64,000 nucleotides of DNA from Alloprevotella sp. GTDB lineage: Bacteria; Actinomycetota; Coriobacteriia; Coriobacteriales; Coriobacteriaceae. Position 1 is the stretch's first letter. Every line of letters starts with the position of its first letter. Position numbers and translations under genes: made by a program. This document shows positions 1-64,000 of this stretch, piece by piece. Below the pieces are notes generated by a model. The model was not told the origin of the DNA and made no database searches. It saw nothing but the letters and a program-made list of their open reading frames with translations. The stretch is taken from NCBI GenBank assembly GCA_963628025.1, contig CAVGCW010000036.1, positions 37,896-101,895 of the forward strand. Direction: 5' to 3'.

Positions 1-106
1 GAAAAATCAAAAAAATCTGAAATAGCTCTTGCATAGTTAGTTATATAAAGTATTATAACGTCATGGGATGAATGAAGGGTTCATCCAAGTGAGTTAGGAG
101 TAAGGG

Positions 107-1141
107 ATGTTCAATTTCGATGAGCCTCGTTACGAGAAGGTTGTGAGCGATGCCCTCGCTCTCCGTCCTCAGATTGAGGCTGCCGTGGACAAGGTCTGCG
201 AGCAGGGTTATTCCAACATCTTCTTCATCGGCTGCGGCGGCACCTGGGCCCACACGCTCCCGATGAAGTATTGGGTCGAGACCACCACGGCCGACGTCGA
301 CGTCCACTGCGAGATTGCCGCTGAGTTCCTCGCATGCCCGCCCAAGACCTTCAACAAGGACTCGGTCTGCGTCTTCTCCACCCGTACCGGCACCACCCCC
401 GAGATCATCGAGGCCGCCAAGTTCTGCCAGGAGCAGGGTGCCCGCACGCTGATGTATGTCTCCAACGACAACACCCCGGCCACTGAGTACGCCGATTACA
501 AGTTCTTCAGCTTCGCCGAGGACGACGTTCTGTGCGAGGCCATCTACACCTACCAGATCACGCTGGTCGCCCGCTTCCTCAAGAACGCCGGCGCCTTCCC
601 CAAGTACGACACCTTCATGGAGGAGTTCGGCAACATCGCTCCGTACCTCATCAAGGCCAAGGACGCTCAGGACGAGCGCTGCGCCGCCATGGCCGAGGAC
701 TTCAAGGACACCGATTACCACATGGTGATTGGCTCCGGCATGCTCTGGGGTGAGGCCTACGACTACGCTATGTGCATTCTCGAGGAGATGCAGTGGATCA
801 AGACCAAGTCTATCCACGCCGCCGAGTTCTTCCACGGCACCATCGAGCTGTGCGAGGAGGGCACGAGCCTCATCATGCTCTACGGCGAGGACGACACCCG
901 TAAGCTCATGGACCGCGTGGACAACTTCACTCACATGCTCGCCGACGAGAAGGGCGTCCATGTCCGCGTGAACAAGTTCGACACCGCCGAGGTCGAGCTG
1001 CCGTTCAGCGACCCCGAGTTCCGCAAGATCGTTTCCCCGATGGTCACCTACACCATCACCGAGCGTCTGAGCTGCCATCTCGAGCACGTCCGTAACCACC
1101 CGCTCACCACACGTCGTTACTATCACCAGATGAACTACTAA
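107..1141 (+). CDS. SIS-domain sugar-phosphate isomerase/deglycase (FrlB/GfrE-like)
   Basis: 344-aa ORF with AGGAG about 10 nt upstream of the ATG. Has an FFIGCGGTW-type SIS phosphosugar loop. Co-oriented with man-family PTS IIC/IID genes. Confidence 0.8.
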   Translation: MFNFDEPRYEKVVSDALALRPQIEAAVDKVCEQGYSNIFFIGCGGTWAHTLPMKYWVETTTADVDVHCEIAAEFLACPPKTFNKDSVCVFSTRTGTTPEIIEAAKFCQEQGARTLMYVSNDNTPATEYADYKFFSFAEDDVLCEAIYTYQITLVARFLKNAGAFPKYDTFMEEFGNIAPYLIKAKDAQDERCAAMAEDFKDTDYHMVIGSGMLWGEAYDYAMCILEEMQWIKTKSIHAAEFFHGTIELCEEGTSLIMLYGEDDTRKLMDRVDNFTHMLADEKGVHVRVNKFDTAEVELPFSDPEFRKIVSPMVTYTITERLSCHLEHVRNHPLTTRRYYHQMNY

Positions 1142-1213
1142 TCCTCTCAAATTGCTGCGGTTGTCTGCAGGCGAGCTGCGCAGAACGCCTCGCCTGCAGA
1201 CCTGTTTCTGGGG

Positions 1214-1996
1214 TTGATTGAAATGGTTGTCCAGTATCTTCTAGTTGCACTGGTCGCATTTATTGCGTCCATGGACGAGCAATTATTTGGCATTACGATG
1301 CTTGGTCGTCCGCTGTTTACAAGCCTGTTTGTCGGCTTGATCCTTGGCGATGTCCAGCAGGGCGTTATCGTCGGCGCTGCTTTGGAGTCCATGTTCATGG
1401 GCGCCATCATGGTCGGCGCGGCGGTTCCTCCCGAGGTCTATGCCTCCGGCGTGCTTGGCTGCGCGTTTGCCGTCATTACGGGTACGGGCACGGCAACTGC
1501 CGTCGCGCTCGCCCTTCCCGTCTCCGTCTTCCTTCAGGTGTGGCGCAACTTCTGCTACGCCGTTCCGGGTGCCTTTGCCTGCAAGAAGATTGAGACCGCT
1601 CTGGCAAATCGCGATCTTGCCAAGGCGAACCTGTACCATCTGACCGTCGTGCCGCTGTCGATTGGCATTCCGTCTGCACTGCTGGTGTTTTGCTCGCTGT
1701 TCTTTGGTGCCGACCTCATCAACAATGCGCTCAACGCGATTCCGCAGTTTGTGATGGACGGCCTCAACGTTGCATCCGGCGTCATGGTCTGCATCGGCTT
1801 CGCACTTCTTATCAGGACCATGGGTGATAACAAGCTGCTTCCTTGGCTGTTCCTGGGATTCATTATGGTCATCTACCTCAAGATGGACGTTATCGGCGTC
1901 GCCGCAGCTGCCATTTGCGTCGCACTGCTCCTGGCCTTCCGCGAGGGCTCGTCCGGTCCGCAGGCGGTTGCCGAGGATAAAGAGGAGGACTTCTAA
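1214..1996 (+). CDS. PTS mannose/fructose/sorbose-family EIIC component
   Basis: 260-aa polytopic membrane ORF with a typical ManY/AgaC-like N-terminus. Start is uncertain: TTG at 1214 or ATG at 1223. Confidence 0.85.
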   Translation: MIEMVVQYLLVALVAFIASMDEQLFGITMLGRPLFTSLFVGLILGDVQQGVIVGAALESMFMGAIMVGAAVPPEVYASGVLGCAFAVITGTGTATAVALALPVSVFLQVWRNFCYAVPGAFACKKIETALANRDLAKANLYHLTVVPLSIGIPSALLVFCSLFFGADLINNALNAIPQFVMDGLNVASGVMVCIGFALLIRTMGDNKLLPWLFLGFIMVIYLKMDVIGVAAAAICVALLLAFREGSSGPQAVAEDKEEDF

Positions 1997-2844
1997 TGGC
2001 TACCCAGAACACCGACCTCAAAGAGGCCAAGAAGGACACGATTATGAGCCCCGATATGTATCGGAGCATGTTCCTTCGCCAGTTTACGAGCCAGTGCTCG
2101 CAGTCGTACGACAAGATGATGGCAATGGGCTTCATGTACACCATTCAGAAGCCCCTGCGAAAGATCTATCCCAACGACGACGATTACTATGCGGCGCTCG
2201 ATCGCCATACCGAGTTCTTTAACATCACGCCTCATGTGCTTCCGTTTGTAGCCGGCCTAACGGTTTCGATGGAAGAGCAGGCGGCTGCCGATAAGAACTT
2301 TGACACGTCCTCGATTAACGCCATGAAGGTCGGCCTCATGGGACCGCTTTCCGGCATCGGCGATTCGTTCTACTGGGGTACGTTCCGCGTGGTCGCCGCC
2401 GGCATTGGTATTGGCATCGCGTCGACGGGCAACCCGCTCGGCCCCATCGTGTACGCACTCATCTACTCGGTGATTAACTTTGCAACGCGTATCGTCGCCG
2501 CCCATCTGGGATACGACCTGGGAACCAAGTTCCTGCAGCAGTCCGAAGAGAACAACCTTATGTCTCGCATGACGCATGCTGCCGGTGTCCTCGGAATGAC
2601 CGTCATTGGCGCCATGATTGCGGCGCAGGTCTCGCTGTCCACTGCTTTGACCTTTGATGTGGGTGGTTCGGAGATTGTCCTGCAGGATCTGTTCGATTCG
2701 ATCTTCCCCGGCCTGCTGCCCTTGCTGGCAACGTTCGCTTGCGTTGCCCTGTACAAAAAGGGTGTCAAGACCATTTGGATTATTATTGGCATCTTCGCGA
2801 TCTGCATCATCGGAACGGGCTTGGGAGTGTTCGCGGCGGCGTAA
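1996..2844 (+). CDS. PTS mannose-family EIID component
   Basis: 282-aa ORF whose start overlaps the IIC stop (TAATG). Has the conserved IID N-terminal cytoplasmic region followed by TM segments. Confidence 0.9.
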   Translation: MATQNTDLKEAKKDTIMSPDMYRSMFLRQFTSQCSQSYDKMMAMGFMYTIQKPLRKIYPNDDDYYAALDRHTEFFNITPHVLPFVAGLTVSMEEQAAADKNFDTSSINAMKVGLMGPLSGIGDSFYWGTFRVVAAGIGIGIASTGNPLGPIVYALIYSVINFATRIVAAHLGYDLGTKFLQQSEENNLMSRMTHAAGVLGMTVIGAMIAAQVSLSTALTFDVGGSEIVLQDLFDSIFPGLLPLLATFACVALYKKGVKTIWIIIGIFAICIIGTGLGVFAAA

Positions 2845-2889
2845 TGTTGACTGCTATGCTCGCGCGTTGGATAACTAACTGTCCGTTTG

Positions 2890-2927
2890 AAAACGGGGTT
2901 CGGCGTAAGGCCGGCCCCGTTTTTTGT
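2890..2927 (+). terminator. rho-independent terminator after the PTS operon
   Basis: acgggg...ccccgt GC-rich stem followed by TTTTTGTTT. Confidence 0.6.
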
Positions 2928-2978
2928 TTGAGGGATTTTCCGACCGTCCAAAAATCCACGCTCGTCCATCACTCACGT

Positions 2979-3216
2979 ATCTCTCATCTCTCATTTGTTA
3001 CTAATACGAGAGATGGCACAAAGACGAGAGATAATTACGAGAGATAACTGATCAGCAAAGAGACAGGCAATCATGGTATTGTCTCAATACTGATTGTTCT
3101 ACCAGCAAAAACATGTTTAAATGAAACAAATGGCAGACATCTTATCTTTCATCTCTCACTTATCTCTAATATGAGAGATAGCAGTAAGATGAGAGATAAT
3201 TACGAGAGATAACTGA
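2979..3216. repeat. AT-rich array of GAGAGAT / ATCTCTC heptamers, including a 26-nt exact direct repeat
   Basis: Forward GAGAGAT at 3008, 3026, 3039, 3173, 3191 and 3204. Reverse ATCTCTC at 2979, 2986 and 3151. gagagataattacgagagataactga is exact at 3026-3051 and 3191-3216. Confidence 0.8.
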
Positions 3217-3268
3217 GAGACGAAGGAAATCTATTCGCGGCATTCTCCGCCGGGCCGAGCGAAAGGAC

Positions 3269-4741
3269 ATGCAGATGAACGAAAACGAGCTGACCGGTCT
3301 GCTCGAGTCTTTAAAGCGCATGGGCTCGGACGATCTTAACGTCGAGGTCAAGGAGAGCGCCACGACGCTTTCCCGCGACGTATGGGAAACGGTTAGCGCA
3401 TTCGCGAATACCGCTGGCGGAATTATCGTGCTCGGCGTGAGCGAGCGCGCGGGCTTTGTCCCGGTTGAGAACTTTGAGACCGAGAAGGTGCTCAACCAAT
3501 TCGTAGCGGGCATGGGTGATGCCGGCGGTCGCGGAAAACTGGCCAATCCGCCCAAATACACCATTGAACGCGTGGAGCTCCAGGGCACCGTGGTTCTGGT
3601 CATCACGATTGAGGAGCTCGACCCGTCGAGCAGGCCGTGTTATGTCATAGAGCGGGGCGCTCAAGGCGGCAGCTACAAACGCATCGATGACAAAGATGTT
3701 CCGCTCTCGTCGACCGAGGTCCTGTCCTTGTCATCGTATGAACGGACGAGCCCCAGTGATCGCGACGCAGTGCCGGGCGCGGGTGTGGGCGACCTCGACG
3801 AGGCCCTGATCGACCGCACGATAGAGCGTGCTTTCTCGCTGACGCCCCGAGCTATGCACGGTGCGACGGACAAGAAAACAAAGCTGGAGCGCCTGAATTT
3901 CCTCGATTCCCAAGGCAACGTGACTAAGGCCGGACTCCTGGTTGCGGGCGCCTATCCTCAGCAGTTCTACCCCAAGCTCTTTATCGATGTGGCGGTCTAT
4001 GCCGGAACGCAGAAGGGCGCGGCGGGGTCGTTGAGGTTCATGGACCGTACGATCTGCGAGGGAACGTTGGGCGAAATGATCTCGGATGCCGTCGCGGCGG
4101 TCGCCAAGAATTTGCGACGAACCTCGATGATCAAAGGCGTCTCGCGTGTCGACTCGCTGGAGATTCCCGAGGAGGTCCTGCGCGAGGCAATTGCCAACGC
4201 CGTAATCCACCGAGAATACGGAGACCGGTTCTGTGGGCAGTCGATCGCTGTTGACGTCTTTGATGACCGTATCGAGGTGACGAACCCCGGCGGCCTATAC
4301 GGAGGAAAGACTCGCGAGAACCTGTTTGACGGCAGCTCCCGATGCCGTAACGCGACGCTCGTGAAACTCATGTCGATTGTCCCGCTGCCGGATGGCGCAG
4401 GTTCGCCGGCTGAGGGCAATGGCTCGGGCATCCCGATGATGATCGATGCCATGCGCGCGCATGGTCTGGCCGAGCCCCTGTTCTGCCCGGGGTTCGATCG
4501 GTTCAAGGTCGTACTTTACCGTTCAAAGATCGAGCCGGTCGATCATGGCGGGGGCTTAATTGTGACGGCACTCAAACATTACGGCGAGCTGGGGACGCGT
4601 GAGCTGGCAGAGCGCACGGGGCTCACAATTTCCCAGGTTAGGTCGCGCGTCAACGCGCTCATTGCTCAAGGCGAGCTTGAGCCCACGGCGCCGGCGACGA
4701 GCCGCAACCGCAAGTATCGACTGTTGGAGCGCGTGGAATAA
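3269..4741 (+). CDS. AlbA_2 (Schlafen-like) domain protein with RecG-like HATPase_c_4 and C-terminal wHTH; putative DNA-binding regulator
   Basis: 490-aa ORF. N-terminal EVKES...SAFANTAGGIIVLGV pattern, central NPGGLYGG...RCRNATL...GSGIPMMIDAM pattern, and a C-terminal wHTH-like tail. Confidence 0.7.
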   Translation: MQMNENELTGLLESLKRMGSDDLNVEVKESATTLSRDVWETVSAFANTAGGIIVLGVSERAGFVPVENFETEKVLNQFVAGMGDAGGRGKLANPPKYTIERVELQGTVVLVITIEELDPSSRPCYVIERGAQGGSYKRIDDKDVPLSSTEVLSLSSYERTSPSDRDAVPGAGVGDLDEALIDRTIERAFSLTPRAMHGATDKKTKLERLNFLDSQGNVTKAGLLVAGAYPQQFYPKLFIDVAVYAGTQKGAAGSLRFMDRTICEGTLGEMISDAVAAVAKNLRRTSMIKGVSRVDSLEIPEEVLREAIANAVIHREYGDRFCGQSIAVDVFDDRIEVTNPGGLYGGKTRENLFDGSSRCRNATLVKLMSIVPLPDGAGSPAEGNGSGIPMMIDAMRAHGLAEPLFCPGFDRFKVVLYRSKIEPVDHGGGLIVTALKHYGELGTRELAERTGLTISQVRSRVNALIAQGELEPTAPATSRNRKYRLLERVE

Positions 4742-4841
4742 ATGCGTTAGCGGACGAGGCGACCCAATAATCGACTCTCGATTGGCGCCCACTAAGGTTA
4801 AGCGGTTGTTGCCCAGTTGACGGTGATGCTAAAGACTCGGC

Positions 4842-5333
4842 TTACGCCGGCATGGCCGCGAACCCGTCCATCAAGAACAGCCTAAGAACCAGCTTGATGA
4901 CATATCCCGGTTTGACTTCAGCCGCGTCAAAGACATGGCGCTCGGCGAGCTCGCTGCAGTATGTATAGATGTCGCGGATAAGGTCTGCGCCCGAAAGCGT
5001 AAACATGTAGCCTGCGTCCGAAAGCGCATCGGGCGCGGCGGGCAACTTGGCCATATGGCAGAACGTTTGCAGGTCGGGCGCCATGGCGTCCTGGTAGCCA
5101 AGATGGCTACCGTCTTCTTGTGCGGCGAGTTCCAGCTGGCGTACTCGATCCAGCGCCGCCGCCAACACAAAGCTCGGCGTAGGCGCATTGACGTCCTGAG
5201 TGGTCGCCACAAGCCTGCCCGCCGCCTGCGTGACAAGCCAAGCGACCTCGCGCTGGCAACGCACGGCCTTGCGCGTCACCGGCTTGATGGACGAAGAAGA
5301 AACGCTCCCCTTAGGCGAATTCGAAGCAGCCAT
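4842..5333 (-). CDS. hypothetical protein
   Basis: 163-aa ORF with a GGGAGGG RBS just upstream of the ATG. No recognisable motif. Confidence 0.45.
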   Translation of the reverse strand: MAASNSPKGSVSSSSIKPVTRKAVRCQREVAWLVTQAAGRLVATTQDVNAPTPSFVLAAALDRVRQLELAAQEDGSHLGYQDAMAPDLQTFCHMAKLPAAPDALSDAGYMFTLSGADLIRDIYTYCSELAERHVFDAAEVKPGYVIKLVLRLFLMDGFAAMPA

Positions 5334-5453
5334 AAGACCCTCCCATGAACAATCCGGCCCAACAGGCCCGGATGAAACACGTGCTACATCAGTATACAGG
5401 GGAGTGGGGTAGCGGGGTACGAGCGCGCCAGCGGCAAACCGAGAGCATCAACG

Positions 5454-5876
5454 ATGCGCCGATCGCGGGATTCAGGGATCTTCTGGCCGGGCCAGGATCG
5501 GGTGAAGCAAGATCCCAATAAGACGTTTGTGCTTTCGGTCCATAACTCTAAAAAGAGCTTCTACACCGATGTGCCTCCGCTTTATTTGGAGGATGGTACG
5601 TGGGTCATTAAGTGCTCGGTTCAAGCGCCGGGTACCGTTGGTTTTCGAGACCAGAATTACAACCGTAAAATGCTCAACTGCATGGAATCTGGCGTCCCAG
5701 TCGGAGTCATATTTGCAACCGAGGTGGGCTATAAGGTGCTCGGCCTTGCGTTTGTTGAGCGGTTCGAGCCCGAAAACGGATGGTTTGGACCCAATACGGT
5801 GTTTCTTGAGGCCCATCGCATTGAGTTCGATCGCTCGGAAAAGAAGCGTGAAAAGGCGGGGTTTCTGCCGTATTAG
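5454..5876 (+). CDS. hypothetical protein, possibly an SRA/YDG-like (PUA-fold) modified-base reader domain
   Basis: 140-aa ORF. The pattern N..ML.CMESGVPVGVIF...GYKVLGLAFVERF resembles the SRA/YDG core (N..AL....PVRV....Y.Y.GLY.V). No nuclease domain is attached. Confidence 0.4.
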   Translation: MRRSRDSGIFWPGQDRVKQDPNKTFVLSVHNSKKSFYTDVPPLYLEDGTWVIKCSVQAPGTVGFRDQNYNRKMLNCMESGVPVGVIFATEVGYKVLGLAFVERFEPENGWFGPNTVFLEAHRIEFDRSEKKREKAGFLPY

Positions 5877-5998
5877 CGTATTTGGCTTTGGCATTCTTTG
5901 ACGATCGTGTTGTTTGATCGGATCGCGTGGCGATGCAATCTCGCGCATGACCGCCGGTGCATGCTCTTCCTGTTTTGTATAGCGAGAGGGGAGCGTGT

Positions 5999-6283
5999 AT
6001 GAGCTGGCGAGGCGATATTGCGATGGGGAAGTACGGAAAACTGCCGTGTGCCCTTATAGACAACAATATGTTTCCGAGCGTAGAGGTTGATTGCGGGTCG
6101 TTTGTCGTCACCTGCCCTTGCTGCGGCTCGCAAATACCGTGTCTCGACATTCGGTTCATCGATGCGCGCGACAGGTTCAGCGACGAAGTGAGAAAACAGA
6201 CAGGCGTTCATATGCCGGTGTATCCGGAGAAATGCCCCGTTTGTGGCCTCGATATCGTGTACGACGCCGGCGACGAGGGATAG
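5999..6283 (+). CDS. small zinc-ribbon protein (hypothetical)
   Basis: ATG at 5999 is preceded by GAGAGGGGAG. Two CxxC pairs are present (CPCCGS and CPVCG). The track ORF begins earlier, at GTG 5957. Confidence 0.4.
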   Translation: MSWRGDIAMGKYGKLPCALIDNNMFPSVEVDCGSFVVTCPCCGSQIPCLDIRFIDARDRFSDEVRKQTGVHMPVYPEKCPVCGLDIVYDAGDEG

Positions 6284-6321
6284 GTGATGCGGAGGAGCTG
6301 ACTGTGAAGGCCTCTCCGTCC

Positions 6322-7008
6322 CTACAAATAAATCCCCTCACCGAGCTGCTTGTGGAACTCGGCGTGATGGTCGCGTGCCCAGGTAAAGAGCGCCTGGTCA
6401 AAGTCGGTGCGCGTGGCCGGGACGCCAAAGACGCCGGCAACTTCAACGCGCACAAACTCCAGTGCCGGCAGCTTGTTGATGGCAGTGAGGGCAAACGGGG
6501 ACGAGGGCTCTTCGAACAGATAGCGGCTGCCTTGCAGCGCGTCACAACTGGTGCACGTGTTGCCGAGCGACGGGGCTTTGGAGGCTCGCGCACCTACGGG
6601 CTTGTAGCCGCAGCGCTTAGAAAGATAGTCGCGGATCTCGCCCGGCACGCAGCCAAGAGTGGGCACGATGGCGAGTGCGTTGGCATTGGCCGTGTCGATG
6701 GCAATGTGCCCGGCTTCGTTGGGCGCGTGCGCGATGGCGATGCTCTCGTCGCTACCGGTTCGATAGGGAATGCCGAAGGCCGCGACCGAGGTCTCTTTGT
6801 GACACTTCCAGCATTCGCGCTTGCCCAGTACTAGATATATATACGGCGCAGAGGGGTCGGATCGGTCAATACCGGGCAGCCACTCGGCAAAGGGCTCGGG
6901 GTTGACGCCGCTGGGTACATACCAGATCTTCTTGGTCCGGTCCCATTTGGCGCCCAACGCCTTGGCTTCTTCTTTGTGCGAAAAGGGAACATCGAGCTCG
7001 GTGCGCAT
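6322..7008 (-). CDS. DUF5710-domain protein
   Basis: N-terminus MRTELDVPFSHKEEAKALGAKWDRTKKIWYVP matches the DUF5710 signature. AAGGAG lies 6 nt upstream of ATG 7008. The 296-aa track ORF (to 7212) is an upstream over-extension. Confidence 0.65.
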   Translation of the reverse strand: MRTELDVPFSHKEEAKALGAKWDRTKKIWYVPSGVNPEPFAEWLPGIDRSDPSAPYIYLVLGKRECWKCHKETSVAAFGIPYRTGSDESIAIAHAPNEAGHIAIDTANANALAIVPTLGCVPGEIRDYLSKRCGYKPVGARASKAPSLGNTCTSCDALQGSRYLFEEPSSPFALTAINKLPALEFVRVEVAGVFGVPATRTDFDQALFTWARDHHAEFHKQLGEGIYL

Positions 7009-7233
7009 GGTGGCTCCTTGGTGCTGCAGGTGTAAGTGGCTCAAGGATACCGCAGGGCGCAGACATCGCGGCGTTTTGCTGAGAAGTTGCGGTGCGGACT
7101 GATTGGTTATGCCAATGGATAGATCGGCAAGTAGATGGTCGGCTTTTGGCCAGTTGGGCGGTTGGAGCTGCCAGCGGATTTGGCGACACAAAACAAAACA
7201 GCCCAGAGACATAACCTCTGAGCTGCGAACATT

Positions 7234-7308
7234 TGGTGGGCGTTAGAAGATTTGAACTTCTGACCTCTTCCGTGTCAGGGAAGCGCTCTCCCCCTGAGCT
7301 AAACGCCC
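7234..7308 (-). tRNA. tRNA-Val (anticodon GAC), CCA encoded
   Basis: Hand-folded cloverleaf: acceptor GGGCGTT/AACGCCC, anticodon arm CTTCC-CTGACAC-GGAAG, T arm AGAAG-TTCAAAT-CTTCT. Confidence 0.95.
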
Positions 7309-7597
7309 GATCAAGGGTGCGCAAGCGCGCAAGGGATAATATAACGGAGCCTGAACTCGGTGGCAAGAACATTTTTAAAAATCGCTTACATTGTGGAATT
7401 CGGGGGCTTTGTCATATCCATTTCAAAAGAGCCTGCTGCCGCGATTTGGCTGTCGCATAATGCAAGGCCATTGCGGTATCGAGCTACGGAAAGACGCCTG
7501 CGGAATTGTCCTACCGATAAGCGGACAAGCCTCCAGCTGGTGCCTTCGCCGTGGTAAGGTAAGCCGAATTGTTTCCAGGCTGTTTCGGGGGAGTGGA

Positions 7598-8620
7598 ATG
7601 AGCAAAGAGTGTGTCGAGCAGGTCGAAGGCGCGGGGGCTTCGGTGCCGATGACCGATATATCGAACATTGATGTGCCCGAGGGCACCGACGAGCTCAGCC
7701 GCAGCACCCGCCGTGCATGGCGCGACCGCCTGAACAGTGCCTCGACGCACAAGATGATTACGGGCGTTCTGGCCACGCTGGTGGGCGGTTCGTTTTGGGG
7801 TTTTTCGGGCACCAGCGCGAGCTTTCTGTTCGATACTTATCACGTTGATACCCTGTGGCTTATGAGTGTGCGCCAGATTCTCGCCGGCCTGCTCTTTATG
7901 GCCGTGGTGGTCACGCGCGATCGCGAGCGTCTGGTCAAGCTCTGGACCACGCCTGCCGACCGTAGGCAACTGCTGCTTTTTACCGCTTTTGGCCTGCTGT
8001 TCAACCAGTTCTGCTATCTTTCGGCCGTGCGTCTGACCAATGCCGGAACCGCGACGGTGCTTCAGTGCCTGCAGCTGGTCATCATCATGGGCTACACCTG
8101 CATCACCGATCGCCGCAAACCGCGCATGCGCGAGGTTATCGGTATCGGCCTGGCCCTTGGCGGCACGTTTTTGATCGCCACCGGCGGCGACCCCACGAGT
8201 CTGAGCATCTCGCCGCTCGGTCTGGTGGCGGGTCTTATGTGCGCGGTGAGCGCCACCTGCATGGCGGTGATTCCCGCCAAGATTCTGCCCGAATACGGCA
8301 GTCCCATCGTTACGGGTTCAGCCATGCTCACGGCTGGTATCATCACCTGCACCATCGTGCAGCCTTGGGCCCATATGCCGGCGCTCGATGCCGCCGGCGT
8401 CGAGGCGCTCGCGGTGTTCGTGGTTATCGGCTCGTTTTTTGCTTACATGCTCTATATGCAGGGCGTTAAGGACATCGGCTCGGTGCGTGCGAGCCTCATC
8501 GGAACTGTGGAGCCGGTTTCGGCGACCATCACCAGCGCCGTTATGCTGGGCACGGTGTTTTTGCCGACCGACCTTATCGGCTTTGCCATGATCATCGTGA
8601 TGATGTTCCTCACGGTGTAG
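7598..8620 (+). CDS. DMT-superfamily (EamA-type) transporter
   Basis: Ten-TM-like duplicated EamA architecture. ATG 7598 is preceded by GGGGAGTGG. The track ORF start at 7391 is an over-extension. Confidence 0.85.
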   Translation: MSKECVEQVEGAGASVPMTDISNIDVPEGTDELSRSTRRAWRDRLNSASTHKMITGVLATLVGGSFWGFSGTSASFLFDTYHVDTLWLMSVRQILAGLLFMAVVVTRDRERLVKLWTTPADRRQLLLFTAFGLLFNQFCYLSAVRLTNAGTATVLQCLQLVIIMGYTCITDRRKPRMREVIGIGLALGGTFLIATGGDPTSLSISPLGLVAGLMCAVSATCMAVIPAKILPEYGSPIVTGSAMLTAGIITCTIVQPWAHMPALDAAGVEALAVFVVIGSFFAYMLYMQGVKDIGSVRASLIGTVEPVSATITSAVMLGTVFLPTDLIGFAMIIVMMFLTV

Positions 8621-8769
8621 CTAGCGCCGCCGCCAAGACAGAAAAGGTGTTGTGCCGCATTTTCGCCAATTGATGTCCGTGTCTGGAGTTTAGCTGTCGA
8701 TGCTCAAAATGCCATAAACTAGTAACGTTATGGACTTTTTCATTGCGACTCAATTGCGAGGATTTCTTT

Positions 8770-11082
8770 ATGGCTGGTAATCACTTTAAGGGCAGCGATA
8801 GCGGCCGTCCTGCAGTTCCGCCGCGTCCGAACGGGGCTGGAAGGGCCGGCGCGCCGGGCGACGCTGGACAGGGCGGCTCCGGTAAGCGCGTGTCCCCGGG
8901 CGAGACGGCGATGTTTACCGCTCTGTACGAGCAGTCTCAAAAGGCAAAAAAGACCGGCCGTGCAAGAGGGAATGTCTTTGCGGGCGGTGCAACCTCCGCG
9001 TCGCAGCCGAGCGGGGCTCCTTCGGTACCTGCGAACAACGCAGGTGCTGCCAACGCCGCGAATGCCGCCGGCAACGTTAATGCCGGCAAGGCCGCCAACA
9101 ATACTCCTTCTGCCGGTGGCGCGGGGCTTACGGGTAACCTTGGCACGATTTACACCGGCGCCTCCGAGACTGGCACGTTCGCCCGCCTGGATGATAGCGG
9201 TGCCGAGTTTGCGGGCTCGGGTTCCAAGGAAGATTATTACGATTTTGGCTTGAACTACGGTAGCGACGCTTCGTCGAGTTCGACCTCTGACGGTCTGGTC
9301 CGTCATCGCCATCGCAAGGGCGAGCGCAAAAAGCGTCACACTGGCGCCATTATTGCCGCTGTGGTCGTGGTGCTTCTCGTTGCGCTTGGCGCAAGCGGCT
9401 TTATGCTGCTTAACTCGGCAAAGACCGTAAAGAGCGAAGCGAAGGAGGCTGTCGAGATTGTCGGTGGCCTTAAGGACAAGGTCACGTCGGGCGATTTTTC
9501 GACGCTGCCTGACGACGCGAAGAAGATCGATGAGCTCTGCGACAGCATGAAGGCGGAGACTTCGAGCCCGCTGTGGACGGCGGCTTCGTTTATCCCGGTG
9601 TATGGCAGTGACATCAACGCAGCCCGCACCATGATTGATGCCCTGTCCGATGTCTCGAGCAATGCGCTGGTTCCCATGGCCGATAACCTTTCGCAGGCTA
9701 CGCCCGGCAAGCTGTTCCAGGACGGCATGATTAACGTGTCCGCGCTGCAGGCGGTCGCCGATTCGCTTTCCAGCAGCTCGAAGGTGTTCAAGAGCGCCAA
9801 CGAGAAGGTCCAGGGCATTGGCGATACTCATATTTCCCAGGTGACCGAGCTGGTCGATAAGGCCAAGGACGGCTTTGCCACCCTCAACGGCGCGGTTGAC
9901 GCGGCGGAGAAGGTCGCCCCCGTCCTTCCCCAGATGCTCGGCGCCAACGGCCAGACGCGCAACTACCTTATGTACGCCATGAACAACGTCGAGATTCGTG
10001 CCTGCGGCGGCTTTGGCGGTTCGCAGGGTCTGATTTCGGTCACCGACGGCCAGATGTCGATTGGCGAGTTTGTTCCCTGCATTGCGCGCAGCAAAGACGA
10101 GGCGGTTGAGAGCGTCGACGAAGAAGATGAGACGCTGTTTGGTGACCACAGCAACCTATACATCTCGGGCAACACCTATTCGCCCGACTGGCCCCGTAAT
10201 TCGCAGCGTGTCGCCGCGCTGTGGAAGTCTGAATATGGTCAGGACGTCGATGGCGTCATTGGTATCGATCCGGTATTCCTGCAGTATCTGTTGGGCCTCG
10301 TGGGTAATGTTTCACTGCCCGACGGTACAGTCGTTGACGGTACTAACGCGGCGAAGGTGCTTATGCATGATGTGTACTGGAACTATCCGGTCGAGGAGTC
10401 GGACGGCATCTTTGCATCCGTCGCCAGCGCTGCCTTTGACAAGATCCTTGGCGGTATCGGCGACGTCGATGTTGCGAACCTTGTCAGCGCCGTTGAGCGC
10501 GGTGCCGAAGAGGGTCGCCTGATCGCGTGGATGAAAAACGATGACGAGCAGAACGCTATCAAGGAGATGAACATCGACGCCTCACTGCCCGATCCGGATG
10601 ACCCGAGTGAAGATCCCGTTGCTGGTGTCTACTTCAACAACCTGAGCTTCTCCAAGCTCGACTGGTATCTGAACGCCGATACGCAGATTGGTCAGGGCGT
10701 GAAGAACGGCGACGGCGCTTGCTCGTATCGCATCACCGTTACCCTGACGAACATCATGACGCAGGAGGAGGCAGGTAAGCTGCCCGACTACGTAGCGGCC
10801 AGTGCGCCTGGGACCTCGCGTGACGATGAGCGCTTGTATGTATCACTGTTTGCGCCGACAGGCGGCAGCATTACCGATCTAACCGTCGAGGGGACTCAGT
10901 TTGGACTGTTCGCTGCCACTTGGCACGGAGTTCCCTGCTATTCAGGAACCGTTGACCTGCATGCTGGCGAGACGACGACGATCACGTATACGCTGACCAC
11001 GTCGGCCGAGGCGGGGGACAAGCCGCTTACGCTGCGTCAGACTCCTACATGCCAGGCGGCTCGCGACAGCGCGTCGGCGTAG
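8770..11082 (+). CDS. DUF4012-domain membrane-anchored protein
   Basis: Low-complexity N-terminus, a single TM (IIAAVVVVLLVALGASGFMLL), and the signature TRNYLMYAMNNVEIRACGGFGGS. Confidence 0.75.
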   Translation: MAGNHFKGSDSGRPAVPPRPNGAGRAGAPGDAGQGGSGKRVSPGETAMFTALYEQSQKAKKTGRARGNVFAGGATSASQPSGAPSVPANNAGAANAANAAGNVNAGKAANNTPSAGGAGLTGNLGTIYTGASETGTFARLDDSGAEFAGSGSKEDYYDFGLNYGSDASSSSTSDGLVRHRHRKGERKKRHTGAIIAAVVVVLLVALGASGFMLLNSAKTVKSEAKEAVEIVGGLKDKVTSGDFSTLPDDAKKIDELCDSMKAETSSPLWTAASFIPVYGSDINAARTMIDALSDVSSNALVPMADNLSQATPGKLFQDGMINVSALQAVADSLSSSSKVFKSANEKVQGIGDTHISQVTELVDKAKDGFATLNGAVDAAEKVAPVLPQMLGANGQTRNYLMYAMNNVEIRACGGFGGSQGLISVTDGQMSIGEFVPCIARSKDEAVESVDEEDETLFGDHSNLYISGNTYSPDWPRNSQRVAALWKSEYGQDVDGVIGIDPVFLQYLLGLVGNVSLPDGTVVDGTNAAKVLMHDVYWNYPVEESDGIFASVASAAFDKILGGIGDVDVANLVSAVERGAEEGRLIAWMKNDDEQNAIKEMNIDASLPDPDDPSEDPVAGVYFNNLSFSKLDWYLNADTQIGQGVKNGDGACSYRITVTLTNIMTQEEAGKLPDYVAASAPGTSRDDERLYVSLFAPTGGSITDLTVEGTQFGLFAATWHGVPCYSGTVDLHAGETTTITYTLTTSAEAGDKPLTLRQTPTCQAARDSASA

Positions 11083-11119
11083 GGTTTTTCTGGTAGTGCA
11101 GATAATCGAGTACCATTTT

Positions 11120-11152
11120 GGGGCGGACAGGCAATCTGTCCGCCCCTATTTT
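11120..11152 (+). terminator. rho-independent terminator
   Basis: ggggcggacag-gcaat-ctgtccgcccc followed by TATTTT. Confidence 0.7.
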
Positions 11153-11165
11153 GTAAGGAGAGCGC

Positions 11166-12497
11166 ATGAAGTACTTTGGCACCGACGGCTTTCGCGGTGA
11201 GGCCAACGTTGGGCTGACGGTAGAGCACGCTTATAAGATTGGCCGTTTTGTGGGCTGGTATTACGGCGCCAACCGCGAGCGCAAGGCACGCGTGATCGTG
11301 GGCAAGGACACGCGTCGCTCGAGTTATATGTTTGAGGCGGCGCTGGTGAGCGGCCTGGTCGCGAGCGGTGCGGACGCCTATATGCTGCACGTGATCCCCA
11401 CGCCGGGCGTAGCGCATCAGACTGTGGAAGGCTGCTTCGATTGCGGCATCATGATCAGCGCGAGCCACAACCCGTTTTGCGATAACGGCATTAAGCTAGT
11501 CAACAGCGACGGCTTTAAGATGGACGAGGACGTGCTGGAGCTCATCGAGGACTACATCGATGGCAAGAGCGAAGTTCCGCTGGCCACGGGCAACCACATC
11601 GGTGCCACGGTGGACTACATGCAGGGCCGCAACCGCTACATTGCTTCGCTCATTGCAAGTGCGAACTTTTCGCTGCAGGGCGTCAAGATCGGTATCGACT
11701 GCGCCAACGGCTCGGCTTCTTCGGTGGCCAAGCCGGTGTTTGACGCGCTCGGTGCCGACGTGCGCGTGATCAACGCCGCGCCCGATGGCTTTAACATCAA
11801 CGTCGACTGCGGCTCCACGCATATGGAGCGCCTGCAGCGCCATGTGGTGGAGCAGGGCCTGGACGTGGGTTTTGCCTACGATGGCGATGCCGACCGCTGC
11901 CTGGCCGTGGATGAGCGCGGTCGCGTGGTAGACGGCGACCAGATCCTGTACGTGTGCGGCGTGTACCTGAACAAGCACGGGCGTCTCTCGGGCGGTACCG
12001 TGGTACCGACGATCGCCAGCAACTTTGGTCTGGTCAAGTCGCTGGAGCTTGCCGGACTGAGCGCCGTGACCAGCGGCGTGGGCGACCGTCACGTGTATGC
12101 CAAGATGCGCGAGGGCGGCTACAGCCTGGGCGGCGAGCAGACGGGCCATACGATCTTTGGCGATATCGAGCGCACGGGCGACGGCATTATGACCTCGCTG
12201 CGCGTGATGGAAGTGATTCGTGCTGAGCGCGAGACGCTCTCGCAGCTCACGGCTCCGTGCAAGCTGCTGCCGCAGGCGCAGGTGGCCGTGCGCGTGGCGG
12301 ACAAGGACGCCGCGCTCGAGAACATGGGCGTGCAGAACGCCATCGCCGAGGCCGAGGCTGCGCTGGCAGGCGAGGGCCGCGTGCTCGTGCGCAAGAGCGG
12401 AACCGAGTCGGTTATCCGCGTGCTGGCCGAGGCGCCCGACCAAGCATCCGCCGATGCCGCCATGAAGCGCATCGCCAACGCGCTCGAGGCTCTTTAG
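11166..12497 (+). CDS. glmM: phosphohexose mutase, probable phosphoglucosamine mutase
   Basis: FGTDGFRG N-terminus, active-site SASHNPFCDNGIK, metal loop DGDADR. AAGGAG RBS. Confidence 0.8.
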   Translation: MKYFGTDGFRGEANVGLTVEHAYKIGRFVGWYYGANRERKARVIVGKDTRRSSYMFEAALVSGLVASGADAYMLHVIPTPGVAHQTVEGCFDCGIMISASHNPFCDNGIKLVNSDGFKMDEDVLELIEDYIDGKSEVPLATGNHIGATVDYMQGRNRYIASLIASANFSLQGVKIGIDCANGSASSVAKPVFDALGADVRVINAAPDGFNINVDCGSTHMERLQRHVVEQGLDVGFAYDGDADRCLAVDERGRVVDGDQILYVCGVYLNKHGRLSGGTVVPTIASNFGLVKSLELAGLSAVTSGVGDRHVYAKMREGGYSLGGEQTGHTIFGDIERTGDGIMTSLRVMEVIRAERETLSQLTAPCKLLPQAQVAVRVADKDAALENMGVQNAIAEAEAALAGEGRVLVRKSGTESVIRVLAEAPDQASADAAMKRIANALEAL

Positions 12498-12763
12498 TTA
12501 CGCGGTTTTACCAAACCGCGTAACTGCTCGACGCTGCAAACGGCTCCAAGCGGCAATCTGACGTTCAATTTCAAGGGTGCGACCAGAAGGTCAGCGCCCT
12601 TTCATTTCACGTCACCTTGCTCGCTTGGGGCCGTTTTCGCTGACGTTGCCAAGATATCGGCGTCAACGAACTAGTCATTGGGTACCTAGTTATTGGGTGA
12701 AAAAAGGGGACGCTGCGGATTGGTTCCGCGGCGTCCCCTTTGCGTTGGCGTGTCGCCTAAGCT

Positions 12764-14347
12764 TTACAGCTCGTAGAGCGTGGTGAACTTGTCCTGCAGG
12801 TAGCTGCAGTAGTAGCGGGCATCGAACGCCATGCCGCATGCGCCCTTGATGAGTTCCGGCGCGTCTTTGGCGCGGCCCCACTGCCAAATGTGCTCGCCCA
12901 GCCATGCGCGGACGGGTGTCAGGTCGCCGCTCGCACAGGCGCCGGTAAGGTCGACACCGTCGCGGCACATGGCCGGCACAAACATGGCGTCGTAGGCGCT
13001 GCCCAGCGCATAGGTGGGGAAGTAGCCAAACGAGCCACCGCTCCAGTGCGTATCCTGCAGGCAACCACGCGTGTCGTCGGGAACGGGGATGCCCAGGTAC
13101 TCATTCATGAAGCGGTTCCAAAGCGCGGGGATGTCCTTGGCCGTGGCCTCGCCGGCAAACAGCATGCGCTCAATCTCGTAGCGCACCATAACGTGCAGCG
13201 GATAGGTGAGCTCGTCGGCCTCGGTGCGGATCAACGACGGCTGCGCGATGTTCACGGCGCGGTAGAGCGTGTCCTCGTCTACGTTGCCGTAGACCTCGGG
13301 CGCGTGGCGGCGCAGCACCTCGAGCAGCGGTCCCATAAAGGCACGGCTGCGGCCCACGGTGTTCTCAAAGAAGCGGCTCTGGCTCTCGTGAATGCCCATG
13401 GAGGTGCCGCCCTCCAGGCAGGTGCGCGCATAGGCGGGATTGACGCCCAGCTCGTACATGGTGTGCCCCGCCTCGTGGATGATGCTGTAGACGTTGGAGA
13501 TGCAATCGTCCTCGTAGATGTGTGTCGCGATGCGCGCGTCACCCACGGCAAAGCCCTCGCTAAACGGGTGCTCGGTAAAGGCAAGCGTGGTGTCGTCCAG
13601 GTTCAGGCCGACGAGCTTCATCAGGTCGAAGCTCATGGCGCGCTGGGCGGCCTTGGGCACGCGGGCGTGCAAAAAGTCGGCATCGGGCTGCTGGCCGCGC
13701 TCGCCGATGGCGTGCACGAGCGGCACGACCGTGGCCTTGACCTCCTCGCAAAACGCGTCGAAGCTCTCGGCAGAAAGGCCGCGCTCGTACTGGTCGAGCC
13801 AAACGTCGTATGGGTCGCGCTTGGGGTCCATGAGTTCGGCCTGATGCTTAAGTTGGGCGACGATTCTATCCACATAGGGCTCAAAGCTCGCCCAGTCGTT
13901 GGCCGTCTTGGCCTTGTGCCACACGGCGTCGGCCTCGCAGGTGAGCCTGGTCCAGGCTTCGGCCTCCTCGGTAGGAATAACGCTTGCCTCGCGCTGGTCG
14001 CGGCCGAGCACGCGGATCTCGTCGAGCAGCTGCGGGTCGTCTACATGTCCGCCTGCAACCGTCTCGCGCGCTAACGAGCGTACGAGCTCAACGGACTTCT
14101 CGCTGGTCAGTAGCTTGTGATGTTCGCCGGCAAGCGTGCCCATGGCGTCGGCACGGGCGGCAGCGCCGTTGGCAGGAGCAATCGTCGCTCCATCGAACTC
14201 GGCAATCTTGAGCAGGTACTCGCGAGTCCACAGCTTGCCCTCGAGTTTGCGGAACTTTTTGACGGCCTTGTCGACTTTAGCGGCCTTGACGCCCTTGGCA
14301 GCCTTTGCCACGGCGGCCTTGGCCTTCTTATCGAGTTTCTTTCCCAT
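12764..14347 (-). CDS. M32-family carboxypeptidase (Taq-type) with a Lys/Ala-rich N-terminal tail
   Basis: HEAGHTMYE zinc motif and the GIHESQSRFFEN motif. 527 aa. Confidence 0.85.
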   Translation of the reverse strand: MGKKLDKKAKAAVAKAAKGVKAAKVDKAVKKFRKLEGKLWTREYLLKIAEFDGATIAPANGAAARADAMGTLAGEHHKLLTSEKSVELVRSLARETVAGGHVDDPQLLDEIRVLGRDQREASVIPTEEAEAWTRLTCEADAVWHKAKTANDWASFEPYVDRIVAQLKHQAELMDPKRDPYDVWLDQYERGLSAESFDAFCEEVKATVVPLVHAIGERGQQPDADFLHARVPKAAQRAMSFDLMKLVGLNLDDTTLAFTEHPFSEGFAVGDARIATHIYEDDCISNVYSIIHEAGHTMYELGVNPAYARTCLEGGTSMGIHESQSRFFENTVGRSRAFMGPLLEVLRRHAPEVYGNVDEDTLYRAVNIAQPSLIRTEADELTYPLHVMVRYEIERMLFAGEATAKDIPALWNRFMNEYLGIPVPDDTRGCLQDTHWSGGSFGYFPTYALGSAYDAMFVPAMCRDGVDLTGACASGDLTPVRAWLGEHIWQWGRAKDAPELIKGACGMAFDARYYCSYLQDKFTTLYEL

Positions 14348-14469
14348 GCCGTATCCTTAATCTCGCAGGCCGAGCGCCGCAGGCGGGTGCACGGCCAGTT
14401 TGCACAGCTACCTGCCTTGTACCCAGCGCGAACAAAACTGAACGCGGCGATATGCTCGCAGAATGTGTT

Positions 14470-14772
14470 ATCCTATAGCCCAATGCGTTGACGGAGAGGG
14501 TTTTGCCCGCCGCGTCGCCGGCAAGAGAGGGAAGGTCATGGGCTGCAAGCCTTCCTACGGTGGCAAGGGCCAAGCGTTCACTCCCGAGCAGCGACCTCAA
14601 CGGGCGTGCGGCCGGTGGCAGCGAAGCCCCAGTAGGGAAGCCGTGAGCCTCGCGACAAGGGGCGCAGAGTGGGCACGGCGGGCCAGACATCCGCCGGGTC
14701 AAACAAGGTGGTACCGCGGAATTCAACCGTCCTTGGGCAATGTACATGCCCGAGGACGGTTTTTTGTTACCG
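14470..14772 (+). promoter_or_regulatory. T-box leader (Phe specifier) with intrinsic terminator, upstream of pheST
   Basis: AGAGA at 14524. Candidate specifier UUC-A at 14577-14580. T-box sequence GGTGGTACCGCG at 14707-14718. Terminator ccgtccttgggca...tgcccgaggacgg plus a T-run at 14726-14766. Confidence 0.85.
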
Positions 14773-14850
14773 AACCGGGCCGCGCATCCGCAACATCGGG
14801 CGGCGTCAGCCGTCCCGGAGCGCGGATGTGCGAGAGACGAAAGGGAAGAC

Positions 14851-15927
14851 ATGAGTCTGATTGATGATCTGGTCAAACTCGAGGAAGAGGCCAAGGAGCT
14901 CGTCACTAGCGCTGACGACGCCGCCAAGCTCGAGGCCGCGCGCGTTGAGCTGCTCGGCCGCAAGGGCCGTATCACCGGCCTGATGCGCATGATGGGCAAG
15001 CTCGCTCCCGAGGATCGTCCCATGATGGGCAAACGCGCCAACGAGATGCGCCAGCTGATCGAGGGCATGCTCGACGAGCGCACCACCGAGATGAAGGCCG
15101 CCGCCCTCAAGCACGCACTCGAGCACGAGGCCGTCGACATCACGCTGCCGGGCATCCGTCCGCAGATCGGTCACCAGCACCTGATCAAGCAGATCATCGA
15201 GGAGGCCGAGGACATCTTCTGCGGCATCGGCTACACCGTCGAGTCCGGCCCCATGGTCGATACCTCCTACTACAACTTCACCGCGCTCAACGCGCCCATG
15301 GATCACCCGAGCCGCTCGGCTCGCGACACGTTCTATGTGGTCGACAACAACCCCGGCAGCGTCGCGCATCCCGAGGCTCACGCTCACGGCGAGTCCGACG
15401 TGCTGCTGCGCACCCAGACCTCGGGCGTGCAGATCCACACCATGGAGTCGCAGAAGCCGCCCATCTACATGATCTGCCCGGGCACCGTCTACCGTCCCGA
15501 CACGGCCGACGCCTGCCACCTGCCGCAGTTCAACCAGATCGAGGGCCTGGTCGTCGACGAGGGTATCACCTTTGGCGATCTTAAGGGCACGCTCGACTAC
15601 TTTGTTAAGTGCATGTTTGGCGAGGATCGCAAGACGCGCTATCGCCCGCACTTCTTCCCCTTCACCGAGCCTTCCTGCGAGGTGGACGTGAGCTGCCACG
15701 TGTGCGGCGGCAAGGGCTGCAACTTCTGCAAGCACAGCGGCTGGATCGAGATCCTGGGCTGCGGCATGGTCGACCCCAACGTCCTGATCAACTGCGGCAT
15801 CGACCCCGAGAAGTACACCGGCTTCGCCTTTGGTATTGGCGCCGAGCGCGTCGCGGCCCTGCGCTACGACCTGCCCGACCTGCGCACGTTGATGACTGGT
15901 GACATGAGGTTCTTGAACCAGTTCTAG
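14851..15927 (+). CDS. pheS: phenylalanine--tRNA ligase alpha subunit
   Basis: Class II aaRS motifs (FRPD-like YRPD, GIGAERVA). ATG 14851 is preceded by AAAGGGAAG. The track ORF start at 14740 lies inside the T-box terminator. Confidence 0.95.
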   Translation: MSLIDDLVKLEEEAKELVTSADDAAKLEAARVELLGRKGRITGLMRMMGKLAPEDRPMMGKRANEMRQLIEGMLDERTTEMKAAALKHALEHEAVDITLPGIRPQIGHQHLIKQIIEEAEDIFCGIGYTVESGPMVDTSYYNFTALNAPMDHPSRSARDTFYVVDNNPGSVAHPEAHAHGESDVLLRTQTSGVQIHTMESQKPPIYMICPGTVYRPDTADACHLPQFNQIEGLVVDEGITFGDLKGTLDYFVKCMFGEDRKTRYRPHFFPFTEPSCEVDVSCHVCGGKGCNFCKHSGWIEILGCGMVDPNVLINCGIDPEKYTGFAFGIGAERVAALRYDLPDLRTLMTGDMRFLNQF

Positions 15928-15990
15928 AACGCTTTCTTCTTAGTTGTAGTTTCCGGCTCAAAGCCGCATTTATGAAAGGAGACCAGTTAG

Positions 15991-18444
15991 ATGCGCGTTT
16001 CTTACGACTGGCTCAAGACCATGATCGATATTCCGGAGGATCCCAAGACCCTTTCGGACGAATATATCCGTACCGGCACCGAGGTCGAGGCGATCGACAC
16101 CGTGGGCGAGTCCTTCGACCACGTGGTGACTGCCAAGGTGCTCACCAAGACCCCGCACCCCGATAGCGACCACATGTATGTGTGCTCGGTCGACGTGGGC
16201 GACAAGAATCTCGACGCCGACGGCAACCCCGCCCCGCTGCAGATCGTTTGCGGCGCGCAGAACTTTGAGGCTGGCGACCACATCGTCACGGCAATGATCG
16301 GCGCTGTGCTTCCCGGTGACGTCAAGATCAAGAAGAGCAAGCTTCGCGGCGTCGTGTCCATGGGCATGAACTGCTCTGCGCGCGAGCTCGGCCTGGGCGG
16401 CGACCACTCCGGCATCATGATCCTGCCCGAGGATACGCCCTGCGGCATGCCGTTTGCCGAGTACGTGGGCTCGAGCGACACCGTGCTCGACTGCGAGATC
16501 ACGCCCAACCGCCCCGACTGCCTGTCCATGATCGGCATGGCCCGCGAAACCGGTGCCATCTTCGACCGCGATTTCCACGTTGAGCTGCCCGCCATCAAGG
16601 CGGAGACCGGCCGCGCGACCGACGACGAGCTTTCCGTCGAGATTGCCGACGAGGGCCTGTGCGACCGCTACGTCGCTCGCATCGTGCGCAACGTGAAGGT
16701 CGGCCCCTCGCCCGACTGGATGGTCAAGCGCCTCAACGCCCTGGGCGTGCGCCCGCACAACAACATCGTCGATATCACCAACTACGTGATGATGCTCACC
16801 GGCCAGCCGCTGCACGCCTTTGACCTCGACACCTTTGCCGAGCGCGATGACAGGCGCCGCGTGGTGGTTCGCGCCGCCCAGCAGGACGAGAAGTTCACGA
16901 CGCTCGATGGCGAGGAGCGTGTGCTCGACGCCGGCATGGGCCTCATCACCGACGGCGAGCGTCCCGTGGCGCTGGCCGGTGTCATGGGCGGCATGGATTC
17001 CGAGATCGAGGACGATACCGTCGATGTGATGGTCGAGAGCGCCTGCTTCAATGCCGGCCGCACCTCGCACACCAGCCGTGACCTGTCGCTGATCTCCGAC
17101 GCCTCCATCCGCTTTGAGCGCCAGGTCGACGAGACCGGCTGCGTGGACGTCGCCAATGTGACGTGCGCGCTTATCGAGGAGATTGCCGGCGGCGAGGTCG
17201 CCCCCGGCTATGTGGACGTGTTCCCCGCGCCCAAGACCATCGACAGCATCAAGCTGCGCCTGGCCCGCGTGCACGCCATCTGCGGTGCCGACATCGAGCC
17301 CGACTTTATCGAGCGCTCGCTCACCCGCCTGGGCTGCACCGTCGAGCGCGACGGCGAGGACTTTATGGTCACGCCGCCGAGCTTCCGTCCCGACCTGCCG
17401 CGTGAGATCGACCTGATCGAGGAGGTCCTGCGCCTATGGGGCATGGGTCGCGTCACGGCAACCATTCCGGCTGCCAAGAACCACATCGGCGGTCTGACGC
17501 GCGAGCAGAAGCTTACCCGCAAGGTCGGCGAGATCCTGCGCGCCTGTGGCCTCAACGAGACCACGACCTTTGGCTTTGCTGCCCCGGGCGACCTGGAGAA
17601 GATTGGCATGTCCACCGAGGGCCGCGGCTGCCCCGTGGTCCTCATGAACCCGCTGGTGGCCGAGCAGACCGAGATGCGCCGCTCGCTGCTGCCGGGTCTG
17701 CTGCAGTCTGTGGCCTACAACGAGGCCCACGGCACGCCCAACGTGCATCTGTACGAGGTCGGCAGTCTGTTCCACGGTCGCGAGAACGCCAGCCTGCCCA
17801 AGGAGACCAAGTCCGTGGCGGGCGTGCTCTCGGGCCAGTGGAGCGAGCAGTCTTGGAGCATGAAGTACCGCAAGCTGCGTTTCTTCTTTGGCAAGGGCAT
17901 CGTTGAGGAGCTGCTTGCCCAGCTGCGCATCGAGAAGGTTCGCTTCCGTCCCGTCGAGGGCGAGAGTTATGCCTTCCTGCAGCCGGGTCGTGCTGCCGAG
18001 GTGCTCTCGGGCGGTACCGTACTCGGCTGGGTTGGCGAGATCCACCCCGAGGCGCGCGAGGCTATAGGCATTGACGAGGTCGTCGTTGCCTTTGAGCTCG
18101 ATCTGGACAAGCTGATCAAGGGCGCCCGCAACCAGGAGAACTACCGCGAGTTCTCGCAGTACCCGCCCGTTGAGCACGATCTGGCTATCGTGGTCGACAA
18201 CACCGTGACCTGCGAGGATCTTGAGCGCCGCATTACCAGCGCCGGCGGCAAGCTGCTCGAGGGCGTGCGCCTGTTCGACGTCTACCGCGATCCCATCCGC
18301 ATCGGAGCAGGCAAGAAGTCCATGGCCTTTGCGCTTACGTATCGCTCCGACGACCACACGCTCACCAGCGAAGAGGTCGAAAAGGCGCACCAGAAGATCG
18401 TCACCAAGGTGTGCAAGGGCGTAAACGGCGAGGTCCGCGGCTAG
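15991..18444 (+). CDS. pheT: phenylalanine--tRNA ligase beta subunit
   Basis: 817 aa. N-terminal MRVSYDWLK, with tRNA-binding, B3/4, B5 and FDX-ACB domain order. Confidence 0.95.
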   Translation: MRVSYDWLKTMIDIPEDPKTLSDEYIRTGTEVEAIDTVGESFDHVVTAKVLTKTPHPDSDHMYVCSVDVGDKNLDADGNPAPLQIVCGAQNFEAGDHIVTAMIGAVLPGDVKIKKSKLRGVVSMGMNCSARELGLGGDHSGIMILPEDTPCGMPFAEYVGSSDTVLDCEITPNRPDCLSMIGMARETGAIFDRDFHVELPAIKAETGRATDDELSVEIADEGLCDRYVARIVRNVKVGPSPDWMVKRLNALGVRPHNNIVDITNYVMMLTGQPLHAFDLDTFAERDDRRRVVVRAAQQDEKFTTLDGEERVLDAGMGLITDGERPVALAGVMGGMDSEIEDDTVDVMVESACFNAGRTSHTSRDLSLISDASIRFERQVDETGCVDVANVTCALIEEIAGGEVAPGYVDVFPAPKTIDSIKLRLARVHAICGADIEPDFIERSLTRLGCTVERDGEDFMVTPPSFRPDLPREIDLIEEVLRLWGMGRVTATIPAAKNHIGGLTREQKLTRKVGEILRACGLNETTTFGFAAPGDLEKIGMSTEGRGCPVVLMNPLVAEQTEMRRSLLPGLLQSVAYNEAHGTPNVHLYEVGSLFHGRENASLPKETKSVAGVLSGQWSEQSWSMKYRKLRFFFGKGIVEELLAQLRIEKVRFRPVEGESYAFLQPGRAAEVLSGGTVLGWVGEIHPEAREAIGIDEVVVAFELDLDKLIKGARNQENYREFSQYPPVEHDLAIVVDNTVTCEDLERRITSAGGKLLEGVRLFDVYRDPIRIGAGKKSMAFALTYRSDDHTLTSEEVEKAHQKIVTKVCKGVNGEVRG

Positions 18445-18553
18445 GTCCTGCGCTGGGGTATGGGTTGGTGGCGACTGCTGCCGAATCCTACAAGACCGTT
18501 ATGCTCGGTATAAGGCACTGCTGAGCCTGCATATATGACACGCGCATTACATA

Positions 18554-18588
18554 ACGGCGTGCTGCTTTGTCGGCAGTGCGCCGTTTTG
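18554..18588 (+). terminator. rho-independent terminator after pheT
   Basis: cggcgtgctgc-tttgt-cggcagtgcgccg followed by TTTT. Confidence 0.6.
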
Positions 18589-18605
18589 CTATGATAGCCC
18601 GCGGC

Positions 18606-18633
18606 GTGTTACGAATCTGACAATACGTAACAC
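18606..18633. promoter_or_regulatory. perfect 8-nt inverted repeat (GTGTTACG-N12-CGTAACAC), candidate operator
   Basis: Seen directly, about 58 nt upstream of the cbiM-like start codon. Confidence 0.35.
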
Positions 18634-18690
18634 TGGCAAGGTGATTCAAGCGGCGTTGCAATTCTGTGCGCCGATAACCGGGAGGCGTAC

Positions 18691-19773
18691 ATGCACATTC
18701 CAGATAATTATCTGTCCCCGCAGACCGATGCCGTCATGGCGGTGGCGATGGTGCCCGTTTGGGTCCACTGCATCAAGAAGGTGCGCGCCACGCTCGATCG
18801 CGAGCATATGGCTTTCCTGGGCATCTGCGCCGCGTTCTCCTTCCTGCTCATGATGTTCAACGTGCCGCTGCCTGGCGGCACCACAGGCCACGCCGTCGGC
18901 GGCGCCCTCATTGCGCTGCTGCTAGGCCCCGAGGCCGCGGCTATCGCTGTCTCGGTCGCGCTGGCGCTGCAGGCGCTGCTGTTTGGCGACGGCGGCATCC
19001 TGTCCTTTGGCGCCAACTGCTTTAACATGGCCTTCGTGCTGCCGTTTGCCGCTGCTATCGTGTTTCGTGCGCTCAACAGCCGTTTGCATGGCAAGGGCTG
19101 GGGCACCTCGGTTTCGGCCGTCGTAAGCGGCTGGGTCGGCCTGTGCCTGGCGGCCCTGTGCGCGGCAATCGAGTTTGGTATTCAGCCGATGCTCTTTACC
19201 AACGCTTCGGGCGCGCCGCTGTACTGCCCCTTCCCGCTGTCCGTGGCTATTCCGGCCATGTTGATCCCGCATATGCTGGTTGCCGGCGTGATCGAGGGCG
19301 TGGCGACGGCCGCCATCTACGGTTTCATTAAGAAGACGGCGCCGAGTGTTATCGTCGGGCCCGAGGCCGTCGATGGACAGCTTGCCGGCGATGGTACTGC
19401 CAAGAAGACCTCGCTGGTCCCCACGCTCATTCTGGTCGCCGTGCTTGTCGTGGCTACGCCGTTCGGCTTGCTTGCCACAGGTGACGCATGGGGCGAGTGG
19501 GACGCCGAGGGCGCCGCGACCGCCGTTCAGGAGGCTGGTGACGACAGTCTGCAGGCTTCGGTCGGCCTCGATACCCCGACCTTTGCCGACGCTCTGCCTA
19601 CGGGTGATTACCTGCAGGCCTATTCCGAGGAGCAGGGTCTTGGCTTTGCCGGTCAGGCTGCCATGTATATCCTGTCCGGCGTGATTGGCGTGGCGGTGCT
19701 TACCACCGCATTCCGTCTGATCTCGCTGACGGTTAAGGAAAGCGGTGCTCATGGCAATAGCCGAACTGCCTAG
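18691..19773 (+). CDS. cbiM: ECF-type Co/Ni transporter substrate component CbiM/NikM with C-terminal PDGLE (CbiN-like) extension
   Basis: MHIPDNYLSP...PGGTTGHAVGG...LFGDGG motifs, plus a C-terminal GDAWGEWD segment. Confidence 0.85.
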   Translation: MHIPDNYLSPQTDAVMAVAMVPVWVHCIKKVRATLDREHMAFLGICAAFSFLLMMFNVPLPGGTTGHAVGGALIALLLGPEAAAIAVSVALALQALLFGDGGILSFGANCFNMAFVLPFAAAIVFRALNSRLHGKGWGTSVSAVVSGWVGLCLAALCAAIEFGIQPMLFTNASGAPLYCPFPLSVAIPAMLIPHMLVAGVIEGVATAAIYGFIKKTAPSVIVGPEAVDGQLAGDGTAKKTSLVPTLILVAVLVVATPFGLLATGDAWGEWDAEGAATAVQEAGDDSLQASVGLDTPTFADALPTGDYLQAYSEEQGLGFAGQAAMYILSGVIGVAVLTTAFRLISLTVKESGAHGNSRTA

Positions 19774-20587
19774 CTGGCTTGCGGTCGAGCAGCGTTACGA
19801 GCCCGTGGGGGCTCGGCATCGCGTGATGCAAAAGAATGTCCTGCACCTGGCGAGCCTGCTTGAGCGGGTTCGCCTGGGTGGGGGCGCGCACGAGGGCGGG
19901 TCGATGGTCGACCGCGCCCTTTCTTGCGTCTCGGCTCCGGTGCGCCTGGTGGGGATGTTCGTCTGCGTCCTGTGCGTGTGTCTGACGCAGAGTCCGCTGT
20001 ACCTCATGTTGATGGCGGCTATCGCGCTGGTGCTCGTTGCCGTGCGCCCCGTACGCGGGCTGCGGGCAACCTTTGTGCCGGCGTTGGCTGCCGCGGGGTT
20101 TGCCGTAGTTCTGGCGCTTCCTGCCCTGCTGCTGGGTGCTTCTGCCACGGGCGCCATGCTCAAGATTGCACTCAAGACCTTCATTAATGTGTCGCTGGTG
20201 CTGGGCGTTTCGTGGACCCTCACGTGGAGCCGAATGTCGGCGGCGCTTAAGATGCTGCATCTACCCGACGAAGTTATCTTTACGTTTGATATGGCGCTCA
20301 AGCACATCGAGGTGCTGGGTCGCACGGCGCACGATCTGTGTGAATCGGTCATGCTGCGCAGCGTTGGCCGTGCGCCTGCGGGTTTTTCGCGCACCGACTC
20401 GCTGGCGGGTATCATGGGCATGACCTTTATCAAGGCGATGGAATGCAGCCGCGCGATGGACGAGGCTATGCTGTGCCGCGGCTTTGCCGGTACGTATCCG
20501 GCGCCCGCGCGCGCCGGGTTTAGCTGGCGCGATGCGGTCTATGCGGCCGGCGTGGCGCTGCTGGCAGTGTTGTGCGCCGTGCTGTAG
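19745..20587 (+). CDS. cbiQ: ECF transporter transmembrane (T) component, CbiQ family
   Basis: Polytopic ORF overlapping the cbiM end. Conserved C-terminal ARA..RG-like region (AMDEAMLCRGF). Start is 19745 (GTG) or 19751 (ATG). Confidence 0.75.
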   Translation: MLMAIAELPSWLAVEQRYEPVGARHRVMQKNVLHLASLLERVRLGGGAHEGGSMVDRALSCVSAPVRLVGMFVCVLCVCLTQSPLYLMLMAAIALVLVAVRPVRGLRATFVPALAAAGFAVVLALPALLLGASATGAMLKIALKTFINVSLVLGVSWTLTWSRMSAALKMLHLPDEVIFTFDMALKHIEVLGRTAHDLCESVMLRSVGRAPAGFSRTDSLAGIMGMTFIKAMECSRAMDEAMLCRGFAGTYPAPARAGFSWRDAVYAAGVALLAVLCAVL

Positions 20588-20631
20588 TGTGGGCGGCCGA
20601 GCCGTCGATGTGAGTAGGGAAGGGCGACGTT

Positions 20632-21402
20632 TTGACGATCGATATGAAGAGTGCGGCGGGCACGAACGGTGCGGGCGGCGCCGAGACCACGCCGCTCATC
20701 GAGTTTCGCGACGTGGTGTTTTCCTATGCGGGGCATACGGTTGTCGATGGCGTGTCGCTGCAGGTCGATCGTGGTGAACTCGTTGCCCTGCTCGGTCCCA
20801 ACGGCTGCGGTAAGACGACGATTATGCGTCTTATTAACGGCCTTGAACTCGCGGACGCAGGGGCATACCTGTTTGACGGGTGTATGGTCGATGCGGCATA
20901 TCTCAAGGATTCCGCGACGGCCCAGCGGTTCCATCAGCGCGTGGGCTTTGTGTTCCAGAATGCCGACGCCCAGTTGTTCTGCGCTACGGTGGGTGAGGAA
21001 GTTGCTTTTGGTCCCGCGCAGATGGGGCTGCCGGTAGACGAGCTCGACCGTCGCGTGCACGATGCCATGGAACTGTTTCAAGTTGCCGACCTGGTCGATG
21101 CCTCGCCCTATCAGCTTTCGGGTGGGCAAAAGAAGCGTGTGGCGCTGGCGGCAGTCGTATCGATGAACCCCGATATCTTGGTTCTCGACGAACCTACTAA
21201 TGGGCTCGACGAGGATTCATGCGACATCGTGGTCAACTTCTTGCTGGCCTACGTCGCGGCGGGTAAGACGGTCTTGATGAGCACACATCACCAGGATTTG
21301 GTGCGACGCCTGGGTGCCCGTGCAATCTATATCGATCGATATCACCATGTGGTCGAGGCGCCTTCGCCGTCGTATGGAACCGAAAGCGGTGCTACGGACT
21401 AG
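20632..21402 (+). CDS. cbiO: ECF transporter ATPase, CbiO family
   Basis: Walker A GPNGCGKTT, signature LSGGQKKRV, Walker B ILVLDEP. Start is TTG 20632 or ATG 20644. Confidence 0.85.
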   Translation: MTIDMKSAAGTNGAGGAETTPLIEFRDVVFSYAGHTVVDGVSLQVDRGELVALLGPNGCGKTTIMRLINGLELADAGAYLFDGCMVDAAYLKDSATAQRFHQRVGFVFQNADAQLFCATVGEEVAFGPAQMGLPVDELDRRVHDAMELFQVADLVDASPYQLSGGQKKRVALAAVVSMNPDILVLDEPTNGLDEDSCDIVVNFLLAYVAAGKTVLMSTHHQDLVRRLGARAIYIDRYHHVVEAPSPSYGTESGATD

Positions 21403-21471
21403 TTGCTGCGTAGAGCGTGCGTAGCCGCCCGCGCGGCTTTGCCGTGATGGTATAGTTATCCAGGTTTTTTT

Positions 21472-22332
21472 ATGGGGGTGGCTATGCCAAGCTGGAACAT
21501 TCATATCGCTCAGACGGAGCGTTTGCTGGAGCGCACCGGTGCGCTTGCCAAGAGCGTGCGCGACCGCAATGCCTTTTTGTTTGGCTGCGTGGTTCCGGAT
21601 ATTTTCGTGGGCTATATGGTCCCTGGCATCGCCGATCCCATCCCGTACCGCATTACGCACTTTGCCAAGCCCGAGCCTATCCCTAAGCCGCGTGAGCACG
21701 AGTTCTGGGATACCTATGTGGCACCGTTGCTTAAAAGTTCGCCCACCGGTGCGCCAGCCGCGGCGACCTCGATTATCGAGGAGCGCGAGCGACTGAATCG
21801 CGTGCACTATCCCCAACGCTACAAGGATGCCGAGCCGGTTGCCGGTCCCGGTGCTAGCGAGCTTTCGCTCGCGCCCGATGACGTGGCGCAGTCGCTGCTC
21901 GATCTGACGCTGGGCGTTTGGTCTCACCTCGTGGCCGATACCGTATGGAATACGCGCGTGAATCAGTACCTGGAGGCGCACGGCGGCAAGCCGTGCGAGG
22001 AGTTCCGCATTAAAAAGCAAGGCGACTTTGACTGGTTCGGCAAGACGCTCGGCATTGTTTCGATTCCGCGCGCGACCGATCGCCTGTATACTGCGGCGAC
22101 GCGTTTTGGGCAGTATCCCATCCATAAGGAGTATGTGCTCAAGACCATCGGCGTTATGCACGAGATCGTGCGCGAAAACCCCGGTGAGCCCGACCATCCG
22201 CCATACCGCCTGCTAACCGAGGAATTCTTCGACGCAACGTTTACCGAGGTCATCGAGCTGACCGAGGCGGGTTTTGCCGCCCGTGTCGAATCGCCCGATG
22301 TGCCTGCGCTGCCCCTGATTGCTAGCTGCTAG
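21472..22332 (+). CDS. hypothetical protein, possibly zinc-dependent phospholipase C-like family
   Basis: N-terminal pattern WNIHIA...FLFGCVVPD...THF resembles the H..IA...FL.G..PD...HF start of Zn_dep_PLPC-like proteins. Alternative start at 21484. Confidence 0.45.
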   Translation: MGVAMPSWNIHIAQTERLLERTGALAKSVRDRNAFLFGCVVPDIFVGYMVPGIADPIPYRITHFAKPEPIPKPREHEFWDTYVAPLLKSSPTGAPAAATSIIEERERLNRVHYPQRYKDAEPVAGPGASELSLAPDDVAQSLLDLTLGVWSHLVADTVWNTRVNQYLEAHGGKPCEEFRIKKQGDFDWFGKTLGIVSIPRATDRLYTAATRFGQYPIHKEYVLKTIGVMHEIVRENPGEPDHPPYRLLTEEFFDATFTEVIELTEAGFAARVESPDVPALPLIASC

Positions 22333-23402
22333 CTGGCCGGCCCGGCAGTGAATAGCTCAACCCAATCGACAAGTAGCTCTTGCCGTAAGGTATCTTCGGC
22401 AATGCGCTCCTGTTTGGTCTTTGGGATGTGGGGAAGCCCGGCCTTTTTATGGATGAGCTCGGCTATGTGGTCGAAGCTCTTCTTCTCCTTGATCTGGTCA
22501 TAGGTAATTTGGATGACGTCGTAGCCCATGCTTGTGAGTGCGGTGGCGCGCTCGGCATCGGAGAGGCTCGCGGCTTCGCTGTCGTGGGCAGAGCGGCCTT
22601 GACATTCCAGAATGACGCCCATGCTGTCGGTGGCGCTTTCGATGAGGATATCGGCGTAGCAGCAGGTTTTGTCATACAGCGAACGTGCGGCTTCACTGAG
22701 CGGGATGCGCGCGTTGTTGGCGATCTCGATGCCCTGGCCGCCCTCGTCGCGGGGGAGCGAGATAAGCATGGAGGTCTGTACTTCGAAGGGCGAGGCGGCC
22801 TGCCCCGTCACGTGCTCGGCCGCCCAGCGCAGTTGTTTGACGCCGCGCAGGCCTGCGGCTTGCTTGGCGAACGCGGCGATATCCGTTGCGGTAAGAAGCG
22901 GCGTGCGCTTCCACAAGTTGGTGTCATTGCCCTTGGTGTCGTTAACTCGTTCCCAGCCGCAGTTGGGTGGAATGAACTTAAGCGAAATAGCTTCATCGAG
23001 TTGTTGTTGCGTTCGCTCGCAGGGCTTAAACACTGCAAAGGAGCCGCACATCTCGTAGCACGCCATGAGTAACTGGTTGCGTGAGACCTGCGTGGCAAGG
23101 CTGAGCAGCGTGAACTCCGGTGAAGTGACATCAAATCCATGTTCAGTCTGTCTAAACGACCCAGGAGGCGGCTCTTGGGTTAGCAGACGGCTATGAAATA
23201 GCTTTCCGTTCGCGCGCTGTTTCCTTTCACTCACGGATCTCCAAACTGGTGTGCCGAGCAAGTCTTTAAATACCGGTTGTTTTGAGTAATGCACCAAGCG
23301 ATGGTCATGGTCGGGCGGCAGGATTGCCGGATAGAGTCCCAGAATTTGGGGCGGGATGCGATAGTACTGAAAAGCCGTAGGTCCGCAGGCAAGAAATGAC
23401 AT
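22329..23402 (-). CDS. hypothetical protein with C-terminal DUF559/Vsr-like endonuclease-fold region
   Basis: The C-terminal segment ADILIE...VILECQGRSAH...ERATALTSMGYDVIQITYDQI resembles the DUF559 pattern. Confidence 0.5.
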   Translation of the reverse strand: MSFLACGPTAFQYYRIPPQILGLYPAILPPDHDHRLVHYSKQPVFKDLLGTPVWRSVSERKQRANGKLFHSRLLTQEPPPGSFRQTEHGFDVTSPEFTLLSLATQVSRNQLLMACYEMCGSFAVFKPCERTQQQLDEAISLKFIPPNCGWERVNDTKGNDTNLWKRTPLLTATDIAAFAKQAAGLRGVKQLRWAAEHVTGQAASPFEVQTSMLISLPRDEGGQGIEIANNARIPLSEAARSLYDKTCCYADILIESATDSMGVILECQGRSAHDSEAASLSDAERATALTSMGYDVIQITYDQIKEKKSFDHIAELIHKKAGLPHIPKTKQERIAEDTLRQELLVDWVELFTAGPAS

Positions 23403-23760
23403 AGCGATCCGATCGTTTGAGCGTTGTTTGGGCTAGAAAAGCTATCCGTTTCGGAAGTGCGGTGAAAAAGACAAGTAGGTCAGGCACAAGCGGTATTTAA
23501 GCCAACTTTATCAGGGGTTTTGTTGAAATAAAAGGACTTATGCTCGGGGGTAAGCAATTTTTCCCCGCACTTCCGAAAACGCGGTTGATCTGGTTCTTGC
23601 TAAAACGATTTAGCAGCGTCGGTTAAGGTGTGGGTTTGCCACCGGGCGAACACTTTTAGCGCTTGGGGCTTTATTTTTTGGGCCTCGGAGGGCGGATTTC
23701 GCGCTTTTGGTAATGAAATGGGTGCGTGCCATGCCGTGCGGTAGGCATCGGTGCACAGAA

Positions 23761-23795
23761 AAAGGGCCCGGAAGGCAATGCCTTCCGGGCCCTTT
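23761..23795 (-). terminator. terminator of pyk (bidirectional-looking hairpin)
   Basis: aaagggcccggaaggc-aat-gccttccgggcccttt, with a T-run on the minus strand. Confidence 0.75.
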
Positions 23796-23823
23796 GCAAT
23801 GCAAATCTGCTTGCAAGTGCGAT

Positions 23824-25284
23824 TTAGCGCACCTGAGCGACGTAAGCGACGTTGGTCGAGGAGACCTTGTCCTCGAGCTGGACGCTCATGCGGGGATCGC
23901 CGGCGGTAGCGACGGTCAAATCGCCAGTCTTGACGTAGCCGAGCTCCTTAGCGGTCTCGATCGCCTTGACGATCGTGCCGTTGACGGTGCCCTGGGTAAT
24001 CTCTGCCTGGTGCGGGATGACGCCCCAGTACATGTTCATCTGCTGGACGGCCCACTCGTGGCGGGAGAACGCGCAGATCGGCATGTTGGGACGGAAGTGC
24101 GAGATCAGGCGGGCAGTACGACCAGTGGTCGTCGGCACGGTGATGCACTTGGCGCCAACGGTGGTGGCCATGTTCACAGCGGACATACCCACAACGTTGT
24201 TGACGACGCGGGTGCCGTGAGCGTCAGCCGGAACCTCGAGTGGAGCGTGAGCCGGGAGGTACTTCTCGGTCTCGAGAGCAATGCTGGCCTGCATCTTGAC
24301 GGCCTCGACCGGGTACTTACCGGCAGCGGACTCGCCAGAGAGCATAACGGCGTCGGTGCCGTCGTAAATGGCGTTAGCAACGTCGGCAACCTCGGCGCGC
24401 GTCGGGCGCGGGTTCTGCTGCATGGAGTCGAGCATCTGCGTAGCGGTGATAACGGGCTTGTAGGCCGCGTTGCACTTAGCGATGATCTCCTTTTGGATGT
24501 GCGGAACGAGCTCGGGCTTGATCTCGATGCCCAGGTCGCCACGGGCGACCATGATGCCGTCGGAAGCCTCGAGGATCTCGTCGAAGTTCTCGACGCCCAG
24601 GGCGCACTCGATCTTCGGGAAGATTGTCACGTGCTCGCCACCGTTCTCGCGGCAAAGCTTGCGAATGCCGCGGACGGACTCGCCGTCACGGATGAAGGAA
24701 GCGGCGATGTAGTCGATGTTCTCGGTCAGGCCAAAGAGGATGTCCTGACGATCGCGCTCGGTGATAGCGGGCAGCGAGATGTTGACGTTGGGCATGTTGA
24801 CGCCCTTGCGCTCGCCGATCAGGCCGTCGTTCTTAACGACGCAGGTCATGTCCTGGCCGTCGACGGACTCGACCTCGAGGGCAACCAGGCCGTCATCGAT
24901 CAGGATAAGGGAGCCCTTCTCGACTTCGGAGGGCAGAGCCAGGTAGTCGAGGGAGATGTGCTCAGAGGTGCCGTGGAAATCCTCGGACGTGGGCTGAGCG
25001 GTGACGACGATCTTATCGCCGGTCTTGACGGCAACCTTCTTGCCATCGACCAGAAGGCCGGTGCGGACCTCGGGGCCCTTGGTGTCGAGCAGGATGCCGA
25101 CGGGCAGACCGAGCTCCTTGGAAATACGACGGACGCGCTCGATGCGACCGTGGTGCTCGTCGTAGGATCCGTGCGAGAAGTTAAAACGGGCGACGTTCAT
25201 GCCCGCCTTGATCATCTCACGGATGGTCTCGTCGCTATCGCAGGCGGGACCCATGGTGCATACAATCTTGGTGCGCTTGTACAT
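23824..25284 (-). CDS. pyk: pyruvate kinase
   Basis: MYKRTKIVCTMGPA...NVARFNFSHG N-terminus. 486 aa. GGAGG RBS. Confidence 0.95.
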   Translation of the reverse strand: MYKRTKIVCTMGPACDSDETIREMIKAGMNVARFNFSHGSYDEHHGRIERVRRISKELGLPVGILLDTKGPEVRTGLLVDGKKVAVKTGDKIVVTAQPTSEDFHGTSEHISLDYLALPSEVEKGSLILIDDGLVALEVESVDGQDMTCVVKNDGLIGERKGVNMPNVNISLPAITERDRQDILFGLTENIDYIAASFIRDGESVRGIRKLCRENGGEHVTIFPKIECALGVENFDEILEASDGIMVARGDLGIEIKPELVPHIQKEIIAKCNAAYKPVITATQMLDSMQQNPRPTRAEVADVANAIYDGTDAVMLSGESAAGKYPVEAVKMQASIALETEKYLPAHAPLEVPADAHGTRVVNNVVGMSAVNMATTVGAKCITVPTTTGRTARLISHFRPNMPICAFSRHEWAVQQMNMYWGVIPHQAEITQGTVNGTIVKAIETAKELGYVKTGDLTVATAGDPRMSVQLEDKVSSTNVAYVAQVR

Positions 25285-25726
25285 TCAGACCTCCATCTGA
25301 CATCGTCTTGCGCTGATAGATAAACCATAAGAAATAAAACTGAGATGATTATAACGAAATGCCGACCGAATACCCCAAAAAATCGACCGTATGCCGAATT
25401 AGAAGTTCATTTTTTGCGGTAAAAACGGTATATGAAAAAACTTTATCAACCGTTCTGACCGCTGCTATCTGGGCGATATTTCAGTTTGACGATGCGCCGA
25501 AGAAAAAACGTTTTATCAATGTTGAGCATCACACGGTCTGCATCGTTGCACTCGAGCCGTGTTTCCAATTGGAATGTTTTGGCTAGGCGCGCCGCTTTGG
25601 GGTACCATAGCCCCACTATCAACTGCCGCTCAGCACGGCAGCCTTGATGAGCCCTTGCCCTTCTCCTGGGAATTATGATCGGGCATCAATCTGCTGAGTG
25701 GCCCGAATCCCAGGAGGGGACTCTAT

Positions 25727-28408
25727 ATGCAAAAGGAATACCTGTCCGCCGCGGCGGAGGTACTCAGCGACCAAGGTGTCGATGAGAACCTCGGCCTGAG
25801 CAACGACGAGGCGTCGTCGCGCCTCGCCAAGACAGGCCCTAACAAGCTCGAGGAAGCCGAGAAGACGCCGTTGTGGAAGCGCTTCTTTGAGCAGATGGCC
25901 GACCCCATGGTCATCATGCTGATCGTTGCCGCCGTCATCAGCGCGCTCACGGGCATGGTCAAGGGCGAGGCGGACTTTGCCGATGTCGCCATCATCATGT
26001 TCGTCGTTATCGTCAACTCGGTGCTGGGCGTGGTCCAGGAGGCTAAAAGCGAGGAGGCTCTCGAGGCCCTGCAGGAGATGAGCGCGGCGCAGTCCAAGGT
26101 GCTGCGCGACGGCAAGCTCGTGCACCTGCCGAGCGCCGAGCTCGTGCCTGGTGACGTGATCATGCTCGAGGCGGGCGACTCCGTCCCGGCCGACTGCCGC
26201 GTGCTCGAGAGCGCCACGATGAAGATCGAAGAGGCTGCACTCACCGGCGAGTCCGTGCCGGTTGAGAAGCACACCAACGTGATTGAGCTCGCCGCGGGCA
26301 CCGACGACGTGCCGCTCGGCGACCGCAAGAACATGTGTTATATGGGTTCCACCGTGGTGTACGGTCGCGGTCGCGCCGTCGTGGTCGGTACCGGTATGAA
26401 CACCGAGATGGGCAAGATTGCCGGCGCCCTGGCCGAGGCCAAGGAAGAGCTCACGCCGTTGCAGGTGAAGCTCGCCGAGCTCAGCCGCATCCTTACCATC
26501 ATGGTTATCGTCATCTGCGTCGTCATCTTTGGCGTTGACATCATCCGTCACGGCGTGGGCAACGTTCTTACTGACCCGACTGCCCTGCTCGACACCTTTA
26601 TGGTTGCCGTCTCGCTCGCCGTCGCCGCCATCCCCGAGGGCCTGGTCGCCGTCGTGACCATCGTGCTTTCGCTCGGCGTGACCAAGATGGCCAAGCGCCA
26701 GGCAATTATCCGCAAGCTTTCTGCTGTCGAGACGCTCGGCTGCACGCAGACCATCTGCTCCGACAAGACCGGTACCCTTACCCAGAATAAGATGACCGTC
26801 GTCAAGCACGAGCTCGCTGCGCCCAAGGAGAAGTTCTTGGCCGGCATGGCGCTGTGCTCCGATGCCCAGTGGGACGAGGAGCTGGGCGAGGCCGTGGGCG
26901 AGCCGACCGAGTGTGCGCTCGTCAACGATGCCGGCAAGGCTGGTCTTACTGGCCTGACTGCCGAGCACCCGCGCGTGGGCGAGGCGCCGTTCGACTCGGG
27001 CCGTAAGATGATGTCCGTGGTCGTCGAGACCCTGGACGGCGAGTACGAGCAGTACACCAAGGGCGCGCCCGACGTGGTGATCGGCCTGTGCACCCATATC
27101 TACGAGGGCGATAAGGTCGTCCCCCTGACCGAGGAGCGTCGCGCCGAGCTCGTGGCAGCCAACAAGGCCATGGCCGACGAGGCCCTGCGCGTGCTGGCGC
27201 TGGCGAGCCGCACCTACACCGAGGTTCCCGCCGACTGCAGCCCCGCTGCGCTCGAGCATGACCTGGTTTTCTGCGGTCTGTCCGGCATGATTGACCCGGT
27301 CCGCCCCGAGGTGGCCGACGCTATCCGCGAGGCGCACGACGCCGGTATCCGCACCGTCATGATCACGGGCGACCACATCGACACCGCCGTGGCCATCGCC
27401 AAGCAGCTGGGCATCGTCGCCGATCGCAGCCAGGCTATCACCGGTGCCGACCTCGACCGCATGAGCGACGAGGAGCTCGACGCGCACATCGAGGACTACG
27501 GCGTGTACGCCCGCGTCCAGCCCGAGCACAAGACGCGCATCGTCGAGGCTTGGAAGTCGCGCGACCAGATCGTCGCCATGACGGGCGACGGCGTCAACGA
27601 TGCCCCGTCCATCAAGCGCGCCGACATCGGCGTGGGCATGGGCATCACCGGCACCGACGTTACCAAGAACGTTGCCGACATGGTGCTTGCCGACGACAAC
27701 TTCGCCACCATCATCGGTGCCTGCGAAGAGGGCCGTCGCATCTACGACAACATCCGCAAGGTCATCCAGTTCCTGCTTTCGGCCAACCTTGCCGAGGTCT
27801 TCTCGGTGTTCATCGCCACGCTCATCGGTTTTACCATCTTCCAGCCGGTGCAGCTGCTGTGGGTGAACCTGGTTACCGACTGCTTCCCTGCGCTCGCGCT
27901 GGGCATGGAGGACGCCGAGGGCGACATCATGAAGCGCAAGCCGCGCAACGCCAAGGACGGTGTCTTTGCCGGACATATGGGTCTGGACTGCGTGGTCCAG
28001 GGCCTGATCATCACCGTGCTGGTGCTGGCGAGCTTCTTTGTGGGCGTGTACTTTGACATGGGCTACATCCACATCGCCGATATGATTGCCGGCAATGCCG
28101 ACGAGGAAGGTGTGATGATGGCGTTCATCACGCTCAACATGGTCGAGATTTTCCACTGCTTCAATATGCGCAGCCGTCGTGCGTCGCTGTTCACCATGAA
28201 GAAGCAGAACAAGTGGCTGTGGGCTTCTGCCGCGCTGGCACTGGTGTTGACGGTGATCGTGACCGTGCAGCCGACGCTTGCCGAGATGTTCTTCGGCCCT
28301 GTGACGCTTGAACTCAAGGGCGTTCTTGCCGCGCTGGGCCTGGCCTTCCTGATCATCCCGCTGATGGAGATCTACAAGGCGATCATGCGCGCGGTCGAGA
28401 AGGAGTAA
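25727..28408 (+). CDS. cation-translocating P-type ATPase (PMCA/PacL-like, Ca2+-type)
   Basis: DKTGTLT phosphorylation motif, TGES, MITGD, and the GDGVNDAP hinge. 893 aa. Confidence 0.95.
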   Translation: MQKEYLSAAAEVLSDQGVDENLGLSNDEASSRLAKTGPNKLEEAEKTPLWKRFFEQMADPMVIMLIVAAVISALTGMVKGEADFADVAIIMFVVIVNSVLGVVQEAKSEEALEALQEMSAAQSKVLRDGKLVHLPSAELVPGDVIMLEAGDSVPADCRVLESATMKIEEAALTGESVPVEKHTNVIELAAGTDDVPLGDRKNMCYMGSTVVYGRGRAVVVGTGMNTEMGKIAGALAEAKEELTPLQVKLAELSRILTIMVIVICVVIFGVDIIRHGVGNVLTDPTALLDTFMVAVSLAVAAIPEGLVAVVTIVLSLGVTKMAKRQAIIRKLSAVETLGCTQTICSDKTGTLTQNKMTVVKHELAAPKEKFLAGMALCSDAQWDEELGEAVGEPTECALVNDAGKAGLTGLTAEHPRVGEAPFDSGRKMMSVVVETLDGEYEQYTKGAPDVVIGLCTHIYEGDKVVPLTEERRAELVAANKAMADEALRVLALASRTYTEVPADCSPAALEHDLVFCGLSGMIDPVRPEVADAIREAHDAGIRTVMITGDHIDTAVAIAKQLGIVADRSQAITGADLDRMSDEELDAHIEDYGVYARVQPEHKTRIVEAWKSRDQIVAMTGDGVNDAPSIKRADIGVGMGITGTDVTKNVADMVLADDNFATIIGACEEGRRIYDNIRKVIQFLLSANLAEVFSVFIATLIGFTIFQPVQLLWVNLVTDCFPALALGMEDAEGDIMKRKPRNAKDGVFAGHMGLDCVVQGLIITVLVLASFFVGVYFDMGYIHIADMIAGNADEEGVMMAFITLNMVEIFHCFNMRSRRASLFTMKKQNKWLWASAALALVLTVIVTVQPTLAEMFFGPVTLELKGVLAALGLAFLIIPLMEIYKAIMRAVEKE

Positions 28409-28419
28409 CGTTCTCGTCC

Positions 28420-28507
28420 GGGCCCGCCCCACGCCCTTTCTCCCTCACTGGTCCTCGCGCTTCGCGCTGCGGGATCGTTCGGGAGAAAGGGCTTCCGGGG
28501 CGGGCCC
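28420..28507. other. long imperfect stem-loop (11+11 bp arms) between the ATPase gene and rsgA
   Basis: gggcccgcccc..ccctttctccc pairs with gggagaaaggg..ggggcgggccc. No T-run follows. Confidence 0.5.
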
Positions 28508-28651
28508 TGCGGTATCCTTGCTGGCTTTTCTCCCGTGCGGATGAAAAGGGCTGAGGGAAAGTGTGTGAGTCGGTCGAGCGGTTGCTCGACCGACTCTTTT
28601 TTGTGGGTAAAATACCTGCTCAGTTGTGATTTTGGGTGCTGGGAGGCATTT

Positions 28652-29836
28652 GTGGGCAAGGCTAAGGCTAAGGCGAAGAAAAAGACGACGGGGGCGCGGG
28701 CTAAGCGCGACCGTCGTCGGAAGCTCGCGACCGAAGCCCCTGCATCTGCTGAGGAGTTGCTGGCGAGTGTACCGGGGCTTGACGCGCTGCAGGATGTTCC
28801 GGCGTTCGATGACCTGCCGGTCGATGCGGCTCAGCAGGCTGCATTTGACGACTTTTGCGCGCAGGCCGAGGAGCCCGAGCAGATGCAGCTCGGCGCCGTG
28901 GTGCGCCTGGACCGTGGGTTTCCGTTGGTGGCGACTGCCGATGACGCGTTTCGTGCCGAGCATGCCGTAGGGTTTGCCAAGTCGCGTGGCGAGGACGAGG
29001 TCTTGCTGCCCGCTGTGGGCGACCGCGTGGCGGTTCGCCGTGCCCCCGGGCACGACATGGGCGTGATCGAGTGCGTACTGCCGCGCCGTACGAGCTTTGA
29101 ACGTTGGCGTGGCCGTGCCCGCGGTGAGCGCCAGGTGCTCTGCTCCAACGTTGACAGCGTGCTGATCGTGCAGGCGCTCGGCGCCGGCGAGGTGCTGCTC
29201 GATCGTGTGGCGCGCTCACTGGTGTTGGCGCTCGATTGCGATGCCGAGCCGGTGGTGGTGCTCACCAAGGCCGACCGCTGCGAGGCCGATGAGCTCGAGC
29301 GCGATCTGGACCGCGTGCGCCGTCTGGTGGGTCCGGGCGTGCGCGTGATCGTGACGTCTTCTGCTGAGGGCCTCGGCCTGGACGAGGTGCGCGCCTGCGT
29401 GCCGGCTGGGAGCTGTGCCATGATCTTGGGCGAGTCGGGCGCCGGCAAGTCGACGCTGCTCAACGCGCTACTGGGCCACGATGCGCTGGCCACTGGCGGC
29501 GTGCGCGAGCGTGATGACCAGGGCCGCCACACTACGGTTGCGCGCGTGATGGTGGCACTGCCGGGCGACGCCGGCGTGATCGCCGATGCTCCGGGCCTGC
29601 GCAGCCTGCCGCTTGTGGGCCACGAACGAGGGTTGGCGCGTGCCTTCCCCGAGATCGTCGAGGCGTCGCGTGCGTGCCGGTTTGGCGATTGCACGCACAC
29701 TCACGAGCCAGGTTGCGCCGTTCGCGAGGCCGAGGACGCGGGGCAGATCGACAGCCTGCGTCTGGAGACGTTCCAAAACCTGGCGTCATCCATGCGCGTG
29801 AGTGCCCAAATGCTCGATCCCGATGTTCATCTGTAA
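28652..29836 (+). CDS. rsgA: ribosome small-subunit-dependent GTPase A with extended N-terminus
   Basis: Circularly permuted GTPase motifs (LTKADR, GESGAGKSTLLNAL). C-terminal Zn site CRFGDCTHTHEPGC. GTG 28652 is preceded by GGGAGG. Confidence 0.85.
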   Translation: MGKAKAKAKKKTTGARAKRDRRRKLATEAPASAEELLASVPGLDALQDVPAFDDLPVDAAQQAAFDDFCAQAEEPEQMQLGAVVRLDRGFPLVATADDAFRAEHAVGFAKSRGEDEVLLPAVGDRVAVRRAPGHDMGVIECVLPRRTSFERWRGRARGERQVLCSNVDSVLIVQALGAGEVLLDRVARSLVLALDCDAEPVVVLTKADRCEADELERDLDRVRRLVGPGVRVIVTSSAEGLGLDEVRACVPAGSCAMILGESGAGKSTLLNALLGHDALATGGVRERDDQGRHTTVARVMVALPGDAGVIADAPGLRSLPLVGHERGLARAFPEIVEASRACRFGDCTHTHEPGCAVREAEDAGQIDSLRLETFQNLASSMRVSAQMLDPDVHL

Positions 29837-29853
29837 TTGATTTTTCCTATGAC

Positions 29854-29888
29854 AGCCGCCTCCCAACTGCTTGGGAGGCGGCTTTTTT
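29854..29888 (+). terminator. rho-independent terminator after rsgA
   Basis: agccgcctcccaa-ctgc-ttgggaggcggct followed by TTTTT. Confidence 0.8.
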
Positions 29889-30088
29889 GCTGCCAAAGCG
29901 TCTCGAAATATGCGTTTTGCCGATGTTCTGACCAAAACCTTGCCACGAGCTTGACGGGCTGGTCAGCTTTTGGTCAGCAATTGGTTTGACGCGTAAAACC
30001 AAGATTGCGATTGCGCCGCTTTGCGCCCTGGTCGCCCAGACAATGGTGGTACGGGCATTTGCCCGGTGCTACCTTGAGAGGAGCGGCC

Positions 30089-30748
30089 GTGAACAAGAGC
30101 AAGCGCATCGCCATCAGTCTGGTCGCGGGCGTGCTTGCCGCGGCGCTCTGCATGGTCTACGGCTCGTCGATCCGCTCGCAAGCCGAGCAGGCCCAGGCCG
30201 AGACTTTGGCAAAATACGGCGGCGACCGCGTTGAGGTGTGCGTCGCGGCGCGCGATATCGATGCGGGTGAGACCCTCGACGAGACTAATGTCATAACTCA
30301 GGAATGGCTGGCGAGTCTGCTGCCGCGTGATGCGGCGACCGAGCTGCGTCAGGTGCGCGGTGACGTGACGACCTCGCGCATTCCTAAAAACGCCGTGATT
30401 TGCAATGTCTACACCAAGGCCGAGAGCCACAAGCTCGAGGTGCCTAAAGGCAAGGTTGCCGTTTCGGTGGCGGTCGATGCCGAGCACTCGGTCGGTGGTG
30501 CCACGGGCGTGGGCAGTTATGTGGACGTGTACGTGCAAAAAGATGGCGTGACCGATCGTTTGTGCGGCGCGTACGTGATCGATACCAGCGAAGATGCCGG
30601 CACCACGCGTGAAGGCAAGATCGAGTGGGTGACACTGGCGGCAGACCCCGAAGATGTCAAGGAATTGCTGGGAGCCTCGGGAAAGGGAACGGTCAGCTTG
30701 ACGATTCCCGCCACGGCGCGCGGCAAAAAGAGCGGAGGCGACGAGTGA
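30089..30748 (+). CDS. cpaB: Flp pilus assembly protein CpaB/RcpC (SAF domain)
   Basis: GTG start after GAGAGGAG. N-terminal TM, then SAF-like ARDIDAGETL and an RcpC-like C-terminus. Confidence 0.8.
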   Translation: MNKSKRIAISLVAGVLAAALCMVYGSSIRSQAEQAQAETLAKYGGDRVEVCVAARDIDAGETLDETNVITQEWLASLLPRDAATELRQVRGDVTTSRIPKNAVICNVYTKAESHKLEVPKGKVAVSVAVDAEHSVGGATGVGSYVDVYVQKDGVTDRLCGAYVIDTSEDAGTTREGKIEWVTLAADPEDVKELLGASGKGTVSLTIPATARGKKSGGDE

Positions 30749-32397
30749 TGAAGGCGATCTGGCTTGCGTGCTGCGCGTGCGGCGATTACGGGCTGCTACA
30801 GCAGGAAGTCGAGGGTCGCGATGTGGGCGCGCAGGTGCTTCGCGTGGGCGACCTGGACGGGCTGGTATCCATGGCGCGGGCGTTTCCGTCGCGCCGCGGT
30901 GCCGCCATCATCGCGGCGTCTCTGTTCGATACCGAAGACGTGCGGAAGACCGTTGCGCGCCTGACGGCCGAGGGCCGTGTGAGTCGTGTCGTCGTGTTGA
31001 TCGAGACGCTCGACCCGTCGGATATCGAAGGGCTGTTTCGCGCAGGGGCGACCGAGGTCATCGCTGCGCACAGTTTGTGCGGCAACGGGCGCGCGGGCGA
31101 GGGAACGGTTGATTCCGATCGGCGCATGACGATTGAGCCCGATGCTTTTGTTGATAGGGAATCCGGGGCGCCTCGCGCTACAAGAGGCCCGCGTGTTGAT
31201 GAATATGGAAAAGCGGAAGCCGAGCATGGTCGGCGCCCCCGGGACCCCCTTGCATACGATGACGCTGGAGGGCCGGTGCCGTATGGCGATGACGTTCTGG
31301 CTGAGGATATGGGATACGTGCACGGCGTAAATCTGGCCGATGAGCTCGACGAGGTCGAGGGTTTTGCCGGGGCTGGCGAGGCGTGTGCCGCTGCGTCTTT
31401 GGCTTCGGAACCGCAGCCCGGGCAGCCTGCCATGCCGGCTTGGGCTCAGCGCGTGACCGCGGCGGGGGAGACGGGGATGTTATCGCCCGCGTCCGTGTCG
31501 CCGGTTCCTGCACCGTCAGCCCCCGCGCTGTCGGCGGACGCTTCGATTCCGTCGCGTCGGGCACCGATCGTCTGCGCCGTTTCGGGATCGGGCGGTTGCG
31601 GCAAGTCGACGATCGTTGCCACCATGGCGCATGCGGCGTCGCTGTTGGGTTTGCGTGCCGCTGTGCTCGACTTGGACCTCATGTTTGGAAACCTATACGA
31701 TCTACTGGGTGTCGATGCCCCGCACGATATGGCGATGCTTATCGAGCCGTCGGCGGCGGGCGCACTTGCCGAGCCGGATATCGTGGCCGCATCGATGCGC
31801 GTCGCCCCGGGCGTCACGCTCTGGGGACCTGTCGCGGCCCCCGAGAAGGCCGAGCTCATGGCACCTCCGGTGGAGCTATTGCTCGATGTTTTGCGCCGCG
31901 AATCCGACGTGGTCTTTGTCGACACCTCGGTCTTTTGGGGTGATGCCGTGGCCGCCGCGGTAGCGGCGAGCGACCGTTGCCTGGTCGTAGGCGATGCGGC
32001 GGTATCGTCCGCGACATCCGCTTCGCGCGTCATTGAGCTGGCGAGCCGTGTGGGCGTGCCACGCACGCGTATGAGCGCCGTATTCAACCGGTTTGGTGCG
32101 CGCGGTGCCGACGAGGACGTCGCCATGCGCTTCGAGATTGCCTGCGCACTGAGCTCCAAGATCCGCATCGCCGATGGCGGTCAGGATTTGGCCGCGCTCA
32201 TGGCATTCGGTCGCGCCGACGAGGCAGTGGGTCAGACGAGCGCTTTTGCGACCAGCGTGCGCGAGGCCACGCGCGAGATGCTCGTGGAGCTGGGCTGCGC
32301 CGTCGGTTCCTGGAGCGATATGGTCGCCGACCGCGCGACCCGCACCGAGCGCCCGCGCATCCGTCTTCCCTGGTCGCGTGAGGGTGATTCGCGATGA
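30748..32397 (+). CDS. TadZ/CpaE-like ParA/MinD-family ATPase with receiver-like N-domain and an acidic linker
   Basis: ATGA overlap with cpaB. Deviant Walker A VSGSGGCGKST. Confidence 0.75.
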   Translation: MKAIWLACCACGDYGLLQQEVEGRDVGAQVLRVGDLDGLVSMARAFPSRRGAAIIAASLFDTEDVRKTVARLTAEGRVSRVVVLIETLDPSDIEGLFRAGATEVIAAHSLCGNGRAGEGTVDSDRRMTIEPDAFVDRESGAPRATRGPRVDEYGKAEAEHGRRPRDPLAYDDAGGPVPYGDDVLAEDMGYVHGVNLADELDEVEGFAGAGEACAAASLASEPQPGQPAMPAWAQRVTAAGETGMLSPASVSPVPAPSAPALSADASIPSRRAPIVCAVSGSGGCGKSTIVATMAHAASLLGLRAAVLDLDLMFGNLYDLLGVDAPHDMAMLIEPSAAGALAEPDIVAASMRVAPGVTLWGPVAAPEKAELMAPPVELLLDVLRRESDVVFVDTSVFWGDAVAAAVAASDRCLVVGDAAVSSATSASRVIELASRVGVPRTRMSAVFNRFGARGADEDVAMRFEIACALSSKIRIADGGQDLAALMAFGRADEAVGQTSAFATSVREATREMLVELGCAVGSWSDMVADRATRTERPRIRLPWSREGDSR

Positions 32398-33722
32398 GTC
32401 TGCAGACGAGGATTAAAGCCGCTGGCGCGGCCGCCGCGGCTGCTCCCGTTGATGCGGGACGCCACCGTGCCGTTAAACGCCGCACCAAGCGTGCGGTGAT
32501 GGACCGCATGGGCTACGACGAGGTGGCGCGCATCAGCGCCTACGTCGATTCGGCCCTTGCCCGCTCTGAGCTACGTCCGGCGGTGGAAGCGGCACTCAAC
32601 GTGGAAGAGCCGACCGACTTGGCGACGCCTGAGCGTGAGATCATCGTCGACGAGATCCTAGATGACGTGGTGGGCCTGGGACCGCTGCAGCCGCTCATCG
32701 AGGACGACACCGTTACCGAAATCATGATCAACGGCTGTCGCTCTGCCTTTTTTGAGCGCAGCGGCGTTTTGCATCCCATCGAGCACGCGTTTGAGGACGA
32801 CGAGCAGATCCGCGTGCTCATCGACCGCATCATCTCGCCGCTTGGCCGTCGTGTCGACGAGCGTAGCCCCATCGTCAACGCTCGCCTCAAGACGGGTTAT
32901 CGCGTCAACGCGGTGATTCCACCCGTGGCGATCGACGGACCAATCCTCACCATCCGTAAGTTCTCGGACCGTATCTGTTCGTTGGACGAGCTTGTGGGGT
33001 TGGGGTCACTGCCGCTTTGGTATGCGCAGCTGCTGTCGTGCGCGGTGTCGTTGCGGCAGGACTTGGCGGTTGCGGGAGGCACGGGGTCGGGCAAGACCAC
33101 GCTGCTCAACGCGCTGTCGTGCGAGATTTCCACCGGCGAGCGCATCGTGACGATCGAGGATTCCGCCGAGCTCAAGTTTGCACATCACCCACACGTTGTT
33201 CGTCTGGAGGCGCGTGAGGCGTCAATCGAGGGCGAGGGTGCGGTGACGATTCGCGACCTGGTGACCAATGCTTTGCGTATGCGCCCCGACCGCATCGTCG
33301 TGGGCGAGGTGCGCGGTGCCGAGTGCTGCGACATGCTGCAGGCCATGAACACGGGCCACGACGGCTCGCTCACCACGCTCCATGCGGGTACCGAGCAGGA
33401 GACCGTGGTTCGCCTGACGCTGCTTGCGCGCTACGGCATCGATTTGCCGAGTGAGCTTATCGAAGAGCAGATCGCCATGGCGCTCGACGGCATCGTGATG
33501 TCCGAGCGCCATGCAGATGGCAGGCGCTTTGTGGCCTCATATTCGGGGGTTCACCGCGGCGCGTCGGGCGGTGTTGAGCTCGAGCGCTACGTGACGTTCG
33601 ATGCCGCCGAGCGCACCTGGACGCTCGACCGCGAGCCGCCGTTTATTGCGGAGGGCTTACGGTCGGGAACGCTCACGCAAGAGGAGGTGGACGAATGGAG
33701 ATCGCTATGCCCCTCGTCGTAG
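32394..33722 (+). CDS. tadA: Tad secretion ATPase CpaF/TadA
   Basis: Walker [10 protein letters not shown], with Asp box, Walker B and His box order. ATGA overlap with the upstream gene. Confidence 0.9.
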
Positions 33723-34621
33723 GGGGTTTGGCGGGGCTTTCTGTCGCGACGGCGTGTGGGGCAGAGCCTCGTGTGCCGCGGATGCCGCCGGCGGAGCTGG
33801 CGCGCCAGACGCTCGAATCGATGGCGGAGAAGCTGCCGCGTGAGTTGGCGGAAAACGACCTGCTGACAAAGATTGCCCGCTCGTGGGTGTCGCTGATCCC
33901 CGCAGATCGCCTTGGGCTTGCTATTGAGGATAACGCGGCTCGTCTGGCATTTCTGCTGCTGTCGAGCGGTGTCTGCAGCGTTTTGCTGGCCGTTGCGTCG
34001 TTGTCGCCCATCGGCTTTGTCTTGGGGCTGGTGGTGCCGTTTGGCGTGGGTGCCGCGCGTGACACCTTCGATCGCCGACGCGAACAGCATGATGTAGAAG
34101 AGGCCATGCCCGAGGCATTCACAGCGTTATCCATGTCGCTTGCCTCGGGGCATTCGCTGGCACAGGGCATGCGCTTTGTGGGCGCCCATGCGCAAGAGCC
34201 GGTGCATACCGAGTTTTTGCGGGTGGCGGCGGCAATCGATTGCGGTATCTCGGCGACCGACGCACTTGATGACCTACTCGTTCGCATCGATGCCCCCGGC
34301 CTTTCGCTTGTCACCTTGGCGCTCAAAGTATCGCAGCGTACCGGGGCTCCGCTTGCCGGCTTGCTGTCCGAGGCGTCGGGCATGGTGGGTGAGCGCATTG
34401 AGCTCAAACGCCGTCTGGACGTTAAGACGTCACAGGCGCGTATGTCGGCACACATGGTCGCGGCGATGCCGGCGGGCATGTGCGCGGTACTGGCTTTGCT
34501 TTCGGCGGACTTTCGCCGCGGTCTTGCGACGCCGGCTGGTGCGGGCGCCGTGGTGCTGGGACTTGCCCTCAACGTCGTTGCCCTGGTAGTTATCCGGCGC
34601 ATTATGCGGGTGGAGTTATGA
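33695..34621 (+). CDS. tadB: type II secretion system F-family protein TadB
   Basis: T2SSF-like membrane protein. Start is uncertain (33695 or 33707). Confidence 0.8.
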   Translation: MEIAMPLVVGGLAGLSVATACGAEPRVPRMPPAELARQTLESMAEKLPRELAENDLLTKIARSWVSLIPADRLGLAIEDNAARLAFLLLSSGVCSVLLAVASLSPIGFVLGLVVPFGVGAARDTFDRRREQHDVEEAMPEAFTALSMSLASGHSLAQGMRFVGAHAQEPVHTEFLRVAAAIDCGISATDALDDLLVRIDAPGLSLVTLALKVSQRTGAPLAGLLSEASGMVGERIELKRRLDVKTSQARMSAHMVAAMPAGMCAVLALLSADFRRGLATPAGAGAVVLGLALNVVALVVIRRIMRVEL

Positions 34622-35259
34622 GCGCCCTGGTCGGGGTCGCGGCTTGTCTGTGTGCCCTGAGCGTATTTGCCGCGACGGGTTTGGAGCGTGCGGATGCTCG
34701 CAAGATTGCAGAGACGTGCAAGCGTGAGGCGGTACTGGTCATTGCTGCGGGCTGCTCGGTGATTGATGCCCTGACCGCGCGAATGAAGGGCGCGATTGGG
34801 GCGGGCGGGCCGGCGCGGGTGTCGCTCGGTGAGGTGTCCGAGATGATCGACGTGGTGCGCCTGGGGCTTTCTGCCGGCCTTTCGTTTGACGCGGCGCTCG
34901 AGATTTTCTGTGCCAACCGTCGGTCGGTGCTGGCCGTCCGTCTTGAACGAGCTTGCATGGCGTGGCAGGTGGGCGTGGGGACGCGCGAGGCCGAGCTGTT
35001 GGCCGCCGCGCGTGATTTGGACGTGAGGGCGCTCGAGACCTTTGCCATCACGGTGGGGCAGGCGCTTGCCCTGGGCGCTCCGCTGGCCGAGACGTTGGCT
35101 GCTCAAAGTCGCGAGATCCGTGCGGCCCATCGCGCCGCAGTCGAGCGCGAGATCGAGCGCGCACCGGTCAAGTTGCTGATTCCCACCGGCACGCTTATCT
35201 TGCCGGCGTTGCTTCTGTCCATATTGGGCCCGCTGCTGGGAGCAGGCGGGATGATGTAG
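34618..35259 (+). CDS. tadC: type II secretion system F-family protein TadC
   Basis: ATGA overlap with tadB. T2SSF-like C-terminal TM pair. Confidence 0.8.
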   Translation: MSALVGVAACLCALSVFAATGLERADARKIAETCKREAVLVIAAGCSVIDALTARMKGAIGAGGPARVSLGEVSEMIDVVRLGLSAGLSFDAALEIFCANRRSVLAVRLERACMAWQVGVGTREAELLAAARDLDVRALETFAITVGQALALGAPLAETLAAQSREIRAAHRAAVEREIERAPVKLLIPTGTLILPALLLSILGPLLGAGGMM

Positions 35260-35269
35260 GGAGGAATAC

Positions 35270-35503
35270 ATGAACACGATGACCGACATTGCGGGCAAGG
35301 CTTGGAGCTGGGCTTTTTGCCGGACAATCCGCGCTCGCCAGCGTGCCAAGGCGCTGTTGCGGGAGGAGAGCGCACAGGGCACTACCGAATACGCCATCTT
35401 GGTCGGCGTGCTCGTAGTGATCGCGATTATCGCCATCGTCGCGTTTAAGAGCAAAGTCGAAGAACTATGGAACGCGATCAAAGACGGCATCAACAGCCTG
35501 TAG
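35270..35503 (+). CDS. flp: Flp-family type IVb prepilin (long leader)
   Basis: LREESAQG-TTEYAILVGVLVV matches the Flp G/XXXXEY processing motif plus hydrophobic stretch. GGGAGG RBS. Confidence 0.8.
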   Translation: MNTMTDIAGKAWSWAFCRTIRARQRAKALLREESAQGTTEYAILVGVLVVIAIIAIVAFKSKVEELWNAIKDGINSL

Positions 35504-36030
35504 GAGGCAGGCGTCCTGTTGGTTCGCCGCTGGTGCTCGCCTGTTTGCTCGTGGCAATAGCGGTGACGCTTTGGGGACTGGGCGTTGCGCGACAGCAGCG
35601 TCCGGGCGCTACTGCCGATTTGGGATCGGGCTCGGCGGCGGTGTCACAAGCGGAAGGCGCGGGAGATATGGGCGGTCAGAATGCCGCCGTCACGGCTCGG
35701 ACCTTTTTGCAGGCACTCGACAAGCGGGCCGCCAGCGTGACGGAGCCGTCTGCAGACAACGCGATCGCGGTTCGACTCGCATGGTCCGAGGACCGACCGA
35801 TGACCGAGGCGGCGGCAGACCTGTTGCGCGCCTACCGCGAGGTGCCCACGGCTCAGCTCGCCCTGAGCGGCTATCTCGATATTAAGGGCAACGTATGGGG
35901 CGCCATCGTGCGCGATGGGCGAGGCTGGGTCGACATGGTGACGGTTGCTGCGGATGCCGGCGATGCCTCGTGCCGCCTGCGTGCCGTGCGTCTGGTTCCG
36001 CAAACGACGGAGTCAAAGGAGGGGTCGTGA
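35467..36030 (+). CDS. hypothetical membrane-anchored protein in the tad operon
   Basis: Basic N-terminus followed by one TM (VLACLLVAIAVTLWGL). Overlaps the flp end. Start is uncertain. Confidence 0.45.
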   Translation: MERDQRRHQQPVGGRRPVGSPLVLACLLVAIAVTLWGLGVARQQRPGATADLGSGSAAVSQAEGAGDMGGQNAAVTARTFLQALDKRAASVTEPSADNAIAVRLAWSEDRPMTEAAADLLRAYREVPTAQLALSGYLDIKGNVWGAIVRDGRGWVDMVTVAADAGDASCRLRAVRLVPQTTESKEGS

Positions 36031-36031
36031 A

Positions 36032-36250
36032 ATGCATAATGTCCTGCGTGAGGAATCTGCTCAGTCGACCGTCGAATACGCCATCGTCACCGTGGCGCTG
36101 TTATCGATTGTGCTGGCGATTGCGGGGCTTTGGCGCGCTGGCACCGATGGGCGCTTGGCGGCACTGGTCGAGCGGGCAGCGTCTCATGGCGTCGCCCCAT
36201 CGTCGGTTATCGATGCCGCGACGGGTGCCAAGGACATCGCTCTGTATTGA
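36032..36250 (+). CDS. flp: second Flp-family prepilin (short leader)
   Basis: MHNVLREESAQS-TVEYAIVTVALLSIVLAIAG. AAAGGAGGGG RBS. The track ORF start at 35945 is an over-extension. Confidence 0.75.
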   Translation: MHNVLREESAQSTVEYAIVTVALLSIVLAIAGLWRAGTDGRLAALVERAASHGVAPSSVIDAATGAKDIALY

Positions 36251-36725
36251 TATCGCGTGCGAGGATCGGGCGCAGTCTACGGTCGAGGCCGCCTTTTTGC
36301 TGCCGACGTTTTTGACGCTTATCTTGCTCGCGTTGCAGCCGGTGTGCCTGCTCTATACGCGTGCGGTCATGGAGTCCGCTGCCGCCGAGACCGCGCGGCT
36401 CATGACCACGACGACGGTGGAGGACGACGATGACCTTAAGGAGTTCACTCGCCGCAGACTTGCCGCGGTGCCCAACGTCTCGATTTTTCATGCCGGCGGA
36501 CCGCTGTCGTGGGATATCGAGTTGGGGCGGGCCGGTGCCGGCGGCGTTTCGTCCGTGTCTGTTGCCGGCGAGGTTAAGCCGCTGCCCGTGATCGGTGCAT
36601 TTGTGCAGGCCATGGGCAGTGCGGGTGAGGGCGGCTATGTCGAGCTCAAGGTCGACGTCTCGTATCGATCGCGTCCCGAATGGCTGGAGGGAGATTATGA
36701 TTCATGGATTGCTGCATGGGATTAG
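36213..36725 (+). CDS. TadE-like pseudopilin
   Basis: EDRAQSTVEAAFLLPTFLTLILLAL matches the TadE N-terminal motif. Start is uncertain (ATG 36213 or GTG 36225), and both overlap flp2. Confidence 0.65.
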   Translation: MPRRVPRTSLCIDIACEDRAQSTVEAAFLLPTFLTLILLALQPVCLLYTRAVMESAAAETARLMTTTTVEDDDDLKEFTRRRLAAVPNVSIFHAGGPLSWDIELGRAGAGGVSSVSVAGEVKPLPVIGAFVQAMGSAGEGGYVELKVDVSYRSRPEWLEGDYDSWIAAWD

Positions 36726-38862
36726 GCGCTGCCTGCTGCGGGTGACGCAAGGGTTTGCGGCCCGCCGTCGACCAGGCGCTCGCCGCAAGCGGGGCGGCTT
36801 TATGGGCCGTGCCGGTATCGACTTGTTTATCGAAGACGGTGCCTATACCACGCTCTCCTCTGCGGTTGTCATTCTGGTGGTGCTTACGCTGCTGTTTTCG
36901 TCGACCGCGGCGATATGGAGCATGTCACGCGCCGGAGACACCCAGGTGGCGGCCGATAGCGGTGCGCTAGCGGGCGCCAACGTGGTGTCGTCCTATCACA
37001 CAGCCGCCACGGTGGTGGATGCGAGCATTTTGAGTTTGGGCCTGGCGGGGTTTGCCACGATCGGCACCGGCTTGGTTGCCATTCTCATTCCAGGCGCCGA
37101 GGTTGTCGGTAGCGATATCATCGATACGGGAACCCAGATCATTAAAACGCGTAACAAGTTTGCCAAAAGCGCGGCAAAGGGCCTGCAAAAGATTGAGACC
37201 GCCTTGCCGTACCTGGTTGCCGCGCGTGCCATGCAGGCAGTATCGGCGCAGGATACCGACGGCGTGACCTATACCGGTACGGCGCTTGCCGTGCCCAGGA
37301 CATCCGAGTCGGATTTTGTTGCGCTCGAAGGATCCGAAATCTCGACCGATGCCATTAAAGATGCGTCGGAAGATCTGGAGCGCGCGGCCGAGGAGCTACA
37401 AAAAGCATCGGAGGAGACGGCGAAGGCCAAAGAGCGCGCCTGGCTAGCGGATTGCGGTGGATCGGATAAAGGTTCGGTCGGCAGCTGTTCGTGTATGTGG
37501 GAGCGCGCAAAAAGCCTAACGGATCTCTCCGGTGTTCATAATCCGCATTACTCATCGAGCATTACGTGGGAGCCTCAAGTTGCTCTTGATCGCTCGAAGG
37601 ACTACTACCATCGGCGTCTGGCAAATGAGAAGCCCCAAGGCTCGAGTGTCGAGATGAAGGCAGAGTCTGCGGCGCGTAAGGCGTTTTATACCTATGCGAG
37701 CGCGGAAGTCGATCGGGCATATATAACCGAGAACGGAGACAGGGTTTCCTCCTATATTCCGCTGCTGCCGCGCAACTCTGATGAGGTTCGGGCGACGGAA
37801 CTCTATACCGATGCGGTGTGGCCGACGAGCGTGAACGATGGCAAGGCGTATCTGCATTACGGGACGACCTGCCCTAGCTATAAGAAAGGAACGCCGAGCG
37901 GATTTGCTTCGGTTGCCGATTACGATGGGCAAGATAAATGCAGCAAATGCCATTTTGGCGTTTCGTCGCTTGGTGCTGTTGCGGCGCCTTCAACCTCTAT
38001 CGAAAACGGCTTCGAGTATCACTTTGACAAGTTTAAAGACGCCCTGGAGGACTACGTCGACTGTCGCAACAAGGAGCTTGAGCTCGAGCGTCAGACCGAG
38101 GACGAAGCCGACCGTGCGAGCAATGCGTTCGATACCGCCATCAAAGAACTATCCGGTGAGCGTCCGCGCATCGCCCCGCCCGGTCGCAACGGCGTGGTCG
38201 CCTTTGCGGTCTCGGGCGATGTCACGAGTCCCGACGAGCTCAACTCTTCGTTTAACACGGCAGTTGAGCTTGGCGATCGTGGTGCAATTTCTGCTGCAGT
38301 GCTGGCGCCCGATGATGCGACGGCACAGAATAACGTTCTCTCGCGGTTTTTCTCGACGCTGGAGGAGCGTTCGGGCGGCGTTGCCGGCGTGCTCGATGGC
38401 GTTATGGATGTTTGGGGCCGCCTGCTTGTGGGGTACGGAGACATCCAGGGTGCGGCCGACGAGCTTATGGGAGAGCTGATCGGTGGCTTGGGAGGGGGTG
38501 GCGGCGCGTTGGGTTCCATCGCGTCCTGGCTCGGTGACACCGTCTCGTCCTCCGTGGCGGCGCTGGGACTCGAACCATGCGATTTACGTCTGCGAAAACC
38601 GGTGCTGACCGATACCGCCAATGTCATCAAAAGTCCGGGGTCCGATATCGCGGGCATCTCCAAAACTCAAAATACCCTGCGAAAAATCCCCTTGGGCGTG
38701 ACTGACCCCAAGGCACTTTGCGAGGCCTTGGAATATCACGTCGAGCGCACCATCAGCGGCGCGGTGTTCACGCTTGCGGAGATCCCGCTGCCGGGAGGCG
38801 GCTCCATCCCGCTCACTGTCGATGTTGCCACGCTGGTGGGAGCTTTTGGCGGTGGGTCGTAA
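36697..38862 (+). CDS. large TadG-like (Tad pilus-associated) membrane-anchored protein
   Basis: GGAGGGAG RBS. N-terminal TM followed by AADSGALAGANVV (TadG-like). The remaining ~600 aa carry no motif I recognise. Confidence 0.6.
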   Translation: MIHGLLHGIRRCLLRVTQGFAARRRPGARRKRGGFMGRAGIDLFIEDGAYTTLSSAVVILVVLTLLFSSTAAIWSMSRAGDTQVAADSGALAGANVVSSYHTAATVVDASILSLGLAGFATIGTGLVAILIPGAEVVGSDIIDTGTQIIKTRNKFAKSAAKGLQKIETALPYLVAARAMQAVSAQDTDGVTYTGTALAVPRTSESDFVALEGSEISTDAIKDASEDLERAAEELQKASEETAKAKERAWLADCGGSDKGSVGSCSCMWERAKSLTDLSGVHNPHYSSSITWEPQVALDRSKDYYHRRLANEKPQGSSVEMKAESAARKAFYTYASAEVDRAYITENGDRVSSYIPLLPRNSDEVRATELYTDAVWPTSVNDGKAYLHYGTTCPSYKKGTPSGFASVADYDGQDKCSKCHFGVSSLGAVAAPSTSIENGFEYHFDKFKDALEDYVDCRNKELELERQTEDEADRASNAFDTAIKELSGERPRIAPPGRNGVVAFAVSGDVTSPDELNSSFNTAVELGDRGAISAAVLAPDDATAQNNVLSRFFSTLEERSGGVAGVLDGVMDVWGRLLVGYGDIQGAADELMGELIGGLGGGGGALGSIASWLGDTVSSSVAALGLEPCDLRLRKPVLTDTANVIKSPGSDIAGISKTQNTLRKIPLGVTDPKALCEALEYHVERTISGAVFTLAEIPLPGGGSIPLTVDVATLVGAFGGGS

Positions 38863-39338
38863 TGGGCATTCGCGCGGGCTTGCGCGAGGAGCGTGCCCAG
38901 GCGACGGTCGAGATGGCCGTGGTCACGCCTGTCCTGCTCGTGCTGGCTCTCGTCGCGTACAACGTTATGATCTTTGCCGGCGCGGTCGCGCGCTTCGACC
39001 GCGTGGTGCCCGACATCGTGCTGGCGCACGCCGTGGCGCCGGGCGGGGAGGGTGACGAGAGCTCCATTGACGCTTCCGCGACCGTTCAAGCTCAGATTCA
39101 GGATGCCATGGAGAGATATGACCTACAGGTTGAGGTCTCGAGCGAGCAAGGCGCGGCGTCATCGGATGGTGGCCTGCTCTCTCTTTCTGGCACGTTTAGG
39201 ACCTATACCTGCACCATGCACTACGAGCCGTGGCCGAGTTCGCTGAGCATCGCCGGCGTTTCGCTGGGGGCGCCGGCCGTGCTCACGCATGAGCGCGCGG
39301 TGACGGTCGATCCATGGCGTCCGGGGGTGGTCATGTGA
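38862..39338 (+). CDS. TadE-like pseudopilin
   Basis: TAATG overlap with the upstream gene. LREERAQATVEMAVVTPVLLVLAL motif. Confidence 0.7.
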   Translation: MGIRAGLREERAQATVEMAVVTPVLLVLALVAYNVMIFAGAVARFDRVVPDIVLAHAVAPGGEGDESSIDASATVQAQIQDAMERYDLQVEVSSEQGAASSDGGLLSLSGTFRTYTCTMHYEPWPSSLSIAGVSLGAPAVLTHERAVTVDPWRPGVVM

Positions 39339-39694
39339 CCGCGGTCTCGTCCTATATCGCCTACGCGCGGGCGCTCAACAGGTTGGGCTGGACGCCGGCC
39401 GAGTTTGTGGTGGCGGAGTCGTTTACCGTGCGTCTGCGCGGCATGCTGGGACGGCGTCCGATTGCCGCCAGCGGACTGCCGTTTGTCATGGCGTTTCCGC
39501 GCTGCTTCTCGGTTCACACCTGCCTTATGACCTATCCCATCGACATCGCCTTTATCGATCGCAACGGCAATGTCCTTGCTTGCTGCGAAAACGTTCGCCC
39601 CTGGCGCACGTGCTCCCACCCAGGCGCCTGGGCAGTACTGGAGCGGCCTTCCATACTCGCTATACCTCCCGCCCTCCAACAAGTGCCGGCGTAA
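39335..39694 (+). CDS. DUF192-family protein
   Basis: GMLGRR...HT..M.YPIDIAFID..G.V pattern typical of DUF192/COG1430. GTGA overlap with the upstream gene. Confidence 0.6.
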   Translation: MTAVSSYIAYARALNRLGWTPAEFVVAESFTVRLRGMLGRRPIAASGLPFVMAFPRCFSVHTCLMTYPIDIAFIDRNGNVLACCENVRPWRTCSHPGAWAVLERPSILAIPPALQQVPA

Positions 39695-39756
39695 GAATTG
39701 GCGACAGCGGACTTTCGTCATACGAAATTGGGTAAGATGGAGGAGAAGATGCATGG

Positions 39757-40020
39757 ATGTTGAGATCCATCCGAACGCCAAAAAAACACTTGACGGAAAA
39801 GCAGGTGCTTGGTGCCTGGTTCGCGGTTACTGAGTGCATTCGCCGCGAGTCGGAGGACGAGCCGCCGAGATGGCTTGCCATTGGATGGCTTCCAGATGGT
39901 CGAAGTGTGGAACTTGTTGCGGTCGAACTAATTCGTGGATGGCTCATTATTCATGCCCTGTCTCCGGTTCAGAAGAAATTCTGGCAAGAGATCGAGCGAG
40001 CTCGGCAGAGGGGTCGATGA
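39757..40020 (+). CDS. small putative toxin of a toxin-first type II TA pair (family not recognised with certainty)
   Basis: 87-aa ORF with a GGAGGAG RBS and an ATGA overlap with the downstream RHH gene. See the finding about an alternative ATG at 39753 and the A7 tract. Confidence 0.5.
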   Translation: MLRSIRTPKKHLTEKQVLGAWFAVTECIRRESEDEPPRWLAIGWLPDGRSVELVAVELIRGWLIIHALSPVQKKFWQEIERARQRGR

Positions 40021-40304
40021 TGGGCAAGACGTATACGGCCGCTAATGGTCAGGTTGTAACGGATGAAATGATTGACGCGTGGTGTGAGTCGTACGAGCGC
40101 GGAGAGTTTCCGGATGGCGAACACACCGTTGGTGGAATCGTGCGTGGACGGCCCCCGCTCTCAGGTGAGGGGACGGCAACGCTGTCGGTCAAGATTCCTC
40201 TGGGAATGAAGGAGGCCATTCGTCGACGGGCGGCTGCCGAGGGGATGACGCCAAGTGAGTTTGCCCGTGCGGCTCTGAGTGAAAAACTTCTTGCTGCCGG
40301 CTGA
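40017..40304 (+). CDS. ribbon-helix-helix (CopG-family) antitoxin
   Basis: C-terminal LSVKIPLGMKEAIRRRAAAEGMTPSEFARAAL is a classic RHH. The track ORF start at 39834 is an over-extension. Confidence 0.7.
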   Translation: MMGKTYTAANGQVVTDEMIDAWCESYERGEFPDGEHTVGGIVRGRPPLSGEGTATLSVKIPLGMKEAIRRRAAAEGMTPSEFARAALSEKLLAAG

Positions 40305-40367
40305 TGCCTCTGACGTGCCGATTTATAGAACCGAGGCTGTGCTCAAAAACTTTTTTAAAATTCTCGG

Positions 40368-40395
40368 TTGACCGGAACGCGTCCTTGGTTATACT
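40368..40395 (+). promoter_or_regulatory. sigma-70-type promoter of tRNA-Phe
   Basis: TTGACC, 16-nt spacer, TATACT, about 30 nt upstream of the tRNA 5' end, with an A/T-rich tract upstream. Confidence 0.55.
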
Positions 40396-40427
40396 AATCA
40401 AGCCTTGAAACAAGGCACACATCAAAT

Positions 40428-40500
<73 letters not shown>

Positions 40501-40513
40501 CCTTGAATTGACT

Positions 40514-40544
40514 AGGACCTCTGCAAAGGGGTCCTTTTCTTTTA
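40514..40544 (+). terminator. rho-independent terminator after tRNA-Phe
   Basis: aggacctct-gcaa-aggggtcct followed by TTTCTTTT. Confidence 0.8.
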
Positions 40545-40555
40545 TCGAGGGCTCT

Positions 40556-40789
40556 GCGGAAATTGCGTCCCGGAATTTGGCTTCAGAGTGGGATGCGTTT
40601 TCCGCTTTGATGTCGCTTGGGAAAGCGCGACCCGGAATCCGGCGTCAGAATGGGACGTGCTTTCCTTTTGCGGCCTTTGGCGGAAACTGCGTCCCAGATC
40701 TCGCGCTCAGAACGGGATGCATTTTCCGATTGAGGCCTCGAACGGAAAATGCATCCCAGTCTTTTGCGAAAAACGGGATGCGCTTTCCG
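40556..40789 (+). repeat. four tandem ~48-nt hairpin units with ~62-nt period
   Basis: Units at 40556-40605, 40620-40665, 40681-40728 and 40743-40789. Each has a CGGAAAnTGCGTCCC arm, a 17-18 nt loop, and a GGGATGCnTTTTCCG arm. Confidence 0.85.
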
Positions 40790-40983
40790 GCGCTTACTTC
40801 CGACGTGCGCGCACATCTCGGCGCACCAGCTCGTGCCCACCTGTCCCAGACATTCCTCCCACTTTTGCGCCACTTTGTAGACCGTTCGGTCGCCTGTCTG
40901 CATGCGCGGGTATACTCAAATCGATAGATATGTCATGCAAGAGCGATGCGGGCTTAGCCCGTATGATTCAAAAGGGGGCAGTG

Positions 40984-42045
40984 ATGGAGAGGATACTCGG
41001 CGTTAATCTCTCTGGCTGGTTTATTCCCGAGCCTTGGGTGACCCCGTCGCTATACGCGGCGACCGGTGCATCCAACGCGGCCGAGCTGCAGGAGGCCATG
41101 GGCACCGCCGCCTATAACGAGCGCATGCGCCGTCATTACGAGACGTTTGTGAGCGAGGACGATTTCCGTCGCATGGCGCAGATCGGTCTCAATGCCGTGC
41201 GTCTGCCGGTGCCCTGGTATGCCTTTGGCTCGCAGGAGTCCGATGCGTCCTACATCTCGGTTGTCGACTACATCGACCGTGCAATTGAGTGGGCTGCCAA
41301 GTACGACATCCGCGTGCTGCTTGATCTAGCAACTGTGCCCGGTGGCCAGGGCGATTCCAACGATTCGCCCGCCACGCCAGAGGCTGTTGCCGAGTGGCAT
41401 TCGTCCACTAACGGCCGTCATGTCGCACTCGACGTGCTCGAGCGCTTGGCTGATCGCTACGGCGAGGCCGAGAGCCTGCTGGGCATTGAGCTGCTGGATA
41501 CGCCGCAGATGAGTGTCCGCAAGAGCCTCTTCACCATGACGGATGGCATTCCTGCTCACTACCTGCGCAATTTCTATCGCGATGCCTACGAGCTCGTCCG
41601 TTCGTATATGCCCGAGGATAAGATCGTCGTCTTCTCGTCGTCGGGGCATCCCAGCGAGTGGAAGCATTTTATGCGCGGCGCCAAGTACAAGAACGTCTAC
41701 ATGGACCTTCACCTGTACCATTACCGCGACGAGCATGCGCTCGACATCACGAGCCCCCGCGGGCTGACGACGGCGATTTCTCGTAACAAGCGCGAGCTCA
41801 AAGAAGCGATTTCGACTGGGTTCCCCGTGCTGGTGGGCGAATGGTCGGGCGCGGCGATCTTTGCCAACTCGTCGGTTACGCCCGAGGGCCGCAATGCCTA
41901 CGAGCGCGTGTTTATCGCCAACCAACTGGCTTCGTTTGCACCGGCTGCCGGTTGGTTCTTCCAAACGTGGAAGACCGAGAAGCGCATTGCAGCATGGGAC
42001 GCCCGCGCGGCGCTCGGTACGCTCGAGCGTGGCATGATTGAATAG
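40984..42045 (+). CDS. GH5-family glycoside hydrolase (exo-beta-1,3-glucanase-like)
   Basis: MERILGVNLSGWFIPEPW... N-terminus, GEW catalytic-type motif (LVGEWSG). AAAGGGGG RBS. The track ORF start at 40588 runs through the hairpin array and is rejected. Confidence 0.8.
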   Translation: MERILGVNLSGWFIPEPWVTPSLYAATGASNAAELQEAMGTAAYNERMRRHYETFVSEDDFRRMAQIGLNAVRLPVPWYAFGSQESDASYISVVDYIDRAIEWAAKYDIRVLLDLATVPGGQGDSNDSPATPEAVAEWHSSTNGRHVALDVLERLADRYGEAESLLGIELLDTPQMSVRKSLFTMTDGIPAHYLRNFYRDAYELVRSYMPEDKIVVFSSSGHPSEWKHFMRGAKYKNVYMDLHLYHYRDEHALDITSPRGLTTAISRNKRELKEAISTGFPVLVGEWSGAAIFANSSVTPEGRNAYERVFIANQLASFAPAAGWFFQTWKTEKRIAAWDARAALGTLERGMIE

Positions 42046-42051
42046 GTTGAT

Positions 42052-42930
42052 ATGACGCAAAACAGCGCCCATACGGGCAAACTCTATGTGGTCGGCACGC
42101 CCATCGGCAACCTGGGCGACCTGTCCCCGCGCGTTGGCGAGGCGTTTGCCGCCGCCGATGTCATTTGCTGCGAAGACACGCGTGTGACGTCAAAGCTGCT
42201 GATGCACCTGGGCATTTCCAAGCCGCTTGTCCGTTGCGACGAGAATGTGATCGCCAGCCGCGCCGCCGGCCTGGTCGACCGTCTGCTGGCGGGGGAGACC
42301 CTCGCCTTTGCCTCGGACGCCGGCATGCCGAGCGTGTCCGATCCCGGCCAGGCGCTGGTCGAGGCGGCACGTGAGGCCGATGTGCCCGTCGAAGTTATTC
42401 CCGGGCCCTCCGCTTGCGTCACGGCGCTCGTTTCGTCCGGCATTCCCTGTGAGCATTTTTTCTTTGAGGGCTTTTTGGGCCGAAAGCACGGCGACCGCGT
42501 GCGTCGTTTGCAGCGCCTTGCCGTGGTTCCCGGCGCACTCATCTTCTACGAGTCTCCACATCGCATCGTGGCGACGCTCGAGGCCGTGGCAGAGGTTTTT
42601 CCCCAGCGTGAGGTTGCCGTCTGCCGCGAGCTCACCAAGCTGCACGAGGAAGTCTTGCGCGGGCCCGCTGCCCAGCTTGCTGAGGAGCTGCGTGCTCGCG
42701 GCGAGGTAAAGGGCGAGATTGCGCTGGTCATCGCGCCGCCGAGCGAGGATGAGGAGGCCGGTATCGTGCCGGTTGGCGCCGCGGCAGCGGATCCCGACGA
42801 GGCCCTGCGCGAGGATATCCGCGCCGCGCTCGAGGAGGGGGAGCCCGCGTCTGCGGTGGCCAAGCGCCTGTCTCAGAAGTATTCGCGCCGCAAGCGCGAT
42901 GTCTATGCCATGGTGCTCGATATGCAATAG
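42052..42930 (+). CDS. rsmI: 16S rRNA (cytidine1402-2'-O)-methyltransferase
   Basis: LYVVGTPIGNLGDLSPR N-terminal tetrapyrrole-methylase-fold motif. Confidence 0.9.
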   Translation: MTQNSAHTGKLYVVGTPIGNLGDLSPRVGEAFAAADVICCEDTRVTSKLLMHLGISKPLVRCDENVIASRAAGLVDRLLAGETLAFASDAGMPSVSDPGQALVEAAREADVPVEVIPGPSACVTALVSSGIPCEHFFFEGFLGRKHGDRVRRLQRLAVVPGALIFYESPHRIVATLEAVAEVFPQREVAVCRELTKLHEEVLRGPAAQLAEELRARGEVKGEIALVIAPPSEDEEAGIVPVGAAAADPDEALREDIRAALEEGEPASAVAKRLSQKYSRRKRDVYAMVLDMQ

Positions 42931-42999
42931 ATGGAGGATATCCAGCCCTTGCGCTAGAATCATCCTCTGTATGCAACGTTTTTCTGGAGGACAAACCCC

Positions 43000-44601
43000 A
43001 TGGATCAAAGCAAGCCTTCGTTCTTTATCACGACGCCCATCTACTACGTCAACGCCGATCCGCACCTGGGCACGGCTTATTCCACCATCATCGCCGACGT
43101 TCAGGCTCGCTATCGCCGCTCCGCCGGCTATAACGTCAAGTTCCTGACCGGCATGGACGAGCACGGCGAGAAGGTCGCCGAGGCCGCAGCCAAGCACAAC
43201 ATGACGCCTCAGGAGTGGACCGACAGCCAGGCTCCGCACTTCAAGGAGCTTTGGAACAAGCTCGAGATCTCCAACGACGACTTCATCCGCACCACCGAGC
43301 CGCGCCAGCATCATGCCGTGCAGTACCTGTGGGAGCGCATGAAGGAGTCCGGTTACCTGTATAAGGGCAGCTACGACGGCTGGTATTGCGTGCCTGATGA
43401 GACCTACTTCACCGATACACAGGTCCAGAAGGGCGACGAGGAGTACGGCAGCGTCGGCCAGCACCTGTGCCCCGACTGCCACCGTCCGCTTGAGCGCGTG
43501 CAGGAGGAGTCCTACTTCTTTAAGCTTTCCGCCTTCCAGGACAAGCTGCTCAAGCTCTATGACGAGCACCCCGACTTTGTCGAGCCTGCGTTCCGCATGA
43601 ACGAGGTTCGCAGCTTTGTCGAGGGCGGCCTTAACGACCTATCCGTGAGCCGTACGAGCTTTGACTGGGGCATTCAGGTCCCGTTTGACGAGGGCCACGT
43701 GACGTATGTGTGGTTCGATGCGCTGCTCAACTATATGACGGCCGTCGGCTACGGTGTCGACACCGACGAGGCGCGTGCCGAGCTGGCCTATCGCTGGCCC
43801 GCGCAGTTCCACATCGTGGGTAAGGACATCATCCGCTTCCACTGCGTCATTTGGCCCGCCATGCTCATGGCCATTGGCGAGGCCCTGCCCGAGCACGTCT
43901 TTGCCCACGGCTTCCTGACCGTGCGCAATGCCGAGACTGGCAAGGCCGAGAAGATGTCCAAGAGCCGCGGCAACGCCATCGCTCCGCAGGACGTTATCGA
44001 CATGCTGGGCGTCGAGGGCTATCGCTACTACTTCATGACCGACGTCGTCCCCGGTACCGACGGCGCCATCAGCTTCGACCGCATGGAGCAGGTCTACAAC
44101 GCCGACCTGGCCAACAGCTGGGGCAACCTTATCTCGCGTTCGCTCAACATGAGCGGCAAGTACTTTGACGGTTGCGCGCCCGCCAAGCCCGCATCGTTCG
44201 ATGCGTTCGACAACCCGCTGGCAAAGATCGCCGATGGTCTGGTCGAGCGCTACATGGCCAAGATGGACGTGCTCGATTACGGCGGAGCCAAGGACGAGGT
44301 CATGGAGCTCATCCATGCCGCCAACCACTACATCGAGGACTCTGAGCCTTGGGCACTTGCCAAGGACGAGGCCAAGGCTGACGAGCTGGCGTTTGTGATC
44401 TACAACCTGCTCGAGGCCATCCGCATTGCCGCCCACCTGCTGATGCCGCTCATGCCTCAGACCTCTGCCGAGGCCCTGCGCCGCCTGTCCTGCGAGGACG
44501 AGGCCGCGACCGACGACCTCAAGGGCATTTGCGCTTGGGGCCTGCTTGCCGGCGGTCAGCCTGTCGAGAAGGGCGAGCCGCTGTTCCCGCGTCTGGGCTA
44601 A
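43000..44601 (+). CDS. metG: methionine--tRNA ligase
   Basis: HIGH-type PHLGTAYS, Zn knuckle CPDCHRP, and KMSKS. Confidence 0.95.
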   Translation: MDQSKPSFFITTPIYYVNADPHLGTAYSTIIADVQARYRRSAGYNVKFLTGMDEHGEKVAEAAAKHNMTPQEWTDSQAPHFKELWNKLEISNDDFIRTTEPRQHHAVQYLWERMKESGYLYKGSYDGWYCVPDETYFTDTQVQKGDEEYGSVGQHLCPDCHRPLERVQEESYFFKLSAFQDKLLKLYDEHPDFVEPAFRMNEVRSFVEGGLNDLSVSRTSFDWGIQVPFDEGHVTYVWFDALLNYMTAVGYGVDTDEARAELAYRWPAQFHIVGKDIIRFHCVIWPAMLMAIGEALPEHVFAHGFLTVRNAETGKAEKMSKSRGNAIAPQDVIDMLGVEGYRYYFMTDVVPGTDGAISFDRMEQVYNADLANSWGNLISRSLNMSGKYFDGCAPAKPASFDAFDNPLAKIADGLVERYMAKMDVLDYGGAKDEVMELIHAANHYIEDSEPWALAKDEAKADELAFVIYNLLEAIRIAAHLLMPLMPQTSAEALRRLSCEDEAATDDLKGICAWGLLAGGQPVEKGEPLFPRLG

Positions 44602-44640
44602 GACGCGGCGCGCCATATCGGCAATTTGCTGTTTAGATGT

Positions 44641-44676
44641 AAGGGCATGGCCGCCACGGTCCATGCCCTTTCGTTT
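44641..44676 (+). terminator. rho-independent terminator after metG
   Basis: aagggcatgg-ccgccacggt-ccatgccctt followed by TCGTTT. Confidence 0.7.
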
Positions 44677-44708
44677 CAAGACGCCGCCATCATGCTAAGG
44701 AGGCAACT

Positions 44709-45569
44709 ATGACAACTTCGCCTTTGGCAAACCCCACGGCAACAAGGGAGCTGCTGGAGGAGTTTGGCCTTGCGACCAAGCATCGCCTGGGCCAGAACTT
44801 CCTGATCGACAACCATGTGATCGAGCGCATTTGCGAGCTTGCCGAGCTTGCGGGCGATGAGCGCGTGCTCGAGGTTGGTCCGGGCGTTGGCACGCTCACG
44901 CTTGCGCTGTTGCAGGAGGCGGCGTGCGTCACGTCGATCGAAGCAGATCCCGAGCTCGAACCGGTGCTCGACGCCCATGCCGCCGACTATGCCAACTTCC
45001 GCTTTATCATGGGCGACGCGCTTAAGGTGGGCCCGGAGCAGATTGAGCAGGCCGCCGGCGGCGAGCCCACGGTATTTGTCGCGAACTTGCCCTATAACGT
45101 GGCGGCGACGATCATTTTGCAATTTTTCCAGACGATGCCGGCGCTCAAGCGTGCCGTCGTCATGGTGCAAAAGGAGGTTGCCGATCGCATTGCCGCAGTG
45201 CCGGGCAACAAGACCTATGGCGGCTATACGGCAAAGCTCGGCCTGTATGCGCAGGTGACGGGTCGCTTTGAGGTGCCGCCGCGTTGCTTTATGCCAGCGC
45301 CGCACGTGGACTCGGCCGTCGTGCGTATCGACCGTGTTGACGGCGTGGTGCCCGAGGGGCTCGATCGCGAGTTCGTGGCTCGTGTGATCGACGCTGCATT
45401 TGCTCAGCGGCGCAAGACCATCCGAAATTCCATGAGCGCCAACGGTTTTGCCAAGGACGTGCTCGATGCCGCTTTTGAGGTTTGCGGTATCGCACCCACC
45501 ACGCGCGCCGAGACGCTCGATGTTGCCGACTTTGTCCGTCTGGCCCGGGAGCTAATCCATGACGCCTAA
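44709..45569 (+). CDS. rsmA: 16S rRNA (adenine1518/1519-N6)-dimethyltransferase
   Basis: LGQNFL motif, SAM-binding VLEVGPGVGTLT, NLPYNV. Confidence 0.9.
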   Translation: MTTSPLANPTATRELLEEFGLATKHRLGQNFLIDNHVIERICELAELAGDERVLEVGPGVGTLTLALLQEAACVTSIEADPELEPVLDAHAADYANFRFIMGDALKVGPEQIEQAAGGEPTVFVANLPYNVAATIILQFFQTMPALKRAVVMVQKEVADRIAAVPGNKTYGGYTAKLGLYAQVTGRFEVPPRCFMPAPHVDSAVVRIDRVDGVVPEGLDREFVARVIDAAFAQRRKTIRNSMSANGFAKDVLDAAFEVCGIAPTTRAETLDVADFVRLARELIHDA

Positions 45570-46476
45570 TGCCGAACGCGTGACGTTTACCAAGAAAAAG
45601 AAGACGGTTGCTTGTCCCGTGCCCTTGGCGCCGCTTGCCGACACGCATGCACATCTGCTTTCGTTTTGGGGCAAGGATGTGCCCGAGACGCTCGTGCGCG
45701 CCAAAGCCGCGGGCGTCGACCTGTTGGTGACGATGTTCGACCCCATTGCCGACAAGCGCAGCGTGGCGGACTATAGCGACTGGCTGGTGCGCGAGATTCT
45801 TCCGATGCAGGATATCCCGCAGATCAAGTATCTTGCCGGCGTGCATCCGTATGGCGCGCCGGACTATACCGACGACGTTCATGCACAGGTCGTTGCGGCA
45901 CTTGATGACCCCTTATGCGCCGGTATTGGCGAAATCGGCCTGGACTATCACATGGACTATGACGACGATATCGCGCCGGCACCCCATAACGTGCAGATTG
46001 ATTGCATGGCGCGCCAGCTCGAGCTTGCCGTGCGCCGCAATGTGCCGGTGGAGCTGCACCTGCGTCACGAGGACTCGGATGGGGAGCGCACCTCGCACGT
46101 TGATGCGTACAACGTACTGCGCGAGGTGGGTGTGCCCCAGGCTGGTTGTGTGCTGCACTGTTTTGGCGAGGACCGCGCCACGATGGAGCGCTTTGTGGAT
46201 TTGGGCTGCTATATCGCCTATGGCGGTGCGGCCACCTTTAAGCGCAACGACGATGTGCGCGAGGCATTTGCGGCAACCCCACTCGATCGAATTTTGTTCG
46301 AGACGGATTGCCCGTATATGGCTCCGGAGCCCATCCGCGGTCTTGAATGCGAGCCCGCAATGATCTCCATTACGGCAAACACGCTGGTCAACGACCGTGT
46401 CGATCGTACCGGCGAGGATGCTGAGGCAATCGCGCGAGCAGCTTGGGAAAATGCCTGCAAACTTTTTCAAAAATAG
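45559..46476 (+). CDS. TatD-family metal-dependent hydrolase
   Basis: DTHAHL start motif, GEIGLDYH, and the ETDCPYMAP C-terminal motif. Confidence 0.85.
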   Translation: MTPNAERVTFTKKKKTVACPVPLAPLADTHAHLLSFWGKDVPETLVRAKAAGVDLLVTMFDPIADKRSVADYSDWLVREILPMQDIPQIKYLAGVHPYGAPDYTDDVHAQVVAALDDPLCAGIGEIGLDYHMDYDDDIAPAPHNVQIDCMARQLELAVRRNVPVELHLRHEDSDGERTSHVDAYNVLREVGVPQAGCVLHCFGEDRATMERFVDLGCYIAYGGAATFKRNDDVREAFAATPLDRILFETDCPYMAPEPIRGLECEPAMISITANTLVNDRVDRTGEDAEAIARAAWENACKLFQK

Positions 46477-46519
46477 TTCTTGCGTTCGCGATGGCGCTCC
46501 GTTATTCTAATTCCTGCAC

Positions 46520-46606
46520 GCGGGCGTGGCGGAATTGGCAGACGCGTACGGTTCAGGTCCGTATGGGGGCAACCCCATGAAGGTTCAAGTCCTTTCGCCC
46601 GCACCA
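46520..46606 (+). tRNA. tRNA-Leu (anticodon CAG), type II with long variable arm, CCA encoded
   Basis: Acceptor GCGGGCG/CGCCCGC, anticodon arm TACGG-TTCAGGT-CCGTA, T arm GAAGG-TTCAAGT-CCTTT. Confidence 0.95.
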
Positions 46607-46615
46607 TTAAATGAA

Positions 46616-46642
46616 AGAGCTCCCAGCAATGGGAGCTTTTTT
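46616..46642 (+). terminator. terminator after tRNA-Leu (duplicated at 46805-46831)
   Basis: agagctccc-agcaat-gggagct followed by TTTTT. Confidence 0.8.
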
Positions 46643-46648
46643 GTTATG

Positions 46649-46777
46649 GGCCCATCACAGGGACTTGAACCTGTAAAGGAGCGAGCGTAAAGAAAACGCG
46701 GAGCGTTTTTAGCGAGCTGGCGAGGACGCCGGCAGGCGGCCGAAGCCGGTGCGGATCCGCGAAGCGGATACGCGGAC
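46649..46777 (+). mobile_element. 129-nt non-coding insert (segment X plus conserved core) between 60-nt direct repeats of the tRNA-Leu 3' end plus terminator
   Basis: Direct repeats 46589-46648 and 46778-46837 are 58/60 identical. The core 46688-46777 is ~90% identical to 51671-51758 and 52102-52189. No ORF. Confidence 0.45.
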
Positions 46778-46894
46778 GTCCTTTCGCCCGAACCATTGAA
46801 TGAAAGAGCTCCCAGCAATGGGAGCTTTTTTGTTATGTACGATCTCCTTGTGCGGGTATCCTAGTGCCAACGTATGCCTATCAGAGGAGAGACC

Positions 46895-55385: not shown

Positions 55386-56795
55386 CTACACCTCGGGTGC
55401 CTTGGCTACGGTCTCGCTCTCTGCCGTGAGTGGCCGGTTGTCGATGCGGCGGCCCAAGCGATCGAGCTTCACAAGGAGCCATTCAATGGGATTCGGCCCT
55501 GCACCTTCCTCGTCGGCAACTAGGTCCATGACGGCGATCTTGGTGTCGTCCTGCTTGAGCGTAACGCTGCCCACCTTGTCGCCCACATGCACCGTGCCCG
55601 AAAGATCGTCGTAGCTAACCTTTTCGGTCACCTCGCCGGCAAGGGAAAACACGGTCGCTTGCGCCGTAGGATCGGCGAGTGTGGCGTCGATCGTCTTATC
55701 CGTCCAGTCGGTTTGGCCAATGCGCGCCATAAGCGGGTTGCCGTTGGCGGTCTTTTCCTGCGTGTTGGCGATCGCGACCGTCACCTTGTGACCGTAGTAC
55801 CAATTGGCAAGGGTTGCGGTATCGGTAAAGCGCTGGTCGGTGGTGGTGGAGTTCAAAACGACGGTGTAGATCTCGTCGCCATCGCGGTTGTAGGCACTCG
55901 TAAAGCAATAGCCTGCATCGTCGGTGGTGCCGGTCTTGCCACCGATGTTGCCATCTTGGCCCAGCAAATAGTTATGCGTGTCCATGGAGTGCGAATGGTC
56001 GGTGCCGTCGGCGCCCGTGACCTCGATCCAAGAATCCTCGCTCGCTACGACCTCGCGGATCGTGTCGTTTTTCATGGCCTTCTGCATCATTAGCGCTACG
56101 TCATGTGCGGTTGAGTGCATATCGCCAGCCCACTCATCAAAGTCCAGACCATGCGGGTTTTCAAAAAGCGTACCGGTGCAGCCGAGCTTCTTAGCGCGCT
56201 CGTTCATGGCCTTCACAAATGTGGCCTCGGCGTCTTTGGTCTTAGGGTCGATCTTCTTGCCCACATATTCGGCGAGCACGATGGCGGCGTCGTTGCCCGA
56301 GGGAATCATCAGGCCGCGCAGTGCCTGCTCCACGGTAAGCTCGTCGCCTTCGAGCAAGCCGGCGGTCGAATTACCCACGGTGGCTGCGGCGTTGCTTACC
56401 GTGACCTTCTCGTCCATCTTGCAATTCTCGACGGTTAGGATCGCGGTCATGACCTTGGTGATCGAGGCGATCTTGACCTGCTCATCGGCGCCACGGGCAT
56501 AGTAGACGGTGCCGTCTTTGCCCATGACGAGGGCATTGGTCGCATCGATATCGGGCAGGTTTTCGGCCGTGATGCCGCGCGCATCGGCGGTTTTGCCGCA
56601 AACATTGTCGGTCGTGAGCACTTGGGCGCCGGCGACGGTGGGCACGCCAGCGGCAAGGGCGATAGCGCAGACAAAGCCGGCGGCAAGCTGGGCTGAGCGC
56701 TTTGCAAAAGAGGTGAGGGACTTCACGGATTTCGCTTTCGACGGGATGGTCTCTTCTGGAACTAGAGTATATCGTTTGCCGGCGTCGGCGATCAT
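55386..56795 (-). CDS. D-alanyl-D-alanine carboxypeptidase (S11 serine peptidase / low-MW PBP)
   Basis: SITKVMT (SxxK), SGN and KTGTT motifs. N-terminal TM/signal. ATG 56795 is preferred over the track start at 56837. Confidence 0.85.
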   Translation of the reverse strand: MIADAGKRYTLVPEETIPSKAKSVKSLTSFAKRSAQLAAGFVCAIALAAGVPTVAGAQVLTTDNVCGKTADARGITAENLPDIDATNALVMGKDGTVYYARGADEQVKIASITKVMTAILTVENCKMDEKVTVSNAAATVGNSTAGLLEGDELTVEQALRGLMIPSGNDAAIVLAEYVGKKIDPKTKDAEATFVKAMNERAKKLGCTGTLFENPHGLDFDEWAGDMHSTAHDVALMMQKAMKNDTIREVVASEDSWIEVTGADGTDHSHSMDTHNYLLGQDGNIGGKTGTTDDAGYCFTSAYNRDGDEIYTVVLNSTTTDQRFTDTATLANWYYGHKVTVAIANTQEKTANGNPLMARIGQTDWTDKTIDATLADPTAQATVFSLAGEVTEKVSYDDLSGTVHVGDKVGSVTLKQDDTKIAVMDLVADEEGAGPNPIEWLLVKLDRLGRRIDNRPLTAESETVAKAPEV

Positions 56796-56923
56796 CGCGT
56801 GCGTGCGTGGCCCACATCCGCGCCCGAACGGGCACAAGGGTGCTTAAGGCCGACTTAATCACCCACGCTTGTTGTGTGTGGCATGCGTCGCCTCGGGCAT
56901 AATGGAGCGCGAGAGGAGCACGC

Positions 56924-57619
56924 ATGAACGAGCGCATTTTGGTAGTTGATGACGAAAAGGCCATCGCCGACTTGGTTGGTATCTACCTTACAAAAGAGGG
57001 CTTTGATGTCCAGATTGCCTATAGCGGGGCCGATGCGGCCAAGGCAATCTTGGAGCAGGAGTTCGATCTGGCGCTGCTGGATGTCATGCTGCCCGATATC
57101 GATGGGTTTGAGCTGCTGCGTACGATCCGTTCCAGCCATACCTATCCCGTGATCATGCTGACGGCGCGCGATGCCCAGCAAGACAAGATCGAGGGTCTTT
57201 CGCTTGGCGCGGACGATTACGTGGTTAAGCCGTTCCGTCCGCTGGAGCTCATCGCGCGCGTGCACGCTCAACTTCGCCGCTACACCAGCTACGGTAGCCG
57301 CGCACAGGCGGCCGAGTCGCTGACCCTCCAGCTCGACGGCCTGGAGATCAACCGCGATGCTCGTTCCGTGACAGTGGACGGTTCACCGGTTCGCCTCACG
57401 CCCATCGAGTATTCCATCTTGCTGTATCTGGTCGAGCATCGCGGCAGCGTGGCGGCCGTGGAGGACCTGTTCCGCGCGGTGTGGAACGAGGACTTTATGC
57501 CCGGCTCCAACAATACGGTGATGGTGCACATTCGCCACCTGCGCGAAAAGATCGGCGACGACGCACAAAAGCCGCGCTTTATCAAAAACGTCTGGGGCGT
57601 CGGCTACATAATCGAATAG
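56924..57619 (+). CDS. OmpR-family response regulator (VanR-like)
   Basis: Receiver ILVVDDE...LLDVMLPDIDG and a winged-helix C-terminus ...VWGVGY. Confidence 0.9.
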   Translation: MNERILVVDDEKAIADLVGIYLTKEGFDVQIAYSGADAAKAILEQEFDLALLDVMLPDIDGFELLRTIRSSHTYPVIMLTARDAQQDKIEGLSLGADDYVVKPFRPLELIARVHAQLRRYTSYGSRAQAAESLTLQLDGLEINRDARSVTVDGSPVRLTPIEYSILLYLVEHRGSVAAVEDLFRAVWNEDFMPGSNNTVMVHIRHLREKIGDDAQKPRFIKNVWGVGYIIE

Positions 57620-57644
57620 CGCCTTTGATGGTGGGGAAGTGGAT

Positions 57645-58883
57645 ATGACAAAAGACGATAGGCAGGCATTCGAGGTGCCCGATCGACTCTTTGAATACGT
57701 GAGGTCGTTCGTCGACAACCGCGCGCTTGCAACGGTGCTGCTCTTTTTGCTGAGCCTGCTGCTGATTGGCATCGATAACATCGCCGGAATCTTGGCGGTG
57801 CTGCTTATCGGCTTTTTGCTGATCGATCGATTCGAAATCGTTCGCCGCTGCGTGGTGATTGGCGGCGCCGCGTGGGCCATGACGTTGGCGATTGGCGCCA
57901 TGGCGCTCGGCGGCATTGAAGGGCCGGTGCTGTTCGATGCCGGCTTTGTATTCAACATGCTTGGCTTTGTGCTGGCGCTTGCCGTGTGCGTGCTGTTCTT
58001 GTGCGGCCGCGCCCTGTACTACCAGGGCTACGAGCAGGGCGAGCAGCATGCCGATTGTGTGCTGGCCGCTCGTATTCAAGATCGCCTGATCGATCACCCC
58101 GACACCTGGGACAACATCGACGGCGACTTCTTGGAGGCCGAGGGCGCCCTTAACCGCGTGCGTGACCGTGAGCGCAAGGTGCAGCAAGCTCTGCGTGACG
58201 AGTCGCATCGCAAGGACGATCTGGTCACGTACTTGGCACATGACCTGCGCACCCCGCTTGCCAGCGTGGTGGGCTATCTTTCGCTGCTGCAAGAGGCTCC
58301 CGAGCTGCCGGTTGAGCAACGTACGCACTTTACGGGCGTGGCGCTCGACAAGGCGCACCGGCTCGATGCACTCATCGAAGAGTTCTTCGATATCACGCGC
58401 TTTGACTTCCACGATATCGTGCTCACGCGCGGCTATGTTGATCTGGGGTTGCTGCTGGCTCAGGTGACTGACGAGTTCTATCCCATCCTCAACGAGCAGC
58501 ATAAGGAAGTCCAAGTTGATATTCGCGAGGACCTGACGGTGCTCGTGGATGGCGACAAGATGGCCCGCGTGTTTAACAACATCATGAAAAACGCCGTCGC
58601 CTATAGCTATGAGGGCTCGACTATCACGATCGAGGCCGGGCGCCAAGACGATGGCGGCGTGCGCGTGCGCTTTATCAATCAGGGCGATCCTATCCCTGCG
58701 GCTAAGCTCAAGGTGATCTTTGAGAAGTTCTATCGCCTGGATGCGGCGCGTGCGACCAATCGCGGTGGTGCCGGTCTGGGCCTTGCTATTGCCAAGGAGA
58801 TCATCGCGGCACACGGCGGTACCGTTGCATGTGAATCGACGCCCGAACACACGATATTCACCATCGAGCTGCCCGCCGCATAG
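57645..58883 (+). CDS. sensor histidine kinase (VanS-like)
   Basis: Two or more N-terminal TMs, H-box YLAHDLRTPLASVVGYLSLL, and N/G boxes (NIMKNAV, GGAGLGLAIAK). An alternative GTG start lies at 57639. Confidence 0.85.
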   Translation: MTKDDRQAFEVPDRLFEYVRSFVDNRALATVLLFLLSLLLIGIDNIAGILAVLLIGFLLIDRFEIVRRCVVIGGAAWAMTLAIGAMALGGIEGPVLFDAGFVFNMLGFVLALAVCVLFLCGRALYYQGYEQGEQHADCVLAARIQDRLIDHPDTWDNIDGDFLEAEGALNRVRDRERKVQQALRDESHRKDDLVTYLAHDLRTPLASVVGYLSLLQEAPELPVEQRTHFTGVALDKAHRLDALIEEFFDITRFDFHDIVLTRGYVDLGLLLAQVTDEFYPILNEQHKEVQVDIREDLTVLVDGDKMARVFNNIMKNAVAYSYEGSTITIEAGRQDDGGVRVRFINQGDPIPAAKLKVIFEKFYRLDAARATNRGGAGLGLAIAKEIIAAHGGTVACESTPEHTIFTIELPAA

Positions 58884-58986
58884 CCAGCGTGCCCTTACAA
58901 ACACTTGACAATGCGCTCACGTGCATATGAGCCGCGATTTCTACTATCGATACTGCTGAATTGATATCGATGTGGAGGTATGCGGT

Positions 58987-59862
58987 ATGACGGCTGCTGC
59001 GGCTGTGGAGCCCACGGAGCTTGAAGAACTCATGAAAGCGCAGGCCGAGGCCGCGTACGAGCGCGAGGTTGGGGATGCGACTCGCCCCACGGCAGAGGAT
59101 CTTGCCGCCTCGCCGACGCGCATCGACGTCGAGGGCCTCGACCTGTTCTATGGCGACCATCATGCGCTCAAGGACGTGAATATCAAGATCCGCGACAAGC
59201 AGATCACCTCGTTTATCGGGCCTTCGGGCTGCGGAAAGTCCACGTTGCTGCGCTGCTTTAACCGCATGAACGACGGCATCAAGGATTGCCGCATCGAGGG
59301 CAAGATTGCGCTCGATGGTCAAGATATCCTGGGCGATTACGACATCTGCCGTTTGCGCCAGCGCGTGGGCATGGTGTTTCAGCGCCCCAACCCGTTTCCC
59401 ATGAGCATCTACGACAACGTCGCCTACGGTCCTCGCGGCATGGGAGTGCGCGACCGCGTCGTGCTCGACGAGCTGGTCGAAGACTCCCTGCGACGCGCCG
59501 CCCTGTGGGACGAGGTCAAGGACAAGCTCAAAGAATCGGGTCTGGGTCTTTCGGGCGGCCAGCAGCAGCGTCTGTGCATCGCCCGTGCGCTGGCCGTGCA
59601 GCCCGACATTCTGCTGATGGACGAACCGACCTCGGCGCTCGACCCCGTATCGACGCTGGTGGTGGAGCAGCTGGCCTGCGAGCTCAAGGAGACCTGCACG
59701 CTCGTGGTCGTGACGCACAACATGCAGCAGGCCGCGCGTATTTCCGATTCGGTCGCGTTCTTTTTGCTGGGTGAGCTGGTGGAGCACGCGCCCACCGCGC
59801 AACTCTTCAAGAATCCGACTGATCCGCGCACGGCGGATTATTTGACGGGCCGTTTTGGCTGA
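58987..59862 (+). CDS. pstB: phosphate ABC transporter ATP-binding protein
   Basis: [27 protein letters not shown] and [14 protein letters not shown] are the PstB signature. No pstSCA is adjacent. Confidence 0.85.
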
Positions 59863-59926
59863 TACCATCTAGTACAGGCACCTTTAGGGTTAAGATGCGG
59901 TCATGCCGGCCGCAAAGGGGTTCAAC

Positions 59927-60655
59927 ATGATCTATTACGTCGAGGACGATGACAACATCAGGGATTTGACGGTCTATGCGCTGCGCAAGCAGGGAATCGA
60001 GGCCGAGGGCTTTTCGTGCGATGGCGAGTTTAAGGCCGCCGTGGCGCGACGGGTACCCGATGCTGTCCTGCTCGATATCATGCTGCCCGATACCGATGGC
60101 TTGGCGATTATGCGTCGACTGCGTGCCGATCGCCTGACGGCGACGGTGCCCATCATGATGCTTACCGCCAAGGATACCGAGCTCGACAAGGTGATGGCGC
60201 TCGATGGCGGTGCCGACGATTACCTGACTAAGCCGTTTTCGCTCATGGAGCTCGCCAGCCGCTGCCGCGCACTGCTGCGTCGCGGCGGCATGGTCAAACA
60301 GGCAAGCGATGTGCTCAGCGTGGGCGACATTGTGCTCTCGCCCAGCCATCGTGAGGTGACTGTTGCCGGCGAGTCGCTTAAGCTCACCCTGCGCGAGTTC
60401 GACCTGCTCGAGTACCTCATGCGCAAGCCCGGCGTGGTCTTTACCCGCGAGTCGTTGCTGCAGAGCGTGTGGGGCTGGGACTTCGACGGCGGTTCGCGCA
60501 CCGTTGACGTGCACGTGCAGACGCTTCGCCAAAAACTGGGCGAGCATGCCAGCGCCATCGAGACCGTGCGCGGCGTGGGCTACCGCTTGGCCGAGCCTTC
60601 TGCCGGTGATGGTGCCGAAGGTGACGACACCGCGGCCACCGCATCGGAGGAGTAA
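59927..60655 (+). CDS. OmpR-family response regulator (PhoB/PhoP-like)
   Basis: Receiver YYVEDDDNI...LLDIMLPDTDG and a winged-helix ...VRGVGY. Confidence 0.85.
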   Translation: MIYYVEDDDNIRDLTVYALRKQGIEAEGFSCDGEFKAAVARRVPDAVLLDIMLPDTDGLAIMRRLRADRLTATVPIMMLTAKDTELDKVMALDGGADDYLTKPFSLMELASRCRALLRRGGMVKQASDVLSVGDIVLSPSHREVTVAGESLKLTLREFDLLEYLMRKPGVVFTRESLLQSVWGWDFDGGSRTVDVHVQTLRQKLGEHASAIETVRGVGYRLAEPSAGDGAEGDDTAATASEE

Positions 60656-60658
60656 CCC

Positions 60659-62083
60659 GTGGTCTTCGCCCCCCAGGGAAAACATACGCTGTCGCACCGC
60701 GTTTTTGTGACGATCTTTGTCTGCGCCATGGCGGTTATCGTGGCGTTTACGGTGCTGGGTGCGTTCTTTGTGCAAAACACCTTGGCGGATGCCACGAGTG
60801 CCAATCTGGCGCAGGAAACCGAGCTCATTGCTGCCGCCCTCGACGAGCAGCAGGAGCCCATCCCGTTCTTGCGTAGCCTCGATCGAGAGGACTTGCGCAT
60901 CACGCTGATTAACAAGGATGGATCGGTTGCCTACGACAACGAGGCGTCGCCTTCCACGCTGCCCAACCATGGCGATCGCCCCGAGGTCATCGAGGCCTTT
61001 GAGAATGGTTCGGGTTCCGCGGAGCGCGCAAGCTCTACGCTCGACGAGATTATGCTGTATCGCGCCGTCGCCCTTGATAACGGCCAGGTTGTCCGCTTGG
61101 CGCAGGCCCAGCCTGGCGTTGCAGCGATTTTGCTGTCGATGGTGGCGCCGATGCTGCTTATCGCAGCAGCGGGCGCGGTACTCTCGTTTTTTATGGCGCG
61201 CCGCGAGTCCCGTGCCATCATCGCGCCGTTGCAAGAGGTGGATTTGGACCACCCGCGCCGTAGCTATGAGCATGCCTATGCCGAGATGGTACCCATGCTT
61301 GAGCGTATCGAGTCGCAGCGCCAGGAACTCAAGCGCCAAATGGCGGTGCTAGCGGACAACGACCGTATGCGCCGCGAGTTCACGGCGAATATCACCCATG
61401 AGCTCAAGACACCGCTTACGGCGATTTCGGGCTATGCCGAGCTCATCGCAAACGGCATGGTCGAGGGCGAGGACGACCTGTGCAACTTTGGCGGTCGCAT
61501 CTATCGTGAGGCGGGCCGCTTGGCAGCGCTCGTCAACGACATCCTTACGCTGTCTAACTTGGACGAGGCCGAGCGTGCAACTGAGGGCGAGGCGGTGCCC
61601 ATTGGATCCACGGAGCCTATTGAGCTCTCGCGTGCCATCTACGCGGTTGAGCAGCGTCTTGAACAGGTCGCCCGTCAGGCGAATGTGACGATAAGTCATG
61701 AGACCAAGCCCGTGGTCATCGAAGGCGTGTCGCGCTTGATCGACGAGCTCATCTATAATCTGGCAAGCAACGCCATCCGCTACAATCGACCCGGCGGTAC
61801 GGTTACGCTGCAGTGCGGCACCAACGACGAAGGCCATCCGTTCCTTGCGGTCGCCGACACGGGAATCGGTATCGCGCCTGAAGAACAGGGCAAGGTATTT
61901 GAGCGGTTCTATCGCGTGGACAAGAGTAGGTCCAAGGCACGCGGCGGAACCGGTCTGGGGCTTGCCATTGTCAAGCATGCGGCTCTGTATCATCACGCCA
62001 CGCTCGAACTGTCGAGCGAGTTGGGCGTGGGAACCACCATTACGGTGACGTTTCCCATACAGCAGGACGAGCCATTCGCATAG
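60659..62083 (+). CDS. sensor histidine kinase (PhoR-like)
   Basis: GTG start after GGAGGAG. Two TMs flank an extracytoplasmic domain. H-box FTANITHELKTPLTAISGY. GGTGLGLAIVK. Confidence 0.85.
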   Translation: MVFAPQGKHTLSHRVFVTIFVCAMAVIVAFTVLGAFFVQNTLADATSANLAQETELIAAALDEQQEPIPFLRSLDREDLRITLINKDGSVAYDNEASPSTLPNHGDRPEVIEAFENGSGSAERASSTLDEIMLYRAVALDNGQVVRLAQAQPGVAAILLSMVAPMLLIAAAGAVLSFFMARRESRAIIAPLQEVDLDHPRRSYEHAYAEMVPMLERIESQRQELKRQMAVLADNDRMRREFTANITHELKTPLTAISGYAELIANGMVEGEDDLCNFGGRIYREAGRLAALVNDILTLSNLDEAERATEGEAVPIGSTEPIELSRAIYAVEQRLEQVARQANVTISHETKPVVIEGVSRLIDELIYNLASNAIRYNRPGGTVTLQCGTNDEGHPFLAVADTGIGIAPEEQGKVFERFYRVDKSRSKARGGTGLGLAIVKHAALYHHATLELSSELGVGTTITVTFPIQQDEPFA

Positions 62084-62278
62084 CGATGCAACATAGATAT
62101 TGATGTAGACGCCGCATTTGACTTTCGGGTTCGGCGTTGTTGTGCAATTTTACGATTGCTTCCGACATTTTTACAGGAGAGCCTGTTTCTTATGTATAGA
62201 GTTTGGCCTCGGTAAAAAGATGCGATAACATACGGACAGTTTTGTCAATCCGAACTGGGGAAATGAAAGGCAAGCTGC

Positions 62279-62935
62279 ATGACCCTTCTCGAACTGTTCC
62301 AGCTGCTGAAGAAGCACCTCAAGCTGGTCATCACCCTTCCGGTGGTCTGCGCGATCGCCATGGGCATCGTGTCCTTCGTTGCGATGGACAACACCTACAC
62401 CGCGACGACGAGCATGTACATTCTCGCCAAGACCGACGATAGCGGTCAGATGAGCTACAACGATCTCTCGGCGAGCCAGATGCTTTCCAACGATATCGCC
62501 ACGCTGCTGGATAGCGATAGCGTTAAGAGCGGTGCTGCCAATGAGTTGGGCCTTGCTGACCTGGATGACTACAAGGTGTCTGTTTCCTCCGAGACCACCA
62601 CGCGTGTCATTACGCTTTCGGTTACCGGCACCGATGCCAAGGAGACGGCTAAGGTCGCAAAGGCCATGGCCAGCTCGGTGAGTACGGTCGCTCAGAACGT
62701 CGGCGCTGCCCAGAGCATCAACGTTATCGACGAGGCTAAGACTCCCGAAGTCCCCAGCGGCCCCAAGCGCACGCTGTACGTTGCTGTCGCGTTCCTCGCC
62801 GGTATCTTTATCGCAGTTGCCTATGTCGTTTTGGCAGACATGCTCAATACCCGCATCCGCGGTGCCGAAGAGGCGGAAGAGCTCCTGGGCATTCCCGTTG
62901 TTGGCCGAATTCCGGCTATGAAAGGTGGTAAATAG
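62279..62935 (+). CDS. Wzz/CpsC-type polysaccharide chain-length determinant (BY-kinase modulator)
   Basis: N- and C-terminal TMs around a Wzz-like domain. Located immediately upstream of the BY-kinase. Confidence 0.8.
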   Translation: MTLLELFQLLKKHLKLVITLPVVCAIAMGIVSFVAMDNTYTATTSMYILAKTDDSGQMSYNDLSASQMLSNDIATLLDSDSVKSGAANELGLADLDDYKVSVSSETTTRVITLSVTGTDAKETAKVAKAMASSVSTVAQNVGAAQSINVIDEAKTPEVPSGPKRTLYVAVAFLAGIFIAVAYVVLADMLNTRIRGAEEAEELLGIPVVGRIPAMKGGK

Positions 62936-62937
62936 GC

Positions 62938-63675
62938 ATGGCTAAGGCAAAGAACACCGATAAGCTCGTTGTACAGAATGCCGCCAAGACCCTTCTGGCC
63001 AACATCCGCTTTGCGAGCGTGGACGACCCCATTCGCACCATTACCGTCACGTCCTCGATTCCCAACGAGGGCAAGTCTACGGTTTCCATCAACCTTGCCC
63101 AGGCTATCGCCACGAGCGGCAAGTCCGTGCTCCTGGTCGAGGCCGATATGCGCCGCAGGTCCCTTTCCGATATGCTCGGCGTTCGTTCGCGCGGCGGACT
63201 CTATGCGGTCCTTTCCGAGCAGATCTCCATTGACCAGGCAATTGTCGAGACGGGTCAGAAGAACTTCTACTTCCTCGATGCCGAGCCGCATATTCCCAAT
63301 CCTGCCGACATCATTGTCTCTCACCGCTTTGCCAAGTTGGTAAAGGCACTGTCCGCCAAGTTCCAGTACGTCATCTTTGATGCTCCCCCGGTCGGCACCT
63401 TCATCGATGCTGCCGAGATTGCCAGCCTGACCGACGGTACGCTGTTCGTGGTGCGCGAGGACTTCACCAAGCGCGAGGAGGCACTCAACGCTATCGGCCA
63501 GCTTAAGAAGTCCGAAAAGGTCAAGCTCATCGGTACCGTTATGAACTACTGCGAGACCGAGACCAGCGAGTACTACTACTCCTACTACACCAAGGACGGT
63601 AAGAAGGTGAAGAAGGGCTCGGACGATCAGGGGACTTCCAAAAAGGGCATCTTCACCAACCGAGCAAACGTTTAG
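62938..63675 (+). CDS. CpsD/CapB-type tyrosine-protein kinase (BY-kinase)
   Basis: Walker A SSIPNEGKST, Walker A' VLLVEADMRR, Walker B VIFDAPP, and a C-terminal Tyr cluster SEYYYSYYT. Confidence 0.85.
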   Translation: MAKAKNTDKLVVQNAAKTLLANIRFASVDDPIRTITVTSSIPNEGKSTVSINLAQAIATSGKSVLLVEADMRRRSLSDMLGVRSRGGLYAVLSEQISIDQAIVETGQKNFYFLDAEPHIPNPADIIVSHRFAKLVKALSAKFQYVIFDAPPVGTFIDAAEIASLTDGTLFVVREDFTKREEALNAIGQLKKSEKVKLIGTVMNYCETETSEYYYSYYTKDGKKVKKGSDDQGTSKKGIFTNRANV

Positions 63676-63692
63676 TTGATTAAGGCTGACCT

Positions 63693-64000
63693 ATGCGTGA
63701 CATTCATTGCCATATCTTGCCGGGTGTAGACGACGGCGCCGCCGATCTCGATGAGAGCTTGGCGATGCTCGAGGCTGCCAAGCGGGCCGGTGTAACCAGA
63801 ATCGTTTGCACTCCTCACTGCCGTGATCCCTATTTTGATTACGACAAGATGTGGGATGCCTTTGAACTGCTGCGTGATAACGCTGACGGTTTTCCGCTCC
63901 AGATGGGCTTCGAGGTCAACCATCGAAAGCTCGTTGAGCTTGGTATCGATGCTGCGGAGCACTTGCATTTCGATGGGACCAACGAGTTTCTGCTCGAGCT
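63693..64000 (+). CDS. CpsB/PHP-family protein-tyrosine phosphatase (5' part, runs off the window)
   Basis: My translation is MRDIHCHILPGVDDGAADLDESLAMLEAAKRAGVTRIVCTPH. This is the HxH...DDG...TPH metal-site pattern of CpsB. Confidence 0.8.
   Translation, partial: MRDIHCHILPGVDDGAADLDESLAMLEAAKRAGVTRIVCTPHCRDPYFDYDKMWDAFELLRDNADGFPLQMGFEVNHRKLVELGIDAAEHLHFDGTNEFLLE

Follow-up and report, generated by a model that had tools for sequence, protein, structure and literature searches.

An apparently undescribed family of gene-less, hairpin-rich cassettes behind tRNA genes of gut Collinsella and relatives

Transfer RNA genes are, to our knowledge, the classic landing sites of phages and islands, and the elements that land there are always large and carry their own integrase. 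A direct repeat of the tRNA 3′ end, about 18 bp in length, is the textbook signature of such integrase-mediated insertion. CTX-phi and other IMEX integrate as folded single-stranded DNA via the host XerCD (PMC3442271, PMC4246890). Single-stranded DNA also forms mini-hairpins of the GCGNAGC/GCGNNAGC type, which are extraordinarily stable, far more so than their RNA counterparts, and which occur at single-strand initiation sites and in phage N4 promoters (PMC13037366).

Here we describe a family of gene-less, hairpin-rich cassettes that lie behind tRNA genes of gut Collinsella and relatives and that look like a new miniature mobile element; open-access text on tRNA-linked miniature elements or hairpin repeats yielded no matching description. 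Read along the tRNA-sense strand, each unit comprises tRNA nucleotides (nt) 59–76, an A/T-rich trailer with a terminator, a segment that we call X and a core of four hairpins (P2, H1, H3 and H4) that ends in GGA(C). Beyond each unit lies a second copy of the tRNA, from nt 59 onward, and the host tRNA is intact. No fewer than 14 tRNA species of an abundant human gut genus have been colonised by this gene-less unit of about 190 nt. Three of its features are useful: the junction always falls at 58|59 (from nt 58 to nt 59), every unit contains an antisense copy of its target, and the hairpins are made of DNA mini-hairpin motifs.

The closest described systems each share part of this layout. Like the islands, prophages and CIMEs that tyrosine integrases of the T-loop class insert into tRNA genes, the unit sits in a tRNA gene that is restored, is bounded by a direct repeat of ~17–22 bp of the tRNA 3′ end with the displaced end at the far junction, and accretes in tandem at one site. 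It differs from them in its size (~190 bp), in having neither genes nor an associated integrase, in a 58|59 junction with no left T-arm half on its own side, in its internal inverted T-arm and in the presence of one core subfamily at no fewer than eight tRNA species. Elements of the IS200/IS605 group and PATE MITEs, which a Y1 HUH transposase moves in single-stranded form, are likewise small and strand-specific and leave precise empty sites. IS200/IS605 also have hairpins near both ends (P2 and H4 in the core of our element) and insert 3′ of a fixed pentanucleotide (for our element, putatively TTCRA); a TYGAA just 5′ of the first hairpin complements this target motif, as the IS200/IS605 guide G_L does. 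However, IS200/IS605 leave no target duplication and no copy of the right flank of the target, whereas nt 59–76 occur on both sides of our element, which an IS200/IS605 insertion would not produce unless the copy were element-borne. Their guides span 4–5 nt rather than 12–21 nt, some 60 nt (3′ end and terminator) separate the junction of our element from its putative guide, and no tnpA or tnpB was found in its flanks.

In the manner of CTX-phi and IMEX, two inverted target-like segments in one strand may anneal so that they imitate the duplex target and leave the central region unpaired; integration is orientation-specific and no recombinase is encoded. The target in our case is a tRNA T-arm and not dif, the unit is ~40 times smaller and devoid of phage genes, and the link to Xer is by analogy. 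The exact DNA mini-hairpin motifs are present in H1, in H4 and often in H3, on one strand only; the known examples are priming or promoter signals of single-stranded DNA phages and plasmids, whereas in our element the motifs are recognised by sequence. Integron attC sites are also non-coding units of 60–140 nt that are recombined as folded single strands and keep structure over sequence; they differ in forming a single imperfect hairpin with extrahelical bases, in recombining through IntI at attI, and in lacking a tRNA link and an inverted target copy.

The window, the whole stretch of 64,000 nucleotides that was analysed, holds three complete copies and remnants, each on the 3′ side of a tRNA and all on the plus strand. 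The first copy follows an intact tRNA-Leu(CAG) gene at 46520–46606 (ARAGORN; Rfam tRNA, 50.6 bits), whose T-arm reads GAAGG-TTCAAGT-CCTTT. A repeat search recovered the direct repeats that a previous sequence-only reading had placed at 46589–46648 and 46778–46837 (58/60 positions, 97% identity); each copy consists of tRNA nt 59–76, trailer and terminator and takes in the acceptor 3′ strand, ACCA and the terminator hairpin, with terminator stems at 46618–46637 and 46807–46826 (terminator scan). As the tRNA-Leu is called at 46520–46606, the first position of the repeat is tRNA nt 59, which is nucleotide six of the T-loop TTCAAGT. The same reading took the upstream copy to complete the tRNA and the downstream copy to be an orphan, and sequence, ARAGORN and Rfam agree: nt 59–76 of the orphan lie at 46778–46795 and show a C-to-A change in the acceptor strand (cgcccgAacca), and no second tRNA was detected on either strand of 46607–46837 (ARAGORN; Rfam RF00005, E ≤ 10).

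Between the two Leu repeats lies a non-coding block of 129 nt that is made up of X, an inverted copy of the tRNA’s own T-arm, and the four-hairpin core. X spans 46649–46669, with a variable left part at 46649–46658. The proposal that this segment carries the reverse complement of the T-loop region of its own tRNA is borne out exactly for nt 51–62 by ggacttgaacct at 46661–46672, which runs across X and P2a; within it, TTGAA (46665–46669) is the complement of the T-loop TTCAA. A further possible pairing, P1, joins AGGGAC (46659–46664) to GTCCTT (46778–46783). The core opens with P2 (CCT-GTAA-AGG, 46670–46679), in the stem of which the inner pairs of the host T-stem (AGG or GGG) recur and which joins the three hairpins already named: H1 (AAAACGC-GGA-GCGTTTT, 46693–46709), with the mini-hairpin motif GCGGAGC; H3 (GACGCC-GGCA-GGCGGC, 46725–46740); and H4 (TGCGGATCCGC-GAA-GCGGATACGCG, 46750–46774), with GCGAAGC. 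H4 is followed by the conserved element end GAC, up to 46777, and all subfamilies end in GGAC or ..GA. The block had been described as free of ORFs, which is not literally true: the mechanical ORF list contains a minus-strand ORF of 77 amino acids (46585–46818) that overlaps both repeats. We regard it as non-coding because nucleotide changes track base pairing and not codons. A consensus scan found no sigma-70-like promoter within the element.

The other two complete copies follow tRNA-Arg(ACG) genes. Behind the first gene (51511–51587), X and core occupy 51630–51759 and the orphan nt 59–76 occupies 51760–51777; behind the second (51942–52018), the element extends over 52061–52208, with the orphan at 52191–52208 (tRNA calls, repeats and model). 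This recurrence of the core after tRNA-Arg, noted before from the letters alone, is supported by a search of the window with a 28-mer (three matches with at most one mismatch, compared with none expected from shuffles) and by a covariance model, which scores 143 bits at 46658–46786, 139.8 bits at 51639–51769 and 138.1 bits at 52070–52200. Past the terminator of the orphan of the first tRNA-Arg, a remnant at 51820–51890 retains X without a core (repeats; model E = 0.0038). A third tRNA-Arg gene (52368–52444) is followed by a truncated element at 52487–52571 (model E = 4.8e-6), in which X and the start of the core are closed by a deletion joined at AAAG/CGGAC; the same allele is present at locus L008. 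An X-only remnant behind tRNA-Ser(GCT) (55164–55254) lies at 55309–55326 and is an 18-nt inverted copy of tRNA-Ser nt 51–68, and a full Ser-type unit is present at this site in other genomes. Deletion can account for X-only sites, such as the one at 52525–52540 of the window.

Elements of this architecture are present in more than 100 Collinsella genomes and at least 120 metagenome contigs, the latter retrieved with a generic pattern that demands one GCGN(N)AGC hairpin; some of these contigs have names that suggest environmental samples. BLAST with the core returned 205 copies from 128 Collinsella loci, of which 183 have a tRNA on the same strand within 700 nt upstream (102 Arg-ACG, 60 Leu-CAG and 21 Gly-GCC). 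The remaining copies lie nearly all at locus edges, with L081 as the exception, and core copies are thus essentially always found beside a tRNA 3′ end, as the earlier suggestion of a tRNA-linked unit would have it. Ser-GCT and Phe-GAA variants are diverged in sequence and unchanged in layout. Among the metagenome matches listed, the generic pattern adds Gly-CCC, Val-TAC, Lys-TTT, Lys-CTT, Gln-TTG, Glu-TTC, Ala-TGC, Arg-CCG and Ser-TGA as hosts. Apart from tRNA, Rfam scans of 46400–46950 and 51400–52700 (cmscan, at E ≤ 10 as well as at the gathering score) returned nothing but terminator-like noise, with no match to omega-RNA/IS605-orfB, HEARO, group II intron domains or Collinsella-1. The family is absent from Rfam and is therefore likely to be unannotated in these genomes.

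The start of the repeat is the same everywhere: in every host it is nt 59, and the left flank is always the T-loop TTCRA. Its end varies from nt 75–80 to later positions. The inclusion of the terminator in the repeat, which the Leu locus had suggested, is not general, as in most hosts the repeat ends at about nt 76–80 and the two trailers differ. In an occupied tRNA-Lys allele, trailer T_a adjoins the tRNA and the orphan retains T_b, and in another genome T_b directly follows tRNA-Lys; mainly from these alleles, the sequences suggest that the trailer and terminator adjoining the tRNA were brought by the element and not copied from the locus. The Leu and Phe loci are uninformative on this point because their two trailers are the same. 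X matches the host T-arm over 12–17 nt in most copies of every host, with a minimum of 8 nt, and often ends at about nt 66, as in Gly-CCC; in Ser and Gln, 17–21 nt of the tRNA are copied. X was never found at non-host tRNAs of the Collinsella loci (Cys, Val-GAC, Leu-GAG, Gln and the first Gly). The inverted pair formed by X and the orphan measures 4–6 bp in most hosts and 13–18 bp only in Ser, and no short duplication flanks it; DDE-type MITE terminal inverted repeats are thus not what is seen.

The four hairpins are maintained by compensatory changes, and only on the tRNA-sense strand. In the family alignment, the proportion of paired cells is 91.6% and compensatory change is seen in 23 of 28 pairs; an independent manual alignment gives 18 of 34 pairs. 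The covariation score of 0.270 compares with 0.097 in shuffles, none of 500 of which reached the observed value, and with 0.02–0.06 in slid controls; the covariation suspected from single copies is therefore real. In P2 (helix 1), 99% of cells are paired and all three pairs are compensatory; H1 shows compensatory AT↔GC/CG changes; all seven pairs of H3 (helix 3) have changed on both sides; and 10 of 11 pairs of H4 (helix 4) are compensatory. At the base of H3, the contrast of g..c with t..g, first seen between the Leu and Arg copies, holds among 100 unique copies, in which this pair is GC in 31, TG in 24 and CG in 27. Strand asymmetry is marked: 160 G·T cells on the tRNA-sense strand stand against 7 A·C cells, which correspond to G·T on the opposite strand, and 91.4% of cells are paired on the plus strand versus 86.9% on the minus strand. 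Per element, GCGNAGC and GCGNNAGC together number 3.2 on the sense strand, 0.00 on the opposite strand and ~0.25 in shuffles, an enrichment that in the metagenome set is partly imposed because the generic pattern itself demands a GCGN(N)AGC hairpin. The G·U-compatible pairs and G..A loops fit RNA too.

The sites are polymorphic. An exact empty site in a sister genome (L001) is 189 nt shorter, tRNA-Arg genes of sister genomes carry zero, one or two units, and another locus (L181) has three tandem units that are increasingly decayed with distance from the tRNA. Overall, sites are exactly empty, hold one to three tandem units or retain decayed remnants, in keeping with the tiny, non-coding mobile unit tied to the tRNA T-loop that was proposed from the first copy. 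Precise unit loss, tandem arrays, shuffling among the three tRNA-Arg genes and X-only or terminator-only remnants are all shown by these comparisons, and we infer that homologous recombination between the repeated 3′-end, terminator and X segments drives the changes. The family explains strain-level length variation and assembly breaks around Collinsella tRNA genes and supplies terminators to tRNA operons, and its dispersed repeats of 90–130 nt appear to mediate rearrangements.

We favour, tentatively and at slightly less than an even chance, a non-autonomous cassette of trailer/terminator, X and core. It would enter the T-loop at position 58|59 with the help of an enzyme in trans, probably with X as its guide and in the form of folded single-stranded DNA. 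Entry into the tRNA gene would occur directly 3′ of the universal TTCRA, and the unit, of which the trailer and terminator would be a part, would either carry a replacement 3′ end or duplicate a target of ~17–22 bp (nt 59–76..80). Complementarity of X to nt 51–62 and beyond on the sense strand of the host T-arm makes it the candidate segment for target recognition. Because only the tRNA-sense strand conserves the hairpins, whose building blocks are DNA mini-hairpin motifs, the active form would most likely be single-stranded DNA. As such a strand, X, P2 and nt 59–64 may fold into a mimic of the target duplex, a predicted form that resembles, by analogy, the attP(+) of CTX-phi or the guide and hairpin ends of IS200/IS605. 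The enzyme would be a site-specific recombinase or an HUH nuclease, and copy number after arrival would change through homologous recombination. How X comes to match each new host is left unexplained by the model, and this is hardest for Ser and Gln. A bolder claim, possible if doubtful, is that the family represents a new class of mobile DNA, in which a folded single strand of ~190 nt is guided by X to the T-loop of a chosen tRNA and is retargeted by changing X; insertion at 58|59 may restore the tRNA 3′ end and supply a new terminator. If the guide idea is true, the unit would be a compact and naturally retargetable insertion system, nucleic-acid-guided with a protein in trans, and would help to trace the enzyme by which it is read.

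A structured RNA product is possible because the element lies in the transcriptional orientation of the tRNA. The stretch from X through the core to the orphan could then be a small structured RNA gene, expressed by read-through of the tRNA terminator, that serves as a decoy, sponge or processing signal; X and nt 59–64 would close a multi-branch fold, the free acceptor-strand/CCA tail would mimic a tRNA 3′ end, new tRNA genes would be reached only rarely and incidentally, and copy number would change via homologous recombination only. We consider this unlikely. Covariation on the tRNA-sense strand with G·U-compatible pairs fits an RNA gene, as do some true GNRA loops (GTAA, GTGA, GAGA, GAAA and GCAA), the fact that P1 closes the minimum-free-energy fold in the Arg and Ser copies, and the lack of a mobility gene in the flanks. 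However, 41% of the small perfect hairpins are triloops, and the commonest loops are GAA, GGA, GGCA and GCA; many of the tetraloops have the form GNNA and a pyrimidine as third nucleotide (GGCA, GCCA and GACA), and so are not RNA GNRA loops. The element lies behind a good terminator with no sigma-70-like promoter of its own, no pairing joins the variable left part of X to the acceptor strand of the orphan, and units that are present in some genomes and absent from others, stand in tandem or decay as fossils look more like a selfish insertion than like a gene under maintenance.

The sequence-only reading had raised a miniature cis-mobilisable element, which would here be a duplex circle of ~190 bp with tRNA nt 59–76 as attP, moved by the tyrosine or serine integrase of a prophage or ICE. 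Direct repeats of the tRNA 3′ end flank the insert in all hosts, the tRNA is reconstituted with the old 3′ end displaced, and prophages with large serine recombinases or lysis modules do occupy the same tRNA genes (L081 and L128–L135), all of which favours this account. Yet these prophages cross over in the last 8–10 nt of the tRNA and not at 58|59, and the core site of a T-loop integrase would need a left T-arm half, which is missing from the junction. A single core subfamily occupies at least eight different tRNAs and as many integrase specificities would therefore be required, and a duplex circle of 190 bp would presumably be very stiff for synapsis. ORF clustering of 1.9 Mb of flanks (8–14 kb each) revealed no transposase, integrase or reverse transcriptase that recurs near the element across hosts, and a 19-mer of the core had no match in 2.9 million viral contigs; eight viral-contig matches are prophages inside the host tRNA, with the cassette just beyond the prophage. 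Because neither the viral contigs nor the clustered flanks yielded a larger element with the core beside an integrase, mobilisation in cis stands as a possibility and not a finding, and we hold it to be quite improbable.

Reverse transcription offers another route to tRNA 3′ ends, with precedents in retroviral primer-binding sites and the Mauriceville retroplasmid of Neurospora. A reverse transcriptase would copy the tRNA up to m1A58, and hybrid tRNA/element cDNAs would integrate by homologous recombination. The repeat starts exactly at nt 59 and often ends either at about nt 76, where the mature tRNA ends, or at the terminator, where the primary transcript does, and X resembles a cDNA of the 3′ part of a tRNA. 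However, X runs through position 58 and copies the tRNA down to nt 51, and therefore shows no stop at 58; the repeat ends are spread over nt 75–80; and the loops are of DNA type. No reverse transcriptase recurs near the element, and the only one seen (L133, 984–2222, with an RT-2 RNA) belongs to a prophage, in one phage family, 4 kb from the element; an Rfam scan of viral loci with Phe-like cores found RT-2 only, 4 kb away. The tRNA-Lys orphans of L142 and L143, which lack CCA where the gene encodes none, lean against copying of a mature tRNA. We judge a retro-type origin very unlikely.

The order of a structured scaffold followed by a flank-derived guide is that of omega-RNAs, and the core with its flank-derived segment of ~18 nt resembles it, next to the fixed target-adjacent pentanucleotide TTCRA. 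As a guide of the TnpB/omega-RNA type, the 18-nt orphan would direct homing to unoccupied tRNA genes, an account that has, in our view, barely any likelihood: no tnpA, tnpB or iscB lies near any copy in the flanks analysed, known omega-RNA families give no Rfam match at E ≤ 10, P1 would sequester the first 4–6 nt of the guide, and cutting its own essential tRNA genes would presumably be hazardous to the host. An artefact or plain local tandem duplication, to which the locus-specific terminator in the Leu repeat might point, is dismissed, along with chance, by shuffles, by hundreds of independent isolate and metagenome assemblies with the same structure, by a conserved core between the repeats at 14 or more tRNAs and by the covarying hairpins.

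Several narrower ideas were also rejected. One is a minus-strand gene resembling a tRNA or tmRNA, in which X read backwards would supply T-loop + 5 + 7 + N + CCA: neither ARAGORN nor Rfam calls it, its acceptor-like stretch is hypervariable and lacks a 5′ partner, and pairing is better on the plus strand. Duplex energies for a minihelix between the left part of X and the acceptor strand of the orphan are no better than in shuffles, with Leu as a weak exception. X is not native to tRNA trailers, as it is found at host tRNAs only. Snap-back or double fold-back replication predicts an orphan that starts at nt 61 and no core, neither of which is observed. A variable segment of 2 kb after the tRNA-Gly orphan, considered as a larger autonomous element, is a GH13 glucosidase gene. 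Outside Collinsella, the genome scan gave chance matches at L019 and L039, which, as read by eye, lie in an apparent cobalamin riboswitch and in an apparent rtcA coding sequence, respectively.

The element behind tRNA-Leu is real and more interesting than first thought: it belongs to a widespread family of cassettes that carry no genes and are locked to one junction in the tRNA T-loop, between nucleotides 58 and 59. At tRNA-Leu(CAG) (46520–46606, plus strand), the direct repeats at 46589–46648 and 46778–46837 are 58/60 identical; both begin at tRNA nucleotide 59, the sixth base of the T-loop TTCAAGT, and run through CCTTT, CGCCCGC, A, CCA, an A/T-rich trailer and a terminator hairpin. The 129 nt that separate them terminate in GAC and contain block X (46649–46669 plus the first strand of P2), an exact reverse complement of tRNA-Leu nucleotides 51–62, and a core of four hairpins: P2 (46670–46679), H1 (46693–46709), H3 (46725–46740) and H4 (46750–46774). 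X and the core are also present behind tRNA-Arg(ACG) #1 and #2, and remnants follow tRNA-Arg #3, tRNA-Ser and the first Arg orphan (the second copy of a tRNA 3′ end, beyond the core). The sequence-only reading had described this repeat, X, three of the hairpins (H1, H3 and H4) and the Arg copies correctly. It had also reported no open reading frame; a mechanical one of 77 amino acids (TTG start, minus strand, 46585–46818) spans both repeats and the core, but is very unlikely to be coding, because substitutions track base pairing and the whole segment is missing in some strains.

The downstream tRNA fragment starts at nucleotide 59 in every host; identity that appears to start at nucleotide 56–57 in some reflects the terminal GA of the element coinciding with G57-A58. 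In every host, most copies of X match the T-arm of the neighbour over 12–17 nt (never fewer than 8), and in some Ser alleles X covers nearly all of nucleotides 51–76; it was never found at non-host tRNAs. Its left part is hypervariable, and a pairing of this part with the acceptor strand of the orphan was tested and rejected. The length of the repeat varies between hosts: at Gly, Gln, Glu, Lys, Ala and some Val loci it covers only nucleotide 59 to about 75–80 and the two trailers are unlike, whereas at Leu, Phe, Arg and Ser it reaches through the terminator and sometimes through X. Inclusion of the terminator, which the sequence-only reading had pointed out, is a local detail.

A search of a species-representative genome set with a 19-mer of the core matched at least 117 stretches. 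Among the 80 matches listed, all but 2 were from Collinsella, Coriobacteriaceae or an unnamed bacterium; the remaining two match by chance, one in a riboswitch and one in an rtcA coding sequence, as judged by eye. A tRNA on the same strand stands no more than 700 nt upstream of 183 of the 205 core copies (Arg-ACG 102, Leu-CAG 60 and Gly-GCC 21), and nearly all of the copies with no such tRNA nearby are at locus edges. Diverged variants at tRNA-Ser(GCT) and tRNA-Phe(GAA) came to light when tRNAs of any kind were screened for a downstream copy of their own 3′ end. Common to all variants are TCGAACC, a short hairpin and an AAACGCG-N(1-2)-AGCGTTT hairpin, a generic pattern that matched 8 viral contigs and at least 120 metagenome stretches. 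In the metagenome matches listed, the tRNA upstream on the same strand is most often Gly-CCC (23), followed by Val-TAC (18), Lys-TTT (17), Arg-ACG (12), Gln-TTG (9), Phe-GAA (7), Ser-GCT (6), Glu-TTC (5), Gly-GCC (4), Ala-TGC, Arg-CCG and Lys-CTT (2 each) and Ser-TGA (1). No tRNA was called for 28 matches; these lie at contig ends, at prophage junctions or in a distant subfamily, except for one chance match (L156). Locus G+C content spans 0.46–0.68.

Clustering separated several core subfamilies, one of which spans at least 8 tRNA species; that of the window has Leu, Arg-ACG, Gly-GCC and Gly-CCC as hosts. A more distant subfamily occurs on contigs that we take to be environmental, owing to their JGI Ga-type sample names. 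In five loci (L168, L170, L177, L188 and L245), this subfamily lies beside tRNA-Arg-like 3′ ends (AATCTCTCCGGGAGCGCCA), and a direct GTTCGA 5′ of H1 pairs with TCGAAC of X; it looks as if the element is placed inside the T-loop of a partial tRNA copy (nucleotides 49–76).

The hairpins are conserved as structures. In a manual alignment of 100 unique units, 91.4% of cells are paired (26–48% in slid controls) and 18 of 34 pairs show compensatory changes. With a covariance model of 26 sequences, 133 copies were identified across 100 metagenome loci; in their alignment, 91.6% of cells are paired, both sides are changed in 23 of 28 pairs and the covariation score is 0.270, compared with 0.097 for shuffles (none of 500 as high as 0.270) and no more than 0.06 for slid partners. 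The structured strand is the tRNA-sense strand, because it has G.T pairs in 160 cells and A.C, which would be G.T on the other strand, in only 7.

The same strand carries the hairpin loops of G..A type, which close 598 of 1,007 small perfect hairpins, compared with 2 of 1,007 on the other strand. The most frequent loops are GAA, GGA, GGCA and GCA; neither triloops nor GNNA loops whose third base is a pyrimidine are among the usual stable loops of RNA. GCGNAGC occurs 2.47 times per element on the sense strand, 0.00 times on the other and about 0.12 times in shuffles, and GCGNNAGC 0.75, 0.00 and about 0.12 times, respectively. Both are ‘mini-hairpin DNA’ motifs, which are extraordinarily stable as DNA and much less so as RNA, and which are found at single-strand initiation sites and phage N4 promoters (PMC13037366). 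No promoter-like site was found within the element. Given these DNA-type loops and motifs and the lack of an internal promoter-like site, we lean towards a role for the hairpins as single-stranded DNA, with action as RNA a live alternative.

On the sense strand, the 5′ half of X would pair with nucleotides 59–64 of the following tRNA fragment (P1), and its 3′ end (CCN) with NGG, reproducing tRNA nucleotides 51–53 (P2). Between the two, TYGAA would remain, the complement of the TTCRA that lies just 5′ of the junction. X would thereby supply the bottom strand of a T-arm target, the top strand of which lies on both sides of the 58/59 junction, and the 3′ end of the element would sit at the gap. 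Such a folded mimic of the target, suggested by these complementarities, would explain why X tracks the host T-loop. In the distant subfamily, the equivalent hairpin pairs TCGAAC with direct GTTCGA instead. Two known arrangements resemble the putative mimic: the attP(+) of CTX-phi in its folded form (PMC3442271, PMC4246890), and the ends of IS200/IS605, which combine a guide with a hairpin. Integrase-borne tRNA islands and CIMEs, IS200/IS605 MITEs and IMEX elements are the closest concepts, each sharing some features and failing others. We infer a mode of action in which an enzyme would act in trans and X would be re-matched at each new tRNA. Clustering of open reading frames of at least 110 amino acids from 255 loci (1.9 Mb) gave no transposase, integrase or reverse transcriptase recurring across hosts; Rfam gave no family match to the element, even at E ≤ 10, and no equivalent was found in the open-access literature.

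The units are polymorphic. With the flanking protein (46895–47833) as query, ten contigs of the same species were retrieved; in L001 the downstream flank directly abuts the tRNA-Leu terminator, and the allele is exactly 189 nt shorter. This ‘empty’ allele retains a terminator of the style of the family, so that it may have lost a unit secondarily, by deletion through the 60-nt repeats, instead of being pristine. Behind each of the three tRNA-Arg genes there are 0, 1 or 2 units of about 190 nt, depending on the strain, with unit-specific terminators and X variants combined differently between strains. Some loci hold chimeric units, in which the upstream tRNA and the downstream orphan are from different tRNA species: tRNA-Arg, core and tRNA-Leu orphan with Leu flank (L071 and L145), and tRNA-Gln, core and tRNA-Val orphan (L155, 1180–1490). 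Core-mediated tandem duplication of the 5-kb Leu–Arg segment, or its excised circle, would give the Arg/Leu junction, as would an assembly chimera at the repeat.

At tRNA-Lys-TTT, one trailer (T_b) lies directly 3′ of the tRNA in L142; in L143, L151 and L135 an unrelated trailer (T_a) adjoins the tRNA, and the orphan retains C76 followed by T_b-like sequence. Three units follow tRNA-Gly-CCC in L181, with decay increasing with distance from the gene. Both patterns fit units that carry their own trailer and terminator and enter beside the tRNA body. Entry at the 58/59 junction would either bring nucleotides 59–76 or duplicate about 17–22 bp of the target. A TTGAA(T)TTG-A(A)AG-like motif is common to trailers after CCA in unrelated host tRNAs (for example, 46607–46617 and 51588–51597), and a GCAA loop is frequent in host terminators (Leu, Arg, Phe and one Val type), hinting at a trailer–terminator module that may be homologous across hosts.

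Prophages occupy the same tRNA genes as cassettes, with large serine recombinases (L081 and L135) or lysis genes (L130–L134); their crossover is in the last 8–10 nt of the tRNA, and the cassette is outside the prophage. Phage-type large serine recombinase genes (L081, 1946–3523; L135, around 6700–7000; and upstream of the element in L128, L129 and L223) end in or read through tRNA-3′-end-like sequence, terminator and X; the L081 gene encodes a protein with about 33% identity to integrases of Faecalibacterium phages. Such loci look like prophages in the last 8–10 nt of tRNA-Gln, tRNA-Lys and another tRNA, adjoining cassettes. At tRNA-Glu, a prophage about 4 kb from the cassette contains an Rfam RT-2 RNA (123–126 bits) beside a 412-amino-acid reverse transcriptase with a YMDD motif and, upstream, a 178-amino-acid candidate Avd-like frame. 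These features (L133, 783–2222; L134, 7827–8050) probably form a reverse transcriptase system of the phage that has no connection with the cassette.

Other repeats occur near host tRNAs. After the terminator of tRNA-Phe (40428–40502), tandem palindromic units of about 60 nt (40545–40800), reading GCGGAAAnTGCGTCCC...GGGAyGCnTTTCCG and varying from about 1 to 4 copies among strains (L054, L085, L090, L091 and L105), are a repeat family distinct from the T-loop cassette. Cassette arrays at different tRNAs are followed by a recurrent A/T-rich segment of about 200 nt (L155, around 930–1130; also downstream of arrays in L130–L134). Inverted repeats of 14 bp (ATGAGTACTGCTAC / GTAGCAGTACTCAT) delimit this segment, the flanks are themselves inverted (GGTCAAAAAAT...ATGTTTTTTGACC), and the whole may represent a further small element or the end of a phage.
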